From Octopus vulgaris (Eukaryota): a stretch of DNA of 64,000 nt. A program made the position numbers and the translations under genes. Each line of letters opens with the position of its first letter. Position 1 is the first letter of the stretch. The stretch spans positions 76,260,001 through 76,324,000 of the forward strand of contig OX597820.1 of the NCBI GenBank assembly GCA_951406725.2, in the 5' to 3' direction. Below the pieces are notes generated by a model. The model did no database searches and had not been told where the DNA came from. It saw only the letters and a list, made by a program, of their open reading frames with translations. Positions 1 to 64,000 of this stretch are shown here, piece by piece.

Positions 1-859
1 TCATCTTCATGATAATCATAATCATCTTCTTCTTTCTCTTCTTCTTCTTTCTCTTCTTCTTCTTCTTCTTCTTCTATTTCCTCTTCTTCCTCCACCTCAC
101 CACCCCCATCCTCCAACACTACCACCACCACCACCCACCCACCTCAGCATCATTATCGTTGCTATTGCGGTGCAGATTTCCAACAGTTATGCGCTAAAAT
201 CACTTAGATTTCCTGCCCCCGCCCATGCCCACGCCCACACCCCCACACCCACACACCAAACACTATATATGAAATAGATAGATAGGTGAATGTTTTATCA
301 AATTTATCGCTATGGTTTATTGATGATAATACACGACGCTTCTCATAATGTTATATTGATATATTCCGAAATTTCCTTTGATAATTGACGAACCATTATG
401 GCCGCCATTGTTACATTCATACTGACAGCGTTTATATCAACCATTGATGGCGACGAAATACAATCGGTTGATTCGTGGATTGATGGTAATTAGAAAGGCA
501 AACATCGGTTTTAATACAGTAATCATGATGCCGGTTTAGTGCGGTTTATGACAATCATGTGATCTCATAAGCTAGTTATGAAAATGTGAGATGATAAAAT
601 AAAGGCATGATTTTAAAGGTTATGCAAAGAGTGGCATGTACACGCATGCGCACATACACACATGCGCACTTGCACACGCGTACGCATACGCAGATATTCT
701 CTCTCTCTCTCTCTCTCTCGCACACACACACATACACATGCACACACACAGAAATACATACACACACATACACGCATGCACAAGCATATATCCAGGTCGG
801 ATGAAACGTGTTAAGAATGAATACACGCATCGTCAGAGGCGTGCGTTGGTATGCGGGTG

Positions 860-860
<1 letters not shown>

Positions 861-901
<41 letters not shown>

Positions 902-960
902 CGCCTCCAACACCACTGTCACAACTACCACCAACAACAGCTAATACCACCACAACTACC

Positions 961-1001
<41 letters not shown>

Positions 1002-1190
1002 CGCCACAAACACTACCAACAATAACACAACTACAAACTCCATCATCACCACAACTACCACCACCGCCACTACTACTACTACTACTACCGCCACCAACAA
1101 CAATACAACTACAGCCTCCATCATCACCACTACTACTAATAATACTACTACTCTGATCTCCCTACTACTACAACCACCACCATTACTACT
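861..1190. repeat. Compound (ACT)n/(ACC)n/(ACA)n trinucleotide microsatellite
   Basis: Directly visible triplet repeats; they explain the poly-T/L/Y/V ORFs here. Confidence 0.95.
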
Positions 1191-1321
1191 AGTGGTACGA
1201 ACACGCACATGCATTCTCACACACACACACGTCCAAGTCTATTGGAACGTGTTAAATATCAATTCCTCGCAACATTATATGCGCGTGTGTGTGTGTACGT
1301 GCGTGTGAGTAAGCATGCGTA

Positions 1322-1380
<59 letters not shown>

Positions 1381-1851
1381 ACATACACAGGCACACACCG
1401 ATTCTCTTTCATGTCAGATCTCAGCACGTATGATTATGTTCACTTTGACGATTCTATCCGTGCAACACATATTGTTGACAATTACTGAAGCACATGGCAA
1501 TGACTGGGATATTTACGTGGACGCTCGATCTGCTAAAAAGAACAACCACATCTCCCTCAAGACATAACCATCTACCATTTAAAAAGGGGACGTTTGTTAC
1601 ATTCGATATTGCAATATCAGCCGAACCATGTGTAAAAATATAGGAATGGCACAGATAGAATTGGTTTAATCAGCATCAACAATATTCGAGTGTATGAGAC
1701 ATTTTGCCGGAGCCGCTTTGGTGCCGCTGATTCAGTGCAGACTTATTTGTGTGTGTTTATGTATGTGTGTGTGTATGTGTGTGTAAGTGCGTATACGATA
1801 CACTTTTCAAGAGTAAACATCCAGCCTGAGTAATTGTCTAATCTTTATTTA

Positions 1852-2262
1852 TGTCCTTCATTTGTTTCAGTCATTGAAGTACGGCCATGCTGGGGCACCG
1901 CCTTCAAGAATTTTAGTCGAACAAATCGACCCCGACCCCGCTACTTACTTTTGATTTTCTTTAATGCCCGGCACTTATTCCATCAGTCTCATTGCCCCGT
2001 CCCACCATTAAATTACGGTGACATAAACAAACCAACACCGGTTTCCAGGCGGTGATGGGGGGTGGGCAAACACAGACACCAAGACTCTCTCTCCCATACA
2101 TTCACACATTCACACATAATTTTCAGTTGCAATTTTTGTCTATCAGTTCCACTCACAAGACTTTGGTCGACCCGGGGCTTCAATGAAAGACATCTGTCCA
2201 AGGTGCCACGCAGTAGGATTGAACCCGGAACCATGTGGTTAGGAAGCAAGATTCTCACCACA
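1852..2262 (-). mobile_element. SINE family A (tRNA head + CORE-like domain + internal microsatellite + LINE-like tail)
   Basis: Reverse complement matches the copies at 18172 and 62788 (GGCACCTTGGRCA core; GGCGGTGCCCCAGCATGGCC tail). Confidence 0.85.
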
Positions 2263-2459
2263 TAAAAGAACCTGTGTCTAATATCTGTCTCCATTAATTA
2301 TTTTCTATCGTACTCTTTCCAATACTGTTGTTTTAGAACCGTACAACAAGTTACTTGGCCGTAAAGAGTTACTTCTCACAAATCCTATTTCGACCCATTA
2401 TTCCAATTTATTTTTTATTTAATTCTTGGGATTAGCCACTCAACATTACAAGGAATTTT

Positions 2460-2862
2460 AAGGCGGCGACCTGGCAGAAACGTTAGCACGCCGTGCGAAA
2501 TGCTTAGCGGTATTTCGTCTGCTGCTACGTTCTGAGTTCAAATTCCGCCGAAGTCAACTTTACCTTTCATCCTTTCGGGGTCGATTAAATAAGTACCAGT
2601 TACGCACTGGGGTCGATATAATCGACTTAATCCGTTTGTCTGTACTTGTTTGTTCTCTCTGTGTTTAGCCCCTTGTGGATAGTCAAGAAATAGGTATTTC
2701 GTCTGTTTTTATGTTCTGAGATCAAATTCCGCCTAAGTTGACTTCGCCGGTAATCCTTTCGGGGTCGATAAATTAAGTACCAGTTGCGTACTGGGGTCGA
2801 TCTAATCAACTGACCCCTTCCCCCATAATTTCAGGCCTTGTGCCTAAAGTAGAAACGAATAT
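2460..2862 (+). mobile_element. SINE family B (Meta-domain-like, internally duplicated), near full length
   Basis: AAGGCGGCGA.CTGGCAGAA head, B-box GAGTTCAAATTCC, and CCTTTCATCCTTTCGGGGTCGAT..ATAAGTACCAG present twice; near-identical copies at 15870, 43680 and 47152. Confidence 0.9.
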
Positions 2863-3089
2863 TAGAAGGAATTTACATTATTTTTTTTCCCTTTTTTGTT
2901 GCATTATTCTTTGTTTCTTACAGGCAGTTAAAAAACAAACAAAAAGAAATGTGAACTAAAAATTATCGAAACACACGTAGGAGGGTCATGTATATCTGTT
3001 GGGACTTAAATGAAACATGAGATCAGTTCAGGGGCAACTGTACCAGCTATAGAAGAGCTATATAAGTAAAAATTGTTTGCCAACATAAC

Positions 3090-3275
3090 ATGACAGCCCT
3101 GGTTTAGGACGAATATTGCTGTAATTTTGCCCCAGGAGACATCGTCTCCAGCTGGCTATACGACATGATCTGTATCCTTATATTTTTGAACAAGGGAATC
3201 TAGCACCCCAACTCAGCTCAAAACAATATCTGTGTATCGCGATTTCCGGGTTATTTCCCTTCATCAGCACAGAAT
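3090..3275 (-). mobile_element. HHR-associated short repeat family H (Penelope pLTR/retrozyme-like)
   Basis: Shares CCCCAGGAG...GCTGGCTAT.CGA...ATAT.TTG.A.CA.GG(G)A with 7605-7790 and 63315-63525. Confidence 0.55.
3229..3273 (-). ncRNA. Minimal type I hammerhead ribozyme, intact core
   Basis: Minus strand: TCTGTG-CTGATGA-a-GGG-aaataa-CCC-g-GAAA-TCGCGA-TA-CACAGA; 6-bp stem I, 3-bp stem II, palindromic stem III ATCGCGAT, AUA cleavage triplet. Confidence 0.8.
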
Positions 3276-3407
3276 AATTGTTTTGTGCAGATGAATTTTT
3301 ACTCCAAAGTACTGTTGCTGAATATCCCTCGTTGTCAGATTTAAAAATAGTAATTTTCAACGAGATATATAAGCCTAGCTTCTTACTGTAATACATATAA
3401 GAAAAAC

Positions 3408-3840
3408 TTGGACGGGGTTTGTGGTTAGAAGCATGCTTCCCAACTACCTGGTTCAAGGGGTAACCCACCGTGATGGGCAAATGTGTTCTGGTATAGCCCT
3501 GGGCTAATCAAAACCTTGTGAGTGGATTTGGTAGGCAGAAACTGAAATAAGACCATCGTTTGTGCATGTGTGAATGTATGTGTTTGTGTTTGTGTGTGTG
3601 TGTGTGTGTATGTTTGTGCATATGTTTGTCCTCTAGCACTGCTTGAAGGCCAGTGTTGGTTTGTTTACGCTTCTGTAACTTAATGGTTCTGCAAAAGAAA
3701 CCAACAGAATAAGTGTCTGGTTTTATAAAACAAAGAAAAAAATCTCCCAGAGTGGATTTGCTCGACTAAAACCCACCAGGGCGGTGCCGTAGCATGGGCG
3801 CAGTAAAATGATAGAAACAAGTAACAGAATGGATGAAAGA
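3408..3840 (+). mobile_element. SINE family A, diverged copy
   Basis: tRNA-like head, GTGAGTGGATTTGGTAG..GAAACTGAAA, internal (TG)n, GGCGGTGCCGTAGCATGG tail. Confidence 0.85.
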
Positions 3841-4139
3841 ATTAACCATTTCCGCAGAATTTTCAGTTTACCCTCTGGCAGAATCACCCACACGCATTAT
3901 TAATTTCTTTCAGTGTATTCTTGAGACACCGGATTCCTTAGAGTCAGAGAGCCACACCCTGTCTATTGGGCAGTTTGCATTTTAGAAAAGCGTAAAAGAA
4001 AACAAGGAAAACGAAACATCAAAGACTTTCTTTTTAACGTTTCTTCATAGTAGGTGGTGTTGTTAGTGTATTATGATAGCGAGATGTTGGTTGAGCGTGG
4101 AGAAAAATAAACAAACAAATACACAGAAGTAGATGAGAG

Positions 4140-4170
<31 letters not shown>

Positions 4171-4310
4171 GGAGAGAATAAGAGGCTAAAAGGCCGGTTA
4201 TATACATATATATGAAAGTACTTATGCATGTGTGTGTGTTAGTATATATATGTATGTGTATATATATTTATACATACACACACTTGTGTGTGCATATGTC
4301 TATGTATATA

Positions 4311-4427
<117 letters not shown>

Positions 4428-5187
4428 GTATGTGTAAGCATACATGTACTTATTACATAAGTATATATGTGTGTGTATATGTCTCAGTGTGTGTATGTGT
4501 GAGTGCGTGTGTGTTTGTGTGTGAGTGTGTGAGTGTATATCTTGGTGTGTGTGTGTATGCATGCCTGTACATATTACATAAGTATATATATATATGTGTG
4601 TGTGTGTTTTTGTTTCAGTGTGTGTATATATGTCTTAGTTTGTGTGGCTGTGTACGTGCATGTATTTCGTACACACACACACACACACAAACACACGCAC
4701 ACACACACATACATACATTCAAAGTGAGATTAAGAGTGGAAGAAATATACAGAGATATCGATATATAAATACGCAGATAACTTCAGAAGCTAAGACAATC
4801 TTTATTTTTCTTCAATTCGAAAAACGTATACGTCACTTCTCAAAAATAACTAAATAAATGAAAATAAAATAAATAAATATATAACTTACACTGAAAAAAA
4901 AAACACGGTCAAAGAAAAGAAGAATACGAAAGCTTTCAAAAAATCGGGCAATCGTGTTTGATCAAGTTTATTTGTATTTTGAATTTTGTTCAAATTATTA
5001 TCTTTTTCTTTAATTTCTTTCATTCAATATATATTTTCCCAGCCTTCTTACTTAACTTCTTTAAGGAATGGCAACATGTAACTTAAAACGCTTCAAAAGA
5101 ATTCTGGATTATATCAGGATTGAAAACGTGCACTTATATCAAGGTGTATCAATTTTCAAGAACTCTATAGATGCTCGAATGTTTCAG

Positions 5188-5267
<80 letters not shown>

Positions 5268-5448
5268 GGGGGAAGAGCCTTTGGGAACTGGGAAAATGAA
5301 TATTTTTTGACGAAGAACAGGTTTATTACGCTCTTAAAGCCCGGCTTCTACATCTGTTTACTATCAGTGTGGGTGTGAAAAAACATCTTACTACAATCTT
5401 TGTGTATATACTAGAGGTCTCCTTTGAAATTTTCCTTACAGAGTGATC

Positions 5449-5523
<75 letters not shown>

Positions 5524-6241
5524 ATGTATATATGTATATATATATATGTACATATATATGTATGTGTATACATATATATACATGTATATATAGACGTACA
5601 TATACACAAATATATATATATATACAGAGAGAGAGAGAGAGATGGGTGGATGGATGGATAGGGAGAAAAACAGATAACAGGCAAATAGAGAGAGAGAGGA
5701 AGAGAGAAACAGAGAGAGGGATGCTGGTATTTGGAAATGGCGGTCGAAAACCATCATCAGAGAAATGGTTATATTAAATTCCAAAATATAAATCTATACC
5801 GTGGAGTGGGGGTTAAATGGGGATAGGGAGTGGACAGCAGAAAAAATAAGAAGCATCAAAAATCACGCAAAGCCACCACAACCATAATGATGGTGATGAT
5901 GATGATGATGATGATGATGAAAAGCAACAACCACAATCAAAATAAAACGAAATAACTGGAAATTTAATCTAAAAAAAATGAAAATCCCTATACACACACA
6001 CACATACACACACATATATATACATAGTCTATTCTGTATTAATGCAGAATAGACCATGGCGTCTGTATAGTTGCCTTAATTCAATCAATTAGCCATAATG
6101 ATGTTGTTGTGGAACCTACTGCAGTTTATTATAAATAATTTAGGGTCTACATTCGGTAATAACGATGAACTCAAAAGGAAGCCTCTTTTTTTAATTTGGA
6201 CCAGTTTTAATCCAATTCAGTTTCTATCTATACAGATGCGA

Positions 6242-6319
<78 letters not shown>

Positions 6320-6491
6320 TCTGAAAGTTCAGAAAAATTGTAATACATACGTATTACAATTTTTCTGTATTACAATTTTTCTGAATTTTCAGATTTTCCT
6401 ATATGCTAGGCTACTGGCTTAAAATTGATGTTAATTAAATTTATATTAAATTTATCACCCTCATTATTTAAATTTTTTATATATATATAAT

Positions 6492-6546
<55 letters not shown>

Positions 6547-6739
6547 CTTTTTGGGATTTGGTTGCAAGAATCTTTATGTGAGTTCATGTGTTGAAGCATA
6601 TTCTGTTGTGTCTGGGGAGAGTCCTTCTCTTTTAGTGGCTTATAATTTAACACACTCACCGGTAAACTTTCCACTTATTTCTTTTTTATTTTTCTAAAAT
6701 TTTCGTTGCGTCTTGCAACCTTTTCAACAGTCAGAACTA

Positions 6740-7518
6740 TAGGCGTAGGAGGGGCTGTGTGGTAAGTAACTTGCTTACCAGCCACATGGTTCCGTGTACA
6801 GTCCCACTGCGTGGCACCTTGGACAAATGTCTTCTTCTATAGCCTCGAAACTGCCAAAGCCTTGTGAGTGGATTTGGTAGACGGAAACTGAAAGAAACCC
6901 GTCGTATATATATATATTGATAAATAATACTTGGAAGTGGATGTGTGGCGTTCGATCATATAATAACAAAATAATAAAGAAAACATATGCATATATACAT
7001 ACATATATGTACGTACCTACACCAAAAAAAACGTCGAACACAATGAGAAAACATAAAAACAAAACCATGGAAACGAACATTTTTTAAACAACGAAAAAAC
7101 AAGTACAAGACATACAACACAAGGAATATTCCCTTTCTTCAGCCGCCTCTGCTTCGTCTACTCCGTGTTTCGAAGGTAAAGGAGAGATACGACTCCGTTG
7201 AAGCAGTCCTTCCCGCAAAGCAAATTAAATACAATTTGGGACCTTGTCAATAAACACACCCATCTGCTGTTTGAGAGTAACCCACAAATCTTATGCATGC
7301 GTGTGGACATGTTTGTGTGTGTTTGTCCCCACAACATCACTTGACAACTGATTCTGGTGTGTTTACTTCCCCGTAACTTAGCGGTTCGTCGAAAGGGACC
7401 GATAGAATAAGTGCTAGGCTGACAAAGAATAAGTCCTGGGGTTGATTTCCTCGACTAAAGGCAGTGCTCCAGCATGGCTGCAGTCAAATGACTGAAACAA
7501 CTAAAGGAATAAAAGAAT
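6740..7518 (+). mobile_element. SINE family A split by a nested insertion (about 6925-7290)
   Basis: Left module 6740-6910 and right module 7300-7518, with a foreign repeat at the internal (TA)n site. Confidence 0.85.
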
Positions 7519-7604
7519 ATATATATATGTATGTGTGTGTGTGTGTGTGTAATTAGAAAATATCTATAGAAGATGAAAACAGTAATAAAAATTGAAAGAA
7601 ATTT

Positions 7605-7790
7605 TTATCGCCACTTAAACATCGCTATTCCGAAGGAACCGATGTTACTGCAGTTTTTAACCCCAGGAGGATCCCTCCTCCTGCTGGCTATTCGATGCAA
7701 ATTCCACCCGATATATATTGCAAGCAGGGGATCTAACCCATACCGTCTTCTTGCCACGACCGCCAACTGTACGGGTTCGAGCTCTATATT
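7605..7790 (-). mobile_element. Repeat family H copy with decayed HHR end
   Basis: Similar to 63315-63500 (ATATATTGCAAGCAGGGGA shared exactly). Confidence 0.6.
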
Positions 7791-9479
7791 TAACGGGCAC
7801 AGTATTAAAATGAGAGGCTACTAATAGTTTATTGCTATCGAGACACGTGGTTAGGCAGATTCAGAGCCTGAAAATGCTTCACAACACAAGGCACGTTATA
7901 AACGTCCGCCTAAGTGTCTCAATGGCAAGAAACTCGTAGTAGCACTTATCTTAATAGTGAGCACATTAACTAATATTTATTTCTCAATGTATGCAGTACT
8001 TCTTTTGTCGATTCTACCTTAACGGTATACACATAATAAAAATCCAACAATGAGGACGAGTGTTCAACACCGTATTGGTGGATAAAGATTCTTTATTTCC
8101 GTATTAAGACTACCATTGATTTCATGTTAAGTAAATATCTTAACAATTTTTTCAAACCGGTCACATACAGGAATACGGTGTTCGTCTTAAAAAGATCTAG
8201 CTTAAGTCGTTTTATTGAGACAGAAAATACACACACACACACACATACACACACACACATACATACACACACTCTCACACACACACGCGCATACACATGA
8301 AATTATAGGTGCCAGATTGTTGGGTAGTCAGCTTGTTGTCGTTGTTGTGGTTGTTTAGCCTGTGTCACCTCTGAATGAGGACATTATCAAATAAATTACA
8401 CACACAACCGTATATTTTCCCTCACATGTAAGGAAAACATTGCGTAACATGATCTTCAAGGCGGTAGAATGAGATTAGCGGGCCGGGTTCCTGTTATTTT
8501 AAGCACACAGAGTAGTGGTCCTCAACTGAAGTCCGTAATGATCCTTGAGGGTCCAATTAAGACACCCGTTGTTAACTTTATGTGCAATGAATTAGTTATA
8601 ATTCTGCTTTATACAAAACATTTGAACTCCTTGTATATCAGCATGGTCGCATCTCTGAGCTGAAACGAGAGAGAGAAAAAAAAATCTCCTTATAATATTT
8701 AATTATGAAAAAATATGATTTTAAAAACAGTGAATAGCTGTGAGGACCCATCTGAGCAGAATAGTAATCAATGGGGTTCACAGGTAAAATTGATTGAGAG
8801 CCGTTGAGATCAGAGTGATCACACAGAAACGATTTTGTTGATTTATTTGATAACTGAGGTTTGTATATTGGTAATCATAAAATTTGAAAGGTTCATAGAT
8901 TGATCGTGTGGTAGGTAGGTGATTGCGATGTTATGGAGTCTTAGTAGGTTTATGGGTTGATAATTGAATAAGTAGTTTGACAATTTTGTATCATTTGTAT
9001 CACTTGTATTTACATGACTATGTGCTGTTGTTATACAACGCTAGTCACAATACGCTTCCAGTTCTTTCTTGAGTGCACCATCCTAACCATCTTAGATATT
9101 TTTTATCGCTTATCTATAATTTGAATTACCTATGTATCGGGCAAACAATTTTTTTAATGCTTAAGGCCACTATGGACCTTAATGCGACCCTCAGATAGGT
9201 CGCTAGAGTAGAAGATCGATAGATTGTATCATATGAATGTAAATAGGCAGGCTGTTAGATAAATAGAAAGATAAATAGATCGGTGAATTGGTTTGCACAT
9301 TGGTTTGTAGGGTGCTTAAGGTAGACTGTTAGTTTGGTAAGTTTGTAGATATATTTGTTGGCAAATATGTTGCTTAGTAGCTATTTGAATAAGTAGATAA
9401 TTTTGTAGGTTGGTAAGTATGTATGTAGGTACATTGGTAGTAAGAAAAAATGGTGTGCGTGAGAGTGAGTGTGTGTGTG

Positions 9480-9702
9480 AGTATGAAATACCCTTTGAAA
9501 TACAGGTACAACAGAAACAGGAAGAAACAGTGAGAGAAAGTTGTAATGAAAGAATACAGCAGGGGTCACCATCAACCCCTGCCGGAGCCTCGTGGAGCTT
9601 TAAGGTGTTTTCGCTCAATAAACATTCAAAACGCCCGGTCTGGGAATCGAAACCGTGATCCTACGACCGCGAGTCCGCTGCTCTAACCACTGGACCATTG
9701 TT
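9480..9702 (-). mobile_element. SINE family C (tRNA-derived), 5' part
   Basis: Minus strand CAATGGTCCAGTGGTTAGAGCAGCGGACTCGCGGTCG...GGTTTCGATTCCCAGACC has A/B boxes; matches 46415. Confidence 0.85.
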
Positions 9703-9784
9703 CTCTAGAAAATAAAAGACGAAGATTGGTGAAGGAGCAACAAGCAGGTGTATTAGTTTAACGCTCTGAAAGAATAATAAAATC

Positions 9785-9818
9785 TTTAACGTTTCAAGCC
9801 TACGCGCTTCGACAGAAA
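9785..9818 (-). ncRNA. HHR-like motif with A6U core variant (family J)
   Basis: Minus strand TTT-CTGTCGA-a-GCGC-gtag-GCTT-GAAAC-GTT-AAA; homologous to 44377-44411. Confidence 0.5.
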
Positions 9819-9974
9819 TGATTGTGACGAAAGAAAAAACGGAAAGAGAACGGAAAATATATATACTTGGTAAACATATAGCTTGTTCAGTATTGTGTAA
9901 TCGTGTAGGGAGGTAGACAGATAAATAGGTAAAGAGTAAAAACCCACTTTGGTCAGAAAGGTGTGGTCCTTACG

Positions 9975-10275
9975 ACTGCACCTAGAAGGTTCCTCTCCTA
10001 GGCTCAAATCAGAATAAGGTTGTTTATGGAAGACCAGTAGTTACCTATGCATACAAGCCTCCTCTCTCCACGCCATCGATGTTATTCAAGAGAAAAGCAA
10101 AACCCAATATAGCTTGGCACCAGTGACGTCGCAACCCATTTCTACAGCTGAGTATACTGGAGCAACGCGAAATAAAGTGTTTTGCTCAAAAATCACAAAA
10201 CCCCGCTCAGGGAATCGAACTCACAGTCTCATAATTGTGAGCGCAACGTTCCCACCACTGAGTCATGGACCTTCA
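9975..10275 (-). mobile_element. SINE family D (tRNA head, TTGAGCAAGACACTT CORE-like segment)
   Basis: Homologous to 18606-18930. Confidence 0.8.
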
Positions 10276-10388
10276 CAGATAATTAGATATATATCTTGTA
10301 GATTAAGTTGATAGGAAAACATGTTCGTATGCATGTACATAGTATCAATTCTTACATAAAATATAAATCTTATACAAAATATAAAATA

Positions 10389-10958
10389 TTGGGTTGTCCG
10401 GAAAGTTCGAGCCGATTTATAGTAGCTTAAATTCGACTTATTTTAGAACATGCTTGAGTCCATAAAACAGGATTTGACTACACCTCCATTTAGAGCACAG
10501 TTTAAGCTATCTTTTCATGGAAGAAAGTTTATATTCCTATAACCGTTGTTAATTCTGTAACACTTTAAAATAGAAGATAAGAAAGTTCATTTTCGACACT
10601 TGATGTTTTAGAAACCAAACAAAAATCGTTGCAGCTCGGCTGGGATGTGTTGCTCACCCTCCATATTCAGAAGATATTGTTCCTTCGTATTTCCACTTAT
10701 TCAGGTATCTGCAGAATTGACTTAATGGTAAAAATTTCAATTCCTTGATGACGTAAATAGATACCTTGATGAATTCTTAATTCTTTGCCATGAAACCACC
10801 TCAGTTCTGGGAAGAGGGTATTTTCAAGTTAACGAAAAGATCGAGACGCATTGTGCAACAAAATGGTTCATATTTGGTTGATTAAAAATGTAATGGTAAT
10901 TATTTATTGACCTTTTTCTTTCCTTTAAAGATCGGCACGAACTTTCCGGACAACCCAA
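10389..10958 (+). mobile_element. Internally deleted mariner DNA transposon
   Basis: About 30-bp TIRs (TTGGGTTGTCCGGAAAGTTCG.GCCGAT / ATCGGCACGAACTTTCCGGACAACCCAA), TA on both sides, and a frameshifted transposase C-terminus (LGWDVL..HPPYSEDIVPS.FHLFR...FWEEGIFKL...IVQQNGSYLVD*) resembling the YSPDLAPSD motif. Confidence 0.92.
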
Positions 10959-11117
10959 TATATATATAAAATATAAACTTTTAAAATATATATAAAAATA
11001 TATAGTATAAAATTTAAAATATATATAAAATCTATTATCTCCAAATATACTCTGGAGCACTGGAATACGCAGATGTGCTTCATGATGACACAACTTGGAT
11101 TATAAAACAGTCTAGTA

Positions 11118-11422
11118 GCACTCCGTCGGTTACGACGACGAGGGTTCCAGTTGATCCGATCGTGAAATTAACATGCAAGTGGTTGAGCACACCACAGACA
11201 CGTGTACCCTTAACGTAGTTCTCGGGAAAATTCAAAGTGACACAGAGTGTGACAAGGCTGGCCCCTTTGAAATACAGGTACAAAAGAAACAGGAAAAAAG
11301 CACGAGAGAAAGTTATGGTGTTTTCGCGCAATAAACACTCACAACTCCCGGTCTGGGAACTGAAACAGCGACCCTATCACCGCGAGTCCGCTGCCCTAAC
11401 CACTGGGCCATTGCACCTCCAC
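11118..11422 (-). mobile_element. SINE family C with internal deletion
   Basis: 3' end CGTCGTCGTAACCGACGGAGTGC and tRNA head both match 46415-46806. Confidence 0.85.
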
Positions 11423-11954
11423 CATAAACCAGTCTACATAAACAGGGAGATCTTTTATCTTTTACTTCTTTCAGTCATTTGATTGCAGCCATACTAGTCG
11501 AACGAATCAAACCAAGGCTGGTGCTCATTTTATCGCTCTCTTTTGCGGAACTGCTAAGTCACGAGGACGTAAACACACCTTCAACGGTTGTCAAACGGTG
11601 GCGAGGAACAAACACAAACACACACGCACACATACAGGCTATGCTTAAATTTAAAGTTTGGATAGAAGGCTTTAAAATGCACTATCATTAATGGATCTCT
11701 GAAATACTATAAACGCATCATATCAACACCATCCTGCTACACCCAGTAGCGAAATATACATATCATAACACTGTAACGTATTATGAAACCTGATGAGATT
11801 TCTTCTGCACTGTGGCGTGCATTTGATTCCACTATATCGTGCAGATGTAAGCCGAAGTGATCGTCGTGCTAAATAAAGCTAACAGTACACTTTTGTCTTT
11901 CCTATCAATTACGTAATATATATATATATAATAGTAGTAGTAGTAACAGTTGTT

Positions 11955-11993
<39 letters not shown>

Positions 11994-12842
11994 ACGTGGC
12001 AACAAAAGAATGGGACCTCGATATGTGATAAGCAGAGGATTATTTATATATATTATAATTTAGAACAAGCAGTAAAAGGTTGTCATTATAGTACTCGGAG
12101 TTTCGAATGTCGGAGCGAAGAGCTATGATGAATTATCGTGGGCAATATATATATATATATACCCACACATACGACTGTCTTTCAAATTCCATCGTACAAA
12201 CCTACTCACAAGTCTTTGATCAGCCGGAGTGTAAAGTAGAAGAACCTCGCCTAGAGTTCCACGCAGTGGGACCGAACCCAGAACTATTTAATCGAGAAGC
12301 AAGCTACTTGCCACACAGACGCAACTATAAATATAAATACTGTATTTTTTTTTCCGGTGAGTGAGACGCACTTTCATTTTACTCCAAAACTTGACGTCAT
12401 TATCAAGGCAGCTTTAAACTTTGGAAGATGGAAATGTATTTTGTTAGCTAGGATACATGGATGAATGCAATGAATGGGTGAAATATGAAGGATTATTGTA
12501 TTAGAAGGATAAATGGATGAACGGATGGATGAACTAGCTGGATAGAAAAAAAACAAATAGTGTATGGATGGGTAGAAGGGTGAATGTCTTCATAATGAAT
12601 AAATGGATGATTAGATAGAAATATAGATATGTTAAGGGCTAGATAGATGGGATGTAGGACAAAAAACGGAAACTTGGAGAATTATATATATATAAAAATA
12701 TACATAAAAATTAATAGACATAATATCGCATTATATAGCTAATAAAACCGAGCTGGCAAAAACCGAATGACCTTACGTAGATGCTTGTTCATTGTTCAAC
12801 CCTCCCTTAATACACAGAAGTATATATTAATGCGTGTATCTA

Positions 12843-12912
<70 letters not shown>

Positions 12913-13358
12913 TTATATATATATATATACGTATACTTATATATATATACTTATATATATATATACACTAATATAAATATATTCTTATATATATAGTCAT
13001 ATATATATACATGTATACATATATATACTTATATATATATGTATATATATACCTATATACATGTATATAGGTATATATACTTATATATGTATGTATATAT
13101 ATATACCTATGTACATGTATATATATATATATACACCTATATATATGTATATACATGTATATACATATATATATGTACATATGTGTGCGCGTGTGTGTGT
13201 GTAAAGCGAGAGAGGCAAAAACACACTTACGCACACTGAGATCAAAAACCTTTCGATATTCATTGCAACAACAATGAGAAAAATAATTATGACGATGATG
13301 ATGCTACTGCCACTACTACTACTACTACTACTACTAATACTACTACTTAATAATAATG

Positions 13359-13409
<51 letters not shown>

Positions 13410-13941
13410 TAACTGCTTTTCATGAAACAAATATTAAAACAATCTAAAACAGAAGAAATTGCTTATCATCAGCGAACATAAAATTCTGTAGATTTGGTGA
13501 TAAAATCAATCATTCTATTATCATCAAAATATTTTTTTATTGTTCCTTGTTTGTTTTTTTTATTCAGGAAAAAATGGTAATCTTATATAATTTTGCTTTC
13601 ATTGGTGATTGTTTTTTTTTTTTATATCATTAGCCCTGTTCAATCAGAGCATTCCGCTAAGCACAAGTCCCATAAAATAAAATCAACTTAAAAATATCAA
13701 TCACTTGATTATTTTTAATCTAGAGCAGAGAAAAAATACTATGTGTGTGTGTGTGTGTGGAGTGAGAGGAAGAAATAGAGAGAGAGGGGTAGTGAGAGAG
13801 AGAGATCAAGAGAGAGAAAAAGAGAATGAAAGAGAGTGATTAAGAGGAAATGATGTTTTGTGTGAGATAGATTGGACGCTTAGCATTCAATATATATGAA
13901 GTCATTTTATATATATGAGGAAAACAAGGTATTATTATTTT

Positions 13942-13983
<42 letters not shown>

Positions 13984-14012
13984 TATACAGGCACATAAAT
14001 ATATATCTATAC

Positions 14013-14062
<50 letters not shown>

Positions 14063-14145
14063 ATACACACACATATATATACCCGCACACAAATATATGT
14101 CAAAATATATATATGTAAATGTATATACATATATATGCATACATG

Positions 14146-14222
<77 letters not shown>

Positions 14223-14364
14223 ATATATATACATATGTTTATATGTATATATATGTATGTATATATATATATATATACATATGCATATATATATATATAT
14301 ATATACATACAAATATAAACACACACTCACACATATATACACATGTGTGTGTGTTTGTGTATGT

Positions 14365-14429
<65 letters not shown>

Positions 14430-14760
14430 GAAGCGCACGTATTTGTGAGTTTGTATCTCTCAATGTGTTTTGTTCTATCGCTTTTTCCTTGTGGCTGCTC
14501 ATTCTGGTGTCTCTAAATTCCCTCTGATTATCTGTTGTCAGAACTTATTCATAGGTTCAAGTCTGTATTCCACAAACACACTGACTCACAACAGTTTCTC
14601 TCTTTGTCCCTCTCGTCTTCTCCCTATGTGTATATATATATGTATTTGCACGTGAGAATGTATGTGTGTCTATGTCTACATATGTATGCATATACACGTG
14701 TTCGTATATATACTCTCGTATATGTAAATGCATGTGTATCTACATATCTGTGTGTGTCGG

Positions 14761-14812
<52 letters not shown>

Positions 14813-14814
14813 TT

Positions 14815-15165
14815 TTCCTTTTATCATTAGACTGCAGCCATGCTCGGGCACCCTTGATGAAATATTTAGTCGAATGATTGGAATCCAATAATTATTTTTT
14901 TAAAAAATCTTTTACTTATTCTATCAGTTATTTTTGCCGAAACGCTAAGTATAGGGACATAAGCACACCAACACTGATTGTCAAGGCCTGGGGGAATAAA
15001 CACAGAAACAAAGACATACACACGACATATGCACGATGGGCTTCTTTCAGTTTCCGTCTACCAAATCCCCTCAGGCAACGCTTTGGTCGGCCCGAGGCTA
15101 TAGTAAAATAATTTGCCCAAGGTGCCATGCAATGGGAGTGAACCCCGAACTATGTGGTTGGGGTA
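14815..15165 (-). mobile_element. SINE family A
   Basis: Tail and CORE-like segment present in reverse complement. Confidence 0.85.
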
Positions 15166-15542
15166 CATTAAATTGGCCACAAGGACCATACAAAGAAAGG
15201 AAGCTGCGAGCTGGACAAGGACATAATGAGATGAAATGATAGACGATATGATAATAATGAGGGCAACAGCAACACCTGTTCGATATAATCGACTAACTCC
15301 GCTTCAGTTGCTAGCTCTGTGCATAAATTAGAAGGGATCTGTGGGTGCCGAACAGACAGAATCGGTAGCTTGTCGGGAAATGCCTTGCGATATTTGTTCC
15401 GACACATTAAGCTCTGAGTTCAAATCCAATGAGATCATTTCTGTCTTTCATCCTTTCGAGATTGATAAAAAAAAAGTACATACTCGACTAATACCTCACA
15501 AAATTGAAGGCCTTGAATTTAAATGAGAAAGAACTATTATTC

Positions 15543-16262
15543 TTTTCTACTCTAGGTACAAGGCCCGAAATTTTAGTGGAGGGGGCGTCAGTCAATTAGA
15601 TCGACTCCAGTACACAACTGAATGGATGAAAGGCAAATTCGACCTCGGCGGAATTTGAACTCAGCACGTAAAGACAGACGAAATACCTATTTCTTTACTA
15701 CCCACAAGAGGCTAAACACAGAGAGGACAAACAAGGACAGACAGACGGATTAAGTCGATTATATCGACCCCAGTGCGTAACTCAGAACCTGCTAACGTTT
15801 CTACGTGCTACCGTTTCTGCCAGCTCACCGCACGTAGAAAGAATTATTATTAATATCAAACACAAGTTTGCGAGCTGGAGAATGGTTAGTATGCCGGGCG
15901 AAATGCTTAGCGGTATTTCGTCTGCCACTACGTTCTGAGTTCAAGTTCCGCCGAGGTCGACTTTGCCTTTCATCCTTTTGGGGTCGATTAAATAAGTACC
16001 ATTTACGCACTGGGGTCGATATAATCAACTTAAATCCGTTTGTCTGTCCTTGTTTGTCTTCTCTGTGTTTAGCCCTTTGTGGGTAGTAAAGAAATAGGTA
16101 TTTCGTCTGTCTTTACGTGCTGAGTTCAAATTCCGCCGAGGTCGACTTTGCCTTTATCCTTCGGGGTTGATAAAATTAGTACCCGTTATGCACTGGGATC
16201 GATGTAATCGATTAATCCCTTACCCCAAATTTGAAATCTTGTGCTTCCACTAGAAAGGGTTA
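15543..16262. mobile_element. Head-to-head inverted pair of family B SINEs (15543-15828 minus; 15870-16262 plus)
   Basis: Both match 2460-2862, in opposite orientations. Confidence 0.88.
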
Positions 16263-17100
16263 TTAATATCAAACATCAGCTCTTGCATGTAGGATGGATA
16301 AGGGTATCAGTTCAGTTTGTTGTGAAACCCCTCCTGTCGCTTTTTTTTTTCTTAGTCACGTAGCATTTATTGTGCTTGGTGACCTTAGCGGAAGAAGTTA
16401 AGTGGTGGACCTCACTAAAAGTATTGAAAACAGACCCCTTCCCGTTTGGCAAAACCCACCAAAATATTTTTTTCCAGTTCCACTTAAAAAGGTAAGTGAA
16501 GGTGGAACGCAAAGTGCTGCGTTTCAGCAAATTTATTGAAAGGTTGTTCGAAACTAATTGAACTGACCTGCTCTAAATATACAGATGTAGAATGAGACAT
16601 TTAGATGACGAAAAGGTACTTATTCTAGCGATCAGGAGATGTAGGTTTGTGAAGTTACCACGAGCAAACCTCAGAAATTTCCTTGCTTTGGGGAAATTAA
16701 TTCTAGAGATATGTGTTGTTTCAGTTATTGCATGCTTTTATGGAACCACTCTTTGAATGTATTTTACCCTTCTCTGTATCATACTCGGTCGTTTTGTGAA
16801 CCCTTCGTGTAGAAAAAAATCATCATCATTATAATTCTCATTCTTATTATCATTGAAAGACTGAGTTGGCAGAACCGTTACCATGCTTGGCAGGATGCTT
16901 AGCGGTAATTCCTCGGGGTTCACGTTCTAAGTTCGAATTGTGCCGGGGTTGATTTTACATTTCATCTTTTCGTGGTCAATAAAATAAGTACCAACTGAGA
17001 ATTGGGGTCGACGTAATCGACCTCTTCTCTCGCTCGAAACTGTTGGCCTTGTGCCAAAATCTGAAACCAGGGTGGCCACCTGAATCGACTTTGCCTGTCA

Positions 17101-17211
17101 TTCTATCGCGATCGATAAAGTAAGTACCAGTTGAACATTCTACCGCGATCGATAAAGTAAGTACCAGTTGAACATTCTATCGCGATCGATAAAGTAAGTA
17201 CCAGTTGAACA
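17101..17211 (+). repeat. Three tandem copies of a 37-bp unit inside a family B SINE fragment
   Basis: TTCTA(T/C)CGCGATCGATAAAGTAAGTACCAGTTGAACA three times. Confidence 0.95.
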
Positions 17212-18055
17212 CTGGGTTGATTTCATCGATTTAGCCCCTGCCCAAAGCTGCTGGCCTTGTGCGAAAATCTGGAACCATTATTATTATGTAGTGTTAGGTA
17301 AGTATTATTATCACCTGGACTTAAATAACAGAAACAGTAGCAAAGAAATAGTGATTTTAAAATGTCTAGCAGTCCAATATCTACTCGGAAAGATTATTTT
17401 GGTTCTGATTCTTATAAAATACAAATAACAACCACAACAAAAACAATAGTAAAATACAAACTACTTACATTTCAAAACACCTGAAAAGCCTTTCCCTCTA
17501 CCACATTTGATATTTTTCTTCGTAGTTCTTTTGGTTATATTACTAGGGAAAATAAGTGACTTAAGCTAACTTATGGGAGCAGTAAATAGAACAGAAGACT
17601 ATAAAACAAAAGTCTAGCTTTTACACTCCGTTTCTCATAAATACTTTCACAAAAGATAATGACAACTTCGAAGTTTCGTACCATCAAAATGACTCAAGAC
17701 TTACTACAAAGATAAAGTAATAAAAAAACTCTACTTTTGCCAGAACGTTAGAATTATCGTTCTTAGCAAAGAGTTATGTATCATTAAAAGTGAAAATTAT
17801 CGTTAATATCTCTACGATCAGGACGATAAATGACAGAATTATTTAAAGTCCGAACTTATCTCATTTAAATACGTCCATTTACTTTCTGAGTTCAATACCC
17901 ACTGGAATCAACATAATTTCAACTCTTTATTGAGTTTAAGAAAATAAGTACCTGGCAATTATGAAGTCAATTTAATCCATTCTTGTCCCAAACACTCTCA
18001 ATAAAGTGTGTTATTCTGTCAACTTAAAATCAATTGTATTTAAGGTTACACATAC

Positions 18056-18092
<37 letters not shown>

Positions 18093-18125
18093 CATACATA
18101 CACACACGCACACACACATATGTAT

Positions 18126-18171
<46 letters not shown>

Positions 18172-18175
<4 letters not shown>

Positions 18176-18600
18176 AGTGGGTGTGTGGTAAGTACCTTGC
18201 TTACCAACCACATGGTTCTAGGTTCTGTCCCACTACGTGGCACCTCGGACAAGTGCCTTCTACTAAAGCCTCGGGCCAACCAAAGCCTTGTGAGTGAATT
18301 TGGTAGATGGAAATTGAAAGAAGCCCCTCGTGTGTGTGTAAGTACACACACACACACACATATATAAACATATATATGTATATATATGTTTGTGTGTCTG
18401 TGTTTGTCTCTCCAACATCGCTTTACAACCGATGCTGGTATGTTTACGTCCCCGTAACATTAGCGGTTCGGCAAAAGAGAACGATAGAATAAGTACTAGG
18501 CTTACAAAGAATAACTCCTGGGGTCGAATTTCTCGACTAAAGGTGGTGCTCCACCATGGCTGCGGTGAAATGAATGAAACAATTAAAAGAATAAAAGAAT
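18172..18600 (+). mobile_element. SINE family A, full length
   Basis: A-box-like GTGGGTGTGTGGTAAG, B-box-like GGTTCTGTCCC, CORE-like GGCACCTCGGACAAG, internal (CA)/(TA), tail ending (ATAAAAGA)n. Confidence 0.9.
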
Positions 18601-18605
18601 ATGGA

Positions 18606-18930
18606 AGAGACCCCCTTCGGTCATAAATGACCATGAGATTGCACCTAGAAAGTTACCCTCCCAAGCAGAAGTCCGGGCAAAGTTGTTTGTGGAAGGCCAG
18701 TAGTCGCCCCTGTATACCAGCCTCCCCTCTTCACGCCAATAGTGTTATCCAAGGCAAAGGCAAAGGCTGATACAGCTTGGCACCTGTGACGTCGCAAATC
18801 ATTTCTACAGCTGAGTGAACTAGAGCAACATGAAATGAAGTGTCTTGCTCAAGAACACAACACACAGCCCGGTCTAGGAATCGAACTCACAACCTCACCA
18901 TTGTAAGCCCGACGCTCTAACCACTGAACC
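18606..18930 (-). mobile_element. SINE family D
   Basis: Minus strand GGTTCAGTGGTTAGAGCGTCGGGCTTACAA...GAGTTCGATTCC tRNA head; homologous to 9975-10275. Confidence 0.85.
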
Positions 18931-19004
18931 ATATAAGGAAAGTGGAAAATGTAGTAGCACCGGACAAAATGGCTTTCAGTAATGTGTAAACGTAATTTCC
19001 TCGT

Positions 19005-19208
19005 TTATAGTTCTATATTTAACCGATGAGAAATTATGTACATTATTTACATAATTTATATTATTTACATTTGACGGATACTTGTCCTCATCTCGTTTGT
19101 TATATACACAACGTTTCGGCTGATATACCCTCCAGGCTTCATCAGGTGTCTTGGGGAAATTTCGAACCCGGGTTCTCATTCCTAAGGTATTTTTTGATGT
19201 TGTTGATA

Positions 19209-19246
<38 letters not shown>

Positions 19247-19370
19247 GGTCAGCGCTTGGAATCGAAATCGGAATCCTGGGGTTAGTAGGCCTCGCTCTTA
19301 ACCACTACGCCATATGCCCGTGGATGACGACAAATATCTGTCAAATGCAAATAATGTAAATAACGTTCCT
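19005..19370 (-). mobile_element. tRNA-headed short element with (AAT)n linker, hammerhead ribozyme and an inverted tail copy
   Basis: tRNA-like head 19319-19247, (AAT)n, HHR 19149-19106, tail to about 19005; inverted tail fragment at 19323-19365. Confidence 0.75.
19106..19149 (-). ncRNA. Minimal type I hammerhead ribozyme
   Basis: Minus strand ACAC-CTGATGA-a-GcCTG-gagggtatat-CAGcC-GAAAC-GTT-GTGT; stem I 4 bp, stem II 4 of 5 bp, palindromic AACGTT. Confidence 0.78.
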
Positions 19371-20007
19371 CGCATATGTCTTGCTTGAAATTCTCATTGG
19401 ACTGTGAAAGAGCATGGCCTAATGGTTCGAGTGTCACACTCATGTTCGAGAGGTCATGCTTTCGATTCACAGATCGAGTGGTGCTTATGTTCCTGAGTCA
19501 AACACTTCATTTCACGTTGCAATGAGTGACTCTTCAGGAAAAGAATTGTGATTTCAGTCGTTTATATGACATGGAAACCGGGTAACCGACCCTATGGGTC
19601 CTCAGACGCAAGGCAGTAATATTCAGGTACTTATTTACTTTCTTAGTCACTGGATTTCTTGGTTTTCATTCCCCCAAGTGTTTGATAAAAAAGCGTTTAT
19701 AAGACAAGTGTTGCTATCATATCAACTTACTAACGATCCTCCTTTAAAATGAGAAATCATCAATGATATATAACTGCAAAATAAATATAAACAACTTAAG
19801 GGAGCGTTTTGCTTACTAAATGCACATACGGTAAAATCATGCATATGCGACAGAGCGAACGAAAATGCTTCACTCAACTGAGATTATAAAAATCAGATAA
19901 AAACTTCTTATCGCATATGTATATAGAGTTCAGAAGACTTCCTTTCGGTATTTTGTCTTAGTCATATTCATAGTCATTCTCATCATCATCATCATCATCA
20001 CTACATA

Positions 20008-20039
<32 letters not shown>

Positions 20040-20041
<2 letters not shown>

Positions 20042-20170
20042 TTATTGGACGCTCAGGAAAGAAGGAAAGAAGGAGGTTTTAACGTTTCGAGCGGAGCTCT
20101 TCGTCGGAAACAAAGGAAAGATCCAGAGAAGGGAGGACAGAGGGAAAAAAAATCGCCAACGGTACACACA
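20040..20170 (-). mobile_element. Family F short repeat with HHR (U4C variant) at about 20077-20111
   Basis: Minus strand TTT-CCGACGA-a-GAGC-tcc-GCTC-GAAAC-GTT-AAA; homologous to 40370-40568; flanked by (TA)n. Confidence 0.7.
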
Positions 20171-20469
20171 AGATATATATATATATGCATGTATATTATA
20201 TATACATATATATATATATAATATACATATATATATACATATTATATATACACACACATATATATATATATATTCATATATACATATATTCATATATACA
20301 TACATATATATACGTATATATATTTATATATACACATATGTATATTTAAATATACACATATATATATATATAAAACATATATGCATACATATATATATAT
20401 AAACATATATAGTTATATATACATACATATATATGTATATATTTATATATATATATATTTATATATACA

Positions 20470-20510
<41 letters not shown>

Positions 20511-20718
20511 ATATGTGTGTGTGTGAACATGTATGTGTATGTATGTGTGTGTATTTCTATATATTTACACATATATACACAAAAGAAACTGATAGTATAG
20601 CTACCAGATTTGTAAATGAAAAAAAAACGTTCTGAGGCCGATTTGTTCGAATAAACCCTTCAAGGCGGCGCATTGATACGGCCGTAGTCCAATGATCGAA
20701 ACAAGTAGCACATATGCG

Positions 20719-20776
<58 letters not shown>

Positions 20777-21633
20777 CACGCACGCACACACACGCACGCA
20801 CGCCCGTGTGTGTGTGTGTTTGTGTGTCTGTGTGTTCATACGTCCTGTTTATGATTTCAAACTGCATTCGATGCTAGAGTCGTGGTTCACCACTTACAGG
20901 GTTTCGATAAGTATGGGACATTTACGAAAAGCATAGAATGTTTTGTCAATTACTTTTACCGACATGAATACATTAGATTGTTTTATTAAATGCGATGTTT
21001 ATGCCATTAACATATATTACAGCTCATATTTTGACGCGTGCGTAATTGAAGGAAATAACCAACCAACCAAGCTAGGCGTTGAAACATAGAGTACGACGTT
21101 TAAAAAGAAAGAATGTATGATAAAAACTGTCATAAACTCAAGTAACGGCAAACTACGAGATAGGAATCATTTTATCATTGCCTTATATCAACCAGACATC
21201 ATCTGGAAGAAGATAAATGCCATTTAAAATTACTTTTTATATATAGATCTGATGACATGATAGCATATATATATACCATACCAGTGTTGTGCAGTACCTC
21301 TTACATTTGATATAATTAAAGATACTGAGTAAAATCTGCTAGATATCTGACAGGCCATCCTCTTGCCTATCTCAAACTGTTCAAAATTTTGTGACAGTTA
21401 ATTAAGTAGATAGTAAATAGATAAAATTAACTTTTCAGAGTCAATTGGTATAATAATATATGGCTTGATAAAGATATTCATTAACGGATGTGCAAAAATA
21501 TGCTGCAAACATATGCCCTGCATGTATGACCTTATGAACATGCACTGAAATACTCATGTCTGCAGTCTCTAAATAGAACAGCTACGAGACTTAAACACAC
21601 ACATTTTGAGATACTCTCTTTCTCTCTCTTTCC

Positions 21634-21727
<94 letters not shown>

Positions 21728-22172
21728 ATAAAAGGCAGATTTTATCTGCCTCCCTTTGGAGTTATACAAATCTACAATATAGGATTTCTTCAATTACAAT
21801 TTACCTAGCATTTTTGAGAGTACAATGCATCGCGTCATGCCAGGTCCAGTTTTTAAAATTTAAACTCCAATTAAGCAAAATTTACAGAAAACTCACATTC
21901 TGGTGTGTGTGTCAAATGCTTTTCTTAGTCTGGTTTACACCACACGCAAACGCACACACACAGTGGGCAACGAATAAAGTGAATACTAGATGTAATATTT
22001 GTTTCTCTCTATCACGCTGATAGATACATGAGTAAAATGTATGGGAAGCTAACACATAAGTGTGAGTGAAAATGTTCTTGGAAGAGAGTAAATAGCCAGA
22101 GATAGTTAGTAATAAAGTAAACATACACTCATACATACATACATACATACATACATACATACATACATACAT

Positions 22173-22203
<31 letters not shown>

Positions 22204-22268
22204 TACATACATACACACACATACATACATACACACATACATACATACATACATATACATACATACAT

Positions 22269-22299
<31 letters not shown>

Positions 22300-22618
22300 T
22301 ACACACACACAGTATTGAAGCTTGAGAACAATCAGATACATTTGCAGCACATCTGTTGAAAATATTATTGTTCACACACACATATACATATATACATACA
22401 TACAGACAGACAGATAGACACACACACACACACACACACATGATCCAGCATGGCCACAACCTCAAGGCTGAAACATATAAAAGTATAACAGAATATAAAT
22501 GTGTGCATGTGTGTGAGAGAGAGAGTGTGTGTGTATATGTATGTATGTATGTATGTATATATATACATACATATATAATGCGGTTATATATTCAACAGCT
22601 TGTATAAAAGTCAGAGGG

Positions 22619-22658
<40 letters not shown>

Positions 22659-22664
22659 GTGAAT

Positions 22665-22858
22665 ACAAGTGCAAAGAAGAAGAAACACGAAAAAACAATA
22701 ACGCGAGAAGGACGTTGTACATACTGTATTATCTGACGCTCAGGAAAGGAAGGAAAGAGGGTTTAACATTCATCGAGCCTTGCTCTACAGAAATAGAGTA
22801 AAGTCAAAGGAAAGGAAGACGGATCGGGAAGAAAATCGCCAACGATACACACGCGGTT
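22665..22858 (-). mobile_element. Family F copy with decayed HHR
   Basis: GACGCTCAGGAA.GGAAGG...AAAATCGCCAACG.TACACACGCGGT shared with 20040 and 40430. Confidence 0.7.
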
Positions 22859-22984
22859 AAGAAACAATTCCTTCAAAGTGGTGTAAACATCCAATTTACT
22901 GGAAAGGGGTATAATTATAATATACAAATATTAAATGAAATAGAGGAATACCATTGGCAAACTAAAAATATATTTATATTATAA

Positions 22985-23593
22985 CTAGCAGTATCGCCCG
23001 GCGTTGCTCGGGTTTGTAAGGGAAATAACTATAAAGCATTTTTAGAGAGTTACTTCCCTTATATAATAGCAAAAAATGCATTAAAATGGAAAAAAATGAT
23101 GGTAAATTATTTTTTAAATCGTAGACTCATCGTAGACGCGCACTAATACCCAGAAGGGCTCGATATGAATCACGACTATAAGATACCCGGTTTTGGTTAA
23201 ACTGCACCGCAAAATGTGGGAGTAGTTAGAATCTAAATCGTAGGAGACAGACACACAACTTCACTTTTATATATAAAGATTTGTGCAACAACTAAAACAT
23301 TCGAAATTGTTTGCACAGGAAACCTGCCGTCCGTTTTTGTGGATCACAACTTTTTTAGCAGTGTTTTGGCGACTTCAAGCCATGAAGTCGTTGTTCTAAA
23401 AGAACGCTGGTCTCCTTGACAACGCTTTACGACGTTGATTTCCTTACACTCCCTTCCCCACAGCTTCACGAGGGAGGGAAGAAGGGGGAGAAGCAACACA
23501 GGTGCAGGTGTGAGCATGGACGCCAATGGAGTAGTTAGGAATCTAAATCGTAGGAGACAGACACTCACACAACTTCACTTTTATATATATAGA
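22985..23593 (-). mobile_element. Non-autonomous Helitron with two tandem 5' ends (23279 and 23593) and one 3' end
   Basis: Minus strand begins TC(T)TATATATAAAAGTG and ends with hairpin CCCGAGCAACGCCGGG then CTAG; sits between A and T. Confidence 0.8.
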
Positions 23594-23717
23594 TATGATA
23601 TGATATACCATAAAAAATATAATATAACATATTACATGGAATTTCGTATGTTTTTTTTTACCAAGGCCATGAAGAGGCTGGTATACACAGCAATTTTTAT
23701 AATTTCACTACAGTATA

Positions 23718-23932
23718 TTCAATTCAATTCAATTAAATTTTTATTGGCTCAAAAAGCAAAAGCAAGGCCATGTAGGGGGGACAGAGAGGGTGGTCATACA
23801 AAGAGTTCAGGCCATTTCTGGTCAAGAGAGACTTTGAACCGAGCGGTCGTCGGCATCTTCACTATCTCGTCCGGCAGCTTATTCTACGGATCCGCAACCC
23901 GGACGGAGAAAGCCCTCTCCTTCGATTGAGAT
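23718..23932 (-). mobile_element. CR1-type LINE 3' fragment
   Basis: Minus strand RAFSVRVADP*NKLPDEIVKMPTTARFKVSLDQKWPELF, typical of a CR1 RT C-terminus; (TTGAA)n tail. Confidence 0.85.
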
Positions 23933-24596
23933 TGGCTTTATGTGTGTATTTTAAAGATTTGTTATGTTATCTTATATTATATTTTTTATTGCATGTTATA
24001 TTGTATTATAGTGTAAATGAATTCTTAGTTTGTCAATTGCATTTCTGTATTTCATTTGATATATCTATATAAAAGACGAGGCTAAATAATGGTCATTACA
24101 TATTTTCCTTTATTGCAGTAAATTTGACTTACAGCTGTTTCCAGTAATCACTATAGGTTCATTATTGATGGGATTACTCAATCGGCCCATTGATCTGTTG
24201 AGAAAGGCTGAACTATCTTAAAGATTAACGCTACTTTCGACAGAGCGATTTCTGGTTATGACCAGGCTGAACACTGAAAGAAAGATACAGGCATGGCGAA
24301 GAAGATTTGCATGCTTATATAAGAAAGAAAGTGAAGAGGTAATCTGACGAAGGTATTTGTAATTCTCTGGCTCGTATATATGGACGAGGCTATGGATTTA
24401 CATATTATTAGAAAATTTGACTTAGCTGTTTCCAGTAATCACTCTGAGTTCATTATTGATGGGATTACTCAAGCGGCCCATTGATCTGTTAGTCTTGTGT
24501 CCTAACAGAGAGCTTATAAAGTATTTTTTCCGGATTGATAATCCCTCATTAATAAAGTATGTTACACGCGCACACACACACACACACACAAAGAAA

Positions 24597-24638
<42 letters not shown>

Positions 24639-24781
24639 AACACACACGCACACACATATGAATAATAGAAAATGGATTAAGTACTCTGAGTTCATCATTA
24701 TTAATTTAAACATTACAGTCGATTAAACGTCGATTCATCAGTAGAAGCATTGCTGAAATTACAATTATTGTTATTATTTTT

Positions 24782-25210
24782 AGAGTGAGCGAGTAGAGCA
24801 TGCCATCAAAGTGACACTGGAGTAAAATATATGAAGGCCAGTATACCCATCGTGAATACTTGTCTGATACCAAGTACATGCATCGCAGCCATATGTGCGC
24901 GACATAGAGATCGCATATCAAGATAAACAGCGCATGACTTTGCAGGTATAAGGATGTTGAACAAAACACTCATGTTCTCAGATGTGAATTATTCAAACCC
25001 CAAAGAATCCCTCTCAACATATGGCTATGATGCCCCCCCCCCATTACTTCTGCTCGCGATCAGAGATGCACATATCGTCAGCCACTAAGGGACATGCTCA
25101 ACTGGTTACGGTCAAACAACTGACAAGCAATTCTGTAGTATTAAGCAGAATATTTGCTGTAGCCATCTTTTATAGCAAGACAAAGCAATGTAGATGATAA
25201 CACTTCCATT
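24782..25210. mobile_element. Interspersed repeat family E next to (TTA)n (second copy 25862-26050)
   Basis: CATGCCATCAAAGTGACACTGG.GTAAAATATA.GAAG.CCA shared by both copies. Confidence 0.7.
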
Positions 25211-25226
25211 ATTATTATTATTATCC

Positions 25227-25285
<59 letters not shown>

Positions 25286-25544
25286 TAGGCGGCGAGCTGG
25301 CAGAATCATTAGACGCCGGGTGAAATGCTTAGCGATATTTCGTCTGCGTTCAAATTCCGCCGAGGTCGACTTTACCTTTCATCCTTTCGCGGCCGATTAA
25401 ATAAGTGCCAGTTACGCACTGGGGTCGATTCCAGCCACATTGGGGAATTTCGTTTCTTTAGGTGAGAAGGCAGCTGAGTGTTTACTAAAACATATATTTC
25501 ACTGTATATTTAAGAAAACTAAAGGGTGTATAGCCAAATTGAAT

Positions 25545-25611
<67 letters not shown>

Positions 25612-25620
25612 TACATACAT

Positions 25621-25697
<77 letters not shown>

Positions 25698-25800
25698 TAT
25701 ATATATACATATATACATGTTTCGTGTTGACTGTCAGAGAAAAAGAAAACTCGATATTCATATTAGAGATTTATATTAATTTTTATCATTATGCTATTAT

Positions 25801-25849
<49 letters not shown>

Positions 25850-26309
25850 CTCTTGGTGAAGCCTGAGTTCATGCCATCAAAGTGACACTGGCGTAAAATA
25901 TACGAAGCCCAATATACCCAGTCATGACTACCCGTATATAAAGGTAAATACATACATACATATGTGCGCGACATGGTGTGTCATATGTGTAAAAATCATG
26001 ACCTTGCAGGTGGGGCCCAGTTAGAATTTTCTTCAGGTAGTAGCCCATTGCAGAATTATATGCTCACCGTATTAAATTTCTTTTTCATGTTCTGAATTCT
26101 ATTCCCACCGGAGATATCTTCACCTTTTATTTCACCAATGCCTGCATACAAATTCGCTATTACATTTACTGTAAAGAAAAATTAAGAAAAAAATCAATAA
26201 ACAGTATCTAAAAATCCAAGCTAGACATAAATAAAAATTTTAATCCACTAAATGCGTATTTTAGTATCGCAAAAACTTAACTGAATTTTGATATTAGATC
26301 ATTAATGCA

Positions 26310-26543
26310 TCCTCATTTTCGTCCTCTAAAATTTCAAAACTTAATTATGCAATTTATAAATCGTTAAGGAAAGCTAATGATATGCTCGTTTGTTGACCTA
26401 TGTGAATTGAATGGAGATTGCCACTCTCAGTGGAGAGTAAGTAGATTCAATCAAACGAAATCTCGTAATGGATGAGGTCGACACATGTGCATTAAACATC
26501 CAAATTATGATTTCGAAATTACAAACTATCCTGCATGTGGGAT

Positions 26544-26589
<46 letters not shown>

Positions 26590-26593
26590 TGTG

Positions 26594-26633
<40 letters not shown>

Positions 26634-27121
26634 TGTGTTTACAGCTAATCTCTTTGCAATGACACTCAATTTAAAAAAAATAAAATAAACGTATTTTTGT
26701 TCAACCAGTTCCAGAAGTTCAAACACTAGTTCTAACTGGTTCTTTATTTATTGAACCCGAAAGAATGGATGTTGACCTCGGTAGATAGCAAAGTTCCAGA
26801 GCAAATAATACAGAGCGTTTCATCTCAGGAGTTCTTAAAGACTGTGAGGCTGAACCAATTTCAAAGAAGATGCCTTCTCATTAAGTCTGGTGAATTTTTT
26901 GAGTACTCTTTAACTTGTTTCAGTCATTTGACTGTGGCCATGCTGGAGCACCGCCTTTAGTCGAGCAAATCGACCCCATGACTTATTCTTTGTAAGGCTA
27001 GTACTTATTCTATCGGTCTCTTTTGCCGAACCGCTAAGTTCGGAAGTAAGCACACCAGCATCGGTTGTCAAGTGATGTTGAGGGCACAAACACAGACACA
27101 CAAACATATACACGCATACAC

Positions 27122-27168
<47 letters not shown>

Positions 27169-27723
27169 CACGACGGGCTTCTTTTAGTTTCCGTCTACCA
27201 AATCCACTCACAAAGTTTTGGTCGGCCCGAGGCTATAGTAGAAGACACTTGCTCAAGCTGCCATGCGGTGGGACTGAACCTGAAACCATGTGGTTGGTAA
27301 GCAAGCTAATTACCATACAGCCACTCCATAATCATTTAAGATGCAAGTTTATATTTAAGAAAACTACAACTACGAAAATGATTCATGATACGTATGAGAT
27401 GTTCAGCTTAGATTTCGAACTGTCATGAGTCTTAGGACCCAAAAGACAGGAACTTAGCCATATTTTCATTGCGTATAGGTGAATGAGTTCCTCATTTTCG
27501 TCCTCTAAAATTTTAAAACTTAATTATGCAATTTATAAATCATTAAGGAAGCTAATGATATGCTCGTTTGTTGACCTATGTGAATTGAATGGAGATTGCC
27601 ACTCTCAGTGGAGAGTAAGTAGATTCAATCAAACGAAATCTCGTAATGGATGAGGTCGACACATGTGCATTAAACATCCAAATTATGATTTCGAAATTAC
27701 AAACTATCCTGCATGTGGGATTG
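26310..27723 (+). repeat. Near-identical direct repeat of about 235 bp (26310-26545 and 27489-27723)
   Basis: Direct comparison shows only a few differences. Confidence 0.95.
26905..27325 (-). mobile_element. SINE family A, full length, little diverged
   Basis: Reverse complement of the 18172-type sequence. Confidence 0.9.
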
Positions 27724-29491
27724 AATGGGAGGCTGGTGTGTGTGTGTGTGTGTGTGTGTGTGTTCATTTGCGTGTGTGTGGACTGGAGCGAGGTGAAATG
27801 AAATGTTTTGCTCATGAAGACGACGCAACATCCTATTTAGAAACCTTAATCTAGACCTTACGATTGTAAATGCAACCCCCCCTAACCATTAAGCCATGCA
27901 CCTTCCGCAATGCGTGAAAAGCAGGATATTAAATTTTCCGCACCTGCTACAAAACTAGATTGATCGTTGATACTCTTTCGTTTATATACAATTATTTGCA
28001 TTGTTGCTAAGGCTTAGCCAATTTATATTAAAGAGATTAAGAAGTAATGAGCGCAATATGACCATATCGAATTACTTCATAATTATGAACAATGTGATTC
28101 TTGAAAATCTGCAAATGCAAAGCGTGTTCATTAAAGAATTAAAGGTTTAGGTGTAAGAGGGGAAAGTCTTCACGTGCATATACGACCAGCTAGAAACCGC
28201 AACTAAGTTTCCCTTATATCACAACGTCCTTAAACAAGAAGGAAGTACACGCTGGGAAATGTAATCCTAATACAAATTCTTTTTCTTCATCTTCTTTCTC
28301 CTTATACCACAATGAGTCGGAACAAACAAGGCAGGTATAAGCAAAAGAAACTTATCCTATTCATCCTCCAATAGCGAAATTTTTTAGAGGACAATACCTA
28401 GAACAGGGATATCTTAATAAGAGTTGGCATTTCTGAGAAGCAGGTGTACAGAAAGGGAACCTGCATGGAAAAAGAACTTTGATTAATCCTTGTCGCAATT
28501 TGTACAGCATTATTTTTGTAACTTAAATTACAAAATGCGTTCGAAGTACATAATGTAAAGGTTGGGTATTCTATACATAACATTACTACCAGTATTGCAC
28601 ACCGTTACTGAAAGGAGACATGTGCAAGTTTAGTGTTCGTGCCAATTGTCTGCTAAGGGAAGCCAAGTGAATGATTAAATCACTATAATTTGCAACGTTT
28701 TCTTCAGAGGCCCTTCAATCACTAATGTATCACGTAACTGCCCACTTTGCCACCCTGATAAACTACATATCTTGAAGCAACAGGTAATATTCCCCAGAAG
28801 CAGATCCGAGACCATCTCCGATGATCGACATAGATGAGCCAGTTTGAACCGATTAACTTGAAAAATAACGCTCGGAATAACCAAATAGCTAACTTCGCTC
28901 AGGAAAGTGAATCGCGACAGCTCCTAATACGCAATGCAAACTGTATTATTTGTCTGTTATTTCTAGCGTGTTCATCAACAATGTAGTTTGCCTCATGAAG
29001 CGACGCATGTTGTTCAACCTTACTAGACCTTACGATTGTAAATGCAACCCCCGCTGTTGTTCTTTACACGGTTTAATAATTCTAAAGTAGTTGATAATTG
29101 TTCTCTTTCATTATTCAAACTGCATTCCTAATTGTCAGTGTTTCGGTTTTGTTTCGTTCTTTTTTTTTTTTACATTTGTTATTAGCTAAATATCTTTATA
29201 GTAGGAGCAGTAGTCTTAGAAGTGGGTGTCGTAGTAATACTAACAGTAGTAGTAGTAGTAGTAGTAGTAGTAGTTGATGTTACATGTTTTTGTTTTTATT
29301 GCAGTTTGAGATGTTTCCCTTTGATTTGAATTCTTTTTTCTTTTTTCCTTCGTTTTCTTTTTTTCTTTCTTTCTTTCTTCTTTCTAAATATATTTCTTTC
29401 TGTCTTTCATTCTTTCTGCTAGTTTTTTTAGGGGTTTGCTCTTCGCTTGGTTCTGTAAAATAACTGTTTTAGTAGTAGTATATATTAGTAT

Positions 29492-29523
<32 letters not shown>

Positions 29524-29637
29524 TATAATACGATTGTAGTTGTTACTGTTATTGTTATCGGTGTTGTTGGTACTGTTGCTAGTGTCGCCGTTGTTGCAAA
29601 GTTTTGAAATGTGCCGCGGGTGTTGTCACAAAGAAAG

Positions 29638-29687
<50 letters not shown>

Positions 29688-30319
29688 GACACCATTTCCT
29701 GTGACTTCGGGCGAAAATGAAATGCAAAAAAAAAAAAATAAACCAAATAGCTAACTTCGCTCAGGAAAGTGAATCGCGACAGCTCCTAAACTGATCGCAT
29801 GTGGCATCTGATCCTTTCTTTTTTCTTATTTTCTTCTTGTTTTTTTTCTTTAGTTGTGTGTGTTCTTACTTTTTCATTCAGGAATGAGAGAAGGTAGACC
29901 ACCCTCCATTCGTACCACGCGTGTGAACACACACGAAGACATATAATAAAATACTTCAATGTATACACGTGTGTGTGTGTGTGTGTATTTGTATGTGTCT
30001 GTGTATCATATGTACACACATACCTACACGTGTGTGTGCATGTATATATATATATATATATATATGAATATATACGTATACACACACACATATAACTATG
30101 AGTATATTTATGCATAAATATATACATGAATATATACATATATATAAATATGAGTATATATATATATAAGTATGAGTACATATATATATATATATATAAA
30201 TATGAGTTTATATATATATATATATATGCATGTATATACATATATATTCATATCTATATATGCATGTATATACTTATATGTACAAATATACATATGTATA
30301 TATATACGTACATATGTAT

Positions 30320-30350
<31 letters not shown>

Positions 30351-30385
30351 CATATGTATATATATACATACTTATATACATATGC

Positions 30386-30445
<60 letters not shown>

Positions 30446-31005
30446 TATATATGTATATATACATATATATACATATATGCATTATATACATATATATGCA
30501 TATATATGTACATACATACGTATACACACAGACACACATTATATATATATATACTCATACACATATACGGATATATATATGTGTGTGTGTGTTGTGTGTG
30601 TATGTGTGTACGTGTGTCTGCGTTCATAATGGTAACCGCAGCATAGGGTAGCGCTTATACTTGTTTATAAACATGCGCCGATATGCCACCATCTCTCTTT
30701 CTTTATCAATCTCTCCCTCTGTGCATACACACTCACACACACGTGTGAGAGAGAGAGAGAGAGAGAGAGAGTGCATGTGTGTGTTCTTGTGCAACTTGAA
30801 GCACACGTTAAGAATCTAGCGTCAGTATGCCCCACCCGACAACAAAACTACGAACTTATACAAGGAATACGCGCGGATGAGAGAAACACACGCGTATAAT
30901 ATAAACATACACTGCATGAATAAATCTACCGCTTCGTGGGTATCTTTTTCTTTGTCACTCAACACTCACCCAACCTCACAGTCTCCCACACTCACTCACA
31001 GTGTC

Positions 31006-31150
31006 AAGAAGAAGAAGAAGAAGAAGAAGAAGAAGAAGAAGAAGAAGAAGAAGAAGAAGAAGAAGAAGAAGAAGAAGAAGAAGAAGAAGAAGAAGAAGAA
31101 GAAGAAGAGGAGGAGGAGGAGGAGGAGGAGGAGGAAGAAGAAGAAGAAGA
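31006..31150. repeat. (AAG)n/(AGG)n microsatellite
   Basis: Direct observation. Confidence 0.97.
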
Positions 31151-31780
31151 TACCCATACATATATATATATATTACATAATCCACTTCATTAGCTTACAG
31201 CTGTTTCTGTTAAAATAAGCAGCGCACTCAGAGCTGAGCGCTTGGCCAAGATCTTATGGCTTCAACGGAGCCGTTAAAATGAAGTATGTTTATTTTAGAA
31301 AGCATCTAAAGGCTTAGAAATGATTAGCAGCAAAGCGATATATTTACATAAATAGCGCAATCTCGTTTGAGGCAAAGAAGCCACTCCCTTATATGTTAAG
31401 AAACAATTGATTATAATATATAATAAATTTAAAACAAATGTCACTATTTCTAAATAAGTTAAAAAACAAGGCAGTGTTTCGCTTAGATATATCAAATCCT
31501 TGTACTTCACATTCCAACCGGTTTACACTCTAAGACATCTACATTGGGAGATCAGAAAATTGGAATTTAATGCATAAATGGGAATATGTATAACATGGAC
31601 ATGCCTTTATAAATACGTAAACCTAGTTTTTCGTGCCAAATCACTTATGAGACTTAAGATGAATATATATATATTCTGTAACAGAATATATATTCGACAG
31701 GCTAGCTGTGTGCGAACAAACACAAAAATACACACACACACACACACACACGCACAAACACATGCACGGAGACATCTAGT

Positions 31781-31819
<39 letters not shown>

Positions 31820-32258
31820 GTGAGTGAATGTGTGTGTGTGTGCATTTGTGCTTCTTCGTCACACACCGCTTGAGTACCGGTGTTGGTTTGTGTACGTCCC
31901 CGTAACTTAGCGTTTCGGTAAAATAGATTATAAGAATAAGAACCTGATCTAGAGACAAAACATATAAATAAATAATAAGTACAAAGTTCGAGTTTCTCCA
32001 ATAAACATCTTCAAGTGGTACTCCAGCATGGTCACGATCCATCGACTGAAGCAAGTATTAATAGAAGATAATTAAGTTATATCTTTTTTACGCTTTCAGT
32101 AGGTCACAATCGCCTATTATACTCTTGGGTGGTAAAAGACAAAGAATCCCCAACCATTCAAAAAAAAAACAAAAAAAAAACACGAAACAAACTGGTATTT
32201 CGTCGGTTACGATGATGAGCGTTGCAGCTAATTGGATAGACAGAACAGCCTGCACGTA

Positions 32259-32475
32259 AGGCGGCGAGCTGGCAGAACGTTAGCACGCCGGGCAAAATAC
32301 TTAGAGGTATTTCGTCTGCCGTTACGTTCTGAGTTCAAATTCCGCCGAGGTCGACTTTGCCTTTCATCCTTTCGGGGTCGATAAATTACCTACCAGCTGC
32401 GTACTGGGGTCGATTTAATCGACTGGCTCCTCCCCCCACCAAATTCCGGGCCTTGTGCTTTGAGTAGAAACGAAC
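32259..32475 (+). mobile_element. SINE family B monomer inserted into a family C fragment
   Basis: Family C sequence (GAACAGCCTGC) on both sides of the family B copy. Confidence 0.85.
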
Positions 32476-32769
32476 AGCCTGCTTGTGAAATTAACGTGCA
32501 ACTGGCTGAGCACTCCACAGACACAGGTAACCCTAACGTGCTTCCGTGGGAGATTCAGCGTGAAACAGCCTGGCTCTTTGAAATACAGCTGCGACTCATT
32601 TTTGACAGTTGAGTGGAATGAAGGAACGAGGAATAAACTGTCTTGTTCAAGAGTAGAACGTGTCGCCGGGTATTGAATTTACAAACTTACCAATATGGAC
32701 CAACATATCTGCTCCCCATCACTACTGATTTACAGCCGGTACTGGTTTGTTTATTCTTTTATTGATTTA

Positions 32770-32967
32770 ATATTTTACTTGTTTCACTCATGTTGGAGCA
32801 CAGCCTTTAGTCGAACAAATCGACCCCAGGACTTATTCTTTGTAAGCCAAATACTTATTCCATTGGTTTCCTTTGCCGAACATCTAAATTACGGGGACGA
32901 AAACACACCATCATCGGTTGTCAAGCAATTGGGAGGGGCAAATACAGACACACACATAAATAGACAC

Positions 32968-33014
<47 letters not shown>

Positions 33015-33182
33015 TATATGTGTGTGACGGGCTTCTTTCAGTTTCCGTCTACCAAATTCATTCACAAGGCTTTTGTCAGCCCGAATCTATAGTAGAAGTC
33101 ACTTGCCCAAGATGCCACGCAGTGGGACAGAACCCGGAAGCAAGTGCTTGGGAAGCAAGCTTCTTACCACACAGCCACGCCT
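32770..33182 (-). mobile_element. SINE family A
   Basis: Both modules plus internal (TA)n. Confidence 0.88.
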
Positions 33183-33612
33183 AGATATTGGGCATCTCGG
33201 CAAAAATAGAATGATAACCTAAGTACCAGATTTAAAAGCAAGAAATATGATTCCTGGAGGTCATGAGTTCGACTAACTGCTTCGAGTTTGTGTTACAACA
33301 TGGCCGCAATCCAATGACTGAAAAGTGTAGTAGATAAAATGAATAAATAAAACAGAAACGAAATCGCCATTTCAAGACCGACCGTAGAATCTCATTTCAA
33401 ATGTCAACAATTAATCTTTCATGTCTGCAGTTCATAGAGAAAACGGTATTCTCTAATCAACACTTACACGCATGCGCAAATGTAAGCACTCGCGCGCGCA
33501 TGTGTATAGATTTGTATATAGTCATAAATTTGCTGGTGTGAATCTGTGTGCTTTTTCATGTGAAACTATACGCATAGGTTTGTATGTTCAAACATGTATG
33601 AATTTATATGCC

Positions 33613-33646
<34 letters not shown>

Positions 33647-33738
33647 CGCATTTAAGCATGTATATGTATACGTATGGCGGGGCGTATACATACATATATA
33701 TATACAGACAAGAATGTATACATACACGTATATATATA

Positions 33739-33779
<41 letters not shown>

Positions 33780-33790
33780 ATGAATACACA

Positions 33791-33830
<40 letters not shown>

Positions 33831-33841
33831 TTGTATGTATG

Positions 33842-33888
<47 letters not shown>

Positions 33889-34425
33889 TCTACCCGCTAA
33901 ACATCTGGAATGTTTTACATAATCTAATGCTTTTTTTCTGTGTCTAGGTATTCACGGCCGTATGTTTGTATGTACATTTGCATAGATGTTTATACTTATG
34001 AGCGTACGTTAGATTTTATGAATATGTACGTATGCATTTATGTATGTAAATTAGGCCTCTACTACAAACTTGCATTCATATAAATATATGTATGATTTTA
34101 CGATCTGTAAACATTAATCATACATGCGCCTTTTCAAATATTCACGACTATACGTAGCTAAACATATCCATCGTTGTTTTAAACGTGCCTAGTGAAAAAC
34201 CAAAGCACACAGACGGAAGTAGAATAGAGAGAGAGAAACGCAGACACAAAACCCACAGGCACGCATACAGACATGGGCACACTCGCACATGCAGCCATAG
34301 AAATGTACTGACTTTTACAAAACCGGTATCAACCTGGAATACGTAAGGATACTTATATCTACTGATATATATATAAATATATATATAAAAATATAAATAC
34401 TAACACATTTATAAAAACATGCGCG

Positions 34426-34486
<61 letters not shown>

Positions 34487-34487
34487 T

Positions 34488-34556
<69 letters not shown>

Positions 34557-34716
34557 GTAGATAGATGTAGGTATGTGTGTGTATATAACAAAGGATTTTA
34601 GGCAATCCTTTGTTATAATTATGTATATAATTATAAAATATTTGTAAAATTTACCTATAAGGTTTTTTATTTCCCCGCTAACCCCCTGGTAAAATGATTT
34701 TTACCCATTATTAATA

Positions 34717-34776
<60 letters not shown>

Positions 34777-34798
34777 CATGTATGTATATGTATATATG

Positions 34799-35000
34799 TA
34801 CAAGGGGCGGGGACTGAGGAGTTCCTGGCTTTAAGTAAACGAAAATATAGAACTTAATTGTAATATTATTCATCATATTATTCATACATTTATCGAGGCG
34901 CTTCTTCAGCTTTTCTAAGCACTGTAAAAGAACTTCGAATGTTGGGACTCCAACCAGGCCTATTGTGGATACAATTAAAGCTAGGAAAATTTCAGGAGGT
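34799..35000. mobile_element. Probable mariner-like terminal fragment
   Basis: TA + CAAGGGGCGGGACTGAGGAGTTCC resembles mariner TIR starts; no partner TIR seen. Confidence 0.35.
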
Positions 35001-35029
35001 CTTTGTACATGTACATATATATATATATA

Positions 35030-35197
35030 CTCTTTTATTCGTTGAATTGTTTCAGTCATTGGAGCACGTTTTTTAGTTGAACAAATCGGACGTAAACACA
35101 CCAACATCTTTTATCAACCGATGGTGGAGTGCCAAACACAGATACATAAATACATACATACATACTTACATATGTATATATATATATATATATAGAT

Positions 35198-35245
<48 letters not shown>

Positions 35246-35415
35246 CATACATGTATGTACAGCCTTCTTTCAGTTTCTATCTACCAAATCAACTCACAAG
35301 GCTTTAATCGGCCCGAGGCTATAGTAGAAAACACTCTCCCAAGGTTCGACGCAGTGGGATTGAACCCAGAACTATGTCATTGGGAAGCAAGCTTCTTACC
35401 ACGCAGCCACTTCTG
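35030..35415 (-). mobile_element. SINE family A with deletion
   Basis: Homologous head and tail. Confidence 0.8.
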
Positions 35416-35938
35416 CATACATATATACAGTGACCCGCAAAAGTTTGCAATACAATTTACTCAATTGATTAATTTTACAGATATTTTGAATAAAAATGAT
35501 TTTTCAAAGATTCGTTTTGCAAGATTCCTGATTTGTAATCGTGTGTTGAAACAGATATTGCAGAATGTGGAGGCTCGATTAATAGCATAGAGGTTAAAGT
35601 ACTACCGACACCTAGAACTGACACGACACTTAGACAAATCACAGAGGCTACACACTCAGTAGAAAACACGAACGGAACAGTAACACCGGTTACCACATCG
35701 CATGACTAATTTCAAAAGGGATGAGAAGGGAGAGGGGGGAAATCGTAAATAATGCACTGAAATATACAGGGTAATACATACACAATAAGCATATATGCTC
35801 TTACCTGTAATACTTAGGAGAAATATAGATATATAAAAAAATAATATATATATATATATTATACTAGTAAGTGCTAGGAGGGATATTTTTCATATTGGGG
35901 CAGTAGTTGTATGAAGCCTTCACTGAAAGTTCACACAA

Positions 35939-36011
<73 letters not shown>

Positions 36012-36274
36012 CATACACACACGCATATAATGACGAAGGCAGCTATATGCAATATGAAATCAAAATGGAAAACTGAGTTACTAACTGTGACTGTGGTTTC
36101 CGGGTAACACCTATATTCCAAGAAATAGTAGTTAAAAAGAATTAGAGCCTCAAGAAAGCAGTTTTTCACATACTGACAGGGGACATAACCGCCCCACAAT
36201 GAAACTAAGTCAATATAGTAGGCTAGTTTTGCCTTAAAATTACATGTTCATCAATAGTGACAAATTTATCACTG

Positions 36275-36850
36275 GATGACCATTTTACTGAACCGCCCAT
36301 AAATTCATACGGTAAATACAATATCAGACAGTAGGTATTCAACCAAACCATTCAACAATGAAGTAGTCACTACTGAAGATCTTCTAATTTTCAAGTGAAT
36401 CTTGTCAAGTACAGTGATCTAGCTTCGCTGTGGGTCGGTTATCTCCCTTGTCAGTTTATGAAAATCTGCTTTCTTGCAGCTCTAAGATTTTTTAAAGTCT
36501 TATTTCTAGCAACATACATGCTACCTGGAACTTTCATTCACAATTAGTAACTATATTTTTTTTTCTTTTCGGTTTTATATTGTATATAGCTGCCTACGTG
36601 ATTTTTTAAATTTCACATTAGCATTTTGCCGAATCAGCCACAAGTTCATATGGCAAATATATATTATACACCGGCAATCAGGATTTCGCCAAACCATCCA
36701 GCGAGGAAGTAGTCACGAATGATGAGCTTGTAAAATTTATGCGAAACTAGACCAGTATAGTGATCTATCTTCCCCATAGGGAGGTTATCTCCCTTGTCAG
36801 CGAATGAAAATATGTTTTCTTACGGCACTAAGGGTTTCTAGCTCTTATAG
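36275..36850 (+). mobile_element. Diverged tandem dimer (period 346 bp) with an HHR motif in each unit; retrozyme-like
   Basis: AAGTAGTCAC at 36361 and 36707; HHR-like motifs at 36367-36417 and 36713-36763; shared GGTTATCTCCCTTGTCAG. Confidence 0.7.
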
Positions 36851-37140
36851 GTAGTCCCTGGTCCCTCAGCCACAGTTAGAGATAAATGTGTGCATGGATA
36901 AATGTGATACTGAATATTCGGTTTAGCTATTCACATCAGATTATTTCATGCAGCGTTGGCTAAAATATATAGATATAATCTGAGGTTCAGTACAGAATTG
37001 AAACAAGACTCGATTATCTTGCCTCATACACTTACACACAGCAGGCACATACACACGCACACACACACACACAACCAAACACGAACACTACAAAAACACA
37101 AATACACAAACATACACATCTATTTGTCTATACATACATA

Positions 37141-37175
<35 letters not shown>

Positions 37176-37441
37176 TGTGTGCATACATGAATATATATAT
37201 AAATATATATACACGTTTCATTTACATATGCGTATGTTTATATCTAATCACATTTACATCATTGTAATATATATGTATATGAATGAGTGTATGTATATAC
37301 ATACACGCATATATATATACATACGTGTATATATATATATATATGTATGTATGTATATATGTATATATATGCATATATATACATTTATATATATATACAT
37401 GTATATATATATATGTATATGTATGTATATATATATATATG

Positions 37442-37536
<95 letters not shown>

Positions 37537-38082
37537 ATGTCCACGTACAACGTGTATCTGCATAAGCAGAGGTGCCAGTGCTCTACTTCTTTCTTTCTCT
37601 CACTTTCTTTCACTCTCTCACGCGTACACGCACACACACACACACATATACACAAATACATACGCACAATTAAACACACACACACACAGACACACACACG
37701 CACACACAAACGCTATGTTTTGCACTTAGGTAAAAACATATGATTATTTTGATTTCTTTCCAGCAACGCCACACAGCACTCCCAAAACCCGTTAAGGAAT
37801 ACGTGCTAGGTTGAAGGTCAGTGTAAGCTTAAAGAGCCTGGAATTTGGTTATTGGCGTTGGCACAGCGAAACACAAATGCCACTGTTATTTTGCCGCACC
37901 ACCCACCCCTCTCGTCATTGCGTAAATATTTTAATAATATCCACCGAGAGAACACTGATGGAATTTGAAGTGGAGAACACTGTTGTATAGGATCTGTTGA
38001 AATAAACATCGGCAAAACATGTAGGCCACTCACTCTGTAGGACGTGTTCTGTACGTCTTAACTCGTTTATGCTTTTAACATT

Positions 38083-38620
<538 letters not shown>

Positions 38621-39180
38621 CTGTATCTATCTATCAGTAAATCTATTTATATGTACCTACCGTTTTACCTGTCTGCCTGTCTCTGTCGCTCTCTATCTCT
38701 ATCTATCCATTTATTTATCAATTTATGTATCCACCTGTCAACCGATTTATTTGTCTGTCTATTATCCTCTCCCTCTCTCTCTCACACTCTCTCTCCCTCT
38801 ATCTCTCTATCTATGTATCTATCTACCTATCTGTCTTTGGTTCTCTCATTCTCTCTATGAGTGTGTATGTGGTTGTGCGTGTGTTTGTACATGTGTAAGG
38901 ATGTAAACATCTTGTGAATGTGTGTGCCTGTGTTTGTGAGTGTTATACAAATTGAAGTAGCTTTCCGTGAAGGACTTTTTCTACAGTTTCATATGATTTG
39001 TATGTACTTATATTTATCGTTATATGTATAGACTCAGAACAGGTTTACATACAAGGACAACTGTTTGATGGCCTTATACTACTGATCTTGGAGGTATAAT
39101 TTTTGCAATGCTGATGAGAAATCGAGTCCTTGAAACAGAATATTTAATAGCTGGATACTTGCTATGAGGTAGATAGGTTG

Positions 39181-39216
<36 letters not shown>

Positions 39217-39266
39217 TCTCTCTCGCCCTCTCTCTCTCTCTATCTCTCTATCTATCTATCTATCTT

Positions 39267-39345
<79 letters not shown>

Positions 39346-39731
39346 CTGTAGTCTATTAAATATACACATACATGAAATAAATATTTGTTGAACGCCATAG
39401 CGAAACGTAGCGTTTTATATTTCATTATGATGTGCACGTTCTAGTTCGCTCCGATTTGCGAATTGGAACGGAGTACATTCATGCGTGTTTATGTGTGTGT
39501 ATTCTCTATTCTTTTTTTCTTATATTTGTTTCAGTCATTTGACTCCGGCCATGTTGGAGTAACCACATTCTTTAGTCGAACAAATCGACCACAGAACGTA
39601 TTCTTTCTAAGCCTGGTACTTATTCTATCGGTCATTTTTGCGGAGCCGCTAATATACGGGAGACGTAAGCATACAAGTATCGGTTGTCAAGCGATTTTGG
39701 GGGGACAAACACAGATACACAAACATATATA

Positions 39732-39777
<46 letters not shown>

Positions 39778-39809
39778 TAAATACAGACACACATATATAA
39801 TCAATACAT

Positions 39810-40130
39810 GTAGGCGCAGGCGTGACTGTGTGGTAAGAATCTTAGTTTCCAAACCACATGGTTCCGGGTTCAGCCCCACTGCACTTCACCTTGGGCAAGT
39901 ATTTTCTACTTTAGCGTCGGGTCAACTAAAGACTCGTGAATGGATTTGGTAGACGGAAACTGAAAGAAGCCGGTCATATGTGTGTATATATATACCTACA
40001 TGTGTGTGCCTTTGTGTCTGCGTTTGTCCTTTCTGCATCACCGCTTGATAACCGACGTTGGTGTGTTTACGTCACCGTAACTTAGAAGTTGCGCAAAAGA
40101 GACCGATAAAACAAGTAAAGGAATAAAAGA
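39810..40130 (+). mobile_element. SINE family A, preceded by an inverted tail module at 39515-39720
   Basis: GTAGGCGCAGG head; ACCTTGGGCAAGT CORE-like motif. Confidence 0.85.
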
Positions 40131-40255
40131 TTATCTCTAATAAAGAATGAGAAATTATATATCTTCAAAAATTTATACATTAAAATATTTTCTTCATGCT
40201 ACATTCCGATACGTGTTTCTGCTGGACAATTGTTCGTATCCCATTTCTTTTACGC

Positions 40256-40287
<32 letters not shown>

Positions 40288-40291
40288 TAGG

Positions 40292-40358
<67 letters not shown>

Positions 40359-40461
40359 AGTTAATCTAAACATGAAAACACAAAGAGAAGACACAATAAT
40401 GCGATGACGTGGAACAAATATAGTATTATTGGACGCTCAGGAAGGAAGGGAAGAAGAAGGG

Positions 40462-40495
40462 ATTTACGTTTCGAGCGGAGCTCTTCGTCAGAAAC
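40462..40495 (-). ncRNA. Minimal type I hammerhead ribozyme (family F), canonical core
   Basis: Minus strand TT-CTGACGA-a-GAGC-tcc-GCTC-GAAAC-GTA-AA; very short stem I; lies in repeat 40370-40568. Confidence 0.72.
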
Positions 40496-40566
40496 ATAGG
40501 AAAAGGAAAGATCCAGAGAAGGGAAGACGGAGGGAAAAAAATCGCCAGCGGTACACACGCGGTCAC

Positions 40567-40605
<39 letters not shown>

Positions 40606-40692
40606 TGTGTGTGTGCGCGTGCGTTCATGTATATACATATACTTACTGGCATATGTATGTATGTGTACATTTATGTGAGTATATATCTATGC

Positions 40693-40728
<36 letters not shown>

Positions 40729-41461
40729 CTATGTAGGTATATAAATGTATGTACGTATGCGTGCATGGCTGGTGGGAATGCGGGCGGGATCAGTGCTTTT
40801 ATGTACGTATTTGTAAACCCAACCCCATCTCTGCCTTAATTTTCGAAACCTCTACTTCTTTCACTCAAAGCCTACCTATGCATCACCCTGTCAACCTATG
40901 ATAACCATGCCAACATACGAGCCATCGCCCCAGCTAGTTCTTTCATTATGTGCCTCTACAGATGTGTTTACATATGCATCATGGTAATCCATCAATTGTG
41001 TATCACCCCAACTTCATTCATTTCACACATGCTACTCATATTGTTATCTGATATCAGCCTCCCAATAACTATAATATACTTATTCCTACAAGCGCCACGT
41101 TTTAGTATCCACTTTCTCATTTATCATTCGTCTAGAATTAATTATTATTGGTATGTCAATAATATTACTGGCTGACTGATGCTGTGTCTGTTTGTTGTCA
41201 TGTTATGTCTCCTAGTCGAGCGGCCCCTTATTCTACTGTAAGAATTTTGAATTCATATTGTAAAGTTATGTATGATATCGTATATAGTTACGCTTTCTAT
41301 TTCTCCCGAATAATTAAGTCTGTTGCATGAATTTCTTATATACATAATATACACATAGATTCACGATCGTACAAACACACACACACACTCAAACAAACAC
41401 ACAATAATAATTAAGAGCTCAGATTTTGCTATGAGTTACAATTAAAAAAAAAATTAAATGT

Positions 41462-41750
41462 TATTATTTCAAGGGTCCACAACTTTTCAACATTCTGTCA
41501 AAGAGCCTCTGAAATTTGCGATGTGTAGATGTGGTGGTCTTCAAAGAACCTCTGGACAAGTTTTTATCTGAGATACCAGAAGAGGCCACATCGTGACAGG
41601 AGGCACAAAGAAGCGCACACTCGGTCCGGCACGCTACTTCACCCAAAAGCAGAATAGAAAAGAAACCCAAACACTGAAAGGTGGTGTTCCATCATGGCCT
41701 CAGCCTCTGGCTCAAACCAGTAGATGATAACTGGTAAAAGATAAAAGATT
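41462..41750 (+). mobile_element. LINE (CR1/Jockey-group-like) 3' fragment whose tail matches SINE family A
   Basis: FKGPQLFNILSKSL*NLRCVDVVVFKEPLDKFLSEIPEE resembles an RT C-terminus; tail AAAGGTGGTGTTCCATCATGGCC...TAAAAGATAAAAGA. Confidence 0.8.
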
Positions 41751-42197
41751 ATACATTTCTACATTTGGAATCGAAATACGAAATATGAACTGACTGGCTG
41801 GAATTAACTCCCCTTTATATCTTGTTTATGAAATAAGCTGCAAAACATTAATATGACGCAGTATTGTTTATTTCTTTTCAAATTAAGTACAAATATATGT
41901 GCGTGCATGCGTACCGCTATGTGCGTGCGTATGTTTGTGTGTGTCTGTCTTTAATGGAAACTGCAACTGAATGGTTGTCTCGTAACTTGAGTTTCACGGT
42001 GCTGCGGGCTTCAGGCGAATCTTCTCCCATTAAGATTCTTGTGGTGTGTGAAACTTGATTCATGAGAAACAAAATGTAGGGAAAACTGTATCCTTTAATA
42101 CATGTGCTGAACACTTCTCAGTTGTCTGATATAAATCTGCGTACCTATATACATATATATATATTGTTGTGCGTGTCTCCGCATATCTGTATATCTG

Positions 42198-42233
<36 letters not shown>

Positions 42234-42625
42234 TGTGCGTGTCTCCGCATATCTGTATATATATAGCAGCCCTTCCTGTTTGTTTTCACTGTCCTGTTTG
42301 TTTTACTAATTTTGACCCTCCGCAAGATCGCAAATTTTACTTAATTTGCTTTGCGGGAGCAACTGTTTTATCGAAGGCGTATCTTGTGAATTTCTCAAAA
42401 TACGGATTAGAAAAACAGCCGACAACTGATGAAGGGTCGTTCCTTGTGTTGCTTGTCTTGTTTTCCATTTGTTTCTTTCGTTGCTTGCAAAAAAAGTCCT
42501 TATTCCATGTCCTCGTACTTCGTATTTTTGTTGTTTGTTTTGTGAAGTCCTGCGCCCACATATGCATATGTATATACGTATACATGTATGTACGTATACG
42601 TATGTATATATGCATATATATATAT

Positions 42626-42674
<49 letters not shown>

Positions 42675-42881
42675 GTGTGTATATATATAGGTGTATATAT
42701 ATATATATATATACACGTTTATATTTTTGTTTTGCAAGATTCTTTATGTGAATTCGTGTGTTGAAACAGATATTGTTGACTTTGGGGATGGTCATGTCGC
42801 CAGTTTAGTCAATGAAAACACACGCATTGTATATTTTGTGTATACTTGCTTTAGCTTTATTTTATATTAATTGTATTTCGG

Positions 42882-42981
42882 NNNNNNNNNNNNNNNNNNN
42901 NNNNNNNNNNNNNNNNNNNNNNNNNNNNNNNNNNNNNNNNNNNNNNNNNNNNNNNNNNNNNNNNNNNNNNNNNNNNNNNNN
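42882..42981. other. Assembly gap (100 N)
   Basis: Run of 100 n. Confidence 1.
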
Positions 42982-43679
42982 TCATTGTTCATTGGCAAAC
43001 TGACCAGAATATCGAGGAGTAGGTCAGTTCCGATATGTTTTGACATTTGGACCACCATTTTGTCTGCACCTTACACGTTAAGAAAAAGATGTCAAAATTT
43101 TCTCCAGGATAGCGTAGATTTCTAGATAGTGTTTAGAACAGCAGGCTTGATGCTCTGCCATCCCTATCTGAATCTAAAGCACCGTGGTCAATATCAACAG
43201 GTAGAGGCAGTAGAAACAAGAGTAACAACAACAACAGCATAGAATGGAGAGTAACAGTGAGACGAACACTGATTTGGCCAACAGTACTGTCGCAATAATT
43301 CCGGCGTCAGCAGAAACTATGACAATCACAACATTGATCATAAAACCAAATATTGGCTTCAAATTTTAGCACAAGGCCAGCAATTTCGTAGGTGGAAGCT
43401 AGACAGTAATATTAACCACAGTGTTCAACTGGTACTTATTTTATTCACCACAAAAGAACAAAAGGCAAAGTCAATTCCGGTAGAATTTGAGCTCAGAACA
43501 TAAGAATGAACGAAACATCGCCAAGCATTGTGTCCGGTGTGCCAACGATTCTGCCAGCTCGCTGCTCTTCAGAAGATGCAAATATCGGTTTCAAATTTTG
43601 GCATAAGGCCAGCAAAGGGATTTCTACCCTAATGTTTAACTGGTATTTAGTTCATCGGACGAAAGACCGCTAAGTATAT

Positions 43680-44058
43680 TTTCTACTCTACAGGCACAAG
43701 GCCCGAAATTTTGGGGGAGGGGGCCAGTCGATTAAATCGACCCTAGTACGCAACTGGTACTTAATTTATCGACGTCAAAGAGACGAAAGGCAAAGTCGAC
43801 CTCGGCGGAATTGTACCGCAGAACGTAAAGACAGACGAAATATCTATTTTTTTACTACCCACAAGGGGATAAACACAGAGAGGACAAACGGATTAAGTCG
43901 ATTATATCGACCCTAGTGTGTAACTGGTACTTATTTAATCGACCCGGAAAGGATGAAAGGCAAAGTCGACCTCGGCGGAATTTGAACTCAGAACGTAACG
44001 GCAGACGAAATACCGCTAAGCATTTCGCCCGGCGTGCTAACGTTTCTGCCAGTTCATT
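43680..44058 (-). mobile_element. SINE family B, near full length
   Basis: Reverse complement of 2460-2862; older fragments at 43355-43670. Confidence 0.9.
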
Positions 44059-44376
44059 GCTCTATACTAAAATACATATGTTATCGCCACAATGAGCACA
44101 CTAATACAACGAACACAATCACCACCGTCAGCATAATCGCCATCTTCACAGACAATAGCACAATTGGTTAATACAGTTAACACCACAACCAACAGATCAA
44201 GCGTTAATGTGTTCATTAACGGGGTTCGAATGCTAGTGCTAGTTTCTCTAACGCCGCGGGAAAATCTGAAATATTTTCTATGAAAGATTGGTAGAACATT
44301 AACCGCACGAGACACAAAGCAAATATTGAACTCAGCACATTTTTTCTCTCTCTCTCCATTTTTACCTTCTTAATCC

Positions 44377-44411
44377 CTTCTATCGAAGAGCGTAGGCACG
44401 AAACGTAAAAG
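44377..44411 (+). ncRNA. HHR-like motif (family J, degenerate core CTATCGA)
   Basis: CTT-CTATCGA-a-GAGC-gtag-GCAC-GAAAC-GTA-AAAG. Confidence 0.45.
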
Positions 44412-44557
44412 ACTTTTCCATTCTTCCAGAGCGTTAAATACACCCATTTTTTGTTCGTGCACCTGTCTTCGTCTTTTGTTTTCTGTAAATTTGAACTATG
44501 TATATATATATGGTAAATGAAAGACGGAAGATGGAATATACGAGAATTTATTATTAA

Positions 44558-44603
44558 TCACGACAATTGTTTCGACATATCAAGCATCGATGCCTCACGG
44601 GTG
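44558..44603 (-). ncRNA. Degenerate HHR (core CCG-TGA, one base missing)
   Basis: Minus strand CAC-CCGTGA-GGCAT-loop-ATGTC-GAAAC-aatt-GTC-GTG; palindromic ACAATTGT. Confidence 0.5.
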
Positions 44604-44846
44604 GGACACTTAACAACTGATTTAGGACCATATACATAACAAACGCTGCGAAAATAACTGTGCTTTACCAGTAACCTACGAGATGTAAACCATTCATTTT
44701 ATTATATATATACGGGCCAAATAATTCAGGAGAAAATAATTGCGAAGATATCATTGGCTCTAGTGTAACAATTAAAAATGAAAATAAAACGAATTAGTTG
44801 AGGTGCAGACTTCAACGTGACGGGTTGGTGCTCTCTATCGTGTTAA

Positions 44847-44899
44847 CGCGTGCTGAGGAGGGTGAGGCTAAAATGCCAGTCCAGAAACCGGTTCACGTG
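44847..44899 (+). ncRNA. Type I hammerhead ribozyme, canonical core
   Basis: CGCGTG-CTGAGGA-ggg..GGC-taaaat-GCC..tcca-GAAAC-cg-GTT-CACGTG; 6-bp stem I (one GU), palindromic AACCGGTT. Confidence 0.72.
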
Positions 44900-45514
44900 A
44901 GTCCAGATACTTGAATGTATGCTAAGAGATTGTCTTAGCCCCTTTGCCTTCAGATTGATTTCTGTAATTATTATCAGCGTATGTTGGCGATTTAAATAAG
45001 AGTTTTGACTGTTATATCCAGCAGGTAGACATACTTAGGATGTACTTTGATTAACTATACATACACACATACATACATACATACATAATACATATATATA
45101 TATATATTGCCACCCTATATTGATTAATTATGAATTTTTTGGTTAATTCCGTAATGGAATCGACGGCTTATATTTATTTGCTGCCGATAAATTTGGCGCG
45201 AGTGCGACGTTTTGAAAATTTTAGGTCAGATATTGCCTTGGCAGGGTTGGATATGCCTCGTGTAAATATCTGTTCCGACTTGAGCTATTTCTTGCTGAAG
45301 AATCTGAGGGCCTATGGAAGATTGGCTTGATTTAATTTAATCAGGTTAGTTTACCATTAAACAGCAGATGAAACGGTATACCGTACAAGAAATTACAGGG
45401 TAAATGTTTTTTTAATTTTCTCCTGTTTACGGAATTAATCTTTATTTGCGGTAGAAGCTTTGGCTGTTATTTCTAGTGGGTGAATGGCCTATTATGGCCG
45501 TTCCTTAATTGTTG

Positions 45515-45546
<32 letters not shown>

Positions 45547-45553
45547 CATACAT

Positions 45554-45635
<82 letters not shown>

Positions 45636-45852
45636 CATATATTACTTGTTTCGGTCATTTAACTGCGGCCATGCTAGAACACCATCTTTAGTCGAACAAA
45701 TCGACCACAGGACTTATTCTTTGTAAGTCTAGCACATAATATATCGGCCTCTTTTGCCGAACCGCTACGTTACGGGAACATGAGCACACCAACACCGGTT
45801 GTTAAGTGATGTTGGGGGGACAAACACAGACACAAATAACAAAGACACACAC

Positions 45853-45916
<64 letters not shown>

Positions 45917-46414
45917 ATTGATAGATAGATATAGGTATAAAGTAGCGATTTCAATGGGTCGTTAGCACGCCGGGCAAAATGCTTAGCAGCATTACGTTCT
46001 CAATTCAAATTCTGCCGCGGTCGATTTAGTCTTTTTCCTTTGGGGCTCGATAAACCAGTTAAACAATTGAGTCGACATAACCGACTTATCCGCTTCCTCG
46101 AAATTACTGGCCTTGTGCTAAAATTTGAAACCATCAGTATATGTAGGTGTCTGAGGCGGTGAGATGGCAGAATCGTTAGCAAACCGACCAGAATGCATAG
46201 CGGCACTTCTCCCTTTATAGCCTAAGTCCAAAGGCCACCGAGAGTGACTCTGCATTCTTCTTAGGACCTAAATATCTGTAAGACATACCACGACGCCACC
46301 ACCTTCTTGAAACAATAGTTTCAAATTTTAGCACAAGGCCAGCAATTTTAAGGAAGTGGTTAGTCTATTACATCAACCGCAGTACTTATTTTATAGACTT
46401 ATTTTATGGCCTGT

Positions 46415-46806
46415 GGAGGCGCAATGGCTCAGTGGTTAAGGCAGTGGACTCAAGGTCATAGAATCGTAGTTTCGATTTACAGACCAGGCGTTGTGAGTGT
46501 TTATTGAGCGAAAACAAACACTTAAAGCTTCACGAAGCCCCGGCAGGGGCTGGTGGTGAACCCTGCTGCACTCTTTCACCACAATTTTCTCTCACTCTTT
46601 CTTCTTGTTTCTGTTGTACGTGTATTTCAAAGGGCCAGCCTTGTCACACACGGTGTTACGCTGAATCCCGCTGAATCTCTCCGAGAACTACATTAAAGGT
46701 ACACGTGTCTGTAGAATGCTAAGACAATTACACGTTAATTTCACGAGCAAGCTGATCCGTTGATCGGATCAACTGGAACCCTTGTCATCGTAACCGACAG
46801 AGTGCC
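46415..46806 (+). mobile_element. SINE family C, full length, inserted into a family B copy
   Basis: GGAGGCGCAATGGCTCAGTGGTTAAG A box and GTTTCGATTT B box; ends CGTAACCGACAGAGTGCC. Confidence 0.88.
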
Positions 46807-47151
46807 GTAATAGTAATTTTATGGACTAAGAAAAAAAAATAAAGTTGACCTCACTGGAATTTGAACTTAGAACATAAAGACAGACGAAATTCATCTAAGC
46901 ATTTTGGCTGGCATGCTAACGATTCTGCCAGCTTGGCGCATTCCTCCTTATATTAATACCAATTTGAATCAATGTCAGCAGATTTGATGGGAGGGGGATA
47001 GTCTATTATATCGACCTTCGTACTCGAATTGTACTTTATTTTATTGAAAACCGAAAGGGTGAAAGGCACCGGTGTTCTCTGGAGAATTGTATCTCAGAAC
47101 GTAAAGAGCTGGACGATTTATAGTTAAGTATTTTGTCCGGCATAGTAACCT

Positions 47152-47532
47152 TTTCTACTCTAGGCACAAGGCCTGAAATTTGTGGGGAGGGGCCAGTCGA
47201 TAAGATCTACCCTGATACGCAACTGGTACTTAATTTTTCGACCCGAAAGGATAAAAGGCAAAGACGACCTTGGCGGAATTTGAACTCAGAACGTTAAAGA
47301 CAGACGAAATACCTATTTCTTTACTACCCACAAGGGGCTAAACACAGAGAGGACAAACAAGGACAGACAAACGGATTAAGTCGATTATATCGACGCCAGT
47401 GCGTAACTGGTACTTATTTAATCGACCCCGAAAGGATGAAAAGCAAAGTCGACCTTGGCGGAATTTGAACTCAGAACGTAGCGGGAGACGAAATACCGCT
47501 AAGCATTTCGCCCGGCGTGCTAACGTTTCTGC
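47152..47532 (-). mobile_element. SINE family B, near full length, within a pile-up of family B fragments (45958-48030)
   Basis: Reverse complement of 2460-2862. Confidence 0.9.
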
Positions 47533-48387
47533 CATATCGCCAACTCTTGTCCGACACAGTAACATTTCTGCTAGCCCTTCACCTAACACTTCTTGTCATT
47601 ATAATCTATTATAGGTACAAGACAAGCAATTTAGGGGGAGGGGCTAAGTCGATTACTTCGACCCCGGCGCTCAAGTGGTATTTTATTTTATCGATCTCGA
47701 AAGAATGAAACCCTTACTGATTTAGGCACAACACCTGGCATTTTGGAAGAGGGGTTGGGCTAGGTAATTACATCTAACCTAGTCTTCAACTGGTGGTGGA
47801 ATTCGAACGCGGGACGTATGCTTAACGGCATTTTGTCCGGCGTGCTAACGATTCTGACAATTCGCAGCCCTAATTCTTGTTGTATAAACCTTTACTAATT
47901 TAGGCACAATGCCTGGCGTTTTGGGAGGGCAGGGGATAGCCAATTACATCGCTGCTAGTCTTCAACTGGTACTTATCGACCCCGAAAGGATGAAAGGCAA
48001 AGTTGTTCTTGGTGGAATTGGAAATGAGAATGTAAAACCTGAATCATATTCATGGTAGAAGATATAAAGACGACAAGTGTATAACAAAGAATAAAGTTTT
48101 CAAAGATGTCCCCTCTTATGACTGAAGCTTCAGTTCTACTTGTATGAACCCAACACCACCTCGAGAATCGAATGCTGTACGAATCATACAATTTCAAAGC
48201 GGGGTAAAAAAAAAAAAAAATTTTTTTAAACCCTTACGTTTTTCTTGGTTCTTCACGAGCTTCCAGCAAATTAATTTTTTTCTTTTCAGAATAATAGTGC
48301 CATCTTCACGGATCCAGCTTAATAATAATGAACACTCATCAATCCTACCACAACCACGACCACCACCACCGCCAGTATCTCCGTAAC

Positions 48388-48394
48388 ATCATCG

Positions 48395-48436
<42 letters not shown>

Positions 48437-48965
48437 CTATCTATATCATCGTCGTCGTTGTCCTCATCATAGCTTTCATTTCCATCACTATCATAGCCGT
48501 CGCCGTTTTCCTCCATTTTCTTCTTATTCTTCTTCTTCTTCTTCTTCTTCTTCTTCTTCTTCTTCTTCTTCTTCTTCTTCTTCTTCTTCTTCTTCTCCTC
48601 CTTTTCCTCTTCATCTTCTTTTCCTTCTTCTTCTTCTTCTTCTTCTTCTTCTTTTCCTTCTTCTTCTTCTTCTTCTTCTTCGTCTTCTTCTTCTCCTTCT
48701 CCCCCTTCTCCTCTTCATTCATCTCGTCTTTCCCCTCTTCATCATTATCATTAACATCTTTTACAGTACCGTCATCGTCCTCAGTGTCCCTCGCCCACTC
48801 TTCCTCCCTCTCCTTATCATCATCATCATCAATATCATTATTATCGTCATCGCCATCATGGTCATGATCCTGATGATGTTCATCATCACCGCCGTTGTCG
48901 TCAACATCATCATCATCATCCTCATAATCCTCATCATAATCATAATCATCATCATCATCATCAGG
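48388..48965. repeat. (ATC)n/(TTC)n compound microsatellite
   Basis: Direct observation. Confidence 0.92.
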
Positions 48966-50658
48966 AACACTCATCATTTCATTTCTCTCTTTGTATTTTC
49001 TATTTACTTTTTATTAAAGAATTATATTTTTATACGTTGTTATATTTTTTCCAAATCTCTTTCCCCGCCTCCGCAACACCCTCCCACACCTTCCACATTT
49101 ATGTATTTATTTATTAATTTATTTATTTATTCTTTTAACATTTGAAAACGAAAAAAATGAAAGTGAAAAAAAAGAAATCTTTAATGAACAAATCTGATGT
49201 CGCTAATGCATTAAAAAAAATCTGATTTTTTTTTTTATTTCAAAAAAAAAAAATTCTATTTTATTATTTTCGAAATGAAATAAAAAATAAAACCCGCGCA
49301 AAAACATAAATAAATAAACAAATAAAAAAAACAAAAAAAAAAATCACAAATTCAAACAAAAAGAATCCCATAAACAAGATTTGCACAGTGGTGGAAGGGG
49401 AGGGCAGGAGGGGCAAATAAAGGAAGTAACGTGTTTATAACGACACTAGCACTGAAGAGGCTTGTTGTTGTTGTTATTATTGTGGTTGCTGTTGTTATTG
49501 TTGTTATTGCTGTTGTTGCATTTATGCATGTGTAGTGACAAGTTCATCCATCTTCTATTGTTCTTTATGGAAATTCTGAGTACAGTATTTTTTTTTCTTA
49601 AAGTATTACCCAGAATGATTTTGTAGCTTTAGGTTTTTTTTTAATGTGTTTTGTATTCGAAAAAGAAAAAAATAACAAGAATTATTACATGCATATATAC
49701 ATATAATGCCACACACTTACACTTACACACACAGGCATACACGTATATGACCATATATAAGAGTCACACCTACGTATATATACACACACACACACATGCA
49801 CATAGATGCATACATTTATACACAGTAGTACCCATGAATACACATGGGTGAATTAGTATACACATGCAAATATATATACACACAAAAATAAAAGAAACGC
49901 ACATGACCGCATTTGCACGTGAACTTAGGTATTTAAAAATCGCACGCAAAGACACGCGCACGGACATACATAAACATGCATAGAAATACACATCCATGTA
50001 CAGTATACACATATGCACATAGACACATACACACGCGCACACAGATACATAAACAAAGACACCCCCCTGGTACACATACACACGTATACTCACACATACA
50101 CACGTACACACACAAATGCCTCCGTACACCCACACACGCACACATTTGCAATATATGAATGTTGTTGTTACTATTGTTGGTTCTTTATAGCTCTAGGTCA
50201 GCCCTGATCAAATAGAACTGTGATCAAAACACTTCCAGCCGTGCCCATCATGTCTATTTTTGTCCATAAGAAATTCCTTGCTCCAATGATTCCCTCTCTC
50301 TTAAAGTCGGTAAGCGGTGACTCGAGAGGGATTTGGCTACTTTTTCTAGCAGGTCGATATATGGTTATTGTAATTCTTCCCTTTTTTTTTCTTTTCTTGC
50401 TTCAATCATTAGACTGCGGCCATACAGCAGCACCGCACTGAAGAATTTTTAGTCGAACGGAACGACCCGACTACTTTTTTTTATATAAGCCTAGTACTTA
50501 GTCTATCTTTTGCCGAACCGCTGACTTAGAGGGGGGGGGCGTAAACACACCAACACCGATTGTCAAGCAGTGGGGGAATAGGAGAAACACAGACATAAAA
50601 ACACGCACGCGCACACACACACACACACATATATACAGACATATATATACATACATAC

Positions 50659-50714
<56 letters not shown>

Positions 50715-50792
50715 CGTGTGTGGTCTGTGAATGTGTGTGTGTTAGCACGATGGGCTTCTTTCAATGTCTGACTACTAAATCCACTCACAAAT

Positions 50793-50873
<81 letters not shown>

Positions 50874-50978
50874 TATATACATACATACTTTGTTAATAAA
50901 GCATATTACTATACTTCCGAAATTCGAGTACTGTTTTCCACCTTGTTTCGCATTTATTTTCTTTCTCAGGTGTGTGTG

Positions 50979-51060
<82 letters not shown>

Positions 51061-51061
<1 letters not shown>

Positions 51062-51288
51062 TTTATTTTAAGCAGCAGAAAATTCAACAAAATCTGTTAC
51101 TCTGAGTTTCTCGTTGCCGTTCATCAGACTGTTTTTAGCAAAAACTGTCTGATGAACGGCAATGAGAAACACAGAGTAACACAGATGTTGTTGAATTTTC
51201 TGCTGCTTAAAATAAAGCATATTACTCTACCACTGGTATTTGAGTACTCTTTTTTTTCCACCTTGTTTCACATTTATGTGTTTACTCC

Positions 51289-51290
<2 letters not shown>
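51061..51290. mobile_element. Family I foldback element with an HHR in each arm (51094-51131 minus; 51145-51182 plus)
   Basis: Inverted arms 51061-51136 and 51140-51217; plus arm CTGT-CTGATGA-acg-GCAA-tga-GAAAC-acaga-GTA-ACAC. Confidence 0.8.
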
Positions 51291-51330
<40 letters not shown>

Positions 51331-51337
51331 TATACAT

Positions 51338-51371
<34 letters not shown>

Positions 51372-51430
51372 ACACACACATATATACATACAGACACACA
51401 AACACCTACATACATACATACATACATACA

Positions 51431-51466
<36 letters not shown>

Positions 51467-52289
51467 TATATGTGTGTGTATGTGTGTGTGTTAGCACGAT
51501 GCGCTTCTTTCAATGTCCGACTACTAAATCCTCTCACAAATCTTTGGTCGCCCCGAATCTATCGTAGAAGATACTTGCGGAAGGTACTACGCAGTGGGAC
51601 GGAACGTGGAACCATGTGGCTGGGAAGCAAACTTCTTACCACACAGCCACGCCGGTTGTTCACTCCAGTAAAACTTACGCGCAAGTTGCGTTCCAACCCA
51701 GAGAAGCAATGAGGAAGGCGCGTAGCTAAATGATTAGGGGGATTCGACTCACGTTCTTACGTTCGAATCTTGAAGGCGCGTTCTTTCCCTGAGCAAGGCA
51801 TTTTATTTCACATTGCTCTAGTCAACTCAGCTGGAAAATATGAGTTACACTTATATTTCTAAGTGCCATCTTTCATTGCATTTTGCGCCATGCTGAATCT
51901 ACCTGTGTACTACGTTGACGTTACGTTTGTCTGTGGAGTACTCAACCACTTGTACGTTAATTTTACAAGAATGACGTTCCGTTGATCTGATCATCTGCAA
52001 TCGACGTTGTCGCAACCAAAGGAATGCCAAATATTTTTTCTTTATTTGTTATCAAATGTGTGATTCTGTTTTAGTAATGTCGCGATGTCATTCGAGGGAG
52101 ATTTTACTGTTGTATCTAGCTGCTCGAGGTTATTATTGTTAAGGAGGTATATTTCTGATGGAGAATAATCTAAGTGTAAAAATGTTCCAGGTTTGGCAAA
52201 TCATTTTTTTTTATTAAAAGCACACAGCATCGCAATTACAACTATAGACAAGCAAACGTAGCCGTTGTTTCATTAAGACAATATTCTTT

Positions 52290-52490
52290 TATTCTTTTAT
52301 TCTCTTTATTCTAGAGCAGTGCCTTTAGTCGGTAAATTTGACCCCAGGACATATTCTATGTACGCATAGCACTTATCCTATTGCGTCTCTTTTGCTGAAC
52401 CGCTAAGATACGGGGACGTAAACATACCAACAACTGTTGTCAAACGATGGTAAGGAGACAAACACATACATACATACATACATTATATAT

Positions 52491-52551
<61 letters not shown>

Positions 52552-52715
52552 CAACAGGCTTCTTTCTGTTTCCGTCAACTAAATCCACTCATATGGCTTT
52601 GGTCGGGTCGAGGCTATAGTAGAAGGCACTTGCCCAAGATGCCACACAGTGGGACTGAAACCGGAACCATTTAGTTACAAAGCAAATTTCTTACCACACA
52701 ATCACGCTTGCGCCA
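52290..52715 (-). mobile_element. SINE family A
   Basis: Both modules plus internal microsatellite. Confidence 0.85.
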
Positions 52716-53617
52716 ATAGCGTGTGATTCAAAGGAGATTTTGCTATTACTTCTGGGATCAGAAGGATTTTGAAATTATTATTGTTCAGGACTAAGGTGGC
52801 GAGATTGCAGAATCGTTACTGCGCAAGAATAAATGAGTAGCGGTATTTAGTCTACCTCTACGTTCTGAGTTCAAATTACGCTAAGGTCGACTTTGCATTT
52901 CATCGTTTCCGGGTTGATGAAATAAGTACGAATCAAAGGCTGAAGTCCACCTATTCGACTCCATCCTCTTCCTCAAATATCGGGCCTTGTACCAAATATT
53001 TGTAAGGTTTATTGTTTAGTATCGTGTTAAATCTCATGTTGGAAAATAGAACAATGAGAAAGATCTTTCTAACTGTCACCACTTAGCGGTTTTTTCACCC
53101 GTCGCTACGTTCTGAGTTCAAATTCTGGGATCGATAAATTATGTACCAGTTGACTATGGGGTCGATGTAATTGACTACCCGCTCCCCCAAATTTCAGGCC
53201 TTGTTGCTACAATAGAAAGAATTATTGATGAGTATCGTGTTAAATCTAATGTTAAATAGAACAATGAGGAAAGGGTTTTTTACCGTGACCACTCTGTTTT
53301 TTTTTTGTGTTTAGAGACAAATGCCTCTTAGTATCCAATGTATTCCTTCAATAAAGCAATACACGAACAGAAATATTTATACAAATCAGGACGGTACATC
53401 AGCCGAATCGGTAGTCGAACAAAATGCCTAGATATATCTCTGAATTCGAATACTAACGGAACATTCTTCGTTCTATATCAACTCGGGGACGATAAAACGA
53501 AGCAACCGAATATTGATGGACACAACAATATTGGGCTAATTCGAGTCAAGAATCAATTCCGCCTGGCTTTGCTCCTGTATGGGCGCAGCCTAATGACTGA
53601 AACATGTTAAAGATAAA

Positions 53618-54005
53618 AGCTAGCTTCCCAACTACATGGTTCCGGGTTTCTATCCAACTGCATGGCACATTCGGCAAGTATCTTCTGCTATAGCCTCGGG
53701 CCGACCAAAACCTTGTGAGTGTATTTGGTAGACGGAAACTGAAAGAAGCCCGTTTTATACAATCACACACACACACAAACGTATGTATGTATCTGTGTGT
53801 TTGAGTCTGTGTTTGTCCCCCACCAGTGCTTGACAACCGGAGTTGTTGTGTTTACATCCCCGTAACTTAGTGGTTTGATAAAAAGAAACCCAGAAAAAGC
53901 ACTAGGTTAAAAAAAGTCTCAGTGTCAATTTTTTCGACTAAGATCATTCAAGGCGGTAGCATGGCCGCTGTCGAATGACTGATACAAGTTAAGGATAAAA
54001 GATTA
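53618..54005 (+). mobile_element. SINE family A, 5' truncated
   Basis: Homology to 18172-18600. Confidence 0.85.
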
Positions 54006-54145
54006 AAGCCATCATGCATACATAGAAGCAGGCATACATACATAAATACATACACACATACATACACATGCATACATACATACATACATACATACATACA
54101 TACATACATACATACATACATACATACATACATACATACATACAT

Positions 54146-54678
54146 CAAATCGCTCTGTTATGGAATACATTCATAAAAACCAACTCAACGATTACTAGTG
54201 AAATATTCCCATCATAATTTCTGTCAAATGTAAACGTAACAGACCGGATATTTTTGTTTGTGACAGGGGGTGAAGGTACGTATAGTCATAGAGGTCAGCT
54301 GCGCTGCAGGTTTAAATATCTCTTTCAAAATCAAAGAAGAGAATATCTATGGGCAACTGCATTGAAACCTCCAGCTTCTATATTCAGACTATAAATTCAT
54401 ATTCATACCAATAATAATTGGAGCACTAGGTTTTGTTAATAAATGCTTCAAAGAGAATCTGGATAAACTGGGATTTTCAGAAAGAGAAATCGACCGGCTA
54501 CTTCGTATATTACAAGTGCAATCTGTGAGTGGAACAGTAAAAATATGCAACACTTTTCTCAAGTTTCAAATGTAAATTTGTCTGTGTTAACTACATCCCA
54601 AAGATTGAGCCTTGCATCTTTGTTGGAAATCCTCTCCATCCTTAGAGGAATATTTATAGCAATTAAAAAATAGAAGAG
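54146..54678 (+). mobile_element. 5'-truncated R4/Dong-like non-LTR retrotransposon (degraded RLE domain plus 3'UTR)
   Basis: NRPDI...IEVSC...YGQL..NLQLLYSDYKFIFIPIIIGALG...SGTVKICNTFLKFQM*, a PD-(D/E)xK-type endonuclease signature; (CATA)n on both sides. Confidence 0.85.
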
Positions 54679-54818
54679 ACACATACATGCATGCATACTT
54701 ACATACATGCATACATACACACACATACATACATACATGCGTACATACATATGCATACATACATACATACATATATACATACATACATACATACACACAT
54801 ACACACATACATACATGC

Positions 54819-55650
54819 AGCTGCCCAGCGAATGTTAACATAAAGCTGAAGAACAGTGAAAAAGAGAATACCTACGCAGAACTATTGAGAAATTTACAGT
54901 TATTCTAGCATTATTACAAGGTCAGGTTTATACCTGTAATAATTGGGGCCCTGAGATGTGTAACACACTAACTAAATACCAATCTTGAGAAATTAGGCTT
55001 CTCAACACCAGAAAGGAGAAATCCAATTCGGAGACTACAGATCCAATCCATTACTGGAACTGTAAAAATCTGTAAAACTTTCCAGAAGTTTATCATTTAA
55101 ATATATATGAGCATGTCTAGATATGAAACTATATGCATGAGAATATATACACACAGCAAAACATACAAATCTACAAACATACATGTTGGTGGTTGTCTAC
55201 TCCTTATGCAGAGATTTACAATTTTCTGTACCTACGCCTTAGAACCATCATGGCATCTGATGTAGCTTTTTAAACCAGACAATGTTCTGAAGAGACAGCC
55301 ACATAGACTGCATAACCAATTTGAACCAAGAGCTGCACACATAAATACATACATACATGCATACATACATGCATACACATATACATACATATATGCATAC
55401 ATATATGCAGGCATACATACATACATGCATACATACACGCATACACATATACATACATGCATGTATGCATACATATATGCATGCATACATACATACATTC
55501 ATACATACATTCATACATGCATACATACATATATACAAAAATCCTTGTTCTTGATGTTGAAATTCAAATGAAGGAGCCTTGGATCTAGGTTACAAACCGG
55601 TTCTTTCTCCATTAGCAAGAAATATTGGCATAAAACTGAACAATGACATA
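54819..55650 (+). mobile_element. Second R4/Dong-like 3' fragment (different subfamily), interrupted by an RTE piece; extra 3' end copy at 55740-55850
   Basis: SCPANVNIKLKNSEKENTYAELLRNLQLF..FIPVIIGAL...TGTVKICKTFQKFII*; 55540-55650 and 55740-55850 are similar to each other. Confidence 0.8.
55183..55335 (-). mobile_element. RTE-like LINE 3' end with C-terminal C2H2-like motif
   Basis: WLCSLCGCLFRTLSGLKSYIRCH..*, followed by a short 3'UTR. Confidence 0.6.
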
Positions 55651-56871
55651 TATACATACATGCATGCATACATATATGCATACATACATACATACATACA
55701 TACATACATACATACATACATACAAACATACATATATAATACCATGTTGATGTTGTTCAAATTCCAATGAAGGAGCTTCGGATCTAAGTTAGAAACCAAA
55801 TCTTTCTGTATTGCCAAAAACATCTCGAATTAAACTGAATAATGACATACATACATACATACATACATACATACATACATACATACATACATACATACAT
55901 ACATACATACATGCATGCATACATACTTATATGTATAGCTATAACTAAATAAGTGTGTATATTTGTCTCTATGTTCAACTACACTGCTTGACAACCGACA
56001 TGGTTTAATTTTTGACCGAGTAACTTAGCGTTCTCAGGAAAGAGGATCGATAAAATAGGTGCCAGTCTTAAAGAGAAAAGAAGTACTGGAGTCGTTTACT
56101 TCAAAGACTAAACTCGTCAAGGCGGTGCCCCAGCATGGCCGCAGTCAAATGTCCGAAAGAAGTAAAAGGAGATAAAAGAAGAAAAAAGCTGTCACTTGTT
56201 TTATTTGATGCTATTTAAACAGATGTCAGCCATGAACGAGCAGATTCATATCCAAAGACAATCCAGTTATGACCATCACTATTTCCCTATCTCAAACTAA
56301 ATTATGGGAGTTCCTACTTTCTAAAATTTATTTTAAAATTTCTTGGAGACGTGAGATGTGGGTTATGCGACTGCTATTTCTAGCATGTGGAGTGACTACA
56401 GGGTGTCTCTTTAATGCGCTGTATTCCCTGCACGTTCTAATGCCAGAGAGTACACTAGTATTTCTAAAAGAAAGGGGAAGGTAATGGGTCCAATACCTTC
56501 CACATGGCTACTGCATTACAGGAATCCAGACCGATCTTCAATAAATGTAAATTCCATGTGATCTAGGTCATCCACGTTCATTTTTATTTATTTATTTATT
56601 TATTTATTCATCTATTTATTTATTGAGTTGTCAGATAAAATCGTTCGTTGTTTTTGTCGTTGTTTTTTGTGCATAGCACTCCATAAGTCAGAAAAGCAGA
56701 ATAATTTATTCAAATTAAGCAATAAATAAAAGTCTTAGACAAAGAATAGTTACCAGAAAAAAGTTTCATAAAACACTGCCATAAAAATATACATTTTTTT
56801 TGTGTTTGTGCAAATAACATAGAAAAAAAATTGAAATAATTATGGACACACACAAACGCACATCTATATGT

Positions 56872-56929
<58 letters not shown>

Positions 56930-57320
56930 AAGGTGCAAGAGTGGCTGTGTGGTAAGTAGCTTGCTTACCAGCCACATGGTTACGGGCTCAGTCCCACTGC
57001 GTGACACGTTGGGCAAGTGTATTCTATTATAGCGCCAGGCCAACCAAAGCCTTGTGATTAGATTTGGTAGACGGAAGCTGAAAGAAGCCCATCGTATATA
57101 TGTATATGTTTGTATGCCTGTGTTTGTCCCCCAACGTCACTTGACAACCGATGCTGGTGGATTTACGTCCCTGTAACTTAACAGTTCGGCAAAAAGGCCC
57201 CAATAGAGTAAGTACTAGGCTTACAGAGAATAAGTCCTGGGGTCGATTTGTCCAACTAAAGGCGGTGCTCCAGCATGGACGCAGTCAAATGACAGAAACA
57301 AATAAAAAATAAAAGAATAT
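56930..57320 (+). mobile_element. SINE family A, full length (further fragment at 57375-57612)
   Basis: Homology to 18172-18600. Confidence 0.9.
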
Positions 57321-57474
57321 AAGAATATATATATATATACTTACGTTTACATATATATATATATATATGGGCGGGTGTCTTCTGTTGTTGCCTCGAGCTA
57401 ACCAAGTCATTGTGAGTGGATTTGGTAGACGGAGGCCGAGGGAGGCCCGTCGTATATATGTGTATATATGTGTA

Positions 57475-57540
<66 letters not shown>

Positions 57541-57797
57541 ACCCCCCAACATCGCTTGATAACCGATACTGGTGCGTTTAGGAGGTGGGTCCTGGGGTTG
57601 ATCTTCTCGACTAATTCAAACTTTAAAGGAAGGCCAGCTCCATATATTTAAATAGCTTAATATCTTATCACATTTGATGTTTAATACAAAGACCTTCATA
57701 ATGACATCTAACTATCGATACAATCAATAAATATAATTTATATAAACATACATTATACATTCATACATATTTTGAGTTTTATATACATACATACGTA

Positions 57798-57828
<31 letters not shown>

Positions 57829-57829
57829 C

Positions 57830-58002
57830 AATCGACCGGCTAACTACAAGTGCAATCTCTGAGTGGAACAGTAAAAATATGCAAGACTTTTCTCGAGTTC
57901 CAAATGTGAATTTGTGTTAACTACATCCCAAAGATGGAGCGTTGTATCTTCGTTGGAAACCGGCTCCCTTCTCGGTGGAAGATTTATAATAATTAACAAA
58001 TA
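57830..58002 (+). mobile_element. Short R4/Dong-like 3' end in (CATA)n
   Basis: Homologous to 54489-54670; CATA repeats on both sides. Confidence 0.82.
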
Positions 58003-58377
58003 CACACATACATACATACATACATACATACATACATACATGTCCTGAAACATTTTTTTCACACCGTTTTTCTTCCTCCATTTTCCCCCTCGTATCTCTT
58101 TCTCTCAAAGAGCGTAGGGTCAATAGGTCAAAGATTTTTGTCATTCATCCCGAGCTTCAAATAAATACATTTATTTGTTGTCCCTTCACTTGCTTTGGTA
58201 TTTTGTTTTCTGTGCATTTCAACCACATATATATGTACGTGAGTGTATGTGTGCGCGCGCGTGTGTGTCTGTTTGTGCATTTAGCAACGGAGTGACTAAA
58301 GTGCTAACGCTTAAAACTCTCGGCCCTTCAGCTCACTCTGCTGTTTCCGCTAAATATTAATGAAATATATATATATA

Positions 58378-58409
<32 letters not shown>

Positions 58410-58424
58410 CATACATATATATAC

Positions 58425-58695
58425 CGGAGTAAGCACATAAATGTGAAACAAGGTGGAATAAAGAGCACTCAAAAACCAGAGGTAGAGTAATATGCTTTAT
58501 TTAAAAGCAGCAGAAATATAACAAAAGCTGTTACTCAGAGTTTCACGTTCCCGTTCGTCGGACAGTTTTGTTAACAAGCCTGTCCGACGAACGGGAACGT
58601 GAAACTCTGAGTAACAGCTTTTGTTATATTTCTGCTGCTTTTAAATAAAGCATATTACTCTACCTCTGGATTTTGAGTACTCTTTATTCCACCTT
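58425..58695. mobile_element. Family I foldback: near-perfect arms of about 116 bp, HHR (U4C) in each arm
   Basis: Arms 58450-58565 and 58580-58695; plus arm CTGT-CCGACGA-ACG-GGAA-CGT-GAAAC-tctga-GTA-ACAG. Confidence 0.88.
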
Positions 58696-59899
58696 TCAAT
58701 AACACAGGTAATTTTCCCTCTAAACTCTGAGATTGCATTTTTTAATGTCTCTATTCATATTCTCTGGAAATATAAAGATCGCAGGCTCAGAGAAACTAGT
58801 CTGAATGATATGTTTGACATTACACTTGAACAGTTATAAGCTTAAAAGAAGATGGTGATATCCGTGCTCATATTTGTACACTGAAGTAGCTACAACAGAT
58901 AAAAATCAAAGTGAACTCCAGCAAAATATGAAAAACGGAGAGGTTGTTACCGTACGGCAGCCGATCGACCAACATCGTGCTAAATATCTGATGCAGAAGT
59001 ATTCCAGACATGACTTTTTCGTCAAGGCTCGACCTCAAAATGTGAAGATCACTCTCCTCCCAACATTGGTCACACCATTTGTTTTGAATCCTTTATCGTC
59101 ATTCATGGCTATTTATTATTTTTTTATATGGTTTATCTGTTACTTGATTCACTCATTAGACTTCGGTCATGCGAGGATATAGATTCGAATGGTTCAGTCG
59201 CAGAAATCAACCTCAGTACTTATTTTTCTTTTATAGTTTAGTATTATTTGGTCGACCCTTTGTGATGAACCGCTGCGTGAGGGGGGGGGGCATAAACAAA
59301 CCAGCAACGGTTGCCAAGTGGTAGAGGAAATATAAACAAAAGGACAAAGACACGTGCACCCCTCCACACACACATAGATATATATACATAAAAACATACA
59401 TACATACTTTTACGTTATTTACATTTGACGGATAACTGTCCTCATCAAGATGAGGACAAATATTCGTCAAATGTAAATAATGTAAATGATGTAAACAATG
59501 TACATAATTCCATATCTCTTAAATATAGAACTGTATACATACTTACATACTTTATATTTATATTAAACAGGCTTCTACAGTTTCTATCAATTGCACTCAC
59601 AAGGCAGTGGTGGGTCATGCAGTGGGACTGAACCTGAACGCACATGGTTGGAAAACGAGCAGCTTAACCACACGGCTATTCCGGCGCCATATAAAAAAAA
59701 CAAATAAACAAATAAATATGAAATCTAGAAAATTATAGCTTTGCATCGTGTCTCAAGAAATCAGCATCATCGTTGAATCGATTCCAATCAATTTCATTCT
59801 TGAATTGAAAACAATTGACTACGTGCTGAATCAAGAATATAACTAAATTAATATTAAAAAAAAATAGATATATATCCACCATCTTTATTTCTGTTTCAG

Positions 59900-59937
59900 A
59901 ACGCCAGAGGAAAGACACCGCTGGATTTTGGTCTTGA
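59900..59937 (+). other. Candidate terminal coding exon ((E)RQRKDTAGFWS*) followed by UTR-like sequence
   Basis: Acceptor-like CTTTATTTCTGTTTCAG in unique sequence; no homolog recognised. Confidence 0.25.
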
Positions 59938-60334
59938 TTTTGGAAAACCAGTGACTGAGTCAAATGCGTGGATTCCATTTTTATGTGATGTTAATGTAGC
60001 TGTTGATAAGCTGTTGTTGTTTTTGTTGTTATTTTTGTTATGTTTGCTAAAAATTTGTTGTTTTGTTTGCTGCTTTTGTTTATCGTTTTGTTTTTAAATT
60101 TTTTTTTTTTTTTAAAGGAGAAACGTGAGTTAATTGGTACGGAGTATTTTTCTGCTAAATATTCTTTATAATGAAAGACATAGTCATAAATCATTTTTCC
60201 TTTGCACCAACGCCAACGCCAACGCCATCACCACCACTCACAACAACAGCAAGCACAACAATAAGAACAACAACAATGATTTGTGACATTGCAATAAATA
60301 AGAATTTCTAAAAATAAGAACACTAATAAGAGTG

Positions 60335-60432
60335 ATGATGGTGATGATGATGATGATGATGATGATGGTGGTGGTAGTGGTGTTGATTTTGATGACGATG
60401 ATGATGATGATGATGAGGATATTATTATTATT

Positions 60433-60474
<42 letters not shown>

Positions 60475-60553
60475 TGTAATAATGATAACGAAAATAAAAA
60501 TAAAAATAATAATAATCCTAATGATAATAATAATCATAATAATAAGGATAAAG

Positions 60554-60610
<57 letters not shown>

Positions 60611-60622
60611 GTAATAATAATA

Positions 60623-60662
<40 letters not shown>

Positions 60663-60946
60663 TGATAATGATGATGATGATGATAATAATAATAATAATA
60701 ATAACAATAATAATAATATTAATAATGATGATGATGATGATAATAATGATGATAATAATCATAGTTATTATGATAATAATAATAATTACAATAATAATAA
60801 TAATAATTATTATTATTATCATTATTATTATAATTATAATAATAACAATATAATATTGATTTTGGTTAAATAATAATAGTATATAGTAATAATATAAAAT
60901 ATAGTTAAATTATTGTTATTACTATCATCATCATGACCATGATTAA

Positions 60947-60994
<48 letters not shown>

Positions 60995-61045
60995 CATTAT
61001 TATTATTATTACTATTGTTGTTGTTGTTGTTGTTGTTGCTGTTGC
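60335..61045. repeat. (GAT)n/(AAT)n/(ATT)n/(GTT)n compound microsatellite
   Basis: Direct observation. Confidence 0.95.
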
Positions 61046-61721
61046 ACCAAAAGCAATAAATCTTGTGCCTGAGTTCAGTTCGGGGGATTAATGCCAGAAG
61101 AAGCGTGATGATAATGATAGTGTTTACAAAGTTTCAACAACAATGACGACATCGGCAACCTCGGCGGTGATCGTCATGATGATGATGATGACGATGACGA
61201 TCAGGATCGTGATCATGACGAAGACGGCGAAGGTGACGATGATTATGATGAAAAGGTAGTGAACTGGAAAGAAGACGGCTTTTTGAATGACGCGTGTGAG
61301 GAGGACGGTTGGGGATGGGGGTCGGTGTCAGTCTTGTTGAAAGGACAAGTAAAAACTGAATGGGAAGAAGAAGAAGAAGAAGAAGAAGAAGAAGAAGAAG
61401 AGTAGGGAGAAAGAGGAGAAGGAGGAGGAAGAAGAATAGGTAAAGGTGGAGGAGAACGATGATGACGTTGTTGACAACATGTGAAGACCATAGCTATTAG
61501 AATGATACCTAAATATCAGTCTCATCTGAGTTATCTTATGAATCCTTGGGACCCGGACAGCAAAGATCTATTAACAATCACCTCACACAGTTGTTCACAT
61601 TGTTAGGAGACGTCACGTTTTACATACACACAAACCCGTACACACTCACATATATACATATGGATTTATATTAATACATTAATATATATAGAGATAGATT
61701 TATATTAATAAATGTATGTAA

Positions 61722-61759
<38 letters not shown>

Positions 61760-61903
61760 ATGTGTGTGTGTATATATATATGTTACTGTTGAAGTAAGAG
61801 ATTGGGAAACCAACCAAGGGATAGTGCTGGTAGACACACCGGAATGTCTACCGGATGATGTATGTGGTTTGTATCCTCTCCTTGGCTACTGAATAATTGT
61901 TAC

Positions 61904-61970
<67 letters not shown>

Positions 61971-62338
61971 GTTTGCACTGTTATTAGTCGTAAGACACTT
62001 GCTGTTTTTACCATTATTGCTTTTGTATTTCATTATTGTTTTTTGTTTTTTATATTCGTGTGGCACCGTCCGTTTTGCTGTCTTTGTGTTCGTATGCATT
62101 CGACCCTTCTTCCAGGAAATCTACGCTCCTAGCTTAGTTTTTCTAATGCTCGTTGCTTAGTTTTTCCGGGAGGGCTGGCCGGTTCTAGTAATCTCAAGAT
62201 TAATCAGCCGAAATTACTACGATGATCCGGTTCTTGACTGAAGACTGAGGGCTTCGAATGTCCTGTTTGTGTTTGTTGTATCGTCTTCTTAGTTTTTATG
62301 CGTTCTTGTCTCAGTTTGTATTTTTCTACATATCATAA

Positions 62339-62392
<54 letters not shown>

Positions 62393-62695
62393 TATGGATG
62401 CATGTATGCATATATATATATATATATATAAAATAACATGACCCTAGATTTAATCAATAAAAATTTCTCCAAAACACCTTTCCATAATAATCCCCCATAA
62501 AACTAATTACCACAGTACTCAAACCCATAAATCCAAGAAAGATTTTAACCAAATAGAGACTATATAAAGCCAAAATTAACCCTAATACATCACAGTCCGA
62601 CAATTGTTTAACTGGCCGAAACTTCGAAGTCACTGTCAAGAACCGTGTTTAAGAAAAACACTCTTATGCATATATATATATGTGTGTGTGTGTGT

Positions 62696-62732
<37 letters not shown>

Positions 62733-62787
62733 TGTGTATACATATGTATGTGTGTAAATTATCTATTTAAGATGAAAGCAGTAACAG

Positions 62788-62952
62788 TAGGCGCAGGAGA
62801 GGCTGTGTGGTAAAGAACTTGCTTACCAACCACGTGGTTCCGGGTTCAGTCCCACTGCATTGCACCTTGGGCAAGTGTCTTCGACTATAGCTTGGGGCCA
62901 ACCAAAGCTTTGTGAGTGTATTGGATAGACGGGAACTGAACGAATCCCGACG

Positions 62953-63007
<55 letters not shown>

Positions 63008-63017
63008 ATATATATAC

Positions 63018-63068
<51 letters not shown>

Positions 63069-63295
63069 TTACTGTGTCTGTGATTGTGTTTCTTTGTCTA
63101 TGTTTGTAATCCCACAATCACGTGACAACCGATGCTGGTGTGTTTACGTGCCCGTAACTTAGTGGTTCAGCAAACGAGACCGATAGAATAAGTACTAGGT
63201 TTACAAAGAATAAGTCCTGGGGTCGACTTGTTCGACTAAAGGAGGTGCTCCAGCATGGCCGCAGTCACATGACTGAAAGAAATAAAAGAATAAAA
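62788..63295 (+). mobile_element. SINE family A, full length
   Basis: GTAGGCGCAGGAG head, GGTTCAGTCCC B box, ACCTTGGGCAAGT, expanded internal (TA)/(TG), LINE-like tail. Confidence 0.92.
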
Positions 63296-63483
63296 AAATA
63301 GTACTGAGAAGTACCGTTTACCACTACTTAAATGCGGCTGTTCCTTAGTACCTATCGCTACTCCTATTTTTAAACCCAAGAGGACACCTTCTCAACTTGG
63401 TTATTTGATGCAATCTGCACCCAATATATATATTGCAAGCAGGGGAGTGAATCTCTATAATCTTCCAACCACGAGACCACCAG

Positions 63484-63523
63484 ACCCTACAGTTTCGACC
63501 TCTTTGTTGTCATCCTCGGTGGT
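63484..63523 (-). ncRNA. HHR-like motif (U4C) at the end of family H copy 63315-63525
   Basis: Minus strand ACCa-CCGAGGA-t-GAC-aacaaagag-GTC-GAAAC-t-GTA-gGGT. Confidence 0.55.
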
Positions 63524-64000
63524 GCATACTCGTCAGCTAGAGATAGAACTAGGAGTATAGTTATTGCTTTCATTTCTTACAGAAATTTTCTTAATCAGGT
63601 AATTTGCTTGTTGCAAGATCAGTGACTGTGTGCCCCTTTTTCTATATATCGCGAGCTGGAGTCGATAAAATATTTACCAGTTGAACACCGGAGTCAGTGT
63701 AATCGACTTAGCACCATCCCCGAAGCAGCTAATCTTGTACCAAAACTTGAATCCAATATCTTTGCTAAATATACTTACAATATGAACAAGAGAAGGAAGT
63801 TGGGTTTTTTTTCTGTTTTGTTTTGTTTCGTTTTTTTTTTTGCGTACAGTTCGAAGTCATCCATAAACGGCAGCTGATTTACTCCCGCATTTTCTCAGTA
63901 TTTTAGTCAACGGAATCAATGTATTCACTACAAGCTATGGTGAGAGCATCTCTTTCTGAATTATTCCCCTCCGGTTTGACGCATTTCCTAAATTCATTCC

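What the first reader, a model, noticed from the sequence alone, without database searches (positions are those of the whole stretch)
36275..36850. Fossil retrozyme-like dimer: two hammerheads 346 nt apart
Unit 1 reads TCACTA-CTGAAGA-tcttc..caagt-GAAT-cttgtcaa-GTA-cAGTGA and unit 2 TCACGA-ATGATGA-gcttg..tatgc-GAAAC-tagacca-GTA-TAGTGA. Their defects are complementary, and the merged sequence gives a full HHR (6-bp stem I TCACTA/TAGTGA, stem II GCTTG/CAAGC). Double cleavage would release a monomer of about 346 nt, within the size range of animal non-LTR retrozymes that form circular RNAs.
Basis: partly seen in the sequence, partly recalled or inferred. Interest (0 to 1): 0.75.

Follow-up and report, generated by a model that had tools for sequence, protein, structure and literature searches.

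The report
Fossil retrozyme inserted by Penelope machinery
This is an old, decayed copy of a small protein-less jumping element that carries a self-cutting RNA motif; the shape of its insertions suggests that a Penelope-type retrotransposon enzyme pasted it, and it is an ordinary fossil of a known kind.

Summary
Real, but ordinary. Both hammerhead remnants are present as described, 346 nt apart. It belongs to a dispersed non-coding family (357 and 1006 first-look candidates). Two sister subfamilies keep the fold through compensatory changes. Insertions bear the Penelope footprint: 26 of 45 end within one 14-nt window, 31 of 45 abut microsatellites, 8 of 45 have 5' inversions. The family looks extinct: copies lie about 12% from the majority, arms of one insertion are as unlike as unrelated copies, and no young array was found. 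All three motifs here have lost core bases and stem II. The 'complementary defects' are expected from independent decay (58% of damaged pairs). No autonomous partner with a homologous terminal repeat was found, and circles are untested. The scan reported younger hammerhead repeats with the same footprint elsewhere in this genome.

The parts
36025..36888 (.). Whole composite insertion: inverted arm joined back-to-back to a partial tandem arm
36025..36278 (-). Inverted 5'-truncated arm, unit positions 278 to 195 (counted from the cleavage site); ends at the family's main 3' end, with the ~50-nt tail; 81% to the family majority
36210..36260 (-).
36276..36888 (+). Tandem arm of 1.8 units (unit 205-340, 1-340, 1-144); ends at the second preferred 3' end, without the tail; 83-84% to the majority
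36367..36417 (+). Hammerhead remnant 1 (A15.1>U, G10.1>U, stem II 3 of 5 pairs); cleavage site after 36411
36412..36757 (+). One full unit from site to site, 346 nt, non-coding; circular fold z -1.6 against -5.3 for the family majority
36477..36592 (+). Branched stem-loop domain predicted alike in subfamilies A and B; both preferred 3' ends fall in U-rich single strands in or just after it; candidate RT recognition region (inferred)
36713..36763 (+). Hammerhead remnant 2 (C3>A, stem I and stem II damaged); cleavage site after 36757
35939..36024 (.). (ATCT)n/(CA)n microsatellite abutting the end of the inverted arm; likely target site

Best explanation
This is a decayed insertion of a non-coding 340-nt hammerhead-bearing retroelement (a non-LTR retrozyme), likely copied into the genome by the reverse transcriptase and GIY-YIG endonuclease of a Penelope-like element, and its three ribozyme motifs are predicted to be dead. 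Shown: a dispersed family with a tandem unit; an intact type I hammerhead in the family majority; compensatory changes between three subfamilies; fixed 3' ends, scattered 5' ends, 5' inversions and microsatellite flanks; decay of all copies; Penelope-type RT/GIY-YIG ORFs in the same genome. Inferred: while active, tandem transcripts self-cleaved (possibly as double hammerheads, since stem III is palindromic) to 340-nt monomers that may have been circularised. A Penelope enzyme cut an AT/CA microsatellite on both strands and began cDNA inside the RNA at two preferred points, about 143 and 195 nt after the cleavage site. It then ran through the uncut or re-joined ribozyme junction for one to two turns. 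Extension from both cut strands gave the back-to-back arms seen here, one with the tail and one without. After insertion the arms mutated independently.
For: Family: 357 and 1006 first-look candidates, 40 scored each, on many contigs. Majority unit 340 nt, 37% GC, no long ORF, full hammerhead core and stems, circular fold z -5.3. Subfamilies B (342 nt) and C change stem II, distal stem I and the cleavage triplet but keep pairing; 7 of 13 pairs change on both sides in 13 hand-picked natural copies, 83% of cells paired against 27-42% when slid. A C copy passes Rfam Hammerhead_1 at 45.5 bits. Footprint in 45 subfamily-A loci: 26 ends at unit 186-199 (binomial p 1e-24), 7 more at 128-155, at most 6 starts in any 14-nt bin, 31 with a microsatellite within 30 nt (background 13%), 8 with an adjacent 5' inversion. 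Subfamily B: 21 of 30 ends at 187-204, 7 of 30 inverted. 0 of 45 start or end at the cleavage site, 27 of 45 exceed one unit. These features are those described for PLE insertions (PMC8557442) and for internal RT starts with both strands extended (PMC11167929). A PLE insertion in this genome shows the same asymmetry, tail on the inverted arm only (L091). PLE ORFs of 781 aa with RT and GIY-YIG exist. Decay: median 12% from the majority; identity within a locus 78.8%, between loci 78.6%; G12 changed in 21 of 57; 10 of 52 motifs keep all 12 core bases, none keeps all pairs too.
Against: No autonomous PLE with a homologous terminal repeat was found: 0 of 30 GIY-YIG loci (30 of 150 listed, of 6136 candidates) and 0 of 5 extended loci; the one match, beside L082, is a separate subfamily-B insertion. 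So the partner is inferred from the footprint alone. The hammerhead core is slightly better kept than matched non-core sites (67 of 593 changed against 85.6 expected, p 0.02), so decay is not proven fully neutral, although choosing best BLAST hits and subfamily variation could give this. Loci were the top hits of queries centred on the ribozyme, which favours long, junction-spanning copies. One of two PLE insertions checked (L095) has no tail asymmetry. The covariation count uses related sequences, and the B rows are out of register in stem II. Nothing here separates a circular from an uncut multimeric template. No cleavage was measured.
Confidence: 0.85

Rival explanations
1. The unit is only the pseudo-LTR of an extinct autonomous Penelope-like element; the copies are 5'-truncated ends of that element and the 340-nt unit never moved on its own.
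For: PLE pLTRs carry type I hammerheads (PMC4209133) and vertebrate retrozymes are homologous to pLTRs (10.64898/2026.07.22.740005). The insertion footprint is that of PLEs. Subfamily B has the extra base before stem II typical of PLE hammerheads.
Against: In the family loci mapped, sequence upstream of the hammerhead is the unit itself, read round again, or unrelated flank. PLE protein remnants lie near 3 of 96 locus records tested by tblastn (L035, L046, L108; two on the opposite strand; none directly upstream), leaving out L096, which was found through a PLE. 27 of 45 copies exceed one unit. Three subfamilies each keep a closed 340-350 nt unit.
Confidence: 0.07
2. The locus is still functional: the tandem is transcribed and releases a 346-nt RNA or circle, perhaps by the two motifs complementing each other.
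For: Each plus-strand motif misses only one core base, and four of six stem I pairs still form with probability of 0.96 or more. The family core is slightly over-conserved.
Against: The lost bases are C3 and A15.1, both essential (established hammerhead chemistry, recalled). Stem II probability is <=0.01 in all three motifs against 0.6-1.0 in near-intact copies. The arms are 71-74% identical, no closer than unrelated copies. A swap at stem II between the units would pair only 2 of 5 bases (sequence).
Confidence: 0.03
3. The family was mobilised by a LINE (SINE-like, with twin priming) or spread as a DNA-level repeat, not by Penelope enzymes.
For: LINE-type RT ORFs lie in nearby loci. LINE insertions can also show 5' truncation and inversion (recalled).
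Against: No poly(A) tail or unique 3' end; two internal 3' ends about 50 nt apart; the inverted arm repeats the same 3' region instead of continuing the 5' part; copies are permuted 1.x-mers. No terminal inverted repeats shared across copies.
Confidence: 0.05

Closest known systems
Metazoan non-LTR retrozymes (Cervera and de la Pena 2020, PMC7229834; mussel 350-390 bp, axolotl, coral)
   Same: Non-coding unit of 340 nt, GC 37%, one canonical type I hammerhead per unit, tandem copies, highly paired predicted circle, co-existence with PLEs.
   Different: Only 1.0-1.8 units per arm, no long arrays found; all copies decayed; expression and circles not shown; inverted arms (the word 'inverted' has 0 hits in that paper's main text).
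EN+ Penelope-like element insertions, non-autonomous derivatives (Craig et al. 2021, PMC8557442; Frangieh et al. 2024, PMC11167929; Li et al. 2026, 10.64898/2026.07.22.740005)
   Same: Partial tandem plus adjacent inverted 5'-truncated copy, tail at one end only, two internal 3' ends downstream of the hammerhead, microsatellite or AT-rich targets.
   Different: No ORF; tail about 50 nt rather than 30-40; no homology found to a pLTR of an autonomous element here; the hammerhead is canonical with a 3-4 bp stem III, not the minimal PLE type.
Younger hammerhead repeats of 360, 485 and 490 nt noted by this scan in the same genome (e1-8662707, e1-8663039, e1-8666193, e1-8672319)
   Same: By their notes: hammerhead unit, Penelope footprint, back-to-back arrays starting at two fixed points.
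   Different: This family is old and decayed; the look-up by sequence found no look-alike note; their sequences were not compared here.

Membership tests
Non-LTR retrozyme | Type I hammerhead in each repeat unit | tested here: met
   Intact in the family majority and decayed in each window unit; covariation across subfamilies
Non-LTR retrozyme | Short non-coding unit (150-450 bp), GC below 50% | tested here: met
   340 nt, 37% GC, stops in all six frames
Non-LTR retrozyme | Head-to-tail tandem organisation, dimers or more | tested here: met
   4 of 45 loci hold two sites in one arm, a fifth is split by a mariner; 27 of 45 exceed one unit. No arm with three sites was found.
Non-LTR retrozyme | No LTR, PBS or PPT | tested here: inconclusive
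   No LTR-body-LTR layout in any mapped locus; PBS and PPT were not searched for
Non-LTR retrozyme | Self-cleavage of the RNA | not testable with these tools
   Predicted lost at this locus; needs an in vitro assay
Non-LTR retrozyme | Accumulation as linear and circular monomer RNA | tested here: inconclusive
   Only assembled contigs of runs guessed to be RNA were available; they cannot show ends or circles
'Active' retrozyme as defined by Li et al. 2026 | Two consecutive units with complete hammerheads | tested here: not met
   Both plus-strand motifs lack a core base; none of the 4 two-site loci has two intact motifs
PLE-mobilised non-autonomous element | 5' truncation with fixed 3' end(s) and optional tail | tested here: met
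   26 of 45 ends at unit 186-199, 7 at 128-155, starts scattered
PLE-mobilised non-autonomous element | Adjacent inverted 5'-truncated copy | tested here: met
   Window itself; 8 of 45 A loci, 7 of 30 B loci
PLE-mobilised non-autonomous element | Microsatellite or AT-rich target bias | tested here: met
   31 of 45 against 13% background
PLE-mobilised non-autonomous element | Homology to the pLTR of an autonomous partner | tested here: inconclusive
   0 of 30 GIY-YIG loci, a sample dominated by one young family out of 6136 candidates
Autonomous Penelope-like element | RT plus GIY-YIG ORF between the repeats | tested here: not met
   No ORF in the unit; tblastn of the 781-aa PLE protein finds nothing in the window

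The most novel reading that the evidence does not exclude
The genome preserves a fossil series of one free-standing circular ribozyme RNA lineage (subfamilies C, B, A) that parasitised Penelope enzymes without being a piece of any Penelope element. It re-wired its hammerhead stems by compensatory change while keeping a branched RNA domain that sets two RT start points, so this domain would be a transferable recognition signal for Penelope RT, and each inverted-plus-tandem insertion would record the enzyme running round one circle from both cut strands.
Probability: 0.25. Interest if true: 0.55.

Novelty: new member of a known kind. Interest (0 to 1): 0.3.

Why it matters
As a single locus it matters little: it is a dead transposon copy. 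As a family it adds invertebrate evidence to a proposal made in print, that animal retrozymes are moved by Penelope-like enzymes; the 2026 preprint argues this from co-occurrence and pLTR homology in vertebrates, whereas here the evidence is the insertion footprint. The three subfamilies give natural compensatory variants of one hammerhead and point to a conserved domain next to the two inferred RT start sites, which could be tested in the existing in vitro PLE assay. Younger families in the same genome, noted by the scan, are better material for testing circles and mechanism.

Tried and rejected
Rfam scans of the window region found no hammerhead; one search was swamped by microsatellite matches to miRNA models. 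Tandem Repeats Finder did not report the 346-nt repeat. Pairs of copies 2-6 kb apart were checked as possible pLTR-ORF-pLTR elements: C11 is a dimer split by a mariner, C6 a 2.35-kb segmental duplication, C10 two copies in opposite orientation with no ORF of 120 aa between them. The match beside the PLE at L082 looked like the partner's pLTR but lies outside that PLE's own inverted repeat; it led to subfamily B. 25 of 49 Rfam Hammerhead_1 loci were examined: 1 (L126) has a hammerhead in a related unit, none has a PLE ORF within 1.5 kb. Search for young copies: best hits 73-87%, exact-core patterns gave 1, 3 and 10 matches in 2.8 Gb, controls 0. Expression: no RNA holder listed. Contigs of 6 runs guessed to be RNA held only short pieces under 95% alike, often inside longer unrelated sequence; one contig repeats the unit, which genomic 1.x-mers also explain. 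None of this is evidence for or against expression. Run X1 holds the locus at 99-100% and may be the same source, so it does not date the insertion. A test for variants shared by the arms of one insertion gave 2.6 per 100 nt within loci against 1.4 between, but only 0.9-2.0 in the window, so a common template for this locus is not shown. The A/C figure for the hammerhead is an artefact of a deleted reference copy and was not used. No structure or complex prediction was run, as there is no protein.

Full report
1. Observation. The two strings are in the window as quoted. Motif 1 spans 36367-36417 and motif 2 spans 36713-36763; the cleavage sites follow 36411 and 36757, 346 nt apart. They sit in a direct repeat of 152 nt at 76% (E 2e-26). 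The same self-comparison shows that 36030-36603 is a decayed palindrome (69%, E 8e-57). Mapped on the family unit, the locus has two arms: an inverted arm 36025-36278 (unit positions 278 to 195, counted from the cleavage site) and a plus arm 36276-36888 (unit 205-340, 1-340, 1-144). The inverted arm holds a third hammerhead remnant, 36210-36260 on the minus strand. Rfam does not recognise the window's motifs.

2. The family. The window is G000:C7:76260001-76324000 in a 2.8-Gb microsatellite-rich genome. Two DNA searches gave 357 and 1006 first-look candidates; only 40 were scored each, so these are not copy numbers. I analysed 45 distinct loci, after dropping 8 repeated fetches and merging the two halves of one split locus. 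The majority unit is 340 nt, 37% GC, with stops in all frames. It holds a complete type I hammerhead: stem I TCACTA/TAGTGA extended past an internal loop, stem II GCTTG/CAAGC, a near-palindromic stem III and a GUA triplet. As a circle it folds with z -5.3 against 60 shuffles; the window's own unit gives -1.6.

3. Sister subfamilies. A diverged copy beside a Penelope ORF led to subfamily B (568 candidates, 342-nt unit, 82% to A). The best Rfam Hammerhead_1 hit in the genome (45.5 bits, cut-off 34) led to subfamily C (45 candidates). Stem II reads GCTTG/CAAGC in A, GCCTA/TAGGC after an extra U in B, and GTCC/GGAC in C; the triplet is GUA in A and GUC in B and C; distal stem I changes on both sides. 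On 13 hand-picked natural copies, 7 of 13 pairs change on both sides and 83% of cells pair, against 27-42% when slid. The sequences are related and B is out of register in stem II, so this supports the fold but is not a probability. Inference: the ribozyme was under selection while the lineage was moving.

4. Insertion footprint. Among 45 A loci, 26 end at unit 186-199 (p 1e-24) and 7 at 128-155; the window's plus arm ends at 144, though the automatic count lists it at 91 because of a 12-nt deletion. No 14-nt bin holds more than 6 starts. 31 ends have a microsatellite within 30 nt (background 13%). 8 have an adjacent 5' inversion. In B, 21 of 30 end at 187-204 and 7 of 30 are inverted. None of 45 starts or ends at the cleavage site, 27 exceed one unit and 4 hold two sites. 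The loci are top hits of ribozyme-centred queries, which favours junction-spanning copies but does not fix where they stop. Craig et al. (PMC8557442, passages) list for PLE insertions: partial tandems, an adjacent inverted 5'-truncated copy, a 30-40 bp tail at one end, and microsatellite bias. Frangieh et al. (PMC11167929, parts 1-2 of 4) show that a PLE protein cuts and extends both strands of AT-rich DNA and starts cDNA at two internal RNA sites that define the tail, with uncut RNA the main template in vitro. The window fits: the inverted arm ends at 195 against a microsatellite, the plus arm at 144. A PLE insertion here shows the same asymmetry (L091); a second (L095) does not. The genome holds 6136 GIY-YIG candidates, with open 781-aa RT plus GIY-YIG ORFs; their CX4CX2C linker fits the Neptune/Nematis motif described.

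5. Partner not found. None of 30 GIY-YIG loci, nor 5 extended ones, has a terminal repeat homologous to the unit. The sample is small and dominated by one young family, so an old partner may be missed. PLE remnants lie near 3 of 96 family locus records, none directly upstream of the hammerhead.

6. Age and state. Copies are a median 12% from the majority (range 8-21%, 55 segments). Arms of one insertion are 78.8% identical, copies at different loci 78.6%, so nearly all divergence arose after insertion and arrays were not homogenised. The window's arms are 71-74% identical, or 0.16-0.18 substitutions per site per arm, which under recalled animal neutral rates means tens of millions of years. 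CpG positions changed in 34% of cases, other C and G in 16-17%; G12, which lies in a CpG, changed in 21 of 57. The core as a whole changed in 67 of 593 cases against 85.6 expected (p 0.02), a small excess of conservation that I cannot fully explain. 10 of 52 motifs keep all 12 core bases. Exact-core patterns find 1, 3 and 10 places in the genome. At this locus motif 1 has A15.1>U and G10.1>U, motif 2 has C3>A, and the inverted one has C3>U and G12>A; stem II probability is <=0.01 in all three. Non-overlapping core defects occur in 58% of 780 pairs of damaged copies, so complementarity is the default.

7. Mechanism. Most likely (0.85): a retrozyme RNA, cut to unit length by its hammerhead and perhaps circularised, was bound by a Penelope RT/endonuclease, which cut a microsatellite and primed cDNA from both strands at two internal points, running through the junction for one to two turns. 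The footprint is shown; the enzyme, the cleavage and the circle are inferred. Both 3' ends fall in U-rich single strands in or just after a branched domain predicted alike in A and B, a candidate recognition signal. A circle and an uncut multimer fit the data equally well.

8. Known or new. It works like, and meets the sequence criteria of, a non-LTR retrozyme (PMC7229834, passages); it fails the 'active' criterion of Li et al. 2026 (10.64898/2026.07.22.740005, parts 1-3 of 5 with all results and discussion), who already propose PLE origin and mobilisation. PLE hammerheads and dimeric cleavage: PMC4209133, passages. Two searches (listings only, apart from PMC8557442) showed no paper describing this family, but Repbase, Dfam, the supplements of PMC8557442 and those of the preprint were not seen, so it may be catalogued. 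The scan's notes, read after my reading was recorded, report younger hammerhead repeats with the same footprint in this genome; they are unchecked and are not counted as support.

9. Verdict. Observation confirmed, interpretation partly supported. A new, extinct member of a known kind; interest 0.3.

Noticed in passing
window 3195-3293, minus strand: A second, unrelated type I hammerhead-like motif: perfect 6-bp stem I, short stem II, palindromic loop 3; 21.9 bits, E 0.002 with model R1. Probably another repeat family.
   Followed up: partly
L094:2664-5006 and many loci: A young Penelope-like family with open 781-aa RT plus GIY-YIG ORFs at many places, preceded in L094 by an overlapping 333-aa ORF with no Pfam match.
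   Followed up: partly
family A alignment: CpG positions decay about twice as fast as other C and G (34% against 16-17%), which suggests germline methylation of these copies.
   Followed up: no
L127-L150: At least two further hammerhead families unrelated to this unit, one with a 60-nt insertion in stem II; several show 5' inversions and end at (TA)n.
   Followed up: no
L178:1257-1857: A copy with a stem II between subfamilies A and B (no extra U, B-like pairs); 78% to B, 71% to A; possibly a fourth subfamily.
   Followed up: partly
L056:3354-5175: A mariner transposase remnant splits an inverted-plus-dimer insertion of family A, so that mariner is younger than the retrozyme burst.
   Followed up: partly
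L055:2617-7297: A 2.35-kb tandem duplication at 98.7% identity, holding a LINE 3' fragment and one family copy; recent duplication or assembly artefact.
   Followed up: no
window 33027-33187 and 35259-35419: Two copies, 80% alike, of another dispersed repeat (D18); not studied.
   Followed up: no

What the first reader, a model, noticed from the sequence alone, without database searches (positions are those of the whole stretch)
58450..58695. Near-perfect 246-bp hairpin pairing a ribozyme with its own antisense
The arms (about 116 bp, 2 mismatches seen) each contain a compact HHR (ACG-GGAA-CGT stem II, ACTCTGAGT stem III). A transcript from either strand makes the antisense arm first and then the ribozyme, so the long duplex should silence cleavage and form an ADAR/Dicer substrate. 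The repeated tail-out geometry (also at 51 kb) suggests a stereotyped fold-back step during integration.
Basis: partly seen in the sequence, partly recalled or inferred. Interest (0 to 1): 0.72.

Follow-up and report, generated by a model that had tools for sequence, protein, structure and literature searches.

The report
Penelope retrotransposon head-to-head insertion stub
The hairpin is real but ordinary: it is a stump-sized, head-to-head insertion of a known kind of jumping gene (a Penelope-like retrotransposon), likely made by joining two short DNA copies of the element's RNA end, and its many sister insertions record how such elements likely insert rather than showing a ribozyme switch.

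Summary
Observation confirmed: arms 58450-58565 and 58580-58695 pair at 114 of 116 positions, each with a type I hammerhead motif. It is the 3' end of a Penelope-like element (PLE) of the Hydra clade. Longer copies run into an RT + GIY-YIG ORF, and the 51-kb sister subfamily has an intact 711-aa ORF with the Hydra motifs. Head-to-head pLTRs, a one-sided tail, (TA)n targets and opposite-strand hammerheads are in print (PMC3846280, PMC8557442, PMC4209133). This scan has 40 such notes from at least 19 genomes.
Added here: 54 of 91 sampled loci are foldbacks. 46 of 48 classable ones pair two different fixed 3' ends 71 nt apart, with variable centres, so this is not a MITE. 5' ends pile up at the terminal hammerhead (18 of 30) but not at the upstream one of long copies (2 of 26). 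Best model: priming on both target strands, then end-joining. The focal copy is atypical: its right arm shares rare variants with the left and ends at a 6-nt host microhomology. Silencing, editing and dicing are untested, and the core carries U4C.

The parts
58365..58423 (.). (TA)/(TACA)n microsatellite, target of the insertion
   Evidence: 43 of 51 short foldbacks have a TA-rich outer flank on the inverted side against 8 of 25 single-arm 5' ends
58424..58572 (-). left arm: 149-nt 3' end of a Hydra-clade PLE, ending at the distal fixed 3' end (A)
   Evidence: 97% identical to the end of the ORF-bearing copy L061; same end in 28 best-hit loci
58424..58494 (-). 71-nt 'tail' between the proximal end B (58495) and the distal end A (58424)
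   Evidence: end classes; in tandem copies the element continues past A to the ATG
58528..58565 (-). type I hammerhead motif, core CCGACGA (U4C), 3-bp stem II with GNRA loop, near-palindromic stem III; predicted cut 58532/58531; stem I extends to 58520-58572
   Evidence: same layout as Hydra-2_aMil in File S2 of PMC8557442; cleavage untested
58566..58579 (.). head-to-head junction centred on a TTAA microhomology (58571-58574)
   Evidence: commonest but not the only junction type
58573..58695 (+). right arm, unit positions 1-123; runs 45 nt past end B (58650) and shares two rare variants with the left arm
   Evidence: right-arm variants seen in contigs of X1 and X3
58580..58617 (+). second hammerhead motif; predicted cut 58613/58614
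58690..58695 (+). 6-nt microhomology shared by the arm end and host DNA
   Evidence: contigs of runs X4, X5, X6 match from 58690 rightwards and carry other sequence to the left that is absent from the window
51061..51290 (.). foldback of the younger sister subfamily: B-ended arm on -, A-ended arm on +, core CUGAUGA, TA repeats on both sides
   Evidence: 95-97.5% to intact element L228
50895..50970 (+). older 3'-end fragment of the same family
   Evidence: 82%

Best explanation
The hairpin is a minimal head-to-head insertion of the 3' end of a Hydra-clade Penelope-like retrotransposon in a TA microsatellite, likely formed when the element's protein primed reverse transcription on both nicked target strands and the two short cDNAs were joined at their tips. 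Shown: family identity, two fixed 3' ends (A, B) 71 nt apart, A+B pairing, TA at both outer ends, variable junctions piled at the 5' side of the terminal hammerhead. Inferred: A and B are the two internal RT start sites; one priming uses each; both cDNAs often stop at or in the terminal hammerhead, because a short template begins there or because the complex lets go after copying the domain it is bound to; the tips join by microhomology (TTAA here). Inferred for this copy only: the right arm was probably copied from, or converted by, the left arm and rejoined to host DNA at a 6-nt microhomology. The duplex would bury both hammerheads in a read-through RNA, as a by-product.
For: Single-arm copies continue upstream into a UTR and an RT + GIY-YIG ORF. 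The sister subfamily has an intact 711-aa ORF with RWK, DKT, CxCX5C, CxxC and CxH; focal-subfamily fragments are 70-78% identical to it in 5 of 6 comparisons, the sixth being a short frameshifted piece at 53%. Of 91 loci: 54 foldback, 37 single; 46 A+B, 1 A+A, 1 B+B, 6 with one unclassed end; P about 4e-12 at p=0.5. 8 of 8 hand-picked long two-armed sister insertions are also A+B, with arms up to about 4 kb. B arm reaches further 5' in 19, A arm in 17, equal in 10. TA-rich outer flank 43 of 51 against 8 of 25. No position differs between A and B arms in 69 pairs. Arms mostly mutate independently (118 differences in 1975 sites) with a small excess of shared variants, 14 against 3.2 by permutation. 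One centre holds a copy of the local flank (L038), as expected of an end-joining junction. PMC11167929: a PLE protein cuts and extends both strands, starts at two internal sites that define the tail, and needs no hammerhead cleavage.
Against: Trimming of palindrome tips after insertion could by itself symmetrise the 5' extents, so the 19:17 result does not exclude fold-back. The focal copy lacks a B end and a right TA flank; both arms share variants seen in 1 of 106 other arms each, which fits a cis copy better than two primings. The tail is 71 nt, not the published 30-40 nt. Why cDNAs stop at the terminal hammerhead is unresolved. Anchoring on an exact word samples two-armed loci about twice as often (59% raw, about 42% corrected by my arithmetic), and some 'single' loci keep remnants of an inverted arm. 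Clade is assigned by motifs, without a tree.
Confidence: 0.75

Rival explanations
1. One priming at A; the cDNA folds back on itself near the TTAA and copies itself as far as B, where the endonuclease or repair resolves it.
For: Explains strict A+B pairing equally well; excess of shared variants between arms (14 against 3.2); best fit for the focal copy, whose arms share two rare variants and whose right end is a host microhomology.
Against: B arms reach further 5' than A arms in 19 of 46 pairs; 13 of 37 single-arm loci end at B; B ends abut TA repeats like primed ends; a templated flank copy sits in one centre.
Confidence: 0.17
2. The hairpin is itself a non-autonomous unit, copied whole from master hairpins by one pass of the PLE RT.
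For: The perfect TTAA junction recurs at many loci and short copies are very abundant.
Against: Junctions are highly varied; no arm-specific fixed difference in 69 pairs; the same A+B rule holds for multi-kb insertions; no shared transduced flank was seen beyond B.
Confidence: 0.05
3. A selected device in which the antisense arm silences the ribozyme or feeds ADAR/Dicer.
For: The duplex would abolish the hammerhead fold in a read-through RNA.
Against: Arms decay independently at 3.7% each, with CpG sites at 15%, as neutral DNA does; U4C core and weak monomer fold; no sense-strand A>G excess in genomic copies (A>G 0.012, T>C 0.014); the copy is not seen at this junction in runs X4-X6.
Confidence: 0.02
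4. A TIR MITE with a TA target duplication, or an assembly chimera.
For: Short, high-copy, palindromic, TA-flanked; the centre of this copy is not bridged by an independent contig.
Against: The two termini are different sequences (A and B); copies are 5'-truncated at variable points and linked to an RT ORF; the right junction lies in a contig of X1; the layout recurs at 54 of 91 loci.
Confidence: 0.01

Closest known systems
Hydra clade of C-terminal EN+ Penelope-like elements (PMC8557442; read: passages, sections 11 and 15, supplement parts 1-2 of 59)
   Same: RT then GIY-YIG; RWK, DKT, CxCX5C, CxxC/CxH, no CCHH; (TA)n targets; hammerhead laid out like Hydra-2_aMil; Penelope-13_HM is listed with a 5'-truncated inverted copy and hammerheads on both strands.
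   Different: A different family from the listed octopus Hydra-1_Obim (its hammerhead differs); unit 3,365 nt with a long UTR; tail 71 nt; U4C core in the focal subfamily; thousands of ORF-less stubs are inferred from exact-match counts.
Adineta vaga Pen2a-type insertions (PMC3846280; 12 passages read)
   Same: Head-to-head inverted pLTR, one arm shorter, one-sided tail, palindrome or microhomology at the junction.
   Different: There a 31-bp tail, 8-10-bp TSDs and a self-priming proposal; here TA targets, no discernible TSD as a rule, and end statistics leaning to two primings.
Anolis Poseidon PAc in vitro (PMC11167929; parts 1-2 of 4 read)
   Same: Two internal RT start sites defining the tail, AT-rich target, both strands cut and extended, hammerhead cleavage dispensable.
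   Different: Different clade; there the start sites lie inside the ORF, here they lie in the 5' UTR, about 70 nt before the ATG; the parts I read do not model inverted junctions.
PLE minimal hammerheads (PMC4209133; parts 1-2 of 4 read)
   Same: Type I, palindromic helix III, predicted dimers, low activity; dual motifs on opposite strands 100-700 bp apart already reported in Schistosoma.
   Different: Short stem II and U4C here; spacing under 100 bp.
Non-LTR retrozymes (10.64898/2026.07.22.740005, part 1 of 5 read; PMC7229834, listing only)
   Same: ORF-less, hammerhead-bearing, PLE-derived.
   Different: Retrozymes are head-to-tail repeats; this is head-to-head and colinear with the autonomous element's end.

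Membership tests
Hydra-clade EN+ PLE | Single ORF, RT followed by C-terminal GIY-YIG, linked to this sequence | tested here: met
   decayed ORF upstream of the same arm in L061, L087, L098, L100; intact 711-aa ORF in sister L228 and L230. Pfam does not name it; homologue P0003 has a sub-threshold GIY-YIG hit; motifs read directly
Hydra-clade EN+ PLE | RWK and DKT motifs | tested here: met
   both in the sister ORF; decayed or frameshifted in focal-subfamily fragments
Hydra-clade EN+ PLE | CxCX5C linker, CxxC and CxH around the conserved E and N, no CCHH | tested here: met
   sister ORF and focal fragments L092, L094, L104; no cysteine inside the GIY-YIG core
Hydra-clade EN+ PLE | (TA)n insertion and a canonical hammerhead near the 3' end | tested here: met
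   motif matches File S2 layout; sister core CUGAUGA, focal core U4C
Hydra-clade EN+ PLE | Generally under 3 kb | tested here: not met
   tandem unit 3,365 nt; a tendency in the paper, not a diagnostic
Hydra-clade EN+ PLE | RT phylogeny groups with Hydra | not tested
   no reference sequences were brought into the script machine
EN+ PLE insertion structure | Inverted 5'-truncated copy at the 5' end, tail on one side, partial tandems | tested here: met
   tail 71 nt rather than 30-40
Neptune-clade PLE | CX2-5CxxC linker and CCHH | tested here: not met
   my first label, from recall, was wrong
TIR MITE | Inverted repeats reaching both termini, fixed length | tested here: not met
   termini A and B differ; variable centres and lengths
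TIR MITE | Fixed target-site duplication | tested here: inconclusive
   flanks are TA repeats; one clear longer duplication (L033) among the short loci examined
Non-LTR retrozyme | Head-to-tail repeats each with a hammerhead | tested here: not met
Active hammerhead ribozyme | Conserved core C3 U4 G5 A6 G8 A9, G12 A13 A14 | tested here: not met
   U4C is the majority in the focal subfamily; U4C lowers activity in vitro but is tolerated in a viroid (PMC3088659, passages)
Active hammerhead ribozyme | Self-cleavage | not testable with these tools
   5' ends at the predicted cut are not clearly enriched: 1 of 145 arm ends at 39-45 in a sample biased against them, 4 of 30 in an unbiased one, two of them stem I junctions

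The most novel reading that the evidence does not exclude
PLE integration is an asymmetric two-headed reaction: a dimer primes both target strands, one subunit always at the distal and one at the proximal start site, and the hammerhead serves as the docking domain of the RNP rather than as a cutter, so synthesis often aborts just as the terminal hammerhead has been copied, while an identical upstream hammerhead is read through. The stubs are fossils of this failed escape, and the intact young sister element makes it testable.
Probability: 0.3. Interest if true: 0.6.

Novelty: new member of a known kind. Interest (0 to 1): 0.27.

Why it matters
As a locus it is a dead transposon stub. The family statistics bear on an open question named in PMC8557442: how PLEs form their inverted ends and tails. 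Strict A+B pairing, TA at both ends and a stop zone confined to the terminal hammerhead are sharp predictions for an in vitro system, and this genome holds young intact Hydra-clade ORFs to test them with. Practically, thousands of such hairpins can be mis-annotated as MITEs or miRNA precursors and would be dsRNA substrates wherever they are transcribed (untested).

Tried and rejected
Rfam: no hit at gathering score; weak hits are generic hairpins. Window ORFs gave nothing relevant. Pfam failed to name the ORF. Neptune label, recalled, rejected on motifs. Hammerhead cleavage as the source of 5' ends: not supported. A plain sequence-encoded RT stop, or the start site of the full-length mRNA, as the sole cause of the pile-up: disfavoured, since only 2 of 26 arms that reach the upstream hammerhead end there; caveat: these arms are survivors of 3.4 kb of synthesis. 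Arm homogenisation across the family: rejected as a rule. Fixed A-to-I signature in genomic copies: none (the C>T excess there is partly an artefact of the TA target at end B). Empty-site size at the focal locus: not resolved; the relatives' left sequence is not in the window, and the repeat-rich left flank had no contig cover. The monomer hammerhead folds no better than shuffles. Literature: no paper held 4 of 'Penelope, Neptune, palindromic, hairpin, tail-to-tail' or all of 'Penelope-like, twin priming, inverted, both strands'. These two searches are my only basis for saying that I did not find the two-primer statistics in print; subscription papers and bioRxiv supplements were not visible. 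PMC13282606 (passages) does not mention Hydra or hammerheads.

Full report
Observation. The palindrome is as described: arms 58450-58565 and 58580-58695, 114 of 116 pairs, a 14-nt centre with TTAA on the axis, z -34 against shuffles. Each arm holds a type I hammerhead motif reading outwards. The core is CCGACGA, not CUGAUGA. The left arm goes on to 58424 and meets a TA-type microsatellite. The window lies in a 2.8-Gb genome of 227 contigs; that it is octopus-like is my inference from size and repeats.

It is a large family. Exact words from the arm occur 460 times (38 nt) and 920 times (31 nt). The 51-kb hairpin belongs to a sister subfamily with 4,045 exact hits. I examined 91 loci from the first 100 places listed: six places were second arms of loci already counted, and three loci were not fetched. 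L044 was entered by hand as a long single arm. L111/L112 are near-duplicates and L048/L049 form one compound locus; each was counted. Numbering the arm 1-149 from 58572 leftwards, 3' ends fall at 149 (A) or 78 (B), each followed by TA repeats. 54 loci are foldbacks and 37 single (21 A, 13 B, 3 other). Among foldbacks, 46 are A+B, 1 A+A, 1 B+B, and 6 have an unclassed end (P about 4e-12 for 46 of 48 at p=0.5). Two-armed loci are sampled about twice as often, so the true share is nearer 40%.

Identity. Long copies continue upstream through about 1.3 kb of UTR into a decayed RT and GIY-YIG ORF. In tandem copies the sequence runs past A to an ATG about 70 nt later, so A and B are internal sites. 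The sister subfamily (arm 89% identical) has intact 711-aa ORFs in L228 and L230 and a 3,365-nt unit. The ORF has RWK, DKT, CxCX5C, CxxC and CxH and lacks CX2-5CxxC and cysteines in the GIY-YIG core. These are the diagnostics of the Hydra clade (PMC8557442 section 11). The paper's File S2 lists Hydra hammerheads of the same build, and File S1 lists a Hydra element with an inverted 5' copy and a different octopus family. I built no tree.

How the hairpins form. Both outer ends look primed: 43 of 51 short foldbacks have a TA-rich flank on the inverted side against 8 of 25 single-arm 5' ends. Centres vary; a perfect TTAA join is the commonest, others are trimmed or have inserts, and one holds a copy of its own flank (L038). 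The B arm reaches further 5' in 19 pairs, the A arm in 17, and 10 are equal; simple fold-back of an A-primed cDNA predicts that B never does, unless later trimming hides it. A and B arms show no fixed difference in 69 pairs (L003 and L007 left out as non-B, L012, L015 and L023 as duplicates), which argues against a master hairpin. In 28 best-hit loci the arms differ at 118 of 1975 sites and share 14 variants against 3.2 expected; in the unbiased set 15 against 6.4. So the arms come from like templates and then decay independently. The A+B rule also holds in 8 of 8 long sister insertions that I picked as opposite-strand pairs. PMC11167929 supplies the biochemistry: both strands cut and extended, two internal starts, cleavage dispensable. 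Two primings followed by end-joining is therefore my best model; it is inferred.

Why so short. 120 of 145 arm 5' ends lie at -18 to +38, none at -77 to -19, 17 beyond, and 8 past +38. The zone starts near the base of an extended stem I, which the sister keeps through G-U changes (read by eye). In the sister, 18 of 30 terminal arms end in the zone and 12 pass -248. Of 30 arms that were copied into the upstream pLTR, 26 reached the hammerhead and only 2 ended there (Fisher P 5e-5). The stop is thus not a plain property of the sequence, and most full-length copies come from longer-than-unit templates. Either a separate short RNA starts there, or the complex releases after copying its bound domain. 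Survivor bias in long arms is a caveat.

This copy. Its right arm passes B and ends at position 123. Both arms carry variants at 99 and 114, each found in 1 of 106 other arms; the right-arm letters are in contigs of X1 and X3. Runs X4, X5 and X6 (three samples, two studies, diverged from the window at 11 of 211 sites) match the right flank from 58690 and carry other sequence to its left, which is absent from the window. The right junction is therefore a 6-nt microhomology, likely with loss of host DNA, and the right arm was probably copied from the left in cis, at insertion or in later repair. This explains why the hairpin is longer and cleaner than its sisters. No contig spans the centre, so long reads are still needed.

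The ribozyme claim. In a read-through RNA the duplex removes the hammerhead fold. But the monomer fold has probability 0.002, stem III pairs better as a dimer (-9.9 kcal/mol), and U4C is the subfamily's majority state with CpG decay on top. PLE hammerheads are weak, dimeric or protein-assisted (PMC4209133, PMC11167929). I have no data on transcription, editing or small RNAs.

Known or new. Head-to-head pLTRs with a tail and junction palindromes (PMC3846280), inverted truncated copies and TA bias (PMC8557442) and opposite-strand hammerhead pairs (PMC4209133) are published. New here are the family, its clade, the 71-nt tail, and the terminal-versus-upstream control. Verdict: new member of a known kind; interest 0.27.

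Noticed in passing
L228 (G000:C1:64214200-64222500) and L230: Young sister-subfamily insertions with intact 711-aa Hydra ORFs; L228 is a 7.6-kb palindrome of two more-than-unit arms, 99.8% identical.
   Followed up: partly
L064:1745-2855: Two B-ended arms, both truncated at -78, frame a 788-nt spacer whose own ends are inverted repeats of about 30 nt, giving a TIR-like 1.1-kb unit; one L228 arm also ends at -77.
   Followed up: no
L038 and L051 centres: Short foreign inserts at the head-to-head junction; in L038 a copy of the flank 144 nt away.
   Followed up: partly
sister hammerhead, e.g. window 51144-51190: Canonical CUGAUGA core but an A-A mismatch closing stem II; the focal subfamily has the pair but U4C. 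Both keep a GNRA loop II, a palindromic stem III and a 4-nt palindrome just upstream of stem I (CTAG or TTAA).
   Followed up: partly
L048/L049 (G000:C1:169926000-169929000): Compound insertion with an inverted duplication of host DNA between element arms.
   Followed up: no
L091:3670-4000: Upstream pLTR joined from UTR position 161 directly to the ORF start, skipping the hammerhead and tail; deletion or splicing.
   Followed up: no
window 59380-59500: A second, unrelated imperfect inverted repeat centred near 59445.
   Followed up: no
window 2465-2711 and 47295-47541: Two 247-nt repeat copies in opposite orientation, 94% alike.
   Followed up: no
window 17099-17211 and 55449-55937: Tandem arrays of 37-nt (3.1 copies) and 199-nt (2.5 copies) units.
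   Followed up: no
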